Shown piece by piece: positions 1-64,000 of a stretch of DNA of 64,000 bases (positions are counted from its first letter, which is position 1; each line of letters starts with the position of its first letter). The position numbers and the translations under genes are program-made. Origin of the DNA: an uncultured Phycisphaerales bacterium (GTDB taxonomy: Bacteria; Planctomycetota; Phycisphaerae; Tepidisphaerales; Tepidisphaeraceae); the NCBI GenBank assembly GCA_963755915.1, contig CAVWLP010000003.1, positions 576,001-640,000 of the forward strand. The letters run 5' to 3'. The notes under the pieces were generated by a model. That model ran no database searches. It was not told the origin of the DNA and worked only from the letters and a program-made list of their open reading frames with translations.

Positions 1-2
1 TC

Positions 3-176
3 GCCGAAAATCAGTCGAATTGGGATGCGGCGCGACAACAGTATCAGGCCATCATCAGCAGTGATGCATCGCAGCCGTATAAGGATTATGCGAAGAAGAG
101 AATGGATTTGCTGGGGCAATTGGAAAAGCCCGCGGCGGTCGATTTTTCCGCGAGCACGCAACCGACAACAAGATAA
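3..176 (+). CDS. 3' end of a TPR-like (YfgM-like) protein, partial
   Basis: Open frame AENQSNWDAARQQYQAII...YAKKRMDLL...STQPTTR* runs in from the window edge. Helical TPR-like pattern plus an STQP tail. Confidence 0.5.
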   Translation, partial: AENQSNWDAARQQYQAIISSDASQPYKDYAKKRMDLLGQLEKPAAVDFSASTQPTTR

Positions 177-230
177 TTGTTTAGCCGCGACCCGCAGGGA
201 AGCGCTCCCCTTCGGGTCGCGGCTAAACAA
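177..230. repeat. REP-A doublet (inverted pair) upstream of RAYT-1
   Basis: TTGTTTAGCCGCGACCCG (177-194) and CGGGTCGCGGCTAAACAA (213-230) form a perfect 18-bp inverted repeat. Confidence 0.9.
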
Positions 231-250
231 AACAGGTTATCATTGTCGTC

Positions 251-838
251 ATGGTGATCGGTTATCACGTCATCTTTTCGACGTACGGATTCTGGTTACC
301 CAATGACCCGCGCGGCTCCTGGTCAGAATTCATCGGCAAATGGGAACTTCTCCGATTTGGCCCCGCGACCAAAACAAATGTTCGGAAGTCGGTAGCCCGC
401 GTCCAGCACGACTCCGCCCGCCGCACTGCAGCCAAGGCCATGCTTCGGTATCCACCAGTAATGTTAACCGGAATTCAAGCCCGCGCGGCTGGCCGCGGTT
501 TCACCCGATACGTCGAAAAATCGGGATTAAAAGTGTACGCCTGCTCGATAATGCCTCAGCACGTACACATGGTCGTCGGCCGCCTCTCGTTCGACGTTGA
601 ATACGCGGTAAATCAGTTGAAGGGCTCCGCAACTCGGCAGCTTCGCGCCGAGAAAATCCATCCACCGTCGGCATGCTGGGTTCGCGGACATTGGAGGGTG
701 TTTCTCAACACACTCCATGATATAGAACGTGCTATACAGTACGTCGAACGAAACCCCGAAAAGGATGGTTTACCCCCCCAACGGTGGCCCTTCGTCCAAT
801 TGTTTAGCCGCGACCCGCAGGGGAGCGTTCCCCGATGA
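251..838 (+). CDS. REP-associated tyrosine transposase (RAYT / Y1 HUH family)
   Basis: N-terminal YHVIFSTYGFWLP, HUH motif IMPQHVHMV, catalytic-type IQYVERNP. Flanked on both sides by the same hairpin repeat. Confidence 0.85.
   Translation: MVIGYHVIFSTYGFWLPNDPRGSWSEFIGKWELLRFGPATKTNVRKSVARVQHDSARRTAAKAMLRYPPVMLTGIQARAAGRGFTRYVEKSGLKVYACSIMPQHVHMVVGRLSFDVEYAVNQLKGSATRQLRAEKIHPPSACWVRGHWRVFLNTLHDIERAIQYVERNPEKDGLPPQRWPFVQLFSRDPQGSVPR
800..833 (+). repeat. REP-A copy
   Basis: TTGTTTAGCCGCGACCCGCAGGGGAGCGTTCCCC, same unit as 177-210. Confidence 0.9.
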
Positions 839-1884
839 CTGACGAAAGCGCCAACCCCGACGAGGCCATCAACCCAGAAGAATCCGACATCCTCCACTTC
901 CAATTCCGCGCCACCAAAACCCAGGTCCGGCGCATCGACCAGTTCCTCGTCGATCGCGTCCCCTGGCTCTCCCGCAACGGCGTCCAAAAACTCATCGACA
1001 ACGACCTCGTCACCGTCAACGGCAAGCCCACAAAAGCCAGCTACAAGATCAAAGCCGGTGATTTTGTCCAAATGGTCGCCCCGCCCGAGCCCGTCAATGA
1101 TCTGATCCCCGAGGCGATTCCCCTGGAGATCATTTACGAGGACGAGCATTTCCTGGCGCTCAACAAACAAGCCGATCTGATGGTCCACCCCGCCCGCGGC
1201 AAATGGACCGGAACGCTCGTCAACGGCCTGGTCCATTACGGACAAAAATGGAGCACAATCAACGGCGAGTGGCGGCCGGGAATTCTGCACCGGCTCGACC
1301 GCAACACCACCGGAATCATGCTCGTCGCCAAGAGCGACGAAGCCCACTGGCGCATCGCCCGGCAGTTCGAGAGACGAACGATTCAAAAGAAATACCTTGC
1401 CATCGTGCACGGCACCCCCGAGCTCCTTTCAGACGTGATCAACATGCCCATCGGCAAGGACCGCTATGTCCGCGAAAAGCAGGCCGTGCGTAAGGTCGAA
1501 AACGGCGGCAAGGAGGCGGTAACGATTTATGAGGTGCAACGGGTTTTTGGCAACCCGCCGGGCCATTCGCTGAAGCCGAGTTCGTTTGCGGTCGATCAGA
1601 AACTCCCACCGCCCCCCCAGCGTTTTTCGCTAGTCAAACTTTCGCCCAAAACAGGCCGAACCCATCAGTTACGCGTTCACATGTCCGCCCTCGGTTGTCC
1701 CATCGTGGGCGACACCATGTATGGCGGCCGCATTTTCGAGGCCCAGGGCTTCCAAATGCAGCGGCAGGCCCTGCATGCCCATGAAATCACCTTCATGCAC
1801 CCCGGAACACTCAAGGAAATGACGCTGACGGCGCCGATTCCGCAGGATATGCGGACCCTTCTGGAAATGCTGGAAAATTTGTGA
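835..1884 (+). CDS. rluD: RluA/RluD-family pseudouridine synthase
   Basis: S4 domain (RIDQFL...SRNGVQKLI), HRLDRNTTG catalytic motif, TGRTHQLRVH, RQALHA. Confidence 0.9.
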   Translation: MTDESANPDEAINPEESDILHFQFRATKTQVRRIDQFLVDRVPWLSRNGVQKLIDNDLVTVNGKPTKASYKIKAGDFVQMVAPPEPVNDLIPEAIPLEIIYEDEHFLALNKQADLMVHPARGKWTGTLVNGLVHYGQKWSTINGEWRPGILHRLDRNTTGIMLVAKSDEAHWRIARQFERRTIQKKYLAIVHGTPELLSDVINMPIGKDRYVREKQAVRKVENGGKEAVTIYEVQRVFGNPPGHSLKPSSFAVDQKLPPPPQRFSLVKLSPKTGRTHQLRVHMSALGCPIVGDTMYGGRIFEAQGFQMQRQALHAHEITFMHPGTLKEMTLTAPIPQDMRTLLEMLENL

Positions 1885-1960
1885 TGGCCCTTAGTTTCCG
1901 CCCGAAAAAGACATATAATATTGTGTGGTTCTGTCCGTTATGCCTTAAACGAGGATCGAA

Positions 1961-2324
1961 TGCATCTTGCTCTGGCTAATATCCTGGGACCGTATCTTGA
2001 TAACTGGATTCTCATCGCCATCGTGGCGCTGCTGTTGTTTGGCAAGCGTCTTCCGGAAGTGGGACGAAGTCTTGGCAAGGGCATTGTGGAGTTTAAAAAA
2101 GGTCTCGCCGGGATCGAAGAAGATGTGACCCAGTCGATGGATCAGGCGGGAAGCAATCGGACGGCTCTGCCGACTAGCTCCAACACGAACACGGCTGGAT
2201 ACAAGTTTGACCCGTACACCGGCAAGCCAATCGGCCAGCAGGAACCTGCGCGGCGCAGATGAGGTTCGATCCATATACGGGTAAGCCAATCGGAGAGCAG
2301 CAGTCGACCACGACCAATCAGTGA
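1961..2324 (+). CDS. tatA: Twin-arginine translocase TatA/E subunit (probable 1-nt frameshift near 2250)
   Basis: LLLFGKRLPEVGRSLGKGIVEFKKGL. The called ORF stops at 2262, but a second FDPYTGKPIG repeat continues in another frame to TGA at 2322-2324. Confidence 0.8.
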
Positions 2325-2330
2325 GCCGCC

Positions 2331-3062
2331 ATGCGAAAGGAACTCTTGCCTTCGCGATTCGCTCGAGCCGCCGGCGCCGCGGTGGTGGCGCTGGTACTGG
2401 CAGTATCCATCAATTGCACTTACGGAGCGGTCAATCAGCGGGCCCTGCTTGCCCAGCGTCTGCCCGCCGCAAAGCTCGATAACATTCCATTTTCCGATGC
2501 GATCGATTTTCTGCGCGACATCGCCGGCGTGAATATCCACGTCGACTGGAAGACGCTCCAAGCGGCGAACATCACCAAAGACACCCTAATCAATCTCAAC
2601 CTTCACGATGTCTCAGCCCAGAAGGTTTTGAACCTGATTCTCACCGAAGCCGGGCCCGGCGATGTGCTGACCTATTACATTGACGAAAACGTGATCGAGA
2701 TCACCACCCGCGCCCAGGCGGATTCGCAGATGATTACCGTGGTCTATTACGTGCAGGACCTCTTGCAGCCCAACCCGTCGTTTAATTACACGATCTCAAA
2801 CATCAACAGCGGCTCGGCACAGGTGACCGGCGGCGGAGGCGGCGGCGGAGGCCAGTCCCTGACGACCGGCCAGAACGGCCAGCAGACCCAGACGGCCGAG
2901 CAGGTCGGCCAAAACCTCATCAAGCTCATCGAAACCGTCGTGCGCCCGGAAATCTGGCGTGACAACGGCGGCCAGGCAACGATGGATATCTGGAACGGGA
3001 ACCTGATCGTAACGGCGCCAAGGTCCGTGCAGGAATTGATCGGCGGGCCTGTTGATCAATGA
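2331..3062 (+). CDS. Secreted protein with secretin N-terminal/STN-like domains
   Basis: Signal peptide; pattern IPFSDAIDFLRDIAGVNIHVDWKTL...YYVQDLL...LIETVVRPEIWRDNGG...LIVTAPRSVQELI. Confidence 0.6.
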   Translation: MRKELLPSRFARAAGAAVVALVLAVSINCTYGAVNQRALLAQRLPAAKLDNIPFSDAIDFLRDIAGVNIHVDWKTLQAANITKDTLINLNLHDVSAQKVLNLILTEAGPGDVLTYYIDENVIEITTRAQADSQMITVVYYVQDLLQPNPSFNYTISNINSGSAQVTGGGGGGGGQSLTTGQNGQQTQTAEQVGQNLIKLIETVVRPEIWRDNGGQATMDIWNGNLIVTAPRSVQELIGGPVDQ

Positions 3063-3066
3063 AAAT

Positions 3067-3169
3067 TGCCACAGATCGAAATCAGATTCACACAGATAAA
3101 ACTCTAAATCGCGCTTCGAAGCTCGGATTTGCGGATTTATCTGCGTGCATCTGCCTTTGATCTCTGGCA
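3067..3169. repeat. Imperfect long inverted repeat (CACAGAT...ATCTG-type miniature element)
   Basis: TGCCACAGATCGAAATCAGATTCACACAGATAAA pairs imperfectly with TTTATCTGCGTGCATCTGCCTTTGATCTCTGGCA. Confidence 0.7.
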
Positions 3170-3179
3170 GATTTATCTT

Positions 3180-3989
3180 ATGGCTACTGAATTGGCAATC
3201 GTCGGCGCCGGGGTAATGGCGGAGGCAATCGCACGCGGGATCATTTCGGGAAAAAAACTGAAGCCCTCGCAAATGATCGCCGCCGATGTTTCGGCGCAGC
3301 GCAGGGAACTCTTTACGTCAGAGCTGGCAATCGCGGCCGTAGAGAAAAGTGCCGAGGCAGTAAAAGGCGCGCGAATGGTTTTGCTGTGCGTCAAGCCCTA
3401 CCAGATGCAGGAAGTCTTAGGCGAAATCGCGGGGAATCTCGGGTCAGCGGCACTGGTGATTTCCATCGCCGCCGGGATCAGCACGGCGTTTATCGAGAAG
3501 GCACTGGGCGGCAAACCGCGGCGAGTGGTGCGGGCCATGCCCAATACGCCGATGCTCGTTGGCGCGGGAATGGTGGCGATCGCCGCCGGGCCGAACGCGA
3601 AAGCCGAAGATTTAGCTACCGCCCGCGGACTCTTTGAATCCAGCGCCAAGGTGATCGAGGTAACTGAAGAGAAGATCGACGCCGTGACGGCCGTCAGCGG
3701 CTCCGGACCCGCCTATTTTTTCTTTCTGACGGAGCAATTGATCGCCGCGGGAACCCAGATGGGCCTGACCGCCGAAGAAGCGCGAACATTAGCGATTCAG
3801 ACTGCCGTCGGGGCCGCCAAGATCATGGGGGCATCCGATGATTCCCCGGCCGAGCAGCGTCGCCTGGTAACGACGCCCAACGGCACCACGCACGCAGCGA
3901 TTACACAAATGGAGTCGCAAAGATGGCCGGAAATTACGATTGACGCGTTGAAGGCTGCACAGAGGCGGAGCCGCGAATTGGGGAAGTAG
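3180..3989 (+). CDS. proC: Pyrroline-5-carboxylate reductase
   Basis: IVGAGVMAEAI, VISIAAGI, VRAMPNTP, TAVSGSGPAY, VTTPNGTT. Confidence 0.95.
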   Translation: MATELAIVGAGVMAEAIARGIISGKKLKPSQMIAADVSAQRRELFTSELAIAAVEKSAEAVKGARMVLLCVKPYQMQEVLGEIAGNLGSAALVISIAAGISTAFIEKALGGKPRRVVRAMPNTPMLVGAGMVAIAAGPNAKAEDLATARGLFESSAKVIEVTEEKIDAVTAVSGSGPAYFFFLTEQLIAAGTQMGLTAEEARTLAIQTAVGAAKIMGASDDSPAEQRRLVTTPNGTTHAAITQMESQRWPEITIDALKAAQRRSRELGK

Positions 3990-4027
3990 GCTCTAAACAG
4001 GCACCCGCGATTTGCAACATCTCTCCC

Positions 4028-4055
4028 GTTTAGCCGCGACCCGAAGGGGAGCGCT
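4028..4055 (+). repeat. REP-A copy between convergent genes
   Basis: GTTTAGCCGCGACCCGAAGGGGAGCGCT. Confidence 0.85.
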
Positions 4056-4098
4056 TTTCCCGTTCTTGAGCAATCGTGGTCCCCACCTCCGCCGATCT

Positions 4099-4323
4099 TC
4101 AATTCATCCCACACGGCCCCGGCCCCCCGCACCGCCCGCACATCCCAGGTTCGGAAGCCGCAGACTTACTCGTTTCCGAAGCAACGGCAAAAACACTCAG
4201 GTTGCGCGAAGTTTGTTTCGACCCGCATTTAGGGCAATCAATCTTTTCTGAATTGGACATCGACTTAACCAGTCGCTCGAACCGGCTATCGCACGACTTG
4301 CAGGTGTATTCGTAGATGGGCAT
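4099..4323 (-). CDS. FmdB-family zinc-ribbon protein
   Basis: MPIYEYTCKSC...CPKCGS. Confidence 0.85.
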   Translation of the reverse strand: MPIYEYTCKSCDSRFERLVKSMSNSEKIDCPKCGSKQTSRNLSVFAVASETSKSAASEPGMCGRCGGPGPCGMN

Positions 4324-4403
4324 CCCAAGATTGTAGCCGACATCCTCCCAAATTCTCTACTCAGCCGTTCTACTTCAATTGGCAATCGGCAATCGCTATT
4401 CCC

Positions 4404-5827
4404 TCACCCCCCCCACTCCCCACAATATCCGCCTGCGGCTGCGTCATCCGCATCGGGTCGAGCGCCTTTTTGAGATCGGCATCGCTGAGCACCTTCTTTT
4501 CCATCGCAACCTGCCTGACCGTCTTACCCGTCTTCAAGCTCTCCTTGGCGATCTCAGCCGCCTTGTCGTACCCAATCAGCGGCGCCAGACTCGTGCACAT
4601 GGCCAGCGACTGCTCCACAAGCGCCGCGCACCGCTCCGCGTTCGCCTCAATGCCTGACACGCACCGATCCGCGAAAACCCGCGCCGCGCGCGAAAGCAGA
4701 TCGATCGATTGCAGAAGGTTGAACGCCATCACCGGCATCATGACGTTCAGCTCAAACGTGCTTCCGATCGCCGCGGCAAACCCAATCGTCGCATCCTCGC
4801 CGATCACCTGCGCCGCCACCTGCAGCACCATTTCGCTCATCACCGGATTCACCTTCCCCGGCATGATGCTGCTCCCGGGCTGCGTAGCTGGAATCGATAT
4901 CTCCCCCAACCCGCATCGCGGCCCGCTCGCCAGCCAGCGGATATCGTTGGCGATTTTCGTCAGGCTCACCGCGATCGTTTTCAGCAACCCGCTCGTTTCC
5001 ACGATGGCGTCCTTAGCCGCCTGGCATTCGAAATGGTTCTGCGTCTCCGACGAATTCGATCCCGGTTTTCTGCGCAATGATGGCCGCCGCTTTGGAAGCA
5101 AACTGCGGATGCGAATTGATCCCCGTCCCCACGGCAGTTCCCCCCAGCGGAAGCTCCCGCAGCGCGTGAATCGCCTTCATGCACCGGACCGCGCCCAGTT
5201 TGGCCTGGTGCGCGTAACCCCCCAGTTCCTGTCCAAGGCGGATGGGCGTCGCGTCCTGCAGATGCGTCCGGCCGATTTTCACGATCGAGTTAAACTGGTC
5301 CGATTTGTTTTGCAGAGCACACGCCAAATGCTCCAGCGCCGGCATGAGCGACTCTTTGATCGCCATCGCAGCGCCGACGTGCATCGCCGTCGGAATCACA
5401 TCGTTGGAGCTTTGCTGCATGTTGACGTGATCGTTGGGATGGATCGGCTCCTTGCCCCCCCGATTTCCCGTCGCCAGCTCATTCGCCCGCGAGGCGATCA
5501 CCTCGTTGGCGTTCATGTTTGTCGAAGTGCCCGACCCAGTCTGGAAAATGTCGACGACAAACTCCGAATCGAGCTTCCCATCGATCACTTCCTGCGCGGC
5601 CTGCTTGATCAGTTTCGATTTGGGCTCGTCCAGAAGATTCAAATCGCGATTGACCTCGCGCACGACCATTTAATCAGACCCAATGCCGCGATGAATCGCC
5701 GCGAAAATCGCAGATTCGAAATGGGAAAATTCTCCACGGCCCGCGCCGTTTGTGCCCCGTAATAGGCGTCCGCCGGGACGCGCATCTCGCCCATGGAATC
5801 TTTTTCGAGTCGGGTGGATTCGGGCAT
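4404..5827 (-). CDS. fumC: Class II fumarate hydratase (frameshifts near 5665, 5050 and 4410)
   Basis: [59 protein letters not shown] spread over three ORFs. One extra G in the G8 run restores the stop at 4404-4406. Confidence 0.9.
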
Positions 5828-5842
5828 GGGACCTCCTTGCGA

Positions 5843-7953
5843 TTATCTCGCGGCGAATTTCTCCAACTCCACCGCCACGCGCTCCACCACTTCGTTGTAA
5901 TCGCCAAACGTACTCTGGCGGAACAGCCGCACCGAGGGATACCACAGGCTCGTGTCCCCTTGAAGCAGCCAGCGGAAATCCGGCGTGAACTGAAGGAAAG
6001 CCCAAACCGGCAGCGACATCGCCCCGGCAAGATGCACAATCGCCGTATCAACGGTAATGATCAAATCGAGATTCGGAATCATCGCCGTCGTATCGGCAAA
6101 ATCGCCGATCATCGGCGTGAAGTCGATCAGGTTCATCCCCTTTGGCGGATCCGCAATCTGCTGGGCCGGAGGGCCGAACTGGAGATTGTAAAAATCAGCA
6201 TCCACGCGCGTCAGCGGCGCAAAGCTCTTTAGCGTGATCGACCGGTGCCGGTCGTTTTTGTTGGTCTTACTCCCCGCCCAGGCGATCCCGATCTTCAGCT
6301 TCCCGCCCGGCGTAAAGCGCGTCCGCCACTGGTCCGCCAGGGACGGATTGGGCTTGATGTAAGGCGGCTGCACCACGTCATGATCAACCGCGGGATTCAG
6401 CTTCCCGAGCAGCCAAGGAAGGCTCATCAGCGGAATGTGCATGTCGAACGGAATCTTCGGACCCGCCTTCGATTCGCGCGGAACGATCTCGATCCCAGCC
6501 AGAATATCCGTCTGCTTAAAGAGCCGAACGAGCTCCCCCTGCACTTCCAGGATGATCTTGCCCCCCTTTCTGATCACCATCGGAAGGAACCGGCAGAAGT
6601 GGATCGAATCCCCCAGCCCCTGCTCCGCATGAATCAGCAGCGTCTTGTCCTTGAAATCCGATCCATCCCACAGCGGCTTGGGAAAACGGTCCCACGAATT
6701 GAAATAGTTCGGCAGCTTCATCCGCCATTCGTATTCGCGCCACCCTTCCTCAAACCTTCCCTGCACCAGAAGCATCAGCGAAAGATCCTTGTGTGCCTCG
6801 GGGAAATCGTGACGCAGCTCGATGGCCTTGTGGCACTCCCCGATCGCCTCGTCGTATCGCCCGGCCAGGTGCAGCGCGGTCCCCAGGTTGATGTGCGCCT
6901 CTTCCATGTTCGGCTGCATTTCCACGGCCTTCTGGCATATCTCGATCGATTCCTGCACCCGCCCAAGCCCGCGCAGCGCATTGCCCAGATTTCCGTACGC
7001 CTTGGCGAAGACAGGCCGGATTTCGATCGCCCGCCGATAAAGCGCGACGGCTTCCTCCAGCTTCCCCTGCTCCTGGTAACAGTTACCGAGGTTGTTGATG
7101 GCATCCGGATGATCCATCCGCTGCTCGAGTGCTTTCTTGAAGCACTTGATCGCCCCCTCAACATCGTTCTTCTCCTGCAGCGCGTTGCCGAGGTTGTTGT
7201 ATGCATCCGGATTGATCGGCTGAACCTCGATTGATCGCCGGCAATAGACGATCGCTTCATCAAACCGCCGTTTGCTCTGAAGGGCGTGACCGAGATTGCT
7301 CAATGCCTCGGGATAATTCGGCTTAAGTTGAAGCGCTTTCTGGTAATACTCAATCGCCTCATCGACCCTGCCCATGGCATGAAGTCCGGCGGCAAGGTTG
7401 TTGTACCCCTCGGCAAAATCCGGCTTGAAGGTGATGGCCCGGCGATGCGCCGCGACCGATTCCTCCTGCCGGCCCAGCGCGTGCAGCGCGTTGCCCAGAT
7501 TCGTATAAGCGTCCGCATATTCAGGCCGCAGCGCGATCGCCTTGCGATGATTTTCAATCGCCTCCTCAAATCGCTGCAACACAAAGCAGACACTTCCCAG
7601 GTTGATATAGGCTTCGGGAAGATTGGGATTCAGCTCGATGGCCCGCCGGCAGCAGGCGAGGGCCTCATCGTATTGCCCCATCTCCCGCAGCAGATGCCCC
7701 AGGTTGGCCAGCGCCTCCGAATAATTCGGATTCAGCTCGATCGACCGGCGGACATGCTGAACGCCTTCCTGCCGGCGTCCCATCTGGAAAAGAATGACCC
7801 CCAGCATGTGCTGCGCCGCGCAAATTCCGGATGGTTGGCGACGATCTGCCGGTAGATGTTTTCCGCCTCGCGAAGCCTGCCGGCGCGGTGGTGACCCACG
7901 GCAATGTCCATCGCCTGGGGAACGGTAACTCGTTGGGTGGTGTTGGTCTGCAT
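5843..7953 (-). CDS. TPR-repeat protein with C-terminal GT-B (GT9-like) glycosyltransferase domain (frameshift near 7820)
   Basis: Numerous EAYxNLG TPR repeats, then WREYEWR, AEQGLGDSIHF, IGIAWAGS, DLIITVDTAIVHLAGAM, WYPSVRLFRQ. Confidence 0.85.
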
Positions 7954-7970
7954 GAAACTCCAAAGCAACT

Positions 7971-8722
7971 TTATTCGACGGTGTTTCCGCCGTTGACCGA
8001 TATCTTCTGCCCCGTGATGAACGCCGCCGCATCGGAAGCGAGAAACGCAACCGTTTCCCCAACTTCCTTCGGAATACCCATCCGCTTCAGCGCCGTCCGC
8101 GACGCGTAGTCTTCCATCGCGCTGGCGGCTATCCCCGCGTGGCGCTCGGTTGGAATCCATCCGGGCGAGACAATGTTAACCGTAATCCCCCACGGCCCCA
8201 ATTCGCGCGCCCACGACCGCGTGAGGCCAAGCTGAGCCCCCTTCGCCGCCACATAATCCGAAAACCGGCCCAGCCCCGCCTCAAAAACTTCCGACCCGAT
8301 CTGAATAATCCGCCCCCATTTCCGCTCTTTCATCCCGCCCAGCACCGCGCGGGTAAGGATCAGCGGGCTTTTGACAAAAAATTCGAGCTGATTCAGGCAC
8401 GATTGCCAGGTGATCTCCTCGATCGGAAGCATCGGCTGCGGACCCGTCGCGTTGATCACAAGGATATCGATCGGCCCCAGAGCTTTGCTAACCTCGCCGA
8501 TGAGACGTTCCACCTGCGATTCATCCCGGACATCGCCGCGAAAGGTCTGCGCGATGCCGCCGGTTTTGCGAATATCGGCCGCAAGCTGATCCGCCTTCTG
8601 CGGCGAAGCGAAATAATTGATCGCCACCTTAGCCCCCGCGCGGCCAGTGCCCGGGCAATGGCAGCGCCCAATCCGCGGGATGCACCCGTCACTAACGCCA
8701 CTCGGTTTTTCAGCTCGTCCAT
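7971..8722 (-). CDS. SDR-family oxidoreductase (frameshift near 8635)
   Basis: VALVTGASRGLG, YVAAK, ITVNIVSPGWI, FITGQKISVNGG. Confidence 0.85.
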
Positions 8723-8789
8723 GCTCGCTCAATGGAAAGCCGAATCCTAGCGGCAGACCGGGCGAGGCTCAAGAATGAGAAGAAATGGG

Positions 8790-8875
8790 TAGTGGGTCAG
8801 TTTGATCTCGGAACGCCCACGGCGCCGCCGTGGGGAAATTTCAAAGTCGTTACTGCGCTCCAAATTGACCCATTA
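8790..8875. mobile_element. MITE-like element with terminal inverted repeats enclosing a REP-B hairpin
   Basis: TAGTGGGTCAGTTTG (8790-8804) and CAAATTGACCCATTA (8861-8875) are 13/15 complementary. Internal GGAACGCCCACGGCGCCGCCGTGGGG at 8810-8835. Confidence 0.7.
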
Positions 8876-8915
8876 ACAAGAAATACCCACCAAAGCCGGA
8901 AATGCGGGGCTGACG

Positions 8916-10346
8916 TCACAGCGCAAGCTGAAACTGGCACCGCAGCACAAACTCATTGTGCCCGCTGTCCTTCAGGATCCCCAGCGCGTCAGAGTCCGTC
9001 GGCGACCCATCCGGCAGCCACACCGCATCCACCGTGAACTTGGCATTCTGCTTATACAGGTAATAATTCGCCCCCACCGTAATCTCCTGCACCTCGCCGG
9101 TATTCAACCCCGTCGTGGAGCCCAGCGGGATGTAGGTGTAATCGTACCGCGCAAACGGCTCAATCTTCTTATCCAGCAGCCACGAAGCCTGGACGAGGAA
9201 TCCGGGATCATAATAGAACCCGGGGTTGACCCCCTGGTTGGTCTTGATGTCCCGGTACGTGCCGTAATAAGCGCCGAAGAACGAGAGCCCGCTGGGGCTG
9301 TTGAACTGGATGTCGGCCGTGTGGGCGATGAGATCATTCGCCCCCGCCTGCGTGAAATCGAATGCCCCGCCGATGATCAGGTAGTTCTCCTGGTTATTTC
9401 CCAGCGCCGTGAATCCGCTGTCATAATGCCGATACGGATCGAACTCCGCGCTCCGGCGTCCCAGCACAAGAAACTCTCCGCGCGAGCTGACGCCAAAATC
9501 ATCCGGCGTCACGCCCGATTCACCGCCGACGCCCGATCCATTTCCGCCGGAATTGAAAAACTTGGTGTTGATGCTGTTAAACCCATCGTGAAAAGCAAGC
9601 TGCGAGCGCACCAGTCCCTGATCGTACATCAGCGAAACGCCCTGCACCCGGCTCCCCTGTCCGCCGCCCAGCAGGAACTCCACCATCGAGCGATCGACGG
9701 CCATGAGGGTGCCTTCAGACACCAGCCGCTCGCGCCACACAGGATCCTTGAACTGGCCCACTTTCACCGAGAAAGGCGAATTATTCGGCAGATGGTACAC
9801 CCACCAGGCATCGAAGAGGTTGAACGCCGTCCCCTGGTCGTCCTGAAACTGGACGTAATAGTTGATCGCGCTGGTGAAATTCCCGCTGAAGATCAGACGG
9901 GCCCGGGTCACATCGAAGCCATCCTGGATGGTGTAGCCCGGCTGCGCCACTTCTCCCTCGCCGTTGGCGGGCGTTTTCTCCCGATAGCTGGCCATGTACC
10001 GAAAATCGAGCAGCACACCCGGATGGAACGTAAACTGTCCGTCCTCGCTCTGCAGAACGAATCCAACGCTGGGGTTGTAGCCGCTTTCCGTGTTGATGCT
10101 CGTCATGAACAATTCGCTGTGCTTGTCAGAGTCGGCGATGATCGCCTTATCCACAGCCGCGGAGTCCGCTTCACGAGCCTCCAGGTCGGCGACCTTCTGC
10201 TGAAGGTCCTGCACCTCCGCCTTAAGCTGGGCATTCCCATCGGAAGATGGCTGCGAAGTGGCGGCAGCGCCCCTTGCGTCAGAAAGCGCCAAACCAAAAG
10301 TCAGCACGACAGCAGCCGTGGCCGCAGTAAAAAAGCGAGGGGACAT
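8916..10346 (-). CDS. Outer-membrane porin (OprO/OprP-like)
   Basis: Signal peptide plus ATSQP, coiled coil, GFDVTRARLIFSG, VKVGQFKDP, EITVGANYY, C-terminal beta strand RCQFQLAL. Confidence 0.75.
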   Translation of the reverse strand: MSPRFFTAATAAVVLTFGLALSDARGAAATSQPSSDGNAQLKAEVQDLQQKVADLEAREADSAAVDKAIIADSDKHSELFMTSINTESGYNPSVGFVLQSEDGQFTFHPGVLLDFRYMASYREKTPANGEGEVAQPGYTIQDGFDVTRARLIFSGNFTSAINYYVQFQDDQGTAFNLFDAWWVYHLPNNSPFSVKVGQFKDPVWRERLVSEGTLMAVDRSMVEFLLGGGQGSRVQGVSLMYDQGLVRSQLAFHDGFNSINTKFFNSGGNGSGVGGESGVTPDDFGVSSRGEFLVLGRRSAEFDPYRHYDSGFTALGNNQENYLIIGGAFDFTQAGANDLIAHTADIQFNSPSGLSFFGAYYGTYRDIKTNQGVNPGFYYDPGFLVQASWLLDKKIEPFARYDYTYIPLGSTTGLNTGEVQEITVGANYYLYKQNAKFTVDAVWLPDGSPTDSDALGILKDSGHNEFVLRCQFQLAL

Positions 10347-10473
10347 TCCAGCGCTCTCCTTCCTCAATATGGGGTCAGCCGAAAACGCAAAAACAATTCC
10401 TATATAATTGATATAAAAATGTCCAGAATAATTGTCAAGTATTCCGATAGAATTAGACAGCCATCCCGATTTG

Positions 10474-12105
10474 TTACCTAAAATCCCCGCACACAGAGAC
10501 TTCCAATCCAAGCTCATCCATCGCCGCCGCCTTGGCAAAGAGCGCCTTCTGGGCGTCTTTTAACGTCGGGGCATACGCAACCTGGATGTGATTAGCCAAA
10601 TGGCGAGCCATCATCTGATCGCGGGAAACGCCATTCAGCACCGCATGCATGATGGGCCAGACCGGCGTCGTCTGGTCGAGCCGATCCTGCGTTTCCGAAT
10701 CCGGTAGCCCCACCGCCTGTCCCAACCCAATGTCCATTTTCAGCGCGTCGTCCTGAACGAAGACCCTGCTCCAGACAATGTGCCCCGGCTTGCTCACACC
10801 GGAACACGTCCCACCACCGAGCCGAAAATACATCCCCGGCTGACGATAACTCTGAACGCCCGCCCATTCGTTAACGAAATGCTTCGGCGGCGCGCCCCCA
10901 CTAATCTCAAACACCCACACATAAGCATTGAGTTCCGTATTCGCCCCCTCAGCGTCGAAGCCCGGACCGGCATAGTGCCGCCCCCACCTCAGGTCGTGCA
11001 AAGTATTCTCCGGGTCAAACCCAAGCTCACGCCAAAGCTTGTAGGTAATCAGCCCATCCAGCCCCGCGCACTCATCCACTTCGTTGAAATGTGGTAGCCC
11101 CTCCCCCGCGAACAATTCGCGCGACCCATCCGCGCTTCTCACCGGTGGTCGCTCAACATTATTCAGCGTTCCCTCAACAAGATCGCTAGCCGGCGCCAGG
11201 TCTTTGAGCCCCTGCTGATACTGAATGCCAATGGTCTGGCACCCAAAATCATCCGCGATCCGCAGGGCCGCGATGTACATCTTGCACTGCTCGATCACCT
11301 GCCGCTCGGTGAGGTCCCCCTCTTCGCTGGGCCCAAAATGAAACTTCACTCCCTTGGTTTTAAACCAGTCGTACACCCCGCGGGCTTCCTCATCCCGCAC
11401 CTGCGTCATGGCAAAGTAAAGCGCACTTTGGCTAAGCCTCTCCTTGAAAACCCCCAGCGGATTCAAGAGCGAATCGGGAATGATCGCGTTGAACATCCCC
11501 ATGCACCCTTCGTCGAAGACCCCCATGATCGCCCGCTCTTTTCGAAATCTCTCCGCGAATCCAACCCCAATTTTTTTCGCCTGCCGCGGCACCCTCACCG
11601 ATTTCAGCGAATGAACCTGTTTGGTTTTGTGCGACGCCTTGCCATCCCGCATCCAGTGTTTCAGTTTTTTCAGAAACACCGGATCGTTCTCAAAATCTTC
11701 GCTCCACAGCGTCGAATATTTGATCCCCGCCTTAGCCATCGACCCGTTGAGGTTGAGCATCCCCACCAATCCCGGCCAGGTCCCGCTCCAGTTCGCAACG
11801 GTCAAAATCGGCCCCTTATGAAACTGCAGCCCATGCAAAACATGATGCGAATATTGCCACACCGCCTCAGCAACAATCAGCGGCGCCTTCGGCGGAATAT
11901 TCCGAAAAACCTCCATCCCATATTTCTGCGAGTCGATAAAACTATGCCCCACATCTTCCCGGAACCCATGCGCCCGGTGAACCTGCCCCCCAAGCTTTTC
12001 AATGGCCGCGGCAAGTGAAGCTTCCATTTTGAGCTGCTCAGCTTCGCATTTCTGGTTGGCAGACGCCCGAAGATCGCCGGAGGCGATGAGTTGGATGGGT
12101 TTCAT
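10474..12105 (-). CDS. L-fucose/L-arabinose isomerase-like protein
   Basis: [55 protein letters not shown]. Confidence 0.7.
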
Positions 12106-12212
12106 GATGTCAGGGAAAGCTATTGATTTTCGACGAGCAAATCAATTTGCGCGGATTAACAAGTCCGAACCGTGCAACTCCAGACACTAAACCACAACTA
12201 TGCTCCCCCGTC

Positions 12213-12244
12213 TTGTTTAGCCGCAACCCCGCAGGGGTGCGCGT
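12213..12244 (+). repeat. REP-A variant copy
   Basis: TTGTTTAGCCGCAACCCCGCAGGGGTGCGCGT. Confidence 0.85.
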
Positions 12245-12250
12245 TTAGTT

Positions 12251-12369
12251 TCCATTGCCCCAGCGTTTGCAGATTCCTTCGAACTTCAACAATCTCACCC
12301 CAAAAATCTCCGGATTTCCCAAAAATAGGTACAAAACGTACACCTTTTGGACCTGTATATAGACGCGTA
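12251..12369 (+). promoter_or_regulatory. Conserved ~120-bp upstream element (copy 1), possible alternative-sigma promoter
   Basis: Shares TCCATTGCCCC, CAGATTC, CCGGATTT, CAAAAATAGGTACAAAACGT, CACCT and GGACCTGTATATAGA with 36961-37075 (- strand). Confidence 0.6.
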
Positions 12370-12432
12370 CTATTTTTCCCTGCGCCCGACACGCGCTAAA
12401 ATACGAACCCGCAATCCCCCGCGCTTGTCCGT

Positions 12433-12478
12433 GTAGCCGGCGAGCTTGCTCGCCGTGAGCCTGTCGAACGGCTCGCCG
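12433..12478 (+). repeat. GTAG-type REP hairpin with a nested second repeat
   Basis: GTAGCC-GGCGAGC-TT-GCTCGCC followed by TGAGCCTGTCGAACG, which is flanked by a direct repeat of GCTCGCCG (12448-12455 and 12471-12478). Confidence 0.7.
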
Positions 12479-12493
12479 ATCCCAGGAGTTACC

Positions 12494-12778
12494 ATGACCC
12501 CCGAGCCCGCACCCCACTACCCGGCCTTAAGCGCCCACCAATCGCGGGTAAGACCAGGTAACACCGCCCCAAAAGTGAGATATTTTGGGAAATGTGGGAA
12601 CCACCCGCTCCTTCAACCTCACCCAACTCCAACTGCTCGCCATCGCCCTCGCGCGCCTTATCCCCCGCCCCCGGTACTCCGGGGGAGGGTTGGGGAGGGG
12701 GCCGACCTGCAAAGGATCGCCCGATGCAAGAAACCCCCAAAAGTGAGAAATTGTGGGAACTACCCCCTTCTCGTTTAG
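12494..12778 (+). CDS. Small repeat-laden hypothetical ORF
   Basis: AGGAG RBS upstream of ATG; repeated PKVRxxxxCGNxP peptide; contains a REP-C hairpin. Confidence 0.35.
   Translation: MTPEPAPHYPALSAHQSRVRPGNTAPKVRYFGKCGNHPLLQPHPTPTARHRPRAPYPPPPVLRGRVGEGADLQRIARCKKPPKVRNCGNYPLLV
12662..12701 (-). repeat. REP-C (CCCTCCCC-type) hairpin
   Basis: CCCCCGCCCCCGGTACTCCGGGGGAGGGTTGGGGAGGGGG, nearly identical to 19131-19170. Confidence 0.85.
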
Positions 12779-12802
12779 CCGCAACCCCGCAGGGGTGCGC
12801 GT
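12773..12802 (+). repeat. REP-A variant copy
   Basis: GTTTAGCCGCAACCCCGCAGGGGTGCGCGT, identical to 12215-12244. Confidence 0.85.
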
Positions 12803-12811
12803 CGCTTTGTT

Positions 12812-14413
12812 TCAATGCGCCGCGACCAACTCCCCCCCATGTCCCGGCCGCCGCATAAAAATCATCAGCGGAATCACCAGGAGTGTCAGTACCCCAAACA
12901 GTCGGAACATATCCAGATAAGAAAGGATCGCCGCCTGCTGCTGCACGAGCCCGTAGATCGTCGCCAGCGCCGCCCGCCCATTGGTCGGGTCGCCGGGGCC
13001 GAAGATTCCCGCCGCTTGTTTCATCAGCGCAGTCGCCATCGGATTCAAAATATTAATGTGGCCAACGAGATTCACCTGATGGGTCTGGATCCGCCGCGCA
13101 AGCATCGTAGAGACGCTGGCAACCCCAATGCTCGCCGCTTCGTTTCGCACCAGCGAGAAAAGACCCGACGCATTGTTCGTTTCCGACTTGGGGATAAACC
13201 GGTAAGCCACCGTATTGATCGGCACGAACATCATCCCCGCCCCCAGCACCTGCACAATTCGCGGCCAGATGACGTCTTTCTCGGAGACGAGCAGATCGAG
13301 CCGCGACATCATAAAAGCCGCGATGGCCGCGATGAATAGTCCGAACGCGATCATTCGCCGCGGGTCAAACCCGCGCGAAAGCAGAATGCCGATGATCGGC
13401 ATCTCCGCCATGGTCACCAGCCCCGCCGGCGAAAGCACCAACCCCGCCTGCGTCGCCGAATATCCCATCAGCGTCTGCATCATCTGCGGCAGCAGCACCG
13501 TGCTCGCGTAAAGCGTCGCGTAAATAAAAAATATCACCAGGCAACTCAGCATGAAATTCCGCTCGCCAAAAAGGCGCAGATTCACGATCGGCGCAGGATG
13601 GAGCATCTCCCACACCACCGCGCCAATCAGCGCAAAGCCCGCGATCGCTGCCAGGACGATGATAAAATTTGACCCGAACCAGTCCGATTCCTGCCCCTTG
13701 TCCAAAACCACTTCCAGCGACGCCAGGCCCAGCGCGATCAGCGAAAGCCCCACGAAATCGACCCGAATCGGTTTCCCTTTTTTCGCCGCCCGCTGCGCGA
13801 TCATGTAAGGCGGATCGCGAAGAACGATTTGCGTCAGAATCAGCGAGATGATCCCGACGGGAAGATTGATGTAGAAAATCCACCGCCAGGAATAGTTGTC
13901 GGTGATCCATCCGCCCAGCGTGGGACCCAGCACCGGGGCAACAAGGACGGCCATCCCATACACGGCCATCGCCATCCCGCGCTTCGCCGCCGGAAACGTG
14001 TCCAGAAGGATCGCCTGCACCGAAGGCTGCAGCCCCCCACCGCCGATCCCTTGCAGGATGCGAAAGAAAATCAGCATCGGCAGGCTCGTCGCCAAACCGC
14101 ACAGAACCGAACTGACCGTGAAAATGGCCACGCAAGTCATGTTGAACCGCTTGCGCCCCATCAGCGTCGTCAGCCACCCCGAAAGCGGAAGAATCACCGC
14201 ATTGGAAACCAGGTAGCTGGTCAGCACCCACGTCGCCTCGTCATAGGTGGCCGCCATCGAGCCGGCAATATGCGGCAGCGAAAGATTCGCAATGCTCGTG
14301 TCCAGCACCTCCATAAATGTCGAGACGGTGACCGTCAGCGCCACCACCCAGGGATTAAATTCGTGGGTGTCGCGATCGATGTTGAGCGAAATTGCCCCGG
14401 CGGATGCGCTCAT
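12812..14413 (-). CDS. emrB: DHA2-family MFS efflux permease (EmrB-like)
   Basis: FMEVLDTSIAN, WVLTSYLVSNA, LGPTLGGWITDNYSWRWIFYINLPVG, LDKGQESDWF. In-frame with the upstream adaptor in this sequence. Confidence 0.85.
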   Translation of the reverse strand: MSASAGAISLNIDRDTHEFNPWVVALTVTVSTFMEVLDTSIANLSLPHIAGSMAATYDEATWVLTSYLVSNAVILPLSGWLTTLMGRKRFNMTCVAIFTVSSVLCGLATSLPMLIFFRILQGIGGGGLQPSVQAILLDTFPAAKRGMAMAVYGMAVLVAPVLGPTLGGWITDNYSWRWIFYINLPVGIISLILTQIVLRDPPYMIAQRAAKKGKPIRVDFVGLSLIALGLASLEVVLDKGQESDWFGSNFIIVLAAIAGFALIGAVVWEMLHPAPIVNLRLFGERNFMLSCLVIFFIYATLYASTVLLPQMMQTLMGYSATQAGLVLSPAGLVTMAEMPIIGILLSRGFDPRRMIAFGLFIAAIAAFMMSRLDLLVSEKDVIWPRIVQVLGAGMMFVPINTVAYRFIPKSETNNASGLFSLVRNEAASIGVASVSTMLARRIQTHQVNLVGHINILNPMATALMKQAAGIFGPGDPTNGRAALATIYGLVQQQAAILSYLDMFRLFGVLTLLVIPLMIFMRRPGHGGELVAAH

Positions 14414-15991
14414 TGCGGATTGGAGTTTTGCGCTCTGCAACCGTTGCCCGGCATCGGAACCTTCGGGCGCCGTGCGGATGTCGATGTACGGCGTGACGGA
14501 AAGGCCCGCGAAAAGAGGAGTGTCCGTCGGATTGGGTTCAGTCAGATCGATGCGAACCGGCAGACGCTGCACGACCTTCACGAAATTTCCGGTGGCGTTT
14601 TCGGGCGGTAGAAGCGACAGAACCGCCCCCGTGCCCGGGCTGAAGCCGGAGACGCGGCCGTGGAAAACCTTGTCGCCATACGCGTCGACATAGATATCCA
14701 CCTTCTGCCCGATCCGAATGTCCGAAAGCTGCGTCTCCTTGAAGTTGGCGTCGATCCACACATCCGACAGCGGCCGAATCGCCAGCAGCGGCTGCCCAAC
14801 CGACACGAACGCACCGGGGTTAACATTCCGCCGGCTGATAAACCCCGCGAGCGGAGCACGAATGTCGGTGTATCCAAAATCAAGCTTCGCCTGATCGAGC
14901 GCCTTCTGCGCCGCGACAATCGCCGGCTGGTTTTCCGGGTGCACGCGATCGAATTTATTGCCACCCAGCGCCGCCTGCGCCGAAGCAACCTGCGCTTCCG
15001 CCGCTCTCACCGATGGCGAGTTCTCGACCACCGCCTCGATGTTGAGCTCATGAAGCTGCGATTTCATCTCCTCCAGCCGCGGCGCCGTCATCGACTCAAA
15101 ATCCAGCCCAAGCTGCGCGAATTGCCCAAGGAAAGTCGAGATCGCGTATTGCGTGCCGTTAAAGTCTTGCGCCACGTTGTCAGGAACCACCCCCGGATTA
15201 ACCTCATCCGGCGGCAGACTCAGCAGCGCCCGACTTTGCTGCACCGTCGCATCCGCCGATGCAACCTGTGCCTCGGCAATCGCCAGATTAGACCGCCGCT
15301 GGTCAATCTCTTCCTGGCTGATGCTCTGCGTACCAAGGTGAATCGCCCGGTTATACAAATCCTGCGCCAGCTTGAGGCTCGCCTGCTGCTGCCGAAGGTT
15401 GGCCACGTTCGATTGCAGCGCCGCGGTCTCATATTTCACAAAGTCCTGCACCGTCGCCACGAGATAAGCCGCCCCGCGCAAATCAGCCACCTTAGAACGC
15501 ACTTCGGCGCGAGTGTTCTGAAGCTGCGCATCGGCCAGATCCAGCGCCGCGATCCGCTGCGCCACGGTGAGCTTCGCCTGATCCAGCTCTGCTTGCCGCT
15601 GATCGACCGCGAGCTGATACGGCTCATGATCGATTTCGATCATCGGCTGCCCCGCCTGGACAAACTGGTTGTCGTCCACCAGCACATTTTCCGCCACTCC
15701 CGCCACGCGCGGGCTGATGTACGTAACGTGACTATTGACCTCCGCGTCGTCCGTAGAGGCATGATTCCAGGCGTAAATCGCCGGCGGCACGCCAAACACC
15801 AACGCCAAAATCGCCGCAACCGCGAGCAGCGCGATCGCCACCCATCGCCGCCGGATCTTTTTCCGCTCCATCCCCGGCGGATGCGACGGCATCACGCTCT
15901 CCGGTGCCGATGGCGTCACGTACGTCTCGGCAGCGTCGTTCTCCGAGAGAGGCATCGGGGATTCAACAACTGTTGTTTCTTCAGTGGCCAT
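14410..15991 (-). CDS. emrA: HlyD/EmrA-family periplasmic adaptor
   Basis: STDDAEV, ISPRVAG, ANFKETQL, LLPPENATGNFVKVVQRLPVRI. Confidence 0.85.
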
Positions 15992-16658
15992 TGTGGTTTC
16001 CGTTGGTACTTCTCTGCCGACTGCGGGCACGCTCTTTCTCGCTCAGGATCCCGTTGAAAAAGATATCGAGAATATCCCGCGCCTGGGCCGCATAAGGCTT
16101 CTGCCGCCCAACAAAATGGTTCGTGAACATCGTCCCGTACATAAGATCGCCCCAGAAATCGATCACCCGCTCGATCGGCAAATTCCGAATTCGCCGCTGC
16201 GCCATCAGCCGGGCCAGCCGCTCTCGCCACAGCGCCCGGCGAGCGTCTTTCTGCTGGAAATAAACCGGAACGTGCTTTTCCCGAAATTCGGCACGCTCCT
16301 GGATGAAGAGCTCAACCAGCTGCGGATTCTTTTTGAAAAATCGCAAATAGGCGACCGCGGTCGCCCGGATTTCCTCCAGCGTATCCGTGATCCCCACCCG
16401 CGAGGCATCGATCTCCTCCTTCAGCCGACCAATCCCCTCCTCCACCGCCCCCAGAAAAAGCTTTTCCTTGCTCGGGTAATACCGGTAGATCGTCCCCTTG
16501 CTGATCCCCAGCGCATCGGCGATCCACTGCACGTCCGTATCGGTGAAGCCGTGCTTCGCGAAAAGCGAAGCCGCCTCTTTCAGAATCGCCGAACAGCGCC
16601 GCTCACGCAGCGCTTCATCAGGCGGACGACCCGGATTTCTTTTCAAAATCGTGCCCAT
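15981..16658 (-). CDS. TetR/AcrR-family regulator
   Basis: ILKEAASLFAKHGFTDTDVQWIADALGISKGTIYRYYPSKEKLF helix-turn-helix. Confidence 0.9.
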   Translation of the reverse strand: MGTILKRNPGRPPDEALRERRCSAILKEAASLFAKHGFTDTDVQWIADALGISKGTIYRYYPSKEKLFLGAVEEGIGRLKEEIDASRVGITDTLEEIRATAVAYLRFFKKNPQLVELFIQERAEFREKHVPVYFQQKDARRALWRERLARLMAQRRIRNLPIERVIDFWGDLMYGTMFTNHFVGRQKPYAAQARDILDIFFNGILSEKERARSRQRSTNGNHNGH

Positions 16659-16670
16659 ATCATTTAATTA

Positions 16671-16718
16671 ACTGACGCGTCAGTCATATATTTATTTATC
16701 GGTTCTGGGGCTTGTCAA
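16671..16718 (-). promoter_or_regulatory. Sigma70-like promoter with TetR operator palindrome
   Basis: On the - strand, TTGACA (16713-16718)-N17-ATAAAT. Perfect palindrome ACTGACGCGTCAGT at 16671-16684 just upstream of the tetR start. Confidence 0.7.
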
Positions 16719-16811
16719 GTTAAATCCAGGCTTGGCCTGTCTGAGTGGCCTTTCTTAGCTGCTAAAGCGGGTTTCTATCATTATCCGGTCGTTGCGATAC
16801 ACTTCAAATCC

Positions 16812-17579
16812 ATGAGCGATGTCTGGGACGACTCCCTGCTAACCAACCCCCACGCCGTCTCCGACAAACGCCGCCGCGTGCAGAAAATGTTCGCGGCCAT
16901 CGCCCCCAGTTACGACCTGAACAACCGCCTCCACAGCTTCTGGATGGACCAGACTTGGCGCCGCCGCGCCGTAAAGCTCGCCGCCCTCAATCCCGGCGAT
17001 CGCGTCGTCGACGTCGCCTGCGGAACCGGCGATCTAACCCTCGCCTTTTTCGACGGATTCGCCGGCGCCCACCTCGATCCGGGAACCTTGATCGGAATCG
17101 ACTTCACCCACGAAATGCTCCCCATCGCCGCGGAAAAATGGCGCCGCAAAAACGGCGGCGGAACAACCGTCTGCTTCCTCGGCGGCGACGCCCAATCCCT
17201 CCCCCTCCCCGACGCCTGCTGCGACGTGGTGTCCATCGCCTTCGGAATCCGCAACGTCGTCGATCCCTCCGCCGCCATGCGGGAATTCTTCCGCGTCCTC
17301 AAACCCGGCGGCCGCGCCATAATCCTCGAGTTCGCCATCCCCACCAATCCCCTCTTTCGAACCATCTACAACTTCTATTTCAAGCAGATTCTCCCCCGAA
17401 CCGCAACCCTGATCAGCGGCGACAAAACCGGCGCTTATAAATATCTCCCCACCAGCGTCCGCACGTTTATCGATCGCGAAACAATGGTCGGCATGATGCG
17501 CCAAAGCGGCTTCAGCGAGGTTACCCAATTCCCCTTCACGATGGGCATCTGCATCTGTTATCGCGGCATAAAAGTGTAG
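16812..17579 (+). CDS. menG: Demethylmenaquinone methyltransferase (UbiE/MenG)
   Basis: MFAAIAPSYDLNN, VVDVACGTGD, SIAFGIRNV, RVLKPGG, AYKYLP. Confidence 0.9.
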   Translation: MSDVWDDSLLTNPHAVSDKRRRVQKMFAAIAPSYDLNNRLHSFWMDQTWRRRAVKLAALNPGDRVVDVACGTGDLTLAFFDGFAGAHLDPGTLIGIDFTHEMLPIAAEKWRRKNGGGTTVCFLGGDAQSLPLPDACCDVVSIAFGIRNVVDPSAAMREFFRVLKPGGRAIILEFAIPTNPLFRTIYNFYFKQILPRTATLISGDKTGAYKYLPTSVRTFIDRETMVGMMRQSGFSEVTQFPFTMGICICYRGIKV

Positions 17580-17609
17580 CGAGCCCCTGTTTCGCGTATC
17601 ATTTACCCC

Positions 17610-18191
17610 ATGGAAATTGTCGTCGCCATCACCGGCGCCAGCGGCGCGCAATATGCCCAGCGCTTCATCCAGGGCCTCGTCGCCGCCGGCGTCAACGTAC
17701 ACCTGGTCGTCTCCCCGCTGGGCCGACGCCTTTTGCACGATGAGCTAGGAATGGAAACCCCAGACCCCGCCGCGCTCGCAGGCGCCGCGCAACATTCAAT
17801 CACCCTCTACAACTACAACGACGTCGGCAGCAAGCTCGCCAGCGGCAGTTTCCTGCACAACGGCATGGTAATCGTCCCCTGCAGCAGCAACACCCTCGCC
17901 GAAGTGGCCCACGGAATCGGCGACAATCTGATTTCCCGCGCCGCCGCCGTAACCCTCAAAGAGCGCCGCCGCCTCGTCATCGCCCATCGCGAGATGCCCC
18001 TTTCCCCCATCGACGTGAACAATTACAAAATCCTCACCGACGCCGGCGCAATCATCGCCCCCGCCAACCCGGGTTTTTATCTTAACCCCACCAGCGTAGG
18101 CGATCTCGTCGATTTCGTGGCCGGAAAACTGCTCGACCTCATGGGCGTCCCCCACGCCCTGGAAACCCGCTGGGACCCGAAGAAGCCGTGA
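17610..18191 (+). CDS. ubiX: Flavin prenyltransferase UbiX
   Basis: VAITGASGA, ASGS, PCSSNTL, RAAAVTLKERRRL, REMPLS, PGFY. Confidence 0.92.
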   Translation: MEIVVAITGASGAQYAQRFIQGLVAAGVNVHLVVSPLGRRLLHDELGMETPDPAALAGAAQHSITLYNYNDVGSKLASGSFLHNGMVIVPCSSNTLAEVAHGIGDNLISRAAAVTLKERRRLVIAHREMPLSPIDVNNYKILTDAGAIIAPANPGFYLNPTSVGDLVDFVAGKLLDLMGVPHALETRWDPKKP

Positions 18192-19111
18192 CGGCCGTTC
18201 ATACAACACCGGCCACCCCCCCACCCCTCTCCCTGGCCACGCGCATGCGCGTCTTTGCCGGCGACATCAAGATCGCCCACACCGTCTTCGCCTTGCCCTG
18301 GGCAATCCTCAGCGCCGCCCTGGCCGGCAAGATGTTCCCCAGATCTCTGAGCATCGAAAAAATCCTCCTCATTCTCATCTGCATGGTCACCGCCCGCACC
18401 GTCGCGATGGCCGCCAACCGCCTCATCGACGCCGAACTCGACGCCCAAAACCCCCGCACCGCCGGCAGAGCCATCCCCTCCGGCCGACTCTCGCCCGGCT
18501 TCGTCCGCGCAATCCTCGCAATCTGCTGCTGCGGATTCCTCGCCGCCGCCGCCGGATTCGAACTGATCTATCGCAACCCCTGGCCGCTGATTTTCGCCGC
18601 CCCGGTCCTGCTTTATCTCTGCGGCTATCCCTTTATGAAACGCTTCACGCGCCTGTGCCATTATTATCTTGGCATCGCCCTCGCGTTCGCGCCTGTCTGC
18701 GCGTGGATCGCGGTCGCCGGCCGGATCGATTGGCCACCGATCGTCATGTTCGTCATCGTCGCCGCCTGGACCGCCGGCTTCGATATCATTTATGCCTGCC
18801 AGGATTACCAAAGCGACCTGGCGACAGGAGTTATCTCTGCGCCATCAAAGATGGGCATCGCCCGCGCCTTGTGGCTCAGCCGCGCGACGCACTTGATCGC
18901 AGCCGCGATGTTGATCGTGCTCGGATTCGTGACGCCGCAGTTTCACCTCTTTTACTGGATCGGAGCAGCGGTAGCGGTCGGGCTATTGATTGTCGAGCAA
19001 AGCCTGGTGCGGGCGGGCGATCTTTCGAAAGTGAATCTTTCGTTTTTTACGATCAACGGCATTATCAGTGTGCTCGTGGGAACGCTCGGAATTTTGGATT
19101 TAATCTTGTGA
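18188..19111 (+). CDS. UbiA-like polyprenyltransferase (MqnP-type)
   Basis: IKIAHTVFALP, ANRLIDAELDAQNPRTAGRAIPSG, WTAGFDIIYACQD, SFFTING. Confidence 0.85.
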   Translation: MTAVHTTPATPPPLSLATRMRVFAGDIKIAHTVFALPWAILSAALAGKMFPRSLSIEKILLILICMVTARTVAMAANRLIDAELDAQNPRTAGRAIPSGRLSPGFVRAILAICCCGFLAAAAGFELIYRNPWPLIFAAPVLLYLCGYPFMKRFTRLCHYYLGIALAFAPVCAWIAVAGRIDWPPIVMFVIVAAWTAGFDIIYACQDYQSDLATGVISAPSKMGIARALWLSRATHLIAAAMLIVLGFVTPQFHLFYWIGAAVAVGLLIVEQSLVRAGDLSKVNLSFFTINGIISVLVGTLGILDLIL

Positions 19112-19130
19112 CGGTCGCTTTCTGCATTTT

Positions 19131-19170
19131 CCCCCGCCCCCGGTAATCCGGGGGAGGGTTGGGGAGGGGG
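19131..19170 (-). repeat. REP-C hairpin
   Basis: CCCCCGCCCCCGGTAATCCGGGGGAGGGTTGGGGAGGGGG. Confidence 0.85.
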
Positions 19171-19207
19171 TTTGCTCGCACAACCGTGCCTATTCTATAC
19201 TGACGCC

Positions 19208-20352
19208 ATGCCTCCCGCCCTGCACACCCTCGACCCCGCTCTGGCGCCCGTCGCCGAAAAAGTCGCCGCCGGCCAGCGCCTCTCCGCCAATGACGGCCTC
19301 GCCCTCTACCACAGCCGCGACGTCCACGGCATCGGCCGCCTCGCAAATTTCGTCCGCGAAAAACTCCACGGCGATCGCACCTATTACAATCGCAACCGCC
19401 ACATCAATTACACCAACGTCTGCGCCCTCTCCTGCAAGTTCTGCTCCTTCTACCGCAAGCGCGGCGAAGACGGCGCGTACGAAATGCCCGTCGAGCAGGT
19501 GATCGAAACCGCACGCCGCGCCGCCGGCGCCGGCGCCGACCGAAGTACACATCGTCGGCGGCCTGCACCCCTGGCTGAAATTCGATTATTACCTCCAAAT
19601 CCTTTCCGGAATTCGCACCGCCTGCCCGGAGCTGCACATCAAGGCGTTCACCGCGATCGAGATCATTCACCTGAGCCGGGTCTCCCGCCAACCCGTCCGC
19701 GAAACGCTCCTCGCCCTGCGCGAGGCCGGCCTCGGAAGCCTCCCCGGCGGCGGCGCAGAAATCTTCGACGACCGCGTCCACGATGAAGTCTTCAAAGGCA
19801 AGGTCCGCGAGGACCGCTGGTTTGAAGTCCATCGCACCGCCCACGAGCTGGGCATCTATTCCAACGCCACCATGCTCTACGGCCACGTTGAAACTCCCGC
19901 CGAGCGCATCGGCCACATGATCAAGCTCCGCCAGCTCCAGGAAGAATCACTGCGCAACCCGCCCCGCACATTTCAACTGCGTCATCCCCCTCAGCTTCAT
20001 TCCCGAAAACAGCGAGCTCGGATTCCTCCCCGGCCCGACCGGCCTGACCGACTTAAAAACCCTGGCCATCGCCCGCCTGATGATCGACAACATCCCCCAC
20101 ATCAAAGCATTCTGGATCATGCAAACCGTCGGCCTTTCGCAGCTGGCGCTCAACTGGGGCTGCGACGATCTCGACGGCACCGTCGTCTGGTACGACATCA
20201 CCAAGCGCGAAGGCAACGGCGTGCACCAGGAACTGCACGTCGACGACATCAAGCGCCTCATCCGCGAAGCGGGGCGGATGCCGGTTGAGCGCGATACCCT
20301 CTACCGCGAAGTGAAGCGGGATGAGAGGGACGTAGTGCTGGCCGCCGTTTGA
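19208..20352 (+). CDS. mqnE: Aminofutalosine synthase, radical SAM (frameshifts near 19535 and 19960)
   Basis: NYTNVCALSCKFCSF (CxxxCxxC), EVHIVGGLHP, IKAFTAIEI, SLPGGGAEIF, SNATMLYGHVE, HIKAFWIM, PVERDTLY. Confidence 0.85.
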
Positions 20353-20484
20353 GTCCTGCTTCGCGGAAATAGAATCTGCCGCTTTTTTTTGGAAATCCTC
20401 ACTTTATCTGCATGCGGACGCTACAATCCCCGATATACTCGCTCAGCCTGTCGCGCGAGAGTTTGGGATGCGTGGAGATTTCAA

Positions 20485-21228
20485 ATGCCTGACCCTAAAT
20501 CAACTGCCGGCGGGGGCACTAGTTCAACCGCGAAATGGGCGGCGCTGATTGATGACCGAGTTGTCTGGTCGCCCGGCCGCACGGTGCTTGTCGGCGTACT
20601 GAAAACGCAATGCTCCGTGCCGGAGAACCGGGTTTTGGTCAGAGACCATAGCTCTCCCAATGACCAGATCCTCAGGGATGACGTGGCGATTGACCTCGCC
20701 GCAGGAAACGTCTTTTACAGTATCGCCGTCGACGAGCAAAAGCCGCGCGATCCCTCCGGGGCAGCCGCGAAGCTGGCTTTTTTTGTCGATGACCGGCCCG
20801 TGGTGACCACCCGCGCCGACCAGACTGGAAAGTCGCTTCGCGAATTATTCAATCTCGCCGAGACCGCGAAGCTCGTGCGAGACTACGCAAATGACCAGGA
20901 CGAAGTAATTGAGCCCCAGGGCAAAATCAGCTTCGCTGACGGTCCGGTATTTCGCGCAAGTGCCGGACAGCGGCCGGCGCCAAAGCTCACGTCCTTGTCC
21001 ATCACGATCAATTCGCGCCGGTTCACGGAGCACGACGGCGTGCGGCCAACAATGACCGGCTTTCAGATTGCGGCGCTGCTGAATCCTCAGGACGCCAAAC
21101 AGGCAACTGTCTCGATCGTTTCCGACGGTGGCCGCGAAGTGCAGTTGGCACAGCAGATCACAATTGGCGGTGGGGAAGTCATTGAGGTCGGCCGGACAAC
21201 TTCCAGCGGAAATATCGGCACGTTCTGA
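20485..21228 (+). CDS. Multi-ubiquitin-domain protein (three beta-grasp-like repeats)
   Basis: Repeated pattern LVRD..xD.x.I...D/S..xGxVF and TGxxL/IxxL, as in Multi_ubiq proteins; GGAG RBS. Confidence 0.65.
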   Translation: MPDPKSTAGGGTSSTAKWAALIDDRVVWSPGRTVLVGVLKTQCSVPENRVLVRDHSSPNDQILRDDVAIDLAAGNVFYSIAVDEQKPRDPSGAAAKLAFFVDDRPVVTTRADQTGKSLRELFNLAETAKLVRDYANDQDEVIEPQGKISFADGPVFRASAGQRPAPKLTSLSITINSRRFTEHDGVRPTMTGFQIAALLNPQDAKQATVSIVSDGGREVQLAQQITIGGGEVIEVGRTTSSGNIGTF

Positions 21229-21328
21229 TTCGCCTTCCCGATTGCGGAGTCACAAAGGCACTGCAAAGTGGTCATCCCGCGAGGGTTGTCCTATCATCCC
21301 TCCCCTCGAACCCGCGCGGAGCTTCCCA

Positions 21329-22346
21329 ATGGTCTGGATGTGGCTGGGCTTCTCACTCCTCGTGATCGCTATGCTCGCGATCGACCTCGGGGTGTTCCAT
21401 CGGAAGGACCACGTCATCAGCGCCAAGGAAGCCCTCATCTGGACCGGCGTCTGGATCGCCGCCGCCCTGGCCTTCAGCGTCTTCGTCTATTTCGCCTACG
21501 AATATCACTGGGCCGGGCTGGGAAATGAAATCGACGATGCCGTCGGAATGCCCACGAGCGGGAAGGCGGCGGTGCTGAAATATCTCAGCGGTTATGTGCT
21601 GGAGAAATCCCTCAGCGTCGACAACATTTTCGTCATCTCAGCCATCTTCGGCGCGTTTGCCATTCCCCCGCAGTATCAGCATCGCGTCCTGTTCTGGGGC
21701 GTTATCAGCGCCCTGGTCATGCGCGCGGTCATGATTCTTGCCGGCACCGAATTGATTGAAAGCCATCACTGGTTGGTCTACATCTTCGGCGTCCTTCTAA
21801 TCGCAACCGCCATCAAGATGCTGGCGGTGAAAAGCAAAAACGCTTCGCCCAACGACAACGTCATAATCCGCTGGGCGAGGAAGATTTTCCCGATGACGCC
21901 GGAGTTTCACGGACACAGCTTCTTCGTTTTCACGGAAGTCTCCGACCACGGCGCAGCCAAAAGCCGCAGGGCATTTGTTCTCACGCCCCTTGCCCTGGCC
22001 CTGATCGCCGTCGAGGCGACGGATTTGCTTTTCGCCGTCGATTCGGTCCCCGCAATCTTCGCGATCACATCCGATCCCTTCCTGATCTTCACAAGCAACG
22101 TCTTTGCCATGCTCGGCCTTCGCTCCCTCTATTTCGCCCTGGCCGGCATGATCGAGCGCTTCCGTTACCTGAAAATCTCCCTCGCCATCATGCTCGGCGT
22201 CGTCGGCGTCAAGATGCTGATCAGCAAATGGCTCCTCAGCGTCCTCGGCTCTGGATTTGAAATCTGGCTCCTCGCGGTGGTCCTCCTGATCCTGGCCGGA
22301 GGAGTTCTGGCATCATGGGTCGCCGACCGGCGCAGGAGGCCGCTGA
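21329..22346 (+). CDS. terC: TerC/Alx-family membrane protein
   Basis: LAIDLGVFHR, GYVLEKSLSVDNIFVI, QHRVLFWG, DLLFAVDSVPAIFAIT, SNVFAMLGLRSLYF. Confidence 0.9.
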
Positions 22347-22348
22347 TC

Positions 22349-22770
22349 ATGCTCGCCTGGCTCAAAATTCACGCCTGGTGGCTTACCATTGTCTCCGCCC
22401 TGGCCACCCTGGCGATGGCCGCGATCGGATGCAGAATCCTGGTCAATCTGCCGGAAGATTATTTTCTTCGGCGAAACGAGGAAACGGACTCCTCCAAGCC
22501 GCGCAGGGCCGTCTCCCTGCCTCTGTCGATTTTCAAGAATGCGCTTGGAACACTCATCGTCCTGATCGGCGCGATCATGTCCCTCCCCCTGGTCCCCGGC
22601 CCCGGCGTGATAACGATCCTCATCGGCCTGTCACTGATGAGTTTTCCCGGAAAACGCAAATTGGAGGTGCGAATTCTTCGCACCGGCCCGGTGCTCGCCG
22701 GCATCAACTGGCTGCGCAGAAAGCTGGAAGGCCCGAACTGCGCATGCCCGCGGCTGGGGCGCGGGGATGA
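22349..22770 (+). CDS. PGPGW-domain membrane protein (read in-frame with terC here; probable frameshift near 22720)
   Basis: LPEDYF, KNALG, LVPGPGVITILIGLSLMSFPGKRKLE; own AGGAGG RBS at 22334-22339. Confidence 0.7.
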
Positions 22771-22798
22771 GAAAGATGTTGTGCTGGCGGCGGCGTGA
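22766..22798 (+). repeat. Diverged duplicate of the mqnE 3' end
   Basis: Encodes DEKDVVLAAA* versus mqnE DERDVVLAAV* (20320-20352); 25/33 nt identical. Confidence 0.7.
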
Positions 22799-22903
22799 AA
22801 CTTACCCTCAGAAGAATCGATTTTGGTTCGGGGACATCAAATACAAAACTGGACAGTCCGCAACAATATGGGGGGCTTGGGCGGCCTAGATAGGCACTTT
22901 TCG

Positions 22904-22939
22904 TGATATCAATGATATCATTGATATCGATGATATCAC
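22904..22939. repeat. 4x TGATATC tandem array with 9-nt period
   Basis: TGATATCAA-TGATATCAT-TGATATCGA-TGATATCAC; each unit has a palindromic core. Confidence 0.9.
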
Positions 22940-23185
22940 TCTAGGGCCGTCCGCGGTTCCCAACCGGTAGCGTCAACGCGTTCTACATCACACGCTTGAA
23001 TCGCGGTCGATTGTTCGGAGCAATGCCGTACCACGAAGAGGTGAAGAAAAGGCGCAAGCTGCTATCCGAATGAAGACCAAATGGCGTGACATGAGATTCC
23101 GAATCGTCACGAGCGCGAGTGTTCAGGGGGCGGGGAAGCGCTGGACTGCTCGGTTCGCTTTTCTGAATACGCAGATGTTGGTATT

Positions 23186-25659
23186 TTGGCGCTAGTGCGA
23201 TATTTCAAATGGGTTTCTGCAACCGAGCTGGATCGCTGGGCGGATTCTAACGACGCCCGATCCCTTCTGCCTCGATTGGTTCGGCTGCTTGTACATGCCA
23301 CGGAAGAAAAGGGCGACCTGCTGCACGTAAATTTTCCTGCGGAGGAAGAAACTCACCGGCCTGGACCTGATGGTGAGACCCGGACATTGCAAGGCAACGC
23401 GTGGGTTCCGAAGGGTGTTCCATATTGGGAGATGGGGGCAAACTCCGGCGTCACTTCTAAGCTAAACGATGATTTCCAGAATCGTCTGGAGAAAAGAGGT
23501 GAGGGCGATTTTAAAGAAGTCACCTACGTCGCCATCACGCCTCGCGACTATCAGGGAAAGGATTTGTGGCGCAAGGAAAAGGAGAATCTGGGTCAATGGG
23601 GCGAAGTTAGGGTTTACGATTCTAACGACCTTGAGCAATGGCTTGAGAAGGCCCCAGCGGTGGGCCGTTGGCTCAGTCAGTTCGTGGCGGTATCGCCCGA
23701 AGGGCTGATCGATTTATACACCCGATGGGAAAACCTGCAGTCGTCTTTGTTGCGCCCATTGCCCCCGTCGGTCGTAATGATTGGTCGCAGTTCGGCGGTC
23801 GAAAAAATACGTGAATGGCTTGAGGCGTCGCCACAAGTTCTCGCCGTATCTGGTCAATCACCCCAAGAGGTCATCGACCTCTTTACCGCATGGGTAGTTT
23901 CGCTGCCGGAGAATGAGCAGGAATCCGTTGCCAGCCGAACTGTAATTGTGGAAGACGCTGAGAGGCTGCGCGAACTCGCCGAATCAAAGGAGCGGCTGAT
24001 TCTCATAAATGGGGAGCGGCTTGAAGCAGCACCGGAGCAGGTATCTGAAGCCATTCGTAAGGGCCATCATGTTTTGCAGCCCGCCTCATCGCTCCGTTCG
24101 GTGGCCGGCAACGTGGCCCGATTAGAGCGAATCGACCGGTTTGAGCTTCAGAGATCGCTTGAGCAAGCCGGCCTGAAAGAACAGGAGGCATATGTCCTTT
24201 CGCAGCAGTCGGGGGGATCGTTCACGGTTCTCAAGCGTCGATTTTCTTCTGTCCCCCTCATTTCGGTGCCCGCTTGGGGCAAGGGTCAACACGCGGGCGA
24301 GTTAGCCCCGCTATTGCTCGCCGGAAGCTGGCTCGATCGGCACCAGGGCGATCAGGCAGTCGTTTCAAAGATCGCTGCGCAGACTTATGGGGAAGCCCAA
24401 AAGATTGTAACCCGATGGCGCACGGAGGCTGACAGTCCAGTGCGCTGGGTAAATGGCGCTTGGGAGTTCGTATCGCCGTTTGACGCATGGGTATTTCTTC
24501 ATTCGTCGCTGACGCCCCAGTATTTTGATGCATTCGAGGGCGCGGCAGCGACAGTTCTTGGAGAGGACGATCCAAGACTGGACCTGCCGTTGGAAGAACG
24601 ATGGCTGGCAAACGTGCGCGGTAAGCAGATGTTACATTCAGAATATCTTCGGATGGGGATTGCGCGGACGATGGCCTTGCTCGGGAGCAGGTCAGACGTC
24701 GATGTCGTAGATGTATGCCCATTGCAGCTTCGTGTAGATCGAATTGTGTCGGCGATACTCCCAGCAAACTGTAGTTGGAAGCGGTGGGCGTCGTTGGGCA
24801 GGTTGCTGCCCCTCCTTGCCGAAGCTTCACCAGATTATTTCCTCAATTCGGTGGAGTCTGGGCTTCGTGGGGACGGTCCTGAGTTCGTGAAACTATTTCA
24901 GGAAGAAGGTCCACCGACCCACGGGCGCGCCGAACACACTGGATTGTTGTGGGGCTTGCAGTGCGTCGCTTGGTCGTCCGAATTTTTGCCAAGGGCCACG
25001 TTGGCGTTGGGCAGGTTGGCGCAGCTCGATCCGGGTGGGCGTTGGGCTAACCGCCCAAAAGGTAGCCTGAGAGAGATTTTTTTTTCGGGAATGCCTCAAA
25101 CGGCGACCCCGGTTGATCAACGAGTGGAAGCTGTGCGATTGAGGGAGCAGAACAGACGCTTTCCCCGGAAGCACGGCGTTTTAACGTGGATAGAGCCTGG
25201 CATCTCATTCATGATTGGCGCTTGATCCCTGGTGCAAATGACCGTGGCGAGGTCGATGGGGATGCATTGCAAAAATGGCTGGATGGGGCAAGATCAGCCG
25301 CGGCAAGCATTGACAGGCTGGAGGTGTGCGACGTGACAATCGGTGAGCTCCTTGCGAAGGATCCGGAAACGAACGAGCGGGACTGGCCGTCAGTTCCTGT
25401 TCGAGAGTCCCTCGAAAAAATCGATACATCCGAAATCGTTCGTGGTTTTGTCGTCGGGATTCGCAACAAACATGGTTCGACCGTTCGCGGTATGAGGGAG
25501 GGGGGTCGCCAAGAGCGAGAGCTAGCCGCCAAATACGATAGGTACGCTGAGGCAGCGAGAACTCGTTGGCCACGGACAGGTGCCGCCCTCAAGCGAGTTG
25601 CAAACGAATTCCGTGAAGAAGCAAAACGCGAGGACGCGGAAGCGGAGGCTGCCTCATAG
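23186..25659 (+). pseudogene. Large putative defence-associated protein (PD-(D/E)xK-like N-terminus plus helical body), broken near 25140
   Basis: GPDG...WVPKG...WEMG, DSNDLEQWLE, LLWGLQCVAWS, DPGGRWANRP, then in a new frame AWHLIHDWRLIPG...EGGRQERELAAKY. Codon usage differs from the flanking genes. Confidence 0.55.
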
Positions 25660-25868
25660 CGACGGAATTCCCGTCCGCGTAATCCGTGGTCCGGCGCTTC
25701 GCGAGAAGGTAGAGGCGTAGAAAGTCGAAAGTAGGGACGGCCAATTCCCATCCAAGAAATGTTACACCCCGCGTTTATTGAAAATTAACCAAACCCAGCG
25801 CAACCACCTCCCGCACCCAGACTTAAATCAAAATAAGTTAGCATATACTCACCAACTCGCCGAAAACG

Positions 25869-27392
25869 CAATAGTGTCCGGAACGCAGGCTCACAAATAA
25901 CACAATCTTGCGCCTTGCGCGAAGCAGCGTTTTGTGGTTCACTGCCGCCACGTGCACGCGGACCTTTGCCCAGCTTCTGGATTGCCCGCCAAGCCGGGAC
26001 GAAAGCCGCGGCCGGCGGTGCGGGGGGAGGATTTGTTCGGCGGCAAGTACGTCGGTATTTTGCAGGATCATCTGGCCCGCCTGCGGGCGGCGCATCCCCA
26101 CCCCAATCGCACGCTTTTTTATGACGATGTGACCCTTGCCTATCTGCTGGCGTTTTTCACGCCGGCGATTCGCAGCCTGCGGACGATGGAGGATTTCAGC
26201 CAGACCGAGCAGATGCAGGAGCAGCTTTCGGTCGATCGCCTGCCGCGTTCCACGCTTTCCGATGCCAACGCCCTGTTCGATCCGACGCTGCTGGAGCCGA
26301 TCATCGAGGAGTTGCGGGCGCGGCTGCCGCACCTGCGTCACGGCGATCCGAAGCTGGCGGAGTTGACCGAGCGGGTACGGGTGGTGGATGGGTCGCTGTT
26401 CACCGTTGCCGCCGACGTGGCCTGGGCGCTGCATCAAAGTCGACCCAACGGAAAGCCCATGGACACGATTCGCCTGAATCTTCAATGGGCGGCGGGCGTG
26501 GGGGTTCCCGAGGGAGTGACGATCAGCGGCGCGGGATGCTCCGAGGCGCAGGCGCTGATGCAGTCCCTGGAGCCGGGACAGATTTACGTCATGGACCGCG
26601 GCTACGTCTGTTTCGAGCTGCTGGAGCGGATCGTACATGCCTGCAGCGATTTTGTGCTCCGGCTCAAGTCAAACAACTATTTCATTCCCATCGAAAACAA
26701 TGACTTGACCCCCAAGTCCCTGCCGCTGAGCGATGAAGACCGCGCTGCCGGCATTCTCAGCGACCGGATCGGATACCTGGGCTCAGAAGGGCCACGCTTT
26801 GCTCCTCCGGCGGGAAAATGGCTTCGGGAAGTGACGATCTTCGACCCGGACAAACCCGACAGGCCCCTGCGGCTGCTGACCAATCTTCTTAACATTCCCG
26901 CCCATGTCATCGGTCTGCTCTACCGCTGGCGATGGAAGATCGAGCTGTTTTTCCGCTGGCTGAAAGTGCACGCCCACTTCCGCCATCTCACCAGCCACAG
27001 CAAAAACGGCGTCACCACCGGGTTCTACATCGCGGTCATCGGGGTGCTGTTGATCTATCTGCACACGCAGCGTCCGGTGAGCAAATATGCCTACGCGATG
27101 CTGAGCCTGGTCGCCGCGGGAGGGGCCACGTTGCAAGAGATTATTCCCATCCTGCAGCGCCGAGAACGGGAATGCGAGCTGCAGCGTCAGCGTGTGGCAC
27201 GGAAGAAGGCTGAAAAAATCGTCAAGTAAGTCACCGGGGGTTTTTGTTGTCCGGCCGCCGGTGAACGCCGCGGCATGCGCTGCAGGAGCAGCGCTGAACC
27301 TTCCACGCCGTTGCCCATCGAGGCAACGCAGCCTTTCGAGTGAAAACCCGAAAAATCCCAGCTTTAAGACGCGGAAGTCCCGGACAATATTG
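25869..27392 (+). mobile_element. IS4-family insertion sequence, 1524 bp
   Basis: Terminal IRs CAATAGTGTCCGG / CCGGACAATATTG; 9-bp target duplication CCGAAAACG at 25860-25868 and 27393-27401. Confidence 0.92.
25934..27229 (+). CDS. IS4-family DDE transposase
   Basis: STLSDAN, VVDGS, YVMDRGY, LRLLTN, LYRWRWKIELFFRWLK (YREK motif). Confidence 0.92.
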   Translation: MVHCRHVHADLCPASGLPAKPGRKPRPAVRGEDLFGGKYVGILQDHLARLRAAHPHPNRTLFYDDVTLAYLLAFFTPAIRSLRTMEDFSQTEQMQEQLSVDRLPRSTLSDANALFDPTLLEPIIEELRARLPHLRHGDPKLAELTERVRVVDGSLFTVAADVAWALHQSRPNGKPMDTIRLNLQWAAGVGVPEGVTISGAGCSEAQALMQSLEPGQIYVMDRGYVCFELLERIVHACSDFVLRLKSNNYFIPIENNDLTPKSLPLSDEDRAAGILSDRIGYLGSEGPRFAPPAGKWLREVTIFDPDKPDRPLRLLTNLLNIPAHVIGLLYRWRWKIELFFRWLKVHAHFRHLTSHSKNGVTTGFYIAVIGVLLIYLHTQRPVSKYAYAMLSLVAAGGATLQEIIPILQRRERECELQRQRVARKKAEKIVK

Positions 27393-27475
27393 CCGAAAAC
27401 GTAAAAAAATGTAAAATTATGTAAAATTCGATCTACTGTTAACGACTACCCCCGATCACAACCCCCCGCCCCAAC

Positions 27476-28370
27476 TCACGAAATCGTCGGCGCTTCCTCC
27501 GCATCCACTGCCGCAAGCGCCGCCTCCGACTCGCAGCCGCCTGGCTTGCCCGCCTTCTCGTTCTCCCGAACCATCCGATCCCGAATCTGCGACATCACCT
27601 TATCCACCACCCCCGGCATCGCCGACGCGATCAGCAGGGACAATCGCGAAAAGGCCTTCGGCCACAGCTCCCGCACCGGCTTCTCAATCGCACGCGACAT
27701 CCTCGCCGCCACATACTGCGGCGTCTGCGGGCGGCCCTGGATTAGCGCCGCCGGGCTCATGCCGCTTAGCTCGTGAGCCGTGGAAAAGAAGTCCGTCCCG
27801 CAGACGGCCGGGTGAACGCTGGTGACGGCGATATCGTGCGGTTTCAGTTCAACCCGGAGGCCTTCGGCGAGACTGAGCTGAGCCGCCTTGGTGGCCGCAT
27901 AGGTGCTGAAAAATGGAAGCCCCCGCCGCGCAAGGCGCTGGAGACGATCATAAGCTGCCCGCGAAGGCCGTCGCGCGACGACTGGCGTTTCATCTGGGAA
28001 ACCGCGGCCCGGCAGCACTCGATGGTGCCGAAGAGATTCGTGTCGAAAATATGCCGGATGTCGGCTTCGGACATCTGCTCGATCGGACGTGCGAAGCCGT
28101 AACCCGCGTTGCAGACCAACGTGTCGATCCGCCCGAATTTTTCGACGGCCGCGCCAATCAGCCGCCGGCACGCGCCGGGGCAGGCGACGTCGATCTGCAG
28201 ACAGGCGGTTTCGCCCGGAAGCTCCCGGGCGAGGTCCTGGAGACGATCGAGCCTTCGCGCCCAAGGACCAGCTTGCCCCTCTGCCGGGAAAGTTCGGTGG
28301 CCAGGGCCCGGCCGATTCCGGCGCTTGCACCCGTGATGACGGTAACCATTTCGTGGAGACTGCGACGCAT
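27476..28370 (-). CDS. SDR-family oxidoreductase (at least two frameshifts)
   Basis: VITGASAGIG, LVCNAGYG, TNLFG, YAATKAAQ across three frames. Confidence 0.8.
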
Positions 28371-28480
28371 GGTGCAAATTCCTTACTCTCGATGTCCCCT
28401 GCCACTATGGGGATTACCATTGGGGGGATTGCCGTATGCTGCCAAATCCACGACGATGAGGATACCTGAACTTGGGCAAT

Positions 28481-29065
28481 ATGTTTACTGGCATTGTTGA
28501 AAAAATATCGAAGGTTGCCGCTGTTATCGACAGTGGGAATTTCCGGCGGCTGGAACTCAAGTTGGATTTCGATGTTCAGATTGGGCAAAGCATTGCGGTC
28601 AACGGCTGCTGCCTGACCGTTGCCGAGGTGTCGCCTCAGGGCGCATTTTTTGACGTGATCAAGGAGACGCTGGACAAGACCAACCTAGGGATGCTTGAGG
28701 CGGGAGATGAGGTGAATATCGAGCGCTGCCTTAAGGTCGGCGATCGCGTCGACGGGCATTTTGTGCAGGGGCACGTCGATGGAACCGCACTGCTGATGGA
28801 GGTTATCGGAAGCGCCCAGGAATACGTTCTACGGATGGAGACGACGGCGGAATTGGCCAAATATATCGCTCCAAAAGGATCGGTGGCGCTCGACGGGGTG
28901 AGCCTGACCGTGGCGAAAGTGAACGGGCAAATGTTTGAGGTTGCGCTAATTCCGACGACCTTGCAAAAGACAACCCTGGGGAAAAGGGCGCGGGGATGGG
29001 ACTTTAATCTCGAGACCGACATATTGAGCAAGACGGTGGTGTCATGGCTGGAGCGTCAGAAATAA
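28481..29065 (+). CDS. ribE: Riboflavin synthase (alpha chain)
   Basis: MFTGIVE, SIAVNGCCLTV, GHFVQGHVDG, KGSVALDGVSLTV, NLETDILSK. Confidence 0.95.
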   Translation: MFTGIVEKISKVAAVIDSGNFRRLELKLDFDVQIGQSIAVNGCCLTVAEVSPQGAFFDVIKETLDKTNLGMLEAGDEVNIERCLKVGDRVDGHFVQGHVDGTALLMEVIGSAQEYVLRMETTAELAKYIAPKGSVALDGVSLTVAKVNGQMFEVALIPTTLQKTTLGKRARGWDFNLETDILSKTVVSWLERQK

Positions 29066-30190
29066 ACCCCCTGAAACGACTGCACGAAGAGGCGGAGGCG
29101 GAGTTTCAGGCGTATGGGGACGTCGAAGTCGTCTGCACTTTCGGCGAGCCCCAGGCGGAATACGCGGCGATCCGCAAGGCGTGCGCGATGTTCGACGCCG
29201 CTCAGCGGGGAATCCTCAAAATAACCGGCCTTGATCGCATCGATTTTCTGAACCGATTTTTGACGAATCGGCTGGCAGAAAAGGATGGCAAAAACCCCAT
29301 CGCGCCGGGCCAGGGCGTGTATGCATTCCTGCTGAACAACAAGGGGCGGATCGTTGCGGACATGAATGTCCTGGAAAGAGGGGATTGCACCCTGCTGGAA
29401 ACCGATGCGCGGAATGCCGGAACGCTGAAAACGACGCTTGAGAAATTTGTCTTTGCGGAGAAGGTGGGGTTCGAAGAGTTGGCAGGCGCAAAGCATGAGA
29501 TTGGGCTGCATGGGCCGGGGAGCGTGGAAGTCCTGCGATCGATTGGCGTGGATTGCGCGGGGATGGGGGTGATGGGATCGAAGACCGCGACGATTGACGG
29601 GATTGAAATATTGGTCTGGCGGGATGATCCGTGTGGCGTGCCGGGGTATTGGCTCGTGGTGGATTCAGGGAATGTCGCGAAGGTTTGGATGAAAATTCTA
29701 TCAGGAATTTCTGGCCAGGGGATTGGGAAGCGCGCTGTTCGGCCGGCGGGGTGGGCGGTGTTCAATGCGACGAGGATTGAAGCGGGACGGGCGATGTTTG
29801 GGATCGATTTCAACGATTCGGTCCTGCCGGCGGAAACCGGGCAGCTCGAGCGCGCGGTGAGCTTTACCAAGGGGTGTTACCTGGGCCAGGAGATCGTCGC
29901 CCGCATGCATGCGCGGGCAGGTGGCGCGGCAAATCATCGGGATTCGAATGAAAGAAGATGCCCTGCCGATCGCGGGGACGGCGATTCTCGATAAGGAGAA
30001 GAACCAGATCGGCGGGATCACCAGCAGCACGATTTCACCGGTGCTCTCGAACGCGGCGATTTGTTTGGGAATGGTCAAGAGCACATTTGCCGCGGTGGGG
30101 ACGGAATTGCAGATCGCGGCGGAGGGGGCGTTTCGGACCGGGACGGTGGTGAAGTTGCCATTTATTGGCGCATCAGACCCAGGGAAGTGA
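29044..30190 (+). CDS. YgfZ/GcvT-like folate-binding protein (frameshift near 29915)
   Basis: G.DRIDFL, LNNKGRIVAD, RIEAG, signature KGCYLGQE, ITSSTISP. Confidence 0.85.
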
Positions 30191-30198
30191 GGGATATT

Positions 30199-31005
30199 GT
30201 GGCCCAATCCCCCTACCGCGTCGCGGCGGGACAGAAAGTGAAGCTTTCGAAATGGTCGACCGACGACACCGGCCCGTTTCGCGAAAAGGCGCATGCGAAG
30301 GAATCAACGAAGACGAACATGAAGCGGCTGATTGAATTGCAGTCGCTGTTGTATGCCTCGGCGAGCCACAGCATTTTGATCGTGCTTCAGGCGATGGATG
30401 CCGGCGGGAAAGACGGGGCGATCAGCCATGTCTTCAGCGGGGTCAATCCGCAGGGGTGCAACGTCACGAGCTTCAAAGTTCCATCGCACCTGGAGCTGTC
30501 GCACGATTATTTGTGGAGATATCACCAGGCCTGCCCCGCGAAGGGAATGATCGAGATTTTCAACCGCTCGCATTATGAGAGCGTGCTGGTGGAGCGGGTG
30601 AGGAAGATCGTTCCCAAGGACGTCTGGTCGCGGCGATATGAGCAAATCAACCGGTGGGAGCAGATGCTGATCAGCGAGAAGACGGTGATCCTTAAATTCT
30701 TCCTGCACATTTCCCGGCAGGAGCAGAAAAAACGGCTGGAAGCGCGCCTCCAGGACAAATCAAAGAACTGGAAGCTCGATGCCTCCGATATCGGCGAACG
30801 AAAGCATTGGGACGCGTACGCGGAGGCGTTTGAGGAGTTGCTCGAAAAATGCTCGTCGGAGGAAGCGCCTTGGTACATCGTGCCGGCGGATCACAAATGG
30901 TTTCGGAACTGGGTGATTTCAAGCACGATCGTGCAAACGATGCAGAAGCTCAATATGAAGTATCCGAAAGCGCCGAAGGGACTGGAAAAGATGCGGATCA
31001 AATAG
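30199..31005 (+). CDS. ppk2: Polyphosphate kinase 2 family protein
   Basis: LQAMDAGGKDG, GVNPQG, FNRSHYE, KFFLHIS, APWYIVPADHKW. Confidence 0.92.
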   Translation: MAQSPYRVAAGQKVKLSKWSTDDTGPFREKAHAKESTKTNMKRLIELQSLLYASASHSILIVLQAMDAGGKDGAISHVFSGVNPQGCNVTSFKVPSHLELSHDYLWRYHQACPAKGMIEIFNRSHYESVLVERVRKIVPKDVWSRRYEQINRWEQMLISEKTVILKFFLHISRQEQKKRLEARLQDKSKNWKLDASDIGERKHWDAYAEAFEELLEKCSSEEAPWYIVPADHKWFRNWVISSTIVQTMQKLNMKYPKAPKGLEKMRIK

Positions 31006-31010
31006 CGCGA

Positions 31011-31361
31011 TCAAGCGGCGAGGGTATCCGGGGGCTGGCGGAGATGAGAGGTTTCCTCGCGGGCCGTGCGCCAGTGGGACAGATCCGCGGATGATTCATC
31101 GGCGGATGATTCTTCTGGGGATTCCTCGTCGCGGTTGATGGGCCGGAAGGTGAGGGCGGCGAATTCTTCCTTAGTGATAACGGGCTCGGAAACGGGAGGA
31201 CGCGGGGTGGAGTGGGCGAAGCCACGGCCGTGAAGGTCGACGAAGAGAAACTGGCCGTCGACGAGCGATTGGATGGATCCGTCGGCGATGCCGGCGAGGA
31301 TGTGATCCACGCTGACTCCCCAGATTTCGGCTGCGATTGACGGTGCCACCCACGCGGACAT
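31011..31361 (-). CDS. Small hypothetical protein with HTH_17/excisionase-like N-terminus
   Basis: AGGAG RBS; SIAAEIWGVSVDHILAGIADGSI pattern followed by an acidic tail. Confidence 0.5.
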   Translation of the reverse strand: MSAWVAPSIAAEIWGVSVDHILAGIADGSIQSLVDGQFLFVDLHGRGFAHSTPRPPVSEPVITKEEFAALTFRPINRDEESPEESSADESSADLSHWRTAREETSHLRQPPDTLAA

Positions 31362-31467
31362 TGGTCTGCTCTCCTGAGTTCGGTACTTGGAAGTGAATCG
31401 GTCAGATTTTTGCGGCCCTGAAGAAGAAAAAATAATGCGTCGGGGGGGCAAAAAAAGTAAAGGAGGG

Positions 31468-32568
31468 TCAGACAAACATGTAGACGTAGGCGGCGAAAGT
31501 GACCGCGGCCAAGCCGGCGCTGGCGGCCAGGGCCCAGAGCCAGCTTTTCCGCTCCAGGGCAAGGGCGAAGGTGGCGATGGTGACGCCAGCCTGAGCGGCC
31601 AGCATGCCGTAGAAGAACTTTTTGCTGCGGTCGCGGTGCCGGTCGGAAATGAAGCCGTCGTGGTGCACCACAATCTCGTAAAGCTGGGCAAGGACTTCGT
31701 TATAGCGGGCGTCCTGCATCTGGCGGTTGGATTCGAAGCGTAGCTGGGCGCTGGTGAGGGTTACGCGGAGCTGGGTCGCCAGATCGTGAACGGCGGCAAC
31801 GACCGGGTCGAGGTCTTTGATGCCGTTATCGGCCGCGATGTGGCGGGCGGAACGCTCGAACGTCCAGACCTGCTGGGAAATCTGGGTGAAGATGGAGGCG
31901 ATGGAATCGCGGTCCTTGGCCACCTGTCCGGCGGCGGTTTCGAAAGCGCTCGAGTTATCGGATGCGACGTTGACCGCCTGGTCGAGGTCTGTCTGAGAAA
32001 TGGCGCCCGCCTGGGTTTCGACATCGGCATCGCTGGTTGCGTGCGAATTCATTGCCGTCAAAAGACTCTGGATTTGCGGGGTGGGAATGGGGTGTTCCTG
32101 AATCGTCGGGGCCTCGGCCTTGCCAAATTTGAGAACCTGATCGGCCGGGAGCTTACCGAATTGGGTGGAGAGGGAGGCGACGGCGTCGCCGGCCGGGGAA
32201 AGCGTCGCGGCCACCGCGGATGACTGCTTCATCTGATCGGCCAGGCGCGAGGTCATGTCCTGCAAATCCTTCGGGTCGAAGGGCGTGGGCGGGGTCATGG
32301 TGGTGAGGATCTGAAGCGTGCTGTCGTACTGCTGGGCGCGGATGCGCTTGGCCTGGTAGTAGCCCCACTGGTCGGAGACCTTGGACTCCATCTGGGCGGC
32401 CAGCGACCGGTAATACTGGGCGTTGCTCATCTCGCTGGAGGACATACCGGCGAGAATCGTCGCGACGACGGTGAGGATTACCGGAGTGGAGAAGACGATT
32501 TTATCCCAGAGGGAGCGCTTTTTGCCGGGGTCGGTGAGGGGGGACAGTTGCGAGGAGATTTTGGACAT
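31468..32568 (-). CDS. DUF4337-like membrane protein
   Basis: TPVILTVVATILAG, SDQWGYYQAKRIR, C-terminal transmembrane pair. Confidence 0.65.
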   Translation of the reverse strand: MSKISSQLSPLTDPGKKRSLWDKIVFSTPVILTVVATILAGMSSSEMSNAQYYRSLAAQMESKVSDQWGYYQAKRIRAQQYDSTLQILTTMTPPTPFDPKDLQDMTSRLADQMKQSSAVAATLSPAGDAVASLSTQFGKLPADQVLKFGKAEAPTIQEHPIPTPQIQSLLTAMNSHATSDADVETQAGAISQTDLDQAVNVASDNSSAFETAAGQVAKDRDSIASIFTQISQQVWTFERSARHIAADNGIKDLDPVVAAVHDLATQLRVTLTSAQLRFESNRQMQDARYNEVLAQLYEIVVHHDGFISDRHRDRSKKFFYGMLAAQAGVTIATFALALERKSWLWALAASAGLAAVTFAAYVYMFV

Positions 32569-32578
32569 GTAGGGGGGG

Positions 32579-33181
32579 TCAGGGAAGTCCGCCGACCCAT
32601 TTGCGGAATGCCTTGACGACGGCGTTATTTTTTTCGGTTTCGAAACGCTTTAGAAAGGCATTGAAACTGTCCATGGGAAGAAAGGGAAACAGGCGGCTGG
32701 AGTTTTGTTCTCCATATCGACCGTCGGGATCAAGATGCAAAACAGTGAGTCGCTTGCCGTCGTATCGCCAAAGTTCCCGGACACCAAGGGCGGCATAAAT
32801 CGGTTGGCGTGAGATTGAGCGGGAGGTGATATCGATTTCAATCGCGAGGTCGGAAGGTGGGATATCCTCGCGCCCTACGTAATAGCACTCATCCGGCTCA
32901 AGTCCCGCCTCCTTTTCTCGCGAGTTGAAGGTGATCGAACCACCAGGAACGATATCGATGTCGCGTTCCTGGCACATTCCCTCGATCAACTGGGAGATCC
33001 GTTTTTTCGAATACTCGTGCTCTTCAAGAGGAGCCATGATTTCGATGCTCCCGTTGTGGTAGGTAATGCGAATGGGGCTGTCGCCGACTTCCTTGAGAAG
33101 TCGCTCATAGAAATCCCACGAAATATAATCCAGCACGATGTGCTGCTGATCGACCAAGGAGCTTGGAGCGGCTAACGTCAT
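32579..33181 (-). CDS. Uma2-family endonuclease
   Basis: ISWDFYE, RITY..G.IEIMAP, LEPDECYY, DLAIEIDIT, YAALGVRELWRYDG. Confidence 0.9.
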   Translation of the reverse strand: MTLAAPSSLVDQQHIVLDYISWDFYERLLKEVGDSPIRITYHNGSIEIMAPLEEHEYSKKRISQLIEGMCQERDIDIVPGGSITFNSREKEAGLEPDECYYVGREDIPPSDLAIEIDITSRSISRQPIYAALGVRELWRYDGKRLTVLHLDPDGRYGEQNSSRLFPFLPMDSFNAFLKRFETEKNNAVVKAFRKWVGGLP

Positions 33182-33211
33182 TACGGTGTATTTTACCCTG
33201 CGACGATACCG

Positions 33212-34369
33212 TTAATCCAGCCAATCTTTGGCCTTCAGCCGCTGCGGGACGTATTCCTCGGTCACGTAGCTGATGTCCTTGGCGATCAGGGATTCCACTT
33301 CCATCTTGAATCCGTTGGAATTCAAGCGGTTGATTTCGCGCTGCCAGTCTTTGTGGTCTTTGAACCAGGGGTAGGCGGCGATTTCGCCGGCGCGTTTTTT
33401 GTCGGTGTCGGTGAGGGCGATCTGCACGCTGTCGGGCAGCTTGCAGTCGGTGTAGTCCTTGGCGCGGATGCCAAGGAATTTGGCGTCGGGGATGGCGAGG
33501 CGTTCGGATTCGAAGGCGAGGCTCATGGAGCCCTGCTTGATCACGCTGTAGATGTAGTGCCCCCAGGGGTCGCAATCGAGCAGGCAATAGATGGGGAGCT
33601 TGAGTTCGTGGTTAAGGCGTTTGAGGAGCCGGCGGACGCCGCGCGGCGGTTGGCCGCTGCCTTCGGTGAGGATGCAATTGTGCTTTTCCCAGAAGCGGTC
33701 TTCGTTGAAGCGTTGCCAGACGGTGTTTTTTTCGACGTGGAGGACGAATTTGGCCTCGCATTTTTTGAATTCGAGCGTGTCCGGCTCGACGATGCTGGGG
33801 ACGGCCTAACCGCCGGAGCCCATGCGGCGGAGGTCGATCTCATCCGATCGGCCAGGCACGCCGTTATCGACGACGGTCAGATTTCCCGCGACGGTGCCGG
33901 CTTTTTTCGCGAAGACGTGAAGCTCTTCGCGCAGGACGCCCAGGGCGACTTCGAGGTCTTCGAGAATCGGGTCCGATTCGTCCTGGGTTTCGAAGGTGTT
34001 CTCCTTGGTACCGGCGACGGTGTGCTTGGCGGCGTAGAACATTCCGCGGAGCGTCAGCGTCTTTTCCCGCTCGATCAGCTCCTTGATGCTGCTGGCGTGC
34101 AGCAGCGTCTGCATGTACTGCCTGGCCTGGTTGAGATTGAAGAGCTGGCGGTCGGCCTTGTTGTCGCCCATTTCCAGGATGCCGCGCTTCTTGTTCCAGA
34201 GGGTGTTGGACTTGGCACGAACCGGGATTTTGAGGGTCGGTTCCCGGCCGGCGAAGGTTTTGGTTGCGACGTCGTCGGCAAGGCCGACGATTTTGGTCAT
34301 TGTCGATTTGTCGCGCTGCTTGATGCGATTCAGAACGCCGGCAGCGGTTTCCGATTTTGATTTGGCCAT
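33212..34369 (-). CDS. top6A: DNA topoisomerase VI subunit A (Spo11-like) with one in-frame TAG at 33806-33808
   Basis: LRGMFY (catalytic Tyr region), FETQDESDPILEDLE, toprim VEK and DCDPWG. The ORFs 33806-34369 and 33212-33544 are in the same frame. Confidence 0.88.
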
Positions 34370-34401
34370 GATTTTTCTCCTGGGTCGGGGCTTAAATTGA
34401 C

Positions 34402-36516
34402 TTAGAATAGCTCCGCATCGTCACTTTTCTTCCGCTTGGATTTTGATTTCTTTGGCGCGGGGCCCTCATCTTTTGGCGGCTCGACAGGTGCGGCGGTGGT
34501 CGCGACGCGGCTTTCGACCATCACCACGCCATCATCCTTCTCCAACTCCTCATCTGCCTTAACGGTGCGGCCCTCCTCGTCGAGCTTGGCGTCGGCTATC
34601 GCGGTACGCCGCTTGGCCTGGGCCTGGAGTGCTTCATAGAGCTTGGTGACGGGCGTCTTGTTGATCTTATTGACGGCCTGGCTGATCTCACCGATGTAGC
34701 GGGCGAAAACATCGCGCCGCTCGGCCTGGCGCTGCATCGTCTGGCGCTTACGGAGATAGGTGCCGAGCTTGCGGCCGCATTCCATCAGGGCGAGCTTCAT
34801 CTCCTTGCGGATTTCGTCATAGTCGGCGATCGCTTCCTTCGATTCGCTGGTGAACGGCACCCACACGCTGGCCATGTGAATCATGATTACCAGTGGGCCG
34901 ACGGGAACGGAGCCGCGCGGCTGGGAAAGGTTGTAATTTCTCCAGCCGGTTTCGGCGACTGCCTTAAAGCTGCTGCATGCGCTCTGCTGAAAGAGCAGCG
35001 GAACGCGGTTTGCGAAGCGAATGACGCGGGCGGTATCGTCCGCCGGAAGCTCGCCACCGAAGGCGATGGCCGCTTCGATCTGGAACGGCCGGCCGCGATA
35101 GACATCCGGCTCGCGGCTGCTGGCGGCGTAAAACTCGGCCTGCACGCCCTTCAGAAGCCCGGTCAGTAGCTGCCGCACGCCGATGGGGGCGAGGCAATCC
35201 GTCGGCGGGGAGGGAAGTTTTGCTTCCTGAAAACTCTGGAAAAGTTTTTCGACCTGGTTAGGCTCGAGATCGGAAACTTTCGTCCGGCTGTGGACGCCGA
35301 TCGACTTGCAGAAGTCGCTCGCCTTGCCAGGGGAGACGCGGGAGAATTTTTCCTGGAGGAAATTATAGAGGGTTCCGCCGCGTTTGTTGGAGTCCTCGTA
35401 ATCCTTCATCATCTGGATGAGGATTCCCAGTTCGATCCCCTTGGGATGGGGTTGGATTTCCTTCGTTTCCGGGGGAAGCTGCTCGGTGCCCCGCGGGAAG
35501 AGAATGACGCCGTCCTTTTCGGTCGTCGCCAGCGTCGGGTCGATGCCGTCCGGCGCGGTCGCGGCAACAGGCTCCGCCGGCGCGGCCGCATCCTTGGCGG
35601 CATTCGTCAGCGGCAGATCTTCCTGGTCGTCGGCGCTGACACGGGTTGGGGGAACGAAGCTGATTCGCGCATGGGGGTTGGCGATCGCGCACAGCTCGAG
35701 GAATTCATCAACGCTGCCGCGGCCTTTCTGGTAGCGGCCTTCCAATTCGATGCTGACGCTGGTGCCGGTTTCGAAATCTTCGGGGTTGAGGAATCCGGGG
35801 TCGCGCGTGCCGGAATTTAAGGTCTTAAATCGCTGCGGTGGGAAATCGGCCTTGTCATCTTCGTGGCTGACCTCGGCCCGGTTGGTCTTGGTGTTCATGG
35901 CCAGCTCGATGTGGTGAGCCGGCTTTTTTGCGTGGGGGCGGGTGTGGATGACCATGGGCTTGCCGGTGGTGATCAGGCCATACATTCCGGCCGCGCTGAT
36001 GCCAATGCCCTGCTGTCCGCGCCACATTTTCAGGCGATGGAACTTGCTGCCGAAGAGGAGCCGGCCGAAAACATTCTCGACCTGCTTGCGGACAATGCCG
36101 GGGCCGTTGTCGATGACGGTGACGCGATAGCGCGATTGCTTCGCGGTGGCGGGCCGATCGGGCTGAAGGTCTTCGATGATGACGGCAACATTTGGAAGGA
36201 TGCCGGCCTCTTCGCAGGCGTCGAGCGAATTGTCGACGGCTTCCTTGACGGTGGTAAGCAGCGCCTTGCGCGGATTGTCGAAGCCCAGCAGATGCCGGTT
36301 CTTGGCGAAGAACTCGCTGACGGCGATGTCCTTCTGCTTGGCGGCCAGCGTATCGGCGGTCTCGCGGCGGGTAGGCTTTGATCGGCGCGAGCCGGCGCCG
36401 TTTTTATCGGAACCTGATTCGGTTTGAGATTTGAAGAGCGTTTCGTTTTCGCGTTCGACGGATTCGTTCTGCTTCGCTTCGCGCAAATCCTGCATGCGGT
36501 GGGTCCTCCGTGCCAT
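34402..36516 (-). CDS. top6B: DNA topoisomerase VI subunit B
   Basis: VSEFFAKNRHLLGFDNP, KEAVDNSLDACEE, DNGPGI, RGQQGIG, RFANRVPL, VPFTSESKEAIA. Confidence 0.93.
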   Translation of the reverse strand: MARRTHRMQDLREAKQNESVERENETLFKSQTESGSDKNGAGSRRSKPTRRETADTLAAKQKDIAVSEFFAKNRHLLGFDNPRKALLTTVKEAVDNSLDACEEAGILPNVAVIIEDLQPDRPATAKQSRYRVTVIDNGPGIVRKQVENVFGRLLFGSKFHRLKMWRGQQGIGISAAGMYGLITTGKPMVIHTRPHAKKPAHHIELAMNTKTNRAEVSHEDDKADFPPQRFKTLNSGTRDPGFLNPEDFETGTSVSIELEGRYQKGRGSVDEFLELCAIANPHARISFVPPTRVSADDQEDLPLTNAAKDAAAPAEPVAATAPDGIDPTLATTEKDGVILFPRGTEQLPPETKEIQPHPKGIELGILIQMMKDYEDSNKRGGTLYNFLQEKFSRVSPGKASDFCKSIGVHSRTKVSDLEPNQVEKLFQSFQEAKLPSPPTDCLAPIGVRQLLTGLLKGVQAEFYAASSREPDVYRGRPFQIEAAIAFGGELPADDTARVIRFANRVPLLFQQSACSSFKAVAETGWRNYNLSQPRGSVPVGPLVIMIHMASVWVPFTSESKEAIADYDEIRKEMKLALMECGRKLGTYLRKRQTMQRQAERRDVFARYIGEISQAVNKINKTPVTKLYEALQAQAKRRTAIADAKLDEEGRTVKADEELEKDDGVVMVESRVATTAAPVEPPKDEGPAPKKSKSKRKKSDDAELF

Positions 36517-36544
36517 GTGTGTGGTTGCCGATTCTACCGGAAAG

Positions 36545-36937
36545 TTATCGGCAGTCGTGAACGGGAATCTTCAGCCCAGTCGTTAGGGGATTGTATGGGA
36601 TTGGTAATTTGTTTTCCAGACAGTGGAAGGGCTCCTGAGTGTTACGGCGGAGAAGGGCGCGATTTCCGCGGAATTTCCTACTTTCCAACTCCCAGTTTAT
36701 CTCAGTTTTTCCCAAATTGCGGTCGTGCGCCGCGAGAGAGTGGAGCAGTGGAGAGAGGCCCTCACCCCGGCCCTCTCCCGGAATACCGGGCGAGGGGGTA
36801 AGAGGGGAGTGCCGGGCGACGGGTGAGAAGGGACATGCGATCGCCCTGGTCGATTCCCCACAATTCCCCAAAATTCCCCAATTTTCGGATAGGGGGAGAT
36901 GGGGATTTGAAATTTGAGATTTCAGATGAGTGGACAT
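36545..36937 (-). CDS. Small repeat-laden hypothetical ORF (paralogous context to 12494-12778)
   Basis: GGAG RBS; follows the conserved upstream element; contains a REP-C hairpin and 10-nt periodic motifs. Confidence 0.35.
   Translation of the reverse strand: MSTHLKSQISNPHLPLSENWGILGNCGESTRAIACPFSPVARHSPLTPSPGIPGEGRGEGLSPLLHSLAAHDRNLGKTEINWELESRKFRGNRALLRRNTQEPFHCLENKLPIPYNPLTTGLKIPVHDCR
36756..36807 (+). repeat. REP-C hairpin
   Basis: AGGCCCTCACCCCGGCCCTCTCCCGGAATACCGGGCGAGGGGGTAAGAGGGG; 46/52 identical to 52006-52057. Confidence 0.9.
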
Positions 36938-36960
36938 AGACACTCCGGCGGACAAAACAT

Positions 36961-37075
36961 TACGCCTCTATATACAGGTCCGGAGGTGCACGTTTTGTAC
37001 CTATTTTTGCAAAAATCCGGGAGTTTTTTTTATGCGATCGATTGGAATGCAAAGAATCTGACAGGGGGCAATGGA
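36961..37075 (-). promoter_or_regulatory. Conserved ~120-bp upstream element (copy 2)
   Basis: Reverse complement aligns with 12251-12369. Confidence 0.6.
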
Positions 37076-37117
37076 TGGGGTGTTAAAAGAATTCGGCCGC
37101 TCAGATGGGGACGGAAG

Positions 37118-38071
37118 TTATTTCGTCAGATCCGCAAGCAGAGCCGCGAGGCGATACCCCGCGAGAGCGATCCGTTCATCCGCTGCTGCGAGAGCTTTCT
37201 GGGCGTAGCCATCTGGAAGTGCCGGCACGGAATGCGGATCGGAAATCGCCTGGTCCTTCGCGGCATGGGGAAGAGTTCCGTTTTGATAGGCAACGGATTG
37301 CGCGATCGCGTGGCTCTCCATGGCCCAGTCGATAAGCGAAAGATCGGCAATCTGATTCTTTAGCTGCGAGGCGGGATGCGCCGACTCGATCCGATCGGCA
37401 GCCTTGCGTACTTCATCCGGCGTAAGGAAAAGTCCCTCAACATCATCCCAATAGGCGTGCAGCGCGATCGGAACCTTCTGGGCATCGAGAACCATTTCCA
37501 GATTTCCCCCCTGGTCACCCTGCGGATATTCCTTCGAGAAAAGAGACGTGGAATGCAGCGGCTGGTGAATGTCGCCGACGAGGTGCTCGATCCAGCAGAG
37601 ATCAATCGCGCGGCGCGAGGGGGGAGTATGGGGATCCTTGAATTGCGCGGTGATCTTGTCCATCGCCTGAAGAAGATTGGCGGGATCGGAATGCCCGTCC
37701 CAAGCGATGACCGGCTGTGGCCCGTTCACGCCGTCCAGATCGTAGGGGAAATCGACGAAGTGCCAGTGGGGATGATTTTCCGTGCGATTAAGCGGATGCA
37801 CCGGATAGCGCACCATGTCCGGCCAGGTGGCGGCGCGGAGGAACATCGCCAGGTTGGTGTCGGCGGGGCGCTGCTCATCGTGCAGGAGGTCCTGCTTCAG
37901 GCGGGGGTGATTTTCTAAAATCGCTCCGATGGCCGATCGATTGGCCGGGGAAAGCTGGTCGTAGGCGATCTGGGCAATGATTTCATGCCCGGTGCTGTTC
38001 CAGGCGAAGCAGGGAACGGCAAAAAAGGTCGAAATTAAGGCAGCAAAGAGGCTGCGCAGGGGATGGGTCAC
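37118..38071 (-). CDS. S1/P1 nuclease
   Basis: Signal peptide then WNSTGH, AATWPD, WHFVD, HLVGDIHQPLH, DQGGN, LHAYWD, LAGYRLA. Confidence 0.9.
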   Translation of the reverse strand: MTHPLRSLFAALISTFFAVPCFAWNSTGHEIIAQIAYDQLSPANRSAIGAILENHPRLKQDLLHDEQRPADTNLAMFLRAATWPDMVRYPVHPLNRTENHPHWHFVDFPYDLDGVNGPQPVIAWDGHSDPANLLQAMDKITAQFKDPHTPPSRRAIDLCWIEHLVGDIHQPLHSTSLFSKEYPQGDQGGNLEMVLDAQKVPIALHAYWDDVEGLFLTPDEVRKAADRIESAHPASQLKNQIADLSLIDWAMESHAIAQSVAYQNGTLPHAAKDQAISDPHSVPALPDGYAQKALAAADERIALAGYRLAALLADLTK

Positions 38072-38138
38072 GCTTAAGAATTGTATTGGCCCAACGCCGC
38101 GGGACAATTGATCGCCGATACATAAAATAAGAGATTCG

Positions 38139-39209
38139 ATGACCACAGCCGTAAACAGGCGCGACCCGACGATCTTGCTGGCGCTATTGGTAGCGCTGGG
38201 GGCGCATCTCGCGCTGCTGGGCTTGGGCGTGCGGCAGGCGCGGCGGGATTTGGGGTGGTGGCTGAAATCGCCGCCGCAGGTCGCGGTGCGGGCTCCGACG
38301 CCGGCGCCGGACGATCCGATGCAGCGGCTGGGGGACCACAATACAACCGGCGAGTCGATCAACAGCTCGCCCGGCGACCATCCGCTGGAATCGACGTACA
38401 CCGATCTGCGCCAGGAACAGGCCGCCATGCAGCAGGACCCGGCTGGATTCGGCGGCAAGGGATCCAACGAACCGGTCCAGCAAACGCTTCGGGGAGACAA
38501 CGGCGACAACAGCGTTCGCGCAACCAACAACGGTCAGCAATCCGCCGCCGCGGTGTTTGGCTCGCGGGAATCGAGCGAGGCCGACTCTTCGCCGCGCGTC
38601 GCAGTGGCGACCCCGAGCAAGACAAAGAACGACAGCCAGACGCCCGGCAAAGCCAGCGATGTCGATCCCCTTTCCAGCGGCCCGCTGGCGGTGGCGAATA
38701 TCCCCAAGTCGATCACGCCCTCGCCGCAGCAGACGCAGCAGAACCAGCAGTCGTCCGACACGCAGGCCGGATCGGCGCAGAGCGGCGCATCCTCCACCAC
38801 CGGCGGCGGCGCCGGTGGGCGCGCCGGATCGCCCGATTCAGGGGCGGGTCTGCCGATTCCCTCCAGCGATTTCGAATCGTTTCCGGTGACAAAGATTTCC
38901 AGCCGGCTCGAGGCCGGCGAGATCAAGGCCTGGACCGGGCGGCGGCACAAGATTCGCGACCTCGACCGTGACCTGGGATTGGCCGGCTATGCCGACCTCC
39001 AGACAATGGAGAACGCCTACCTGGTTCTGATCCTGACGATCGACCCCAGCGGCAACGTGATCGATGTAAAGATCAAGCATTCCAGCGGCAGCGACAACGT
39101 CGATCTCCCCTGCCAGCGGGCGGCGTATTCGTGGTGGTTTGAGCCGCTGAAGGACCCCAAGACCGGCCTGACGCGACGGGAAGAGATGGAGTTTACGATT
39201 TATTTTTAA
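38139..39209 (+). CDS. TonB-family protein
   Basis: N-terminal TM with His (LGAHLALL), low-complexity linker, C-terminal IDPSGNVIDVKIKHSSG...WWFEP. Confidence 0.7.
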   Translation: MTTAVNRRDPTILLALLVALGAHLALLGLGVRQARRDLGWWLKSPPQVAVRAPTPAPDDPMQRLGDHNTTGESINSSPGDHPLESTYTDLRQEQAAMQQDPAGFGGKGSNEPVQQTLRGDNGDNSVRATNNGQQSAAAVFGSRESSEADSSPRVAVATPSKTKNDSQTPGKASDVDPLSSGPLAVANIPKSITPSPQQTQQNQQSSDTQAGSAQSGASSTTGGGAGGRAGSPDSGAGLPIPSSDFESFPVTKISSRLEAGEIKAWTGRRHKIRDLDRDLGLAGYADLQTMENAYLVLILTIDPSGNVIDVKIKHSSGSDNVDLPCQRAAYSWWFEPLKDPKTGLTRREEMEFTIYF

Positions 39210-39260
39210 TCCGCACCTCTCTCCGCAGTTAAATTTCCGCTTTTGATGGAAAGCCAGTGA

Positions 39261-40475
39261 ATGCCTCGCCGACTTCTGCTGCTCCTCAGCGAAAATCCAC
39301 TCGATCCCGCCAACGGCGCGGCGCGAAGCGTTGATTCAATCTGCCGCCTCCTGGCGCACGATGGTGGGTACGACGTTGAAGCCCTCGGCACAACCGCCAC
39401 CGAACTCGCCGACGCCGGCGCGATGGGCAAGCAGAAGATCACCCTCCTGAGCGGAATGGGCCTCGAAGTTCAGCGGCAAACCGTCAACGATGCGTCGATC
39501 CTCAAATTCGAGCGTGACAGGGTTCGATACGCTCTTCTCGACACCGGATCGATCCGCCTCGATCAACCTCACTCGATCCACGGCCCGCGGTTTGACGCGA
39601 TCTACCGGCGTGCGCTCGACCGATTCAAGCCTGATGTCGTCCTCACCTTTGGCGCGATGCCGGTGGAAGTCGAGCGCCATCGCGAGGCCCGCCGGCGAGG
39701 GATTGCTGTCGTGCTTTCCATTCACCAGCACGCTTACTACAGGCGCGGCGCGTTTAAGACCGCCGATGCCGTGCATACGTGCAGCGAGTTTCTGCGGAAA
39801 TGTTACCTCGACCGGATCGGGATCGATTCGGTGGCGCTGAGCGGCCCGATCATGCCTGAAGACGTGGTGGCGCCCAATCACGATCCGGTCTTCGCGACGT
39901 TCGTCAATCCATCCTATGAGAAAGGCGTGATGTTCATGGCCCGCCTGGCCGAGGAATTGGCCACGCGCCGGCCGGACATTCCGATGCTGGTGATCGAAAC
40001 GCGTTTCAACGCCGGGACGTTGATCGCGGCGGGAGACGCCGGGGGATTTGATCTGCGCCGGCATGAAAGCCTGATGGCGGCGCCGGCGGTGCAGTCGCCG
40101 CGGGATGTTTTTGCGTCAATGCGCCTGCTGCTGGCGCCATCGTTGTGGGAGGAGCCGTGGGGCCGTGTGGCGGCGGAGGCGCTGATGAACGGAATTCCGC
40201 CGATGGTTTCGGATCGGGGCGGACTGTCTGAGGCGTGCAATGGCGGGGGGTATGTCTTTGCCATTCCACCGGAGATCACGCCGGACATCTCTTTACCCCC
40301 GCCGGCTAAACTGGTGATGCCGTGGATCGAGGTGATTGAGAAGCTCTGCGACGATGAATCGGATTATGCAGAGGCGCGGCACAAGGCGCTTGTAGCTGCG
40401 ATGATCTATCAGCCAACAGCGGTCTTGCCCCGGTTCTTGCAGTTTTTCGATTCTGTGCGGTGCAAGGCGAAATGA
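39261..40475 (+). CDS. GT4-family glycosyltransferase
   Basis: FVNPSYEKG, LLAPSLWEEPWGRVAAEALMNGIP, SDRGGLSE. Confidence 0.85.
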   Translation: MPRRLLLLLSENPLDPANGAARSVDSICRLLAHDGGYDVEALGTTATELADAGAMGKQKITLLSGMGLEVQRQTVNDASILKFERDRVRYALLDTGSIRLDQPHSIHGPRFDAIYRRALDRFKPDVVLTFGAMPVEVERHREARRRGIAVVLSIHQHAYYRRGAFKTADAVHTCSEFLRKCYLDRIGIDSVALSGPIMPEDVVAPNHDPVFATFVNPSYEKGVMFMARLAEELATRRPDIPMLVIETRFNAGTLIAAGDAGGFDLRRHESLMAAPAVQSPRDVFASMRLLLAPSLWEEPWGRVAAEALMNGIPPMVSDRGGLSEACNGGGYVFAIPPEITPDISLPPPAKLVMPWIEVIEKLCDDESDYAEARHKALVAAMIYQPTAVLPRFLQFFDSVRCKAK

Positions 40476-40599
40476 GGCTGGCCATCGAGTTTTCAGGAAA
40501 AGCGGGAATCGCAAAATACAACAATTCGCTTTAGATTTATTGTTTGACAGGATATAGCAATCTTATTACAAATACGCTGCCACATCGGGAGACGGGAGA

Positions 40600-41407
40600 A
40601 TGGAAATACGGAAGAGCTTGCTGGAGCGTGCAAAAGAGCTTGTCACGCCGGGACGTGCGGCCGTGCTGGCGATCGTACCTCTTGCCACGGTAGCCGCCCG
40701 ATCAGCCCGGGCGTCACCGGCGATCACATTTACACTTAGCAACGCAAGCATCAATGGGGTAAGCGTTGGTAATTTCAATAATTCCAACAACTCGGATGGC
40801 TCCATCACCACGTCCAGTTCTTCATCGATTTCCGAAAGTAGCGCTTTTTCAGGAAGCGGTGGAGGATTCAGCGGGGGCGGGTCCAGCGGAGGCGGGTCCA
40901 GCGGCGGCAGCGCCGCCCTCCGCAGTTCTTCTCCAGCCGCTTGCTTTAATCAAGTTTGGACCGGACACCAATTCGGGCGGGACGGTTACTCTCGATTTGA
41001 ACGGATCGGAAACGGTTAATGGCCCGGTTGGCGACTCGGACGTCGTCTTTGCCCTGATGTCGATCCAGGCGCAATCTTCCAGCAGTACGCCGATCACTTA
41101 CGAGGGGGCAATGCTCACCGGAGACTATGGTGAGGTCGACGACTTTGCGTCGCCACCATCGGCGATGGGAACATCGATTGGCGTTTCCGATTTGCTGAGC
41201 CTTCCGGCAGAAGATTTTCAAAGTTACTGGGACCTGCAGATGTCGTTCTATTGGCCCGATTCGAATCCGGACGACACGATCTCAATCTCGCTACCGGTGA
41301 CGTTGGGCGAGGATATCCCCGTCCCTGAGCCGGCTAGCGCCGCGGGACTGCTGGCGATTTCGGCCCCGGCCCTGCTGCGAAGGCGAAGACGCCGCGCTGA
41401 GGGATGA
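40600..41407 (+). CDS. PEP-CTERM sorting-domain protein (frameshift near 40915)
   Basis: Signal peptide, Ser/Gly-rich segment, C-terminal VPEPASAAGLLAISAPALLRRRRRR. Confidence 0.8.
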
Positions 41408-41435
41408 TTCTCAACGGGTGATTCTCAATGGGCGA

Positions 41436-42357
41436 TCATGGCAGCAGGCGAGGCTTTCCAGCGCGCCTGGGTGGGCTCTTTTTTGGGGCTGGGAATAGTT
41501 CTTCAATCATCCGATAGTGATCCGGAAAGTGCTGCTGCGCTTGCCGGGAGATTTGTTTTCCCAGTTCCTCGGTGTGCAAACCTGCGGCGTGGTTGAATTG
41601 AATCGCTCTGGCCTTGCGCTCAAGCGAAATCATGTCAGAAAAGTCGGTGTTCTCAAAAAGCGGGGTCAGCTTCACGCCCTGCTCGGCGCCGAGCACCAGA
41701 GCGCCTGCTGCTCGACAACGCAATTGACAAATCTGTTAAGAGCCATTTCTGACCAGATGGGGCGGTTTTGGGGGCAGGTCACAAGCTGGATGACATCCGC
41801 CACGTAGCGTCCAATCGCGCCAAGATTTCGCCCGCCAAAAATTCCGCAATTGGCCGCGGACCGCTCGCTCATGAAGTTCCAGAAACGCGGCAGCCAGGGC
41901 AATCGCCGCTCGATGATGGATCGATTTTCATCGTAAGCTTGTGAGAACCCCCCAAAGGCTGGAGCCTGCTCGAAACATTGGCAGACAATTTCCGCCTGCT
42001 CGTAACGCTCCGGAAGTTTCCCGCCCAGAAAAACGTCCCCGTCGATATGAAAAAAAGGCTCCTTCTGCACCCCGTGAGCAACCACTTTGCCAAAGGCCCA
42101 CAGATAAGGCGGCGCATCGAGATTCTCCAGCACATCCGCCCGCACGGAAGTAAACGGCAGCTTCAGCTTATCGACGAGCCAGCGAGCGCCTTCGGCATCG
42201 GTAACCAGCTCAACATTGCCGTAATGCTTAAAAGCCCAGCCGGTGGAAAGCGCCCAGGAGTGCCAGAAGAACCGCGCCTGCGGCCAGCCGCCGGTATGAT
42301 TTTGCCATCCCCCGGATTTCTGCGCGGCGCGCTCCAGAGCGACTGGACGATCTTCAT
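41436..42357 (-). CDS. DUF6734-like protein (frameshifted)
   Basis: MKIVQSLWS, ELVTDAEG..WLVDKLKLPF, LWAFGK, EPFFHIDGDVFL, NCGIFGG, CVVEQ. Confidence 0.65.
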
Positions 42358-42364
42358 GGCCGTA

Positions 42365-43186
42365 TCATACTGCAAGCGGAATGTTGAAGCGTGTTCCGAC
42401 GGGAAACGAAAGCCCAAAATCGCGGACCAGACACTCCAGCAATTCGTCGGGGTCGGCTATCTGTTTCGTGGATAAAATTTCCCCGCCGCGGCGATATGGG
42501 TGAATTCGCTATTTTGCAACGAATATCGCTCGTTATTGGAGCCGGCGCGGGCGACCATCAATGCATTGCGAAACCGCGAATTGGGATGGGTGCTGGTAAA
42601 CCAGTTGGCCAGCTCCCGATCGATCAGCGGCATTTCCTCCAGCGTGAACTCGCAAACGTCCGACCATGTATCCCCCGGCCGCCCGTCTTGCAGGCGCATC
42701 TGGTGGAAATATTTGCCCTCCTCGAAGGTGATTCGCCGCGGCTCGTGCAGCGTCGCCTGCTCCAGATCGGGAACGAGACGGAGCGGCGCCGTGGGTGAAA
42801 ACGCCCCAATCCCCACATCGACAAGCCACGATTCGCCGTCGATTTCAACGCGAAGAAAACAGTGGGTGCGCGGCGGCGTAACTCCGCCGGGGCGACCAGC
42901 CGTACTCGCGCCGAAATTGGCACAACCTTGAATCCGGTCGTCTCCAGAACATGAAGGAGAAAACCATTCTGCTCGAAGCAATAACCGCCGCGGTGATTGT
43001 GGACGATTTTCCGCTCCAGTGCTTCGGGCGAAAGCTCGATTGGCCGGCCGAGCAGAACATCGAGATTTTCAAACGGCACCGATTGAGTGTGATGCTCGAC
43101 GAGCGATTTCAGCACTGCCATCGTGGCGCAACTTCTCCGCGGTAACCGATCCGGCGGCAGTATGCGGAAACGTCAACACCAGCCAT
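42365..43186 (-). CDS. Arylamine N-acetyltransferase (multiple frameshifts)
   Basis: AYCRRIGY, VPFENLDV, RGGYCFEQN (Cys), THC (His), LVDVG (Asp), STHPNSRF. Confidence 0.85.
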
Positions 43187-43197
43187 GAACGCCGCTC

Positions 43198-43935
43198 CTA
43201 CTTCTTCCCATACTCATCCTTCCGCCGAATCCAGAACGAAGATTCATTGCGCCCTTCGGCGCGCGGTCGAGCCATTGATATATGCCCCAGAGCCCGTCTA
43301 ACCCGCGCATAGGCCGAATAGGTGTGATAGACCGCTCTGTCCTCCACCACAAACGAGCTCATCCCCGGCCTTTCGCGGGCGAACGTCGCGAGGTCTGTGC
43401 CGGTCATCGCAGCCACTTGCGCCCCTCCGCCCGGTCCGGGTTTTTCGCGGCGATAGTTGTAATCGATTCCCTGCTTCTGCTGCTCATCGGTAAAGAAAAC
43501 GCTGAAGTCGGCGTTGAAATCATTCGCCGCCGACGACGCCCAGGGAAACGTCCACCCCATCCGCCGCTTGTATGGCTGGAGCTTCACCAGCGGCGCTCGC
43601 GACACCGCCCAGAGCATCACGTCGTGATTGGCCAGGTGCGCGGCAATTCCATTAAACCCGTCCGCGATCGACGTGCATGCCGGGCAACCGCCGGTGTAAT
43701 CGGGCCCGAACATAAAATGATAAACCAGGAGCTGCGAGCGGCCTTTGAAAAGATCGGCCAGCGACGCGATGCCGTCGTCGGTCTCGAACTTGTATTGTTT
43801 CTCGATCCGCACCCACGGCAGCTCCTGCCGCTTGCGCGCGACCTCGTTGCTGCGATGGGTCAGTTCTTTCTCCTCTTTGAGCAGTTCAACGCGGGCTGCG
43901 AGCCACTGCTCGCGAGTTGCGATTTTGTGTGACAT
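43198..43935 (-). CDS. DUF899 thioredoxin-like protein
   Basis: WLAARVELLKEEKELT, LFKGRSQLLVYHFMFGP, GCPAC, VSRAP, YHTYS. Confidence 0.88.
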   Translation of the reverse strand: MSHKIATREQWLAARVELLKEEKELTHRSNEVARKRQELPWVRIEKQYKFETDDGIASLADLFKGRSQLLVYHFMFGPDYTGGCPACTSIADGFNGIAAHLANHDVMLWAVSRAPLVKLQPYKRRMGWTFPWASSAANDFNADFSVFFTDEQQKQGIDYNYRREKPGPGGGAQVAAMTGTDLATFARERPGMSSFVVEDRAVYHTYSAYARVRRALGHISMARPRAEGRNESSFWIRRKDEYGKK

Positions 43936-44036
43936 GGGGCGCTCTCCTTTTTGTTAGGCCGGAATAAGACAGTTATATGTCGCAATCGCCCAATAGTCAG
44001 CGTGATTTAAGGGGCGCTCGTCGATATAGTCTGCCA

Positions 44037-44840
44037 ATGCATTTCCAATCGCGCCTGTGCGTTTCTGCCGCGGTTATCACCGCGGGAATGATCTTCGGCA
44101 TCGCCATCCTCCACCTGATCGCGAAATACGAGCAGCGGCTGGGGGGTCTGTCGAAGACGATCTGCCGGGCGCCGTGTCTCGACTGGATCATCACCTATTT
44201 TACGGTTCTGCCGCTGATTGTCGGCTCAATCTTTTTCGGATTCGCGGGGTTGCTGGGCGCGTTGATCGGGCAGGTGTTCACCATCCTCGTCTGGACGCGC
44301 TATCACGAATGGCGTCACCCGCAGGCGGCGCGCGGGCCGCGGATCGTCAAATTCGTCAATCGGCTGATCGGCCCGTGGCGCAATCATGCGGCGCTGTGGC
44401 TGACCATGACCGTCAGCCCGATCTTCTGGCTGATCCGCATGGCGGAAATTTTTATGTATCCCCTGCTTCGCCGGCTCGTGGGCTTTCCGAAATACAACGA
44501 AGCCGAATGGGTCAGCGTCTCCCGGCAGAAATTCGCGGGTTTGGTCGGGCACGATCTGATCTGGTGCCTTTACTGCGATTGGATGACGGGCGTCTGGTCG
44601 CTGGGCACGGAGATCCTGCGCAATGTTGAGTCGTTCTGGTGTCCGATCCGATTCGGGAACGCGGCCAAATGCCGCAACTGCACGATCGACTTTCCCGACA
44701 TCGACGGCGGTTGGGTCGAGGCATCGGGCACGATGCAGGAAGTTTACGACGCGATGGTGGAAAAACATTCCAACGGTTTCCACGGCTGGTTCGGGCACTC
44801 CGTGCGGGTGACGGTAAAGGGAGCAGCGATCGCAAATTAG
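44037..44840 (+). CDS. Hypothetical membrane protein with a Cys cluster
   Basis: Several TM segments; WCLYCDW, SFWCPIRF, KCRNC. Confidence 0.65.
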   Translation: MHFQSRLCVSAAVITAGMIFGIAILHLIAKYEQRLGGLSKTICRAPCLDWIITYFTVLPLIVGSIFFGFAGLLGALIGQVFTILVWTRYHEWRHPQAARGPRIVKFVNRLIGPWRNHAALWLTMTVSPIFWLIRMAEIFMYPLLRRLVGFPKYNEAEWVSVSRQKFAGLVGHDLIWCLYCDWMTGVWSLGTEILRNVESFWCPIRFGNAAKCRNCTIDFPDIDGGWVEASGTMQEVYDAMVEKHSNGFHGWFGHSVRVTVKGAAIAN

Positions 44841-44953
44841 CCGACGGTGAGAATGAGGGATCGGCCAACCGACTTTTTGTTCCCGCCCCTTGATTGCTTC
44901 ACCACGTCGCCCGGTTCTATAATTGCGTGGGAGCTCGGCGAAGGGAGGCAACG

Positions 44954-45942
44954 ATGGCCGGATTGACTCGTCTGTGCGCCCTCGGATTGGCGCTGGGGCT
45001 TTTGTTCGCATCCGGCGCCGGGGCAGGGCAGCCGGCCGATCCCAGATTTCCGTTTTCCGTGCACGGCGAGTTCGGGGCGAGCTGGTTTCAAGGGGGGGAC
45101 GCACTGGTTATTCAAGAGATTCATGGGTCCATCAAAGACTTCAAGGCCGGGGGGATCTATCAGATCAAAGGAAAATACCGGCTGCTCACGCAGCCGCAGG
45201 CGACGCTGCAAGCGGGCGTGACCGCGGCCAATGGAAACGCGCCCATGCTTAGCCCGGAGCAAAGCTTGCAGATTTGCGCGGCATTGGAGATTTCGTTTTG
45301 GTCCTGCCCTATCTGAATGAAGGCCGCCCTACCATCAGCTTTATCTCCACGGATCCAAGCAACGGGAGCGTTGAGAACGTGAGCCTGACGCCGGATCAAT
45401 TCCCATTGATCGCTGCGTTCAAACAGACGGGCGCGAATTTGCAGAAACACGATTCGCTTGTCATCCGGCAGATTCGCGCATCAAGCGCCGCCCTGGCGGC
45501 AGGCGGGAAGATTCAGATCTGGGGAACTCTTACGCTGGCCAGCCAGGACCTCGGTTTGCTGGTGGCAGGGACGACGCGGGAGGCTTCGGCCGATGGAAAC
45601 AATCTTGTGCAGATTGGTCCAGGCAAGGGAACATTCACGCTGGAAATGACGTTAGGTCTGCGCCCGACGGGCCAAATCGGGATTTGGCAGATCGGCAGCG
45701 CCGGCACTCCGTTTGACAGCGTGACGTTTGAAATCGAGAAAACGAAAGCCGCGCCGGCCACGCAGCCGGCGCTGGCCATGGGGCCAAATTCCGGCGACAG
45801 CTCGAACAACATCAGTTGGGACGCTGAGGCGGAAGGCGGAGCGCAGATCAACGAAATACCGTCGGGGCCGGGGATTCCGCGACCGCCGGGGCCGCCAGTG
45901 AATCGGATTGTGATTCCGGTGGGCGGAGGGGCGGGGAGGTAG
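44954..45942 (+). CDS. Secreted hypothetical protein with two related beta domains (frameshift near 45270)
   Basis: GGGAGG RBS, signal peptide, repeated GDxLVIxxI...GGxxQIxGxxxL pattern, APATQP motif. Confidence 0.55.
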
Positions 45943-45970
45943 TTGGGGGGCCGGGGGCGATGAATTCCAA

Positions 45971-45996
45971 CCCCACGCCGGCGGCGTGGGCGTTCC
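45971..45996 (-). repeat. REP-B hairpin upstream of RAYT-2
   Basis: Reverse complement GGAACGCCCACGCCGCCGGCGTGGGG. Confidence 0.85.
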
Positions 45997-46039
45997 TAGA
46001 AATTGAAATCTCATCGACGTTTGGGATAACCTTGTGGCC

Positions 46040-46638
46040 ATGGGCAATGAGGCGTGGGAGGCATGGTTTCACTGCATGTGCAATACATACGGCACGTGGA
46101 TTCGGGGCGATGCACGCGGGTGGCGCGAGCGTGACCACCGCAAGCACGTGGACGGTGATTACCGCCGGCCACCCGAACCCGGCACGTTTGAGAAAATTCA
46201 GGCAGCATCCCGGCAACTGATGCAAAGACCGCCGGTCCGGCTCGATCGACAATTGCGCCAGTTGGCACTCAAAGCGATTGTGGAATGCCTCGTCGGCGAC
46301 GGAGTCCTGGTTCTGGTTGCCTGCCTCGACGCTTCACATTTACATGTTCTGGCGAGCTTTAAGGATCTCCGCCCTCGCCGCAAATTGGCTGGGCGAAGCT
46401 CCACGCAACGAAGCAAGTCAAAGCGTATTGGAACGCCCACGGCGCCGCCGTGGGGCATTTCCCAAACCTGAAAGTCGGCGACGGAATCTGGGGCAAACGC
46501 TCGCAATGCTGCCCCATCCGCGACCGACAACATCGACTCAATTCCCTCAACTACATCGCCGGTCACAAAAAATCGGATGCGGCACTCTGGCTCTACCCAG
46601 ACCTGGGAAAGAGGCGGAAAAGGAATGAGAGGGCGTAA
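46040..46638 (+). CDS. RAYT-like Y1 HUH transposase 2 (frameshift near 46385)
   Basis: FHCMCNTYGTWIRGDARG, HUH motif ASHLHVL, then GWAKLHATK...IWGKRS...LNYIAGH in the next frame. Confidence 0.7.
46430..46455 (+). repeat. REP-B hairpin inside RAYT-2
   Basis: GGAACGCCCACGGCGCCGCCGTGGGG, identical to 8810-8835. Confidence 0.9.
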
Positions 46639-46686
46639 CTGATAAATGATCAGCGATGTCTCTCGTTCAGCTTCCTTTATCCGCTT

Positions 46687-47538
46687 CTACTTAATCATCG
46701 TCCAATGCTTATAAAACACCCTTCTCACCGGCGACATGATTAACCGGATCCCCGTAATGACCGCACTGAAAAACCATGGAATGAGCGACGGCCGGAGGAT
46801 GTCCACGAACAGGCAATAGCGCACCCCGTCCGACTCGTTGTGCGATTCGTGCTGCAAGGTATCGTCGAAGATGAACAGCTTGTTGTCCCGCCAGCGGTTC
46901 ACGTGATCGCCCACCTGCACGTAGACGTTGGGATCGTCGATGGTGTTGATGTTGTAGAGCATCCGGTAGGTCACGCGCAGCGGGCCGTAGTGCTTGGCGG
47001 TCGATTGCCGCTTGTTGAAAATCGATACGCCGATGGTGCGGATATATCGGTAGCGGGTCTTGAACTCCGGAATGTCCAGAGAGGTTGGAATCATCTTTCC
47101 ATACCACTGGAAAAAGAACATCCCGCGCTTGTTTTCGCCCAGCTTGCTTTCCAGCGCGCCGACCAGGTCGCGGTGGTGGCAGGCATCGATCAGCGCCTGC
47201 ACCTCGGCCTGGTATCCCTTGGGCAAATCGCCGATCTGGTAAATCCCCTTATTCCAATACGGCAGCGACAGCAGATCCATGAGGATATTGAAAGGCGAGA
47301 AGACCCACGTCAGCATTCCGTTGCCAAAGAAATATCGCTGAATCGTTTCCCCGCGGATGGGCCGATTGCGCAGCACGTCGATCATGCCGAGTATCGCAAA
47401 GGCGATCAAAATCTTGGGGACGAAATAGGCGAGCAAACCGAGGGGAATGAGCCGCTTGAGGACTTTTTTTGTGTAGCGGAGAACCTTTGACTTCTTACGG
47501 GGCGGAGATGACAAAACGAGAGTCTGGGCCTCGGTCAT
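46687..47538 (-). CDS. Aspartyl/asparaginyl beta-hydroxylase-domain protein (LpxO-like)
   Basis: N-terminal TM, KHYGPLR, FIFDDTLQHESHNESDGVRYCLFVDILRP. Confidence 0.8.
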   Translation of the reverse strand: MTEAQTLVLSSPPRKKSKVLRYTKKVLKRLIPLGLLAYFVPKILIAFAILGMIDVLRNRPIRGETIQRYFFGNGMLTWVFSPFNILMDLLSLPYWNKGIYQIGDLPKGYQAEVQALIDACHHRDLVGALESKLGENKRGMFFFQWYGKMIPTSLDIPEFKTRYRYIRTIGVSIFNKRQSTAKHYGPLRVTYRMLYNINTIDDPNVYVQVGDHVNRWRDNKLFIFDDTLQHESHNESDGVRYCLFVDILRPSLIPWFFSAVITGIRLIMSPVRRVFYKHWTMIK

Positions 47539-47784
47539 GACTATCCTTCCCTTTCGCAAGAGGCTCCCGATCGTCCCAAACGGATGCGCAGACGCGAGCC
47601 TTCTTTCATTGACGCTTCACAAAACAAATTTGCCGACCATTCTAGGCGGCAATCTTAGCGTGTTCCGTTGAGCGGTTACAGTATTTTTGAATTATTTGGT
47701 TGGGCGTCACGTGCGAGGAATGAGGCGGATCAAGCCTGGACCCTTTTCGCCGCGTTTCTACCGCACCGGGTGGGCATAAAACAT

Positions 47785-48978
47785 TCACGCATATGAGCTC
47801 GATGATTTCGCCCCGCGCGCCGCTCGCGCGGCTTCGCGCTCTTGCGCAACGCGCGATTCGTATCCGCTGGCGCGGTATGCCTCCAGCGGATTCGGATCGA
47901 TATTCTTTTTCTTTCGCCACTGCGCCAGCAGGGGCCGGACATCGGTGGCGTAGGCATCGCGCAGGCACTGCTCGGCATCGACAATGTTCATCCGCGCCTG
48001 GGCGTCGCGCAGCTTTTCGCGGTCGACCAGGCACGCCTTGGCGTAGAGCTCCTGCGCGGTCATGACGGTTTGAATCATCGCCTCGATCTTCGGCTTGAGG
48101 TTGTGGCTCTGGTCGATCATGTAGGCGACCTCCGACACATTCTGATTCCGCAGCTCGGCGGCCGTGCGGATTTCGTGAAAGATACGGAAGACCGCGTAGG
48201 GGTCGATGCTTCCCAGCGTCAGGTCGTCATCGGCATATTTGCGGTCGTTGAAGTGGAAGCCGCCGAGCATCTCCTCATCGAGCAGAAACGCGACGATCTG
48301 CTCGATGTTGGTGCCCTGAAGATGGTGCCCGGTGTCGACGAGCACGCGGGCGTTGGGCCCGGCGTCTTTCGCGAAGACGTAGCTCATCCCCCAGTCGGCA
48401 ATGTCGGTGTGATAAAACGCCGGCTCAAAGGGCTTGTATTCGACCAGCATTTTCATGCCGCGCGGCATGGCGTCGTGCCATTGGCGGAGGGCGCCGTGCA
48501 TGCGCTGCTTGCGGGAAACGATGTCGTCCTGGCCGGGATAGTTGGTGCCATCGGCGAACCAGAGACTGAGCAGATTGCTCTTCACCGCTTTGGCGATGGC
48601 GATGCAGTCCATGAGGTGGCGATGGGCGTGGACGCGGACGGATTCATCGGGCGAGCAGACGGAGCCGAACTTGTAGACCTGGTCCTGGAAGAGGTTGGGG
48701 TTGATGGATCCGATGCGGACGCCATTTTTGGCGGCGACGGATGCGGTGGCGGTGGCGTCGACACCGACGGAGAAATCCCACAGCACATGGACGGCCACAG
48801 TTGGGCAGCAGCCGGTCAAGCGATGGACGACACCGGCGTCGGCGAGCTTTTCCTCGATGGTGGAGGCGGCAGCGGGCTGGAGGAATTTGCCGAAGCGGGT
48901 GCCGGTGTCGGAATAGCCCCAGCTTGGGGTTTCGATGTTGAACTCGTCGAGAAGCGAAAAAAGTTTTTCGGGAGCCAT
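47785..48978 (-). CDS. L-rhamnose isomerase (RhaI / xylose-isomerase-like TIM barrel)
   Basis: IETPSWGY..TGTRF, VHVLWD, WFADGTNYPGQ, VEYKPFEP, VDTGHH, FHFNDRKYADDDL, MIDQSHN. Confidence 0.88.
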   Translation of the reverse strand: MAPEKLFSLLDEFNIETPSWGYSDTGTRFGKFLQPAAASTIEEKLADAGVVHRLTGCCPTVAVHVLWDFSVGVDATATASVAAKNGVRIGSINPNLFQDQVYKFGSVCSPDESVRVHAHRHLMDCIAIAKAVKSNLLSLWFADGTNYPGQDDIVSRKQRMHGALRQWHDAMPRGMKMLVEYKPFEPAFYHTDIADWGMSYVFAKDAGPNARVLVDTGHHLQGTNIEQIVAFLLDEEMLGGFHFNDRKYADDDLTLGSIDPYAVFRIFHEIRTAAELRNQNVSEVAYMIDQSHNLKPKIEAMIQTVMTAQELYAKACLVDREKLRDAQARMNIVDAEQCLRDAYATDVRPLLAQWRKKKNIDPNPLEAYRASGYESRVAQEREAARAARGAKSSSSYA

Positions 48979-49072
48979 AGCGGAAATCATAGGAATACAG
49001 CGCGCGAAAGCGAAGTCTAGTCTTGGGTCGCACCAGGAGTCTTTTTTCGTCTTTGAATTTTGGAGGAAGAAA

Positions 49073-50173
49073 ATGAAAGCAAGAGCAAACAGCAGCGATC
49101 TTGCCCACATTGAAAACCTGGAAAAACGGGTTTTGTTTTCGACGTCGTTCCTGTCACAACTTACGCCCACGCCGACGGTTACAGGAAGCACGGTGCCTGC
49201 GAATGGGGATGCGAATCCGTATGGGGTGGCGTTTGTGCCGGGATATGCCGCGGGCGGGAAGCTGGTTGCGGGGGATGTGCTGGTTTCGAATTTCAACAGC
49301 GCGACGGCTGGGCAGGGAGCGGGGACGACGATTGTTGAGATCAATCCGAAGACGGGGGCGCAGAGTTTGTTCTTCCAAGGCCAAAGCGGATTGGGTTTGA
49401 CGACGGCGCTGGGGGTTTTGCCGGGAGGGTTTGTGCTGGTGGGGAATGTGGCGCAGAACCCGATGAATCCGTCGCTGCCGGAGGGGCATGGGTCGCTGCT
49501 GATTATCAATCGGTATGGGCAGGTGGTGAAGACGCTGGTGGATCCGAAATTGCTGGATGGGCCGTGGGATCTGACCGTCGTTAATAATGGGTTTATTCAG
49601 ACGGTGTTTATTTCGAACGTGCTCAACGGAACGGTATCACGGTTGGATTTTCTGGATGATCCATTTGGGTTTGGGACGGGGAATCAGCTTGTTCTGCTCG
49701 ACAAGACGCAGGTGGCATCCGGGTATCAATTCGGGCTGAATAGCGCGGCGTTCGTCGTGGGGCCAACGGGGTTGGCGTTCGATCAGTTTACCAACACGCT
49801 TTATGTGGCTTCGACTGAAGACAACGCGATTTATGCGGTGGGCGATGCGGAATTTTCGTTTCCGCATAGCGGGACGGGGAGACTGGTGTTCAGCAGTCCG
49901 CAGTTGCGCGGGCCGCTGGCGCTGGGATTTGCGCCCAATGGGGATTTGCTGACGGCGAATGGGGATGCGTTTAATGCGGATACGAGCACCGTGAACCCGC
50001 AGAACAGCGAGATCGTGGAGTTTACGCCGAGCGGGCATTATGTGACGGAGTTCCAGATCGACCCGGCGGCGGGCGGGGCGTTTGGATTTGCGCTGGAACA
50101 GGTGGGGAATCAAACCGTATTCGCGGCGGTGGATGATAATACGAACTCGCTGGATATCTGGTGGGTGAGCTAA
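49073..50173 (+). CDS. Secreted beta-propeller-like protein with planctomycete ExLExRxL signal
   Basis: IENLEKRVLFS, NGDANPYGVAFVP, LDGPWDL, VVGPTGLAF, PLALGFAPNGDLLTANGD. Confidence 0.7.
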   Translation: MKARANSSDLAHIENLEKRVLFSTSFLSQLTPTPTVTGSTVPANGDANPYGVAFVPGYAAGGKLVAGDVLVSNFNSATAGQGAGTTIVEINPKTGAQSLFFQGQSGLGLTTALGVLPGGFVLVGNVAQNPMNPSLPEGHGSLLIINRYGQVVKTLVDPKLLDGPWDLTVVNNGFIQTVFISNVLNGTVSRLDFLDDPFGFGTGNQLVLLDKTQVASGYQFGLNSAAFVVGPTGLAFDQFTNTLYVASTEDNAIYAVGDAEFSFPHSGTGRLVFSSPQLRGPLALGFAPNGDLLTANGDAFNADTSTVNPQNSEIVEFTPSGHYVTEFQIDPAAGGAFGFALEQVGNQTVFAAVDDNTNSLDIWWVS

Positions 50174-50182
50174 AGCTGGAGG

Positions 50183-50826
50183 TTACTGCAACAGGTAAAC
50201 CTGCACGATGCCGGGGCCGTGGACGCCGGTGACGAGGGCGCCTTCGATGTCGGCGGTTTTGCTCGGACCGGTGATGAGGGTGATGGCGGGGTGATCTTCC
50301 CGGATTTTTTCGAAAAGGTCGATCAGGTCGGGGAGGATGTTGGAGGGTTCGACGATGGCGATGTGCATGGGGGGGACGAGGGAGATGGCGCGGCCGTGGG
50401 TCGGGCTGGGGCGGATGGCAAGGGAGCCGGTTTCGGCGACGGCGGCGAAGACGTCGGTGATGCCGCAGTCGAGGTCGTAGGCGGCGTCGAGGGTGGATTG
50501 ATCCCAGAAATGGATGGTGTTGCCAGCGTCTCGCAGGGCCTGGGGGATTCCGAGGCGATCGAAAAGCGGGGAATTGGGGAGGCCGATATTTTTGCACTGG
50601 TTGAGGCGCAGAAATTCGATCAGATTGGGGCAGATTTCGGATTGGGGGATTTTTCGAGGCGGAAATTGGCGGCGACGGCCGACTTGGCGAAGAGTTCGAC
50701 GAGGTCGGCGTCTTTGGGAACCAGACGCGCGACGGAATCGGGGATGGAAGGGGGAGTTGGAGGAGAGGTGAGCGGGGTGGTGCGGCCGAGGGCGCGACGG
50801 ACGAGTTCGATCAACGAGTCGCTCAT
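50183..50826 (-). CDS. lutC: Lactate utilization protein C (LUD domain; frameshifted)
   Basis: GITDVFAAVAETGS, SLVPPMHIA, LITGPSKTADIEGALVTGVHGP. Confidence 0.8.
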
Positions 50827-50834
50827 TTCGATTC

Positions 50835-52571
50835 CTAATGGGAGCTCACCGCCGCGAGGGCGGCGGGAGTGCAGGCGTAGAGAGTTCGATTCTGGTCCAG
50901 GTCCACGTATACCACGGGTAAATTCAACGAAGCCGGGGTGAGAAGGTAAGGGAGGGCGCCGGATTGTGCCAGTTGGGAGGCGAGGGATTGCCAGTTGGTT
51001 TGGGTGGCGGGGTAGGAGGAGCGGTCGGTATAGAATTCGACGACCTTGTTTTCGAGGCGCTGGTGCTCGTCGACGAGGAAGGCGGCGTTTTCGGGGAGTT
51101 TTGCCGAGAATTCGGCGAGGTGGGGAAAGCCCGGGGATTGGGCGTTGATGGAGGTGACGTCGAAGGCGACGACGGCGTAGCCCCGGGGTTTGTGGGAGAT
51201 TGCGAAATTCAGGGTGAGGAAGATTGTGGCGAGGGAAGAAAGACCCACGGCGGCGCCGTGGGCGTTCCGGGAAAGGTTTACCTTGCTCAGTGCGACGCCG
51301 GCAGCGAGGGCGATGGCGGCTTGGGCGAGGACCCAGAGGTGCTCGCGCATGACGTAGGCGAAGGGGAGGTCGGTGCGGCCCCAGTTTTCGCCGCCAGTGG
51401 GGATGGATTTTTCGGTGAGGAAGATGGCGGCGAGGAGCATGGAGGTGAGCCAGGCGGCGAGGGAGACGGCGTCGCGGCGGAGGGCGCGGGAGATGAGGTC
51501 GGCGAAGATGAGCCAGAGGGGGGGCCAGCCGATGAGGGTGGCGCACATGGGTTTGGAGGTGGCGAGGAGGTTGGGGGTGATGACGCCGACGGCCCAGGCG
51601 AGGAGGAGGATTTGCTCGAAGCGTTTTTCACGCCGGGTGTGGTATAGGAAGATGATGACCGAGGCGAGGATGGCGGGATAGAAGACGTGGAAGATGCTGA
51701 TCCAGTAGTAGAAGACGACCTGGTCCCAAGGAGCGGCCCAGTTTTCGACATTTTCGTTCAGGTGCTGGAGGATCTGGAGGTTTTCGTGGGCGAATTCGTG
51801 GGGGAAGCGGATGGCAGTGTAGAGGAGCCAGGGGAGGAGGGTTAGTGCGGTTGAAATCAAAAGCGTTGCGATTTTTTTTGGGCCGAGTTTTCGCCAAGCG
51901 ACCAGTGCGAGGAGGGTGACGATGAGGGCGGGGTAGGTTTTGGAGAGGAAGGCTAATCCCTGGGTGATACCGCAAATAACGATATTAATCTTCGAATGTT
52001 TTTGTAGGCCCTCACCCCTGCCCTCTCCCAGAGTACTGGGAGAGGGGGAAAGAGGGGCTAAGGCGAGAATCAGGAAATAGATAGAGAGTTCGGTCCAGAA
52101 GAGGAGGGAGATGTCGACGTGGTCGGAGAAGACGTAGCCTTGGACCAGCATCAGGATTACAGGGTTGAAGGCCTGGAGAGCGGTGGCGATGAGGGCGGCG
52201 GGACGATCCAACAGGCGGACGCCTATCAGGTAGGTGAGCCAGCAAGCTAACGTCGAGAGGATCGCGGAGGGGAGGCGGAGGGAGAGAGTGGTTACGCCGA
52301 CGATGGAATCGAAGAGGGCGATTTGCCACATGGCCAGGGGGGGTTTGTGGAGCCAGATGTGGTTGGAGGTCCAGTCGTTGGGGTTGTAGGGGAGATAAGG
52401 GTGGTCGACCAGGGTGGGGGTGAAGGGGTGTTTGAGGAAATTTCTTGCGACGATGGCGTGGAAGACTTCGTCGAGAGGTTTGATGGCGGGATGGTCGAGA
52501 TGACGGAGCTTCAGCGCGAAGGAGGCGGCGAGGATAACGAGCAGAAGCGAGCCGGAAGTGCGCCGACTCAC
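50835..52571 (-). CDS. ArnT/PMT-like (GT39-type) membrane glycosyltransferase
   Basis: DEVFHAIVARN, WLHKPPL..WQIA, SLRLPSA, GLAFLSKTYP, multiple TM segments. Confidence 0.8.
   Translation of the reverse strand: MSRRTSGSLLLVILAASFALKLRHLDHPAIKPLDEVFHAIVARNFLKHPFTPTLVDHPYLPYNPNDWTSNHIWLHKPPLAMWQIALFDSIVGVTTLSLRLPSAILSTLACWLTYLIGVRLLDRPAALIATALQAFNPVILMLVQGYVFSDHVDISLLFWTELSIYFLILALAPLSPSPSTLGEGRGEGLQKHSKINIVICGITQGLAFLSKTYPALIVTLLALVAWRKLGPKKIATLLISTALTLLPWLLYTAIRFPHEFAHENLQILQHLNENVENWAAPWDQVVFYYWISIFHVFYPAILASVIIFLYHTRREKRFEQILLLAWAVGVITPNLLATSKPMCATLIGWPPLWLIFADLISRALRRDAVSLAAWLTSMLLAAIFLTEKSIPTGGENWGRTDLPFAYVMREHLWVLAQAAIALAAGVALSKVNLSRNAHGAAVGLSSLATIFLTLNFAISHKPRGYAVVAFDVTSINAQSPGFPHLAEFSAKLPENAAFLVDEHQRLENKVVEFYTDRSSYPATQTNWQSLASQLAQSGALPYLLTPASLNLPVVYVDLDQNRTLYACTPAALAAVSSH
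52006..52057 (+). repeat. REP-C hairpin inserted in-frame in the glycosyltransferase
   Basis: AGGCCCTCACCCCTGCCCTCTCCCAGAGTACTGGGAGAGGGGGAAAGAGGGG; encodes PLSPSPSTLGEGRGEGL on the - strand. Confidence 0.9.
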
Positions 52572-53980
52572 GAGCGGTCCCTCCAGAGCTGGTGAAAGGT
52601 TCGCCTGGCGGGGGCGGGCATGTCGCGGACCTGGGTCCAGCCGGAGACGAACATGGGAAGGGAGCGAATCCAGCCGGTTTTGTGGGCGCGGCGGCGGAGA
52701 TCGAATTTCTGGAAGGCGCTGACGAGGCGGTAGACGAGGGGGCTTTTCATCCCCCAGGCCCAGGTTTTGTAGATGAAGCGCTCGAAGGGGGAATTGAGGT
52801 GCTGGTTGTTGATGTCGCGGCGAAGATTGATCAGGTGTTTGGGGATGTTGATTTTGACGGGGCAGGCTTCGTAGCAGGCGCCGCAGAGGCTGCTGGCCTG
52901 GGGGAGATCTTTGAATTTTTCGAGGCCCTGGAAGAGCGGGGTGATTAGGGCACCAATGGGGCCGGGGTAGACGCTGCCGTAGGCGTGGCCGCCGATTTTT
53001 CGGTAGATGGGGCAGGCGTTGAGGCAGGCGCCGCAGCGGATGCAGCGGAGGGTTTCGCGATACTCCGGGTTGGCGAGAATTTCGGTGCGGCCGTTGTTGA
53101 GAAGGACGAGGTGGAATTCCTCGGGGCCGTCTTTTTCGCCGGGGGTGCGGGGGGAGCCGAAGATGCTGGTGTAGACGGTCATGACCTGGCCGGTGGAGCT
53201 GCGGGCGAGGAGCTTGAGCATGACGGCGAGATCGGAAAGGCGGGGGATGAGTTTTTCGATGCCGACGAGGGAAACGAGGACGCGCGGGGTGGTGATAGAT
53301 TGGCGGGCGTTGCCCTCATTTTCGACGACGCAGACCTGGCCGGTCTCGGCGACGAGGAAGTTGCCGCCGGTAATGCCAAGGTCGGCACGGCGGAATTTTT
53401 CGCGGAGGAATACGCGGGCCTGGGCGGTGAGGGTGGGCGGGTCCTCGTCGTAGGGGGTTTTGAAATATTCGCTGAAGAGCTTGGCGATGGAGGCGCGGTC
53501 TTTATGGATGATGGGGGCAACGAGATGGCTGGGCTTGTCGTGGCTGATCTGGATGATGAATTCACCGAGATCGGTTTCGACGAGATCGAGGCCGGTTGAT
53601 TCGAGGAAATGGGCGAGCTCGATTTCCTCGCTGGCCATGGATTTGCTTTTGATGACGCGTGTGCAGCCGGCCTTTTTGGCGATATCGGCGATGATTCTTT
53701 TGGCGTCATCGCCGGTGTTGGCGAAGTGGACGTGGCCGCCATTTTTCTGGACGGCGGACTGGAGCTGCTGGAGGTAGAAGTCGAGGTTGTCGAGGGTGTG
53801 CTGCTTGATGTCGCCGGCGAGGGAGCGGAGGGCGTCGGCGTTGGGAAGCTCGGCCATGCGGCTTTGGCGGCCGGTGTATTGGCGAAGGGTGTTGGCGCTG
53901 ACGGCGTTTTTGAGGCGCTGATTCTGGGCGGCGCCGACGCTGAGGGCGTGGAAGTCGAAACCTTCGGCGGTCAAAGGCAT
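52568..53980 (-). CDS. lutB: Lactate utilization Fe-S protein LutB/LldF
   Basis: KSKSMASEEI, ETDLGEFIIQ, PSHLVAP, ENEGNA, CIRCGACLNACP, SSLCGACYEACPVKI. Confidence 0.92.
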   Translation of the reverse strand: MPLTAEGFDFHALSVGAAQNQRLKNAVSANTLRQYTGRQSRMAELPNADALRSLAGDIKQHTLDNLDFYLQQLQSAVQKNGGHVHFANTGDDAKRIIADIAKKAGCTRVIKSKSMASEEIELAHFLESTGLDLVETDLGEFIIQISHDKPSHLVAPIIHKDRASIAKLFSEYFKTPYDEDPPTLTAQARVFLREKFRRADLGITGGNFLVAETGQVCVVENEGNARQSITTPRVLVSLVGIEKLIPRLSDLAVMLKLLARSSTGQVMTVYTSIFGSPRTPGEKDGPEEFHLVLLNNGRTEILANPEYRETLRCIRCGACLNACPIYRKIGGHAYGSVYPGPIGALITPLFQGLEKFKDLPQASSLCGACYEACPVKINIPKHLINLRRDINNQHLNSPFERFIYKTWAWGMKSPLVYRLVSAFQKFDLRRRAHKTGWIRSLPMFVSGWTQVRDMPAPARRTFHQLWRDRS

Positions 53981-54019
53981 CGGGGGATTGTATCCAGGGA
54001 AAGGAGCGATGCCATGTCG

Positions 54020-54769
54020 TTACCACCGATCGGTGGGAATCTTCATAGCTTCTGCCATGAGTTCGGCGATGTGTTTAACGCCCGCCGGAACATTATGGCG
54101 GTGGCACATGCCGGAAATGTTCATGGTGCAGCCGGCGTCGTTGCAGATGACGGTTTTTGCGCCGGTGGCGGCGATGCAGTTGATCTTGTCTTCAACGATG
54201 GCGCCGCTGATGGCGGGGTATTTGATGGCGAAGGTTCCACCGAAGCCGCAGCATTGATCTGTCTTTTCGAGGGGCTTGAACTGGACGTTGCCGATTTGTT
54301 TGAGGAGGCGAGCGCCTTCGTCTTTGACGCCGATGCCGCGGAGATGGCAGGTAAAGTGATAGGTGATTTCGCGTGGGTCGGGGAGGGAGAACTGGTGGAA
54401 ATCGACCTTGAGGATTTTGTCGAGAAATTCGACGAATTCGTAGGTTTTGGAGCGGAGCTGCTCCATGGGGGCATTCCACTGAGGGTCGCCGTGAAAAAGT
54501 TCGTGATATTGCTCGCGGACCATGGCGCAGCATGAGCCGGAGGGGGTGACGACGTAGGGGTAGGGCTGGAAAATTTCGATCATGCGTTTGGCGAGCTGGG
54601 CAGCCTGGGGTTGGAAGCCGTTGTTGAAAAAGGGCTGGCCGCAGCAGGTTTGCGCCGGGGGGAACTCGACGTCGCAGCCGAAGTGCTGGAGGATTTTGGT
54701 CACGGCGACGCCGACGTGGGGATAGAACTGATCGGTGAGGCAGGTGATGAAGAGGGCGACCTTGGGCAT
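54020..54769 (-). CDS. lutA: Lactate utilization protein A (CCG domains)
   Basis: LFITCLTD, QTCCGQP, PSGSC, YHFTCH, CCGFGGTF, DAGC. Confidence 0.92.
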   Translation of the reverse strand: MPKVALFITCLTDQFYPHVGVAVTKILQHFGCDVEFPPAQTCCGQPFFNNGFQPQAAQLAKRMIEIFQPYPYVVTPSGSCCAMVREQYHELFHGDPQWNAPMEQLRSKTYEFVEFLDKILKVDFHQFSLPDPREITYHFTCHLRGIGVKDEGARLLKQIGNVQFKPLEKTDQCCGFGGTFAIKYPAISGAIVEDKINCIAATGAKTVICNDAGCTMNISGMCHRHNVPAGVKHIAELMAEAMKIPTDRW

Positions 54770-54802
54770 CCGGAGTGATGATAGGGGAAGAGGGGATGCA
54801 AG

Positions 54803-54836
54803 AAAACGCCCCCGGCTTTTTGAAGGCCGGGGGCGG
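54803..54836 (-). terminator. Rho-independent terminator after flagellin 1
   Basis: CGCCCCCGGC-loop-GCCGGGGGCG followed by TTTT on the - strand. Confidence 0.8.
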
Positions 54837-54886
54837 TTGTGGTGATCGCGAAAAAGGGTAACGAGCGAGAACTAAAGCTGCCCGCG

Positions 54887-56296
54887 CTACGTGTTCTGGA
54901 GCAACGACAGCACCTGGTCGGGTTGCTGGTTTGCCTGGGAAAGAACAGTGGTAGCTGCCTGCGAAAGGATCTGATCGCGAGTCAGGTTCGAGGTTTCGGA
55001 AGCGAAGTTGGTATCCATGATGGCGGACTCCGCGGCCGAGACGTTCTCGTAGGCGACGCCAAGGCTGCTCACCGTCGAACCGATGGTGAAGGTTTCAAAG
55101 GCGCCAAGACGGCCTCGCAAGCTGCTGACCTGGGTAATCGCGCTGTTGAGAATGTTCTGCGCGGTCGAGAGGTTGTCGCTGGAGAGGTCGTTGGCGCCAC
55201 CGCTGCCGATGGAGCTGAGATATCCGTTGAAGGAGTCTCCCAGATCGCCGGTGGAGACGGACTGGATGCCGATGGAGGCCTGGTTGGTGGCGTTGACCTG
55301 CGATCCTAACTGGAAGTTAGCCCCCCCACCGGTGACGTAGAAGGTGGTTGAGTTGGGCTTGTCGAAATTGGCCGCGATGTTGAGGCTGACGTCGAGGCCG
55401 GCATCGCGGTAGCTGACGGCAAGCCCTGACACCTCAGCGGCGGCGCCGTTGATGGTGACATTGGCGTCGGTACCCGTACTCTTGGTGGCACTGAAGGCGC
55501 TCTTGAGCGTACCTGAGATCACCTGGATGGTGGCAAACTGCGCCGAGCCGTACTGGGTGGAATTGACGCGGAGGTCGCCACCGCTGACCTGGGCCGAGAG
55601 CCCGGTCGAGGCCTTGACACCATTGATGGAGGTGGCGATGGAGCTGACGGTAGTTCCCGAGGCGAAGGAGAGCTGGGTGCTGCCCAGGTTGCCGGCGATC
55701 TGGAGGGTGACGGTGTTCCCGCTAATGTTTCCACCGGCGTAGGTCAGGACGGCGGTTTTCGCGGAGGAGACCACCTGGACGGCGACGCCAACCGTGCCGC
55801 CACCGGGGACCAGGGCGCTGTTGATCTGGAGGTTGCTGACAGCCGAACCGACGCTGCTAGTGGTGTAGGCGAAGTTTCCGTTCAGCAACTGGAGCCCCTC
55901 GAAGGTGGTTCCCTGCGAGATGCGGTTGATGGTGGAGAGAATGGAGTCGACCTGAAGCTGATCAGCCGCGGTTTCGCTGGCGCTGAGCCCACCGGTGTTG
56001 GCGGCCTGGCCGATCAGACCCTGCAACTGGGTGAGCAGCGAGCTGACCTCATTGAGGCCGCCTTCGGCGGTCCCGATGACGTTGCCGGCGAGGCTGGCGT
56101 TGTTGATTGCGGTGTTGATGCCTGTCTGTTCCTGCTGGAGGCTCAGACCGGCGATGAGTCCAGCGGGGTTGTCGGCGCCGCTGTTGATCTGCAAGCCGGT
56201 GCTGAGGCGCTGCAGGGCGGTGTTGAGGTTCGAGTTGTTTTGTGACAGCGAGCGCTGTGCGATCAGCGAGTTGACGTTTGTGTTAATGACGCTCAT
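54887..56296 (-). CDS. fliC: Flagellin 1
   Basis: INTNVNSL, LQRLSTGLQINSGADNPAGL, RGRLGA, DTNFASETSNLTRDQILSQA, VLSLLQ. Confidence 0.95.
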   Translation of the reverse strand: MSVINTNVNSLIAQRSLSQNNSNLNTALQRLSTGLQINSGADNPAGLIAGLSLQQEQTGINTAINNASLAGNVIGTAEGGLNEVSSLLTQLQGLIGQAANTGGLSASETAADQLQVDSILSTINRISQGTTFEGLQLLNGNFAYTTSSVGSAVSNLQINSALVPGGGTVGVAVQVVSSAKTAVLTYAGGNISGNTVTLQIAGNLGSTQLSFASGTTVSSIATSINGVKASTGLSAQVSGGDLRVNSTQYGSAQFATIQVISGTLKSAFSATKSTGTDANVTINGAAAEVSGLAVSYRDAGLDVSLNIAANFDKPNSTTFYVTGGGANFQLGSQVNATNQASIGIQSVSTGDLGDSFNGYLSSIGSGGANDLSSDNLSTAQNILNSAITQVSSLRGRLGAFETFTIGSTVSSLGVAYENVSAAESAIMDTNFASETSNLTRDQILSQAATTVLSQANQQPDQVLSLLQNT

Positions 56297-56300
56297 GGAA

Positions 56301-56350
56301 GTCTCTCCGTGACAGTTCTAAATCGTGGAGCAGGATTCGCATCCTTGCGA
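56301..56350 (-). promoter_or_regulatory. CsrA-type GGA hairpins in the flagellin 1 leader
   Basis: TCGC-AAGGAT-GCGA (56337-56350) and GTC-ACGGAGA-GAC (56301-56313), the latter overlapping the SD. Confidence 0.7.
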
Positions 56351-56570
56351 GCCACGCGTCGCCGAATTCTTTTGGCGACAGCCAATGTGACTTTCCCGTA
56401 TATCGCCGGCGATCGAGGGGGGATTCGCCGGGTGCCGATCCGTGGCTGTATGTGTCTTGAAGGTCATGGTCCCGGCAGGGTTGTCATGTTTCGCTCCTTT
56501 CTCACGAATACCGAAGCCGGCGAGTTTCGTCGATCGCGCCGCGGCGAAGGGCGCCGAATCATGGGACCAA

Positions 56571-56601
56571 TCATCGACGCGTGGCTTGAACAATCTTTTA
56601 G
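56571..56601 (-). promoter_or_regulatory. Sigma28 (FliA)-like promoter
   Basis: CTAAAAG-N16-GTCGATGA. Confidence 0.5.
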
Positions 56602-56750
56602 TTTCTGCGGACCTGCGAACCGGGCATGGTTATAGGGCACTGCGGTTTGTGCGCGTGTGAAAGGCGGGGGCAGGGGCTAAATCCAGGGAAATCGGCAGGA
56701 GTTGGGAGTCGGGCGGTTATTTATTGGACCCCGGGGGATGGGAGGGAGGC

Positions 56751-56782
56751 AAAAAAAATCCCCCGGTCAGATGACCGGGGGA
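56751..56782 (-). terminator. Rho-independent terminator after flagellin 2
   Basis: TCCCCCGGTCA-TC-TGACCGGGGGA followed by a T8 run on the - strand. Confidence 0.85.
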
Positions 56783-56834
56783 AGGACTTGCAGGAGTAGG
56801 TTCCGTGGCTCCGCCGCGGGAACTGCCTGAATCA

Positions 56835-58244
56835 TCAGGCATTCTGAAGCAGCGAGAGAACCTGCTGAGGCTGGGCGTTGGCCTGTGAGAGCACAGTCGT
56901 CGCTGCCTGGGACAGGATCTGATCGCGGGTCAGATTCGAAGTTTCGGACGCGAAGTTGGTGTCCATGATGGCGGACTCCGCGGACGAGACGTTTTCATAG
57001 GCGACGCCAAGGCTGCTCACCGTCGAACCGATGGTGAAGGTCTGGAACGCGCCGAGACGGCCTCGCAAGCTGCTGACCTGGGTGATCGCGCTGTTGAGAA
57101 TGTTCTGCGCGGTCGAGAGGTTGTCGCTGGAGAGGTCGTTGGCACCGCCGCTGCCGATGGAGCTGAGATATCCGTTGAAGGAGTCTCCCAGGTCGCCGGT
57201 GGAGACGGACTGGATGCCGATGGAAGCGTTGTTGTCCTGATTGACCTGGGAACCCAGGGCAAAGGTTGCGCCGCCACCCGTGACGTAGAAGGTGGAGGAA
57301 TTGGGCTTGTCGAAGTTGGTGGCGATATTGAGGCTGACGTCGAGGTCGGCGTTGCGGTAGCTGACGGCAAGCCCTGACACTTCAGCGGAAGCGCCGTTGA
57401 TGGTGACGTTGGCATCGGTGCCGGTGCTCTTGGTGGCGCTGAAGGCGCTCTTGAGCGTGCCGGAGATCACCTGGACGGTGGCGAACTGCGCCGAGCCGTA
57501 CTGAGTGGAATTGATGCGGAGGTCGGTACCGCTGACCTGGGCGGAGAGTCCCGTGGAGGCCTTGACGCCGTTGATGGCGGTGGCGATGGAGCTGACGCTG
57601 GTACCGGAAGCAAACGAGAGCTGGGTACTGCCGAGGTTTCCGGCGACCTGGAGGGTGACGGTGTTTCCGCTGATGGCTCCGCCGGTATAGGTGAGGACTG
57701 CGGTCTTGGCGGAGGAAACGACCTGTACGGCGACGCCAACGGTGCCGCCGTCGGGGACCAGGGCGCTGTTGATCTGAAGGTTGCTGACCGCGGACCCAAC
57801 GCCACTGGTGGTGTAGGCGAGGTTGCCATTGAGCAACTGCGTTCCCTCGAACGTCGTGCTGTTTGAGATGCGGTTGATGGTGGAAAGGATGGAGTCCACC
57901 TGGAGCTGGTCAGCGGCGGTTTCGCTGGAGCTGAGGCCGCCGGTGTTGGCCGCCTGACCCACCAGACCCTGAAGCTGGGTGAGCAGCGAGCTGACTTCGT
58001 TCAAACCACCTTCGGCGGTTCCGATAACATTGCCGGCCAGGCTGGCATTGTTGATAGCGGTCTGGATGCCGGTTTGCTCCTGCTGGAGGCTCAGACCGGC
58101 GATCAGGCCGGCCGGATTATCGGCACCACTGTTGATCTGCAAACCTGTGCTGAGCCGCTCGAGGGCGGTATTCAGGTTTGTGTTGTTCTGCGACAACGAT
58201 CGCTGAGCAATCAGCGAGTTGACGTTGGTATTAATGACGCTCAT
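56835..58244 (-). CDS. fliC: Flagellin 2 (close paralog of flagellin 1)
   Basis: Same length (469 aa) and motifs as flagellin 1. Confidence 0.95.
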   Translation of the reverse strand: MSVINTNVNSLIAQRSLSQNNTNLNTALERLSTGLQINSGADNPAGLIAGLSLQQEQTGIQTAINNASLAGNVIGTAEGGLNEVSSLLTQLQGLVGQAANTGGLSSSETAADQLQVDSILSTINRISNSTTFEGTQLLNGNLAYTTSGVGSAVSNLQINSALVPDGGTVGVAVQVVSSAKTAVLTYTGGAISGNTVTLQVAGNLGSTQLSFASGTSVSSIATAINGVKASTGLSAQVSGTDLRINSTQYGSAQFATVQVISGTLKSAFSATKSTGTDANVTINGASAEVSGLAVSYRNADLDVSLNIATNFDKPNSSTFYVTGGGATFALGSQVNQDNNASIGIQSVSTGDLGDSFNGYLSSIGSGGANDLSSDNLSTAQNILNSAITQVSSLRGRLGAFQTFTIGSTVSSLGVAYENVSSAESAIMDTNFASETSNLTRDQILSQAATTVLSQANAQPQQVLSLLQNA

Positions 58245-58442
58245 AGCGGTCTCTCCGTGACTGAAACCCGATCCCTGAAATAATTTCGCGGCAGGTCAGG
58301 GTTTTCCCGCCGAAGCCAACAGGCCTGCGTCTCCGCTTACGCAAACGAAAACGCCCACAGTTCCGGACAACGTCCTTCCTGCAAGTCAGTCGTGGCGCGG
58401 CGAGAAAAGTGGAGTGATCCAACTCCGCCCGACATAGGCGGC

Positions 58443-58472
58443 GTATCGACGGAGATTCAAAAGGCACTTTAG
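58443..58472 (-). promoter_or_regulatory. Sigma28 (FliA)-like promoter
   Basis: CTAAAG-N16-GTCGATAC. SD hairpin GTCACGGAGAGAC at 58249-58261 is identical to that of flagellin 1. Confidence 0.6.
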
Positions 58473-58656
58473 TTGGATTGGTTAAAGTTTTCCGGAATTC
58501 AGGGCAAGGAGGGAGGCGGCGCGGTCAATGCGCCGCGGGCGAAGATTATGTGACGTGATGGGGCGATAACGGCGCGGAGCGGGCGCAGCAGGAAATGGGA
58601 CTCAGGCGAAAATCGCGCCGCCGCAGGAATTTGCTCACACTACCGCGGCGTCAGGA

Positions 58657-60090
58657 TCAGGTGCCCTGGAGCAGCGTGAGGACGTTCTGCGGTGAATTGT
58701 TGGCCGTGGCCAGAACGCTGGTGCCGGCCTGCACAAGAATCTGGGCTCTTGTGAGATTCGAGGTTTCGGAGGCGAAATCGGCGTCCTCGATGTCGCTTTC
58801 GCTGGAAGTGACGTTTTCCAGAGCGACCTGGAGGCTGGCGGAATTGGTGTCCAGGGTATTCTTCTCGAAGGCGCCCAGACGGCCCTGCAACTGGGCGACC
58901 TGCTGGATGGCGGCGGAGACGATCTGGCCGGCGGCCTCGGAATTGCCGCTGACAACGGAGGCGCTGCCGCCGGTCACGATGTCGTTGAGGAACCCGACGA
59001 CGTTATTGCCCAGGGAACTGGCGGCGACGGAACCGATGCCGATGCTGACCTGCTGCTGACTGTTGACGTCGGCGCCGAGTTGGAAGAGTGCCCCGCCACC
59101 GGTGATGGTGAAGCTGGTTTTTCCGATCCCAAAATCGCTGTTGAGGGTCATGTCGAGATCGAGTGAGGAAGTATTGAGCTGAAGTTCCAGGCCGTTGCCG
59201 ACGGTGAGAGCGCCGTTGATGGTGGCAACGGCGTTGGCGCCGACGGCGCGCTGGCTGTCCGCGCCGGCGGACGTGGTGGTCTGGAAGGTGCCGGTCTGTG
59301 CCTGGATGGAGACGTACGAGGTGGTGCCGTAACCGGTGCTGTTGAAGTTGATTCCGGAGGTGGCGGCGGCGGGGTTGATGAGATCGGCGGTGACGCCGGT
59401 GCTGTCGGAGATTCGATTGACGGCGAAGGCGATGGCCGAAGCGGTGGTTCCGCTGACAAACGAGAGGGTCTGGCTGCCCTCATTGCCGGCGATTTCAAGG
59501 GTGACGCTTTGGGTAATGGAGCTGCCGCGGAACTGGAGGTCGGCAAGCTTTGCGCTGGCGATGACGTTGACATCGACGGGCATCGTGGGCTGGGTGCCGA
59601 GATTCGCCTGGGAGATGGTCAACGCGCTGATCGCGCTGGTGGCGACGCCGCAGGTGATGTAATTGAGGCTGCCGTCGAGGAGATTGAGGCCGGCGAAACT
59701 GGTGGTTTCGGCGATTCGACTGATGGAAGAGACGTCGGAGTCGATCTGAAGCTGGTTGGCTTGAAGCTCCTCGGGGGACTGAGCGCCGGAGTTGGCGGAT
59801 TCGACAACGAGGCCGTTGATGTCCTGGAGAAGGGAATCGACTTCGGTGAGGGCGCCATCGGCGGTGGTGATCACGTTGGTGGCCGTCGAGCTGTTGTTGA
59901 TCGCCTGCGAGATACCGGTGATTTCGGTCTGCAGGTCCTGGCTGGCGATGAGTCCCGCGGGATCATCGGCGCCGCTGTTGATGCGGAGCCCGGTGCTCAA
60001 TCGTTGTAACGATTGATCGAGGGAAGCCTGTGAGTTCTGAAGAGCGTTCTGAGCGATCAGAGACGCGACGTTGGTTTCGATGCGGCCCAT
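58657..60090 (-). CDS. fliC: Flagellin 3 (more divergent)
   Basis: LQRLSTGLRINSGADDPAGL, QGRLGA, IEDADFASETSNLTRAQILVQAG. Confidence 0.95.
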   Translation of the reverse strand: MGRIETNVASLIAQNALQNSQASLDQSLQRLSTGLRINSGADDPAGLIASQDLQTEITGISQAINNSSTATNVITTADGALTEVDSLLQDINGLVVESANSGAQSPEELQANQLQIDSDVSSISRIAETTSFAGLNLLDGSLNYITCGVATSAISALTISQANLGTQPTMPVDVNVIASAKLADLQFRGSSITQSVTLEIAGNEGSQTLSFVSGTTASAIAFAVNRISDSTGVTADLINPAAATSGINFNSTGYGTTSYVSIQAQTGTFQTTTSAGADSQRAVGANAVATINGALTVGNGLELQLNTSSLDLDMTLNSDFGIGKTSFTITGGGALFQLGADVNSQQQVSIGIGSVAASSLGNNVVGFLNDIVTGGSASVVSGNSEAAGQIVSAAIQQVAQLQGRLGAFEKNTLDTNSASLQVALENVTSSESDIEDADFASETSNLTRAQILVQAGTSVLATANNSPQNVLTLLQGT

Positions 60091-60121
60091 ATCAATCCTC
60101 CATGATTGCTAATGGACAAAC

Positions 60122-60163
60122 GGGGCGAGTTTCCAGGGGCGAGTTTCCAGGGGCGAATTTCCT
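60122..60163. repeat. 3x 14-nt tandem repeat between csrA and flagellin 3
   Basis: GGGGCGAGTTTCCA x2 followed by GGGGCGAATTTCCT. Confidence 0.9.
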
Positions 60164-60174
60164 GAGGGATAGAA

Positions 60175-60447
60175 TTACTTCTTATCCTTGTCATCCTTTT
60201 TAGCCGGTGGGGACGCATTGTCCGCCGGCGCGATCTTTCCGAATCCCGAAAGATCCTCGGGCTTAACTTGCGCCGCGGCTTTGTTCTCGCGGCGGATGGC
60301 GTCGTAGACTTCCTTGCGGTGGACGCTGATCTCCTTGGGGGCGTTAATCCCGAGTCGAACTTTGTCACCACGGATGTCAACAACGGTCACCTCGATATTG
60401 TCACCGATCATGATCGTTTCATCTCGCTGACGTGAGAGGACGAGCAT
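60175..60447 (-). CDS. csrA: Carbon storage regulator CsrA
   Basis: [48 protein letters not shown]. Confidence 0.97.
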
Positions 60448-60568
60448 GTTCAGGCTCCTTCCTGCAATTCGGCCCGCGAACCGGCGCTATTTCCGGCGGC
60501 GGAGGTCCGATCCACCCGAGACGTCCGTGTCCCAGGCCATGTTTATTCCCACCCCTGAATCCCCACCC

Positions 60569-61018
60569 TTACGCCGACTTCGCCAGAGGGACTTCGGCGG
60601 TGAGCCTGAGCAGAGGCTGGCGCGTGGTCCATTTCTTCTCTGTGAGGACGACCTGCTGTGCGAGGCGACTTTCGCTGTTGACGATGATCGGCCCGAGCAG
60701 ATTTCCGGTGAGCCAGTCTCCGATCTTGTTGCAGATGACGAAGACCTGGGCGAATTTCAGGTCGGAGAAGGCGAGATCACCGAGCGTTTCCTCGCGCATG
60801 GGGACCTCATAATCCTTGAAGAAGATCGTGGGGTCGGTGACGACGAAGGCGAGCGTTGGCTCATCGACGCTCTGGAGCCAGAAGAAGTAATTTCCCTGGC
60901 CGGTCTGGATCAGCGCGAATCGCTGATGATTGGGGAACCCAAGCAGTCCCCTGGGAAAGTTCATCAGGCGCGTTTCGTCAACGGGAACGACGCCGAAACG
61001 AGACGTGTTGATCTCCAT
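60569..61018 (-). CDS. fliW: Flagellar assembly factor FliW
   Basis: TSRFG, FPRGLLGF, FFWLQS, LAFVVTDP, TGNLLGPIIVN. Confidence 0.92.
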   Translation of the reverse strand: MEINTSRFGVVPVDETRLMNFPRGLLGFPNHQRFALIQTGQGNYFFWLQSVDEPTLAFVVTDPTIFFKDYEVPMREETLGDLAFSDLKFAQVFVICNKIGDWLTGNLLGPIIVNSESRLAQQVVLTEKKWTTRQPLLRLTAEVPLAKSA

Positions 61019-61373
61019 GATCTGCTTCTCCAATGGCGCGGCTTGCCGAGAAAACCGCGTAAAAGTTTTTACCGGCGGCGTCATGCCGCTCGGTTGCGTT
61101 CGCGGGAAATTCCGCGGCGCCGGCATCCGGCGGCATCCAGCGGCCGGAGACCTAACTGGGACAATTCCGCAACCGGCGGAAGGGTCCGGGCAACCGCGGG
61201 CGTCCACCGCGGGCTGCCGCAAGCTTGTTCCCCGGTTCCACCGGAGCAGGCGGGTTTCGGCGATTTCTGCCTCAGTCGGCAGATTTTTCTGCGCCTGATG
61301 CGATTGAATGCTTATTGCTCAATCGCAATGTACATCGCACCTACGCACAGGCAATCCGCGTGCCACGCCGGCG

Positions 61374-63285
61374 TCAGGCGAGGAAATCCAGCAACGAAAT
61401 CTGCATCGATTGCGCCGTTGTCTCCAGGCTGGCCTCAAGGGCCTGCTGAAGCGTCGTATACTGCGAGACTGCCTGTGTCATGTTCACGTCCTGCAAACTC
61501 GAAAGCAGCGTCTGGGTGGCGGTATTCTGCTGCTGAATCGCGGTTTGCTGGGTGGTTAGCTGCTTTTCGACGGCGCCGGTTTCGCCGTGGAGTTCGATCA
61601 CCCGGTTGATATCGTTGCTAATGTTTCCGCCGGCCTGGGTGATGGCCGTCTGGTTGCCAGACTGAAGGGCGGTCATGAGGGCCTGGAGGTTTCCAAATAT
61701 TCCCAGCGAGTTCTGGGCGCCGACGTCGGTGCCCGTGATGGTATTTCCCGCGGCGGCGACGTTGAGGCCAAGCTGCGACGCGGCATTGGAGTTGTTCAGC
61801 GGGGTCACCGTGAGGGTTCCCGTGCCGGTGGACGAATCGGTGAGAACGATGCCGCTTCCGGTGGTCGCAAGCGAAGCGGTAACGGTACCGCCGGTGGCGG
61901 TGTTGATGTCGTTGATAACGTCCTGCACGGTTTGAGCCCCATTAAGGGTGACGTTGAAGGTTGCGCCCGCCTGGTCGGTGATCTGAAAATCTGGCGTCCC
62001 GGCCCCGGCGGTTTGCACGCCGGCGCCGTTGTTGAGGGTTGAGAGCTGGGTGGAGAGCCCCATGGTCTGGAGACCCAGGTCGGCGGCGGTTGCCCCGCCG
62101 TTTTCACCGATGCTGAGGGAGGTTCCCTGGTTGGAGTTGAGAATGTTGATGCCGGTGCCGGCGGAGTTGATTTCAGCGACGACGCCGATGCCCGCGCCGT
62201 TGATGGCGTTGAGCATGTCCTGGACGGTGCCGGTGGGAGACCAGGTGATGGTCTTGGTTTGCTGCCCGTTGGTGATGACCAGGCCGGAATTGTCGATGCC
62301 TGCGCCGTCGTTGAGCGATGAGAGGGAAGTAAGGAGGGTAACCTGTGGATTGAGGGAGCTGCCGACAACGGGGGTGTTCGCGCCTGCGCCGGTGGCGGGG
62401 GTGGCGATCCCGAGGGTTTCGGCGGTGGAACCGGTGATGGTGATGTTGTCGGTGGGCGCACCGGAGATGGTTAGCCCCTGTCCGGTAATGGTGGCGGTGA
62501 TTCCGCCGACGGCTGCCTGATTGATGAGGTTGACGACGTCGCCGACGGTGGCGGCGGAGGAGAGATCGACGTTTTTCGTGACGACACCCTTGCTGAGGGT
62601 GAGGGAGCCAAGCTGGATGCCGGTGTTGGTCGGCGCCGCCGAGGGAGGAGAGGGGTGTGGTCGCGGAAATATCGGGGGCAAGGTCTGCGTTTCCATTGAC
62701 GCCAGTATCCAAAGCGCCAAAGACTTCAGCGCCATTGGACTGGGAGTCGACCTGGATTCCGTCGTTGATCTGGCTCTGGAGGGTGACAGCGCTTCCGACG
62801 AATTCGACGACGCCGTTGGATTCGACAAAGGGCTGGGTGTTCGCGGAAGCGCCGGCGAAAAGGTATTGCCCGTTGGATTGCTGGTTGGCGATGGCAAGGG
62901 CCTGGGTGTAAATGCTCTGGACGACGGTGGCATCGCTGGTGCGCTGGGTCTGGCTGACGTCGGAGCCCACGTCGGCGGAGGCGATCTGCTCGGCCTGCTG
63001 GAGAAGCGTCGTCAGATTTCCAAGGCTGGAATCGGTCTGCGACATCTGGGCGCTGACGCCGTTGATCGTGTCGTTGTAGCTGGCCTGGCGGTTGAGGGTT
63101 TGTTGAAGCTGGATGATGATGGCGGCGGCAGCGGGATTGTCGCTGGGCGTGTTGACGGCCAGGCCAGTCGAGAGCTCGTTTTGGATGGTCAGAAGCTGGG
63201 TCTGCGTGCCTGTAATCTGGGAGGTGAGCAGGCTGGACTGCATCAGGTTGCTGACGCGCGAAATTCCCGTGGGTACGACTGACAT
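61374..63285 (-). CDS. flgL: Flagellar hook-associated protein 3 (frameshift near 62630)
   Basis: QNELSTGLAVNTPSDNP, NGQYLFAG, C-terminal LSSLQDVNMTQAV...ISLLDFLA. Confidence 0.88.
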
Positions 63286-63311
63286 GGGTTAAGCTCCTCT
63301 GGCTCCTCTCA

Positions 63312-64000
63312 TCATTCCACCATCTGGATAAGGGACTGCATCATCTGGTTGACCGTCGAGACAAACATTGCCGCGCCCTGGTAGCTGCGCTGCTCGCTGA
63401 GCATGTTGATGGTCTCCTGGTCGAGGCTCACACCGCTGACGTTTTGCTGCTGGGTCTGAAGCGTTTGCACGATGTCCTGGGTGGAGTTGACGTTGCTGGC
63501 GGCGGCGGCGGTGGTGTTGGCGATGTTGCCGATCAGGTTGTTGTAGGAATCGGTCCAGGACTGGTTGCCGAGAAGCGACTGGGTGGTTGAGGGAAATCCG
63601 GCGATGGCCAGGGCGTTGGAATTGTCGCCGGGGTCGCCGTTCTGGGAGGCGGCGATGAGGCTGGGGTCGTTGGCAACCTGCGAATTCACCGCAATGTCGC
63701 CCGCGTCGGTTCCCGTGAAAAAGCTGTTGATTCCCAGGGCCGCCAGGACGTGGTTGCTGTCCTGGCTGAAGCTGATCTGCATGCTTGGGTTGGTGGATGC
63801 GATCGTCAGTTGGCCGTTCTGGATGGTGGCGCTGACGTTGGGGATCGCGTTCAGGCTCGCCGCGAGGCTGTTCAGCGTTGTGTCCGTTGGCTGGCCGGTA
63901 AGGTTCACGGGAACGAGCGTGCTGCTGGCGAGGCCGGTTTGGGTGTTGGTGGTGGTGACGACGAAGCTGCCGTTAACGGGCTGGTAGGGAAGTCCCGCGG
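63312..64000 (-). CDS. flgK: Flagellar hook-associated protein 1, 3' part
   Basis: GDNSNALAI, QQNVSGVSLDQETINML..QRSYQGAA. Confidence 0.9.
   Translation of the reverse strand, partial: AGLPYQPVNGSFVVTTTNTQTGLASSTLVPVNLTGQPTDTTLNSLAASLNAIPNVSATIQNGQLTIASTNPSMQISFSQDSNHVLAALGINSFFTGTDAGDIAVNSQVANDPSLIAASQNGDPGDNSNALAIAGFPSTTQSLLGNQSWTDSYNNLIGNIANTTAAAASNVNSTQDIVQTLQTQQQNVSGVSLDQETINMLSEQRSYQGAAMFVSTVNQMMQSLIQMVE

Follow-up and report, generated by a model that had tools for sequence, protein, structure and literature searches.

A genus-restricted repeat in a Phycisphaerales bacterium, probably derived from the control region and first codons of a small helix-turn-helix gene

Introduction

The Correia elements (CREE) of Neisseria are promoter-bearing MITEs with terminal inverted repeats (TIR) and a duplicated TA target. 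The BOX elements of Streptococcus pneumoniae and the intergenic mosaic elements of Neisseria are built from modules that are non-coding by origin. In pac phages, the pac site lies in or beside terS. A limited literature search on repeats in Planctomycetes brought up no paper on that subject, a result that describes the search and makes no claim on what is in print.

Here we compare with these systems two loci, A and B, from a window of 64,000 nucleotides (C3:576001-640000) in the genome of an uncultured Phycisphaerales bacterium (G000; 6.63 Mb in three contigs, 81% complete, 59% GC). The original prediction had presented them as a new system of two copies that includes an ORF coding for a peptide, and this part found no support, as the loci appear to be relics; the broader idea of a multicopy, undescribed and lineage-restricted element was upheld. 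Both loci are probably degenerate members of a genus-restricted repeat made of the upstream control region and the first ~60 codons of a small helix-turn-helix (HTH) gene. The relatives used for comparison were 12 other genomes of the same genus and 18 genomes of other genera; G001 denotes the sister species.

Results

Composition of loci A and B

The stretches 12251-12369 (+) and 36961-37075 (-) align over ~120 nt and have in common a near-identical core that runs from AAAAATAGGTACAAAACGT to TATATAGA. Both leaders match one nhmmer profile, at 12270-12376 (+) with E 6.8e-27 and at 37060-36954 (-) with E 1.3e-24. The alignment bears out the shared leader blocks that had been predicted, apart from the first, TCCATTGCCCC, which occurs in 2 of 34 full-length copies and was rejected as a block of the family. 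The other predicted parts are all present, namely an RBS and ATG with the open frames 12494-12778 (+) and 36937-36545 (-), a REP-C hairpin in both loci and, again in both, phased GGGA/GAGA motifs grouped in two clusters. The parts of the two loci are given below.

Locus A (12216-12802)
12216..12246, + strand: REP-type hairpin 'R1', copy 1 (nhmmer; an independent 35-copy family, outside the leader unit)
12267..12386, + strand: leader (the family profile matches 12270-12376)
12421..12460, + strand: second REP-type hairpin (GTAGCC...GCGAGCTTGCTCGC; ~29 BLAST hits in G000), inserted in the putative former 5' UTR
12484..12496, + strand: putative ancestral RBS (AGGAG) and ATG (12494); the intact gene at C2:4027093 has a homologous start
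12567..12659, + strand: module 1, a putative relic of HTH-gene codons ~40-65, with a phased GAGA/GGGA triple at 12575-12601
12651..12710, no strand assigned: 'REP-C' hairpin (~150 BLAST hits in G000)
12735..12783, + strand: module 2, a putative truncated second relic copy (direct repeats D2, D3)
12774..12802, + strand: REP-type hairpin 'R1', copy 2 (nhmmer)
Locus B (36545-37060)
36954..37060, - strand: leader (nhmmer E 1.3e-24)
36935..36937, - strand: putative ancestral ATG (peptide start MSTHLKSQISN, like family starts such as MSAHPKSEIAN; E 0.05, weak)
36852..36888, - strand: module 1, with three TGGGGAAT units at 36880-36853 (module profile E 5.6e-4)
36755..36806, no strand assigned: REP-C hairpin (approximate ends, from the sequence)
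36689..36716, - strand: module 2, degenerate (TGGGAAAAAC TGAGATAAAC TGGGAG)

In the intergenic region of locus A, 12106-12811, at least five repeat families form a mosaic, namely the leader, two REP-type hairpins, REP-C and the GGGA module. This region is flanked by a fucose-isomerase-like gene on one side and an HlyD-MFS fusion gene on the other; the latter (window 12812-16030, -) encodes a 1072-aa fusion of an HlyD-type membrane-fusion protein and an MFS transporter. Members of the R1 family carry a C-rich prefix ahead of GTTTAGCCGCAACCCCGCAGGGGTGCGCGT and in many cases a tail rich in T, number 35 genome-wide and may act as terminators; hairpins related to R1, with the prefix GTAGCC or TTAGCC, come after several genes. 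Locus B sits upstream of a topoisomerase VI subunit B gene (Topo-VIb_trans, E 8e-57; window 34402-36516, -), which follows it directly in this planctomycete genome.

A family of 60 leader loci

A three-round nhmmer search of G000 with the leader (E<=1e-3) gave 64 hits, which represent 60 loci because eight of the hits are halves of four leaders split by insertions; the two loci first noticed are thus not the only ones. The left edge of the family is sharp, near 12267, and opens a constant head of ~105 nt. Conservation peaks from the A-tract through TATATAGAG and falls directly after, and in leader A the best-conserved core spans ~12302-12366, with TATATAGA ending the core at 12356-12363. On crude gene calls, 57 of the 64 hits overlap no called gene, and leaders showed no orientation bias relative to the next downstream gene (35 same, 29 opposite).

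A module profile built from window 12556-12645 gave 27 hits, 24 of which follow a same-strand leader at a distance of 28-360 nt. Phased triples of G[GA]GA cores were found downstream, on the same strand, at 20 of 60 leaders versus 40 of 5000 random 400-nt windows, with 2 of 60 leaders on the opposite strand and 0-1 of 60 upstream as controls. The link between leader and module is far above chance, and the two form one unit. The downstream parts of leaders are of at least three unrelated types, with indel variation even between orthologues.

We also observed a 1491-bp IS4-like element (e.g. C2:1217732-1219222) with a 420-aa DDE_Tnp_1 transposase and 17-nt inverted ends, present as 23 full-length copies (99.7-100% identity) and two broken ones, none of them inside the window, and flanked by 8-bp duplications. 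Its target resembles (T)ACAAAAYGT; four copies struck the same 8 bp of the leader core and a fifth sits in the module just downstream of a leader. The proposal that the leader is the end of a known IS was rejected, as the element splits the four leaders in both orientations at this one site, which fits its general ACAAAAYGT-like target seen at many non-leader sites. The IS4-like copies are insertions into leaders and not their parent.

Intact helix-turn-helix genes behind the leader

A full-length version of the unit with an HTH gene had been anticipated, and in G000 four leaders are indeed followed, after 33-91 nt, by an intact ORF of 169-178 aa, with codon scores like those of genes. HTH_23 scores above the Pfam cut-off (24.6 bits) in all four proteins, at 24.7-28.5 bits. 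Sf6_terminase (Pfam) reaches 26.5 bits in one of the four, below its cut-off of 27, and PHROGs small-terminase families match the intact proteins with E 1e-6 to 1e-8. In an AlphaFold model (mean pLDDT 70) residues 1-56 are disordered and five helices are placed at 67-156. The best PDB match by Foldseek is 2ao9, a phBC6A51 phage protein (E 1e-2, probability 1.0, TM 0.5 on target), and Sf6 gp1 ranks 38 among the PDB fold matches. A database of 5.8 billion proteins held only 12 homologues, none functionally named, and these conserve at the protein level the N-tail motifs SEISNFKSEI, then K/Q-S/N-G-E-x-W-G, then SFNL-S/T-x-LQ. The dN/dS ratio in the HTH part was 0.21 in one intact pair and 0.83 in a second, the genes of which may be drifting.

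The genes neighbouring the intact units are unrelated, and the full-length units encode the HTH_23 protein only, with no transposase or recombinase. Neither a large terminase (PF03237, PF20441, PF03354) nor an HK97 capsid (PF05065) was found in the 81%-complete genome, so a terminase role is unsupported as far as this incomplete genome goes. Searching G000 by tblastn returned the four intact genes, one leaderless paralogue, four N-terminal fragments that adjoin leaders and a single weak, partial match at another site, with no leaderless HTH-only fragment of the subfamily. The leaderless paralogue (C2:3393868-3394446) is full-length with 40% identity and has, by eye, its own sigma-70-like promoter. 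Within C2:3393778-3396181 it directly precedes the gene of a 517-aa protein, the N-terminus of which appears ECF-sigma-like by eye.

Two short repeat motifs, CTACTCTC...CTACTCTC and tandem heptamers of GGCAATCGGCAATC, occur in the 5' UTRs of intact units (e.g. L079, L080, L006); they stand between leader and ATG in several species and are also seen upstream of some tRNA genes. About 30 tRNA genes were found by ARAGORN within ~2.9 kb (C2:3699152-3702004), an array of a kind often linked to mobile elements or phages.

Other genes were also noted behind leaders. A divergent leader stands directly upstream of a gene for DUF3987, a domain linked to phage and plasmid primases, in G006. Solo DUF3987 genes behind leader-like sequence are G006 C5:115825-117273 (L090:8826-10274, minus strand) and G000 C2:3008208-3009587, the latter separated from its leader by an IS fragment of ~1 kb. 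A RelA_SpoT protein of 355 aa (C2:1087903-1088970; L102:304-1371) matches PADLOC PDC-S33 over its full length (E 4e-98); a partial leader copy lies ~50 nt ahead of its gene, and the interval holds what by eye is a sigma-70-like promoter of the gene itself.

Decay of the other copies and of the small ORFs

Comparison of the 60 downstream regions with the protein profile gave four full and eight partial matches, and the partial ones never extend past position 77, which lies before the HTH domain. In locus A, module 1 matches profile positions 12-56 (i-E 0.0096), and frame 12585, which reads GNVGTTRSFNLTQLQLLAIALAR / GNVGTTRSFNLTQLQLLAI, matches the intact protein P0003 with E 2e-6. The ATG at 12494 opens a different frame from this one, and by reading of the sequence a 1-nt frameshift relative to the intact genes sits inside the triple. 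REP-C interrupts the relic coding sequence immediately ahead of the HTH domain, at the same junction as in the paralogues C2:3101694 and C3:1297769. In locus B, the open frame from the ATG reads module 1 one base off the intact-gene frame, again by reading of the sequence. Protein-level evidence is weaker for this locus than for locus A, with E 0.05 for the peptide start and a weak E 0.63 for module 2 (KTEINWE versus KSEIFWD). The 10-nt periodic TGGGAA/TGAGA would be a relic codon string for G-E/K-F-W-E/G-N, since the homologues conserve the N-tail motifs at the protein level.

The 'repeat-collecting small ORF' encoding rapidly evolving peptides that had been proposed is not borne out by these data. 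Codon scores are negative for ORF A (-0.15 per codon) and ORF B (-0.06), compared with 0.06-0.23 for the intact genes and 0.083 for the 10th percentile of called short genes, and the relic module is read off-frame. Indels of 1 and 2 nt, lengths not divisible by three, separate the closest paralogues. The orthologue of locus A in the sister species keeps the leader and lacks 12459-12646, including the RBS, the start codon and module 1, and has an extra module elsewhere. Judged by these sequence features the small ORFs of both loci appear to be relics and not genes. Their open frames are probably accidental in a genome of 59% GC.

Distribution and stability in the genus

A profile scan from the leader, as had been proposed, recovered the ~60 loci of G000, and leader copies were also found in congeners. 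Leader matches were found in 8 of the 12 other same-genus genomes and in none of the 18 genomes of other genera; the HTH family is present in all 12, with 1-7 matches each, and in one of the 18. Exact matches to a 20-nt core pattern mark at least 34 leader copies in G001, and the two remaining matches of that search fall in unrelated bacteria. Expansion to tens of copies was seen in G000 and G001. Leader-like sequence stands 60-110 nt upstream of the HTH start codon in five of nine loci (G001, G004, G006, G008, G012), while three of the others differ in their upstream region and the last is truncated by the end of a contig. Because leader-like sequence precedes the HTH gene in these five loci across the genus, the arrangement of leader followed by HTH gene is ancestral there.

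In G000 and G001, one intact unit occupies a syntenic position. Of the 34 G001 copies, compared by their unique flanks, 22 are orthologous to G000 copies, three lie where G000 has no leader and nine are unresolved. With 22 of 34 at orthologous sites, most G001 copies are old and stable. In 20 orthologous G000/G001 pairs, identity at leader positions 25-100 was 0.89-0.96 compared with 0.59-0.72 in the flanks; flanking genes are 86-92% identical between the two species. As core identity exceeds that of the flanks, the leader core is probably functional DNA. The high identity points either to purifying selection acting on the core or to copies homogenising one another; gene conversion among copies, not selection, could be its source.

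Copying of the short form

Heads greatly outnumber tails in G000, with ~60 leaders versus ~5 HTH domains. Together with the REP-C junction common to three paralogues, this indicates that the short form itself was copied; simple decay of full copies accounts for neither the excess of heads nor the common junction.

We therefore weighed a non-autonomous mobile element, either MITE-like or spread by one-ended copy-out, in which leader and module would be moved by an enzyme encoded elsewhere and the HTH genes would be the source or autonomous-looking form. This is possible, though in our view unlikely. It would fit a family of ~60 loci whose left end is constant while the right end varies, three paralogues that suggest copying of a form already decayed, and the differences between species, where 155 unrelated nt replace ~520 nt at the G001 site of locus B and three of the 34 G001 copies have no leader in G000. 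The unit also shares with MITEs its short length, non-coding nature and many intergenic copies (60 loci; 57 of 64 hits outside called genes). The hallmarks of transposition, however, did not appear. There are no inverted pairs in 12190-12830 or 36520-37140, and no shared target duplication in the flanks of the 34 full-length copies. The cleanest indel (L069) is without TIR at its ends and does not match the edges of the family. A 40-nt direct repeat that flanks locus A was rejected as a target duplication, being two copies of the separate R1 family, in which 30 of 35 members fall outside the range -200..+900 nt around any leader. The full-length unit holds no transposase or recombinase, and the 22 of 34 copies at orthologous sites argue for a mostly old and stable set. 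Since TIR, target duplication and a transposase in the full-length unit are all absent, the leader unit is not a MITE. Nor is it of the REP/BIME type, as the quasi-palindrome of its core is not kept in the divergent copies of other species and REP-C, R1 and the GTAGCC hairpin are separate families. We also tried and rejected a tyrosine-recombinase-type core with 10-8-10 inverted arms, the arm symmetry being absent in other species.

The leader core as a candidate cis-element

The conservation peak that ends just after TATATAGAG resembles the pattern of a promoter region. Leader A holds no TTGACA-16..18-TATAAT-like pair and the sole such site of locus B is outside the leader; tRNA genes of G000 show TTGACA-N17-TAnnnT upstream, by eye. 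Motifs of the sigma-54, sigma-E and ECF types gave no convincing fit in the leader when judged by eye. Because conservation is promoter-like, yet no sigma-70 consensus is seen, we infer that the core is a working cis-element, most likely a promoter or operator without the housekeeping sigma-70 consensus. The missing sigma-70 site and the unbiased orientation of leaders count against this reading. An alternative-sigma promoter, as first suggested for the leader, is possible. The promoter may be served by another sigma factor or an activator, and the HTH protein may be that factor; the core may likewise be a binding site of the HTH protein that the family encodes. Short non-coding or read-through transcripts may still begin at solo copies. 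A candidate intrinsic terminator, antisense to the core, was considered and rejected, its stem being weak and not conserved.

A putative extension of this reading is that the core and the flanking phased repeats form a binding platform for genus-specific TerS-like HTH proteins, in a chromosome-wide network of ~60 sites that would constitute a regulon or pac-like decoy or initiation sites. We regard this as quite unlikely. If it were true, some sites would stand ahead of accessory genes (HTH genes, DUF3987, the candidate defence gene PDC-S33 RelA_SpoT), and a regulon would be switched by the HTH proteins, for instance upon phage attack. In that case the short units would not be junk but be retained for a function, and this would account for the core being better conserved between species than neighbouring DNA.

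Very unlikely, on the evidence that follows, is the idea that each unit is a small-RNA or short-peptide gene, with the leader as promoter, the GGGA-rich module as a functional RNA (e.g. a protein-titrating array) and the REP hairpin as terminator. Leader conservation ends abruptly, as at a transcription start, the modules lie downstream on the same strand, and a hairpin with a T-rich tail follows in locus A. Rfam, however, gave no match at gathering score in the whole window and none at E<=1 in 12100-12830. The 13+13 quasi-palindrome of the core, present in G000 and G001, is lost in the divergent copies of other species, which retain no candidate RNA stem. The variable downstream parts with their indels between orthologues also speak against an RNA gene, the module is explained by codons that the homologues conserve at the protein level, and the negative coding scores speak against peptides.

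Finally, a pac-like or operator site of a TerS-like protein, by which the leader and phased repeats would mark ~60 chromosomal sites for packaging, transduction or phage interference, is highly improbable: small terminases are the best family and fold matches of the HTH protein, the leader lies beside its gene as pac does beside terS, the upstream half of the leader has GGGA/GAGA-type units inverted relative to the downstream triple (by reading of the sequence) and the other genes behind leaders are of accessory type, but neither large terminase nor HK97 capsid was found in the 81%-complete genome, the Sf6_terminase score is below cut-off with a Foldseek E of only 1e-2, and of the HTH genes at least one belongs to the chromosome by its synteny.

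Discussion

In the reading that we favour, the leader would be the upstream control region of a gene for a 169-178-aa protein, in which a disordered N-tail of ~60 residues precedes a helix-turn-helix and long helices with a likeness to phage small terminases and the phBC6A51 type. The leader and the first ~60 codons would have been multiplied to ~60 loci in G000 and in the sister species, leaving the whole gene in only four copies and one leaderless paralogue. In loci A and B, the leader would be followed by the old RBS and ATG and by frameshifted, duplicated pieces of the N-tail codons, cut by unrelated REP hairpins. Of this picture, the size and structure of the family, its connection with the gene and the decayed state of the ORFs are demonstrated, and the role of the core is deduced.

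This is an unusual dispersed repeat, made of a gene control region and first codons, with heads without tails and no transposon hallmarks. A one-sided repeat of this kind with a conserved core points to either an unrecognised copying route or a selected cis-element. For annotation, it follows that ~60 intergenic stretches in G000 and at least 34 in the sister species are to be masked as one repeat family, and that small ORFs inside leader loci are not to be called genes. The leader is a candidate DNA target for an uncharacterised small HTH family in Phycisphaerae, a group whose promoters and regulators have yielded almost no data, and the constrained leader core and its link to this family are the parts that merit experiments.

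Among described systems, the Correia elements are like the leader family in being short, high in copy number and mostly intergenic, in carrying regulatory signals and in lying in either orientation beside genes. They differ in their TIR and TA duplication, neither of which was found for the leader family, and the latter is derived from the 5' region of a gene. The BOX elements and the Neisseria mosaic elements share with it a constant module followed by variable numbers of others and interleaved with small hairpins, whereas the modules of the leader family appear to be codon relics of an identifiable gene whose upstream region corresponds to the head in five species. Phage TerS proteins (Sf6 gp1 and phBC6A51 2ao9) are the best family and fold matches of the intact protein and resemble it in the N-terminal HTH and the long helices. 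The intact protein, however, was found in no context of TerL, portal or capsid, has a 60-residue disordered tail, is encoded by a gene that stands alone on the chromosome and, with the exception of one further genome, is confined to one genus among the genomes searched. Families of pseudogenes from decaying paralogues are also comparable, as they hold frameshifted remnants with coding potential lost and with repeats interrupting them. Unlike these, the leader copies are one-sided, with leaders far in excess of HTH domains, and have a core that is better conserved than its flanks.
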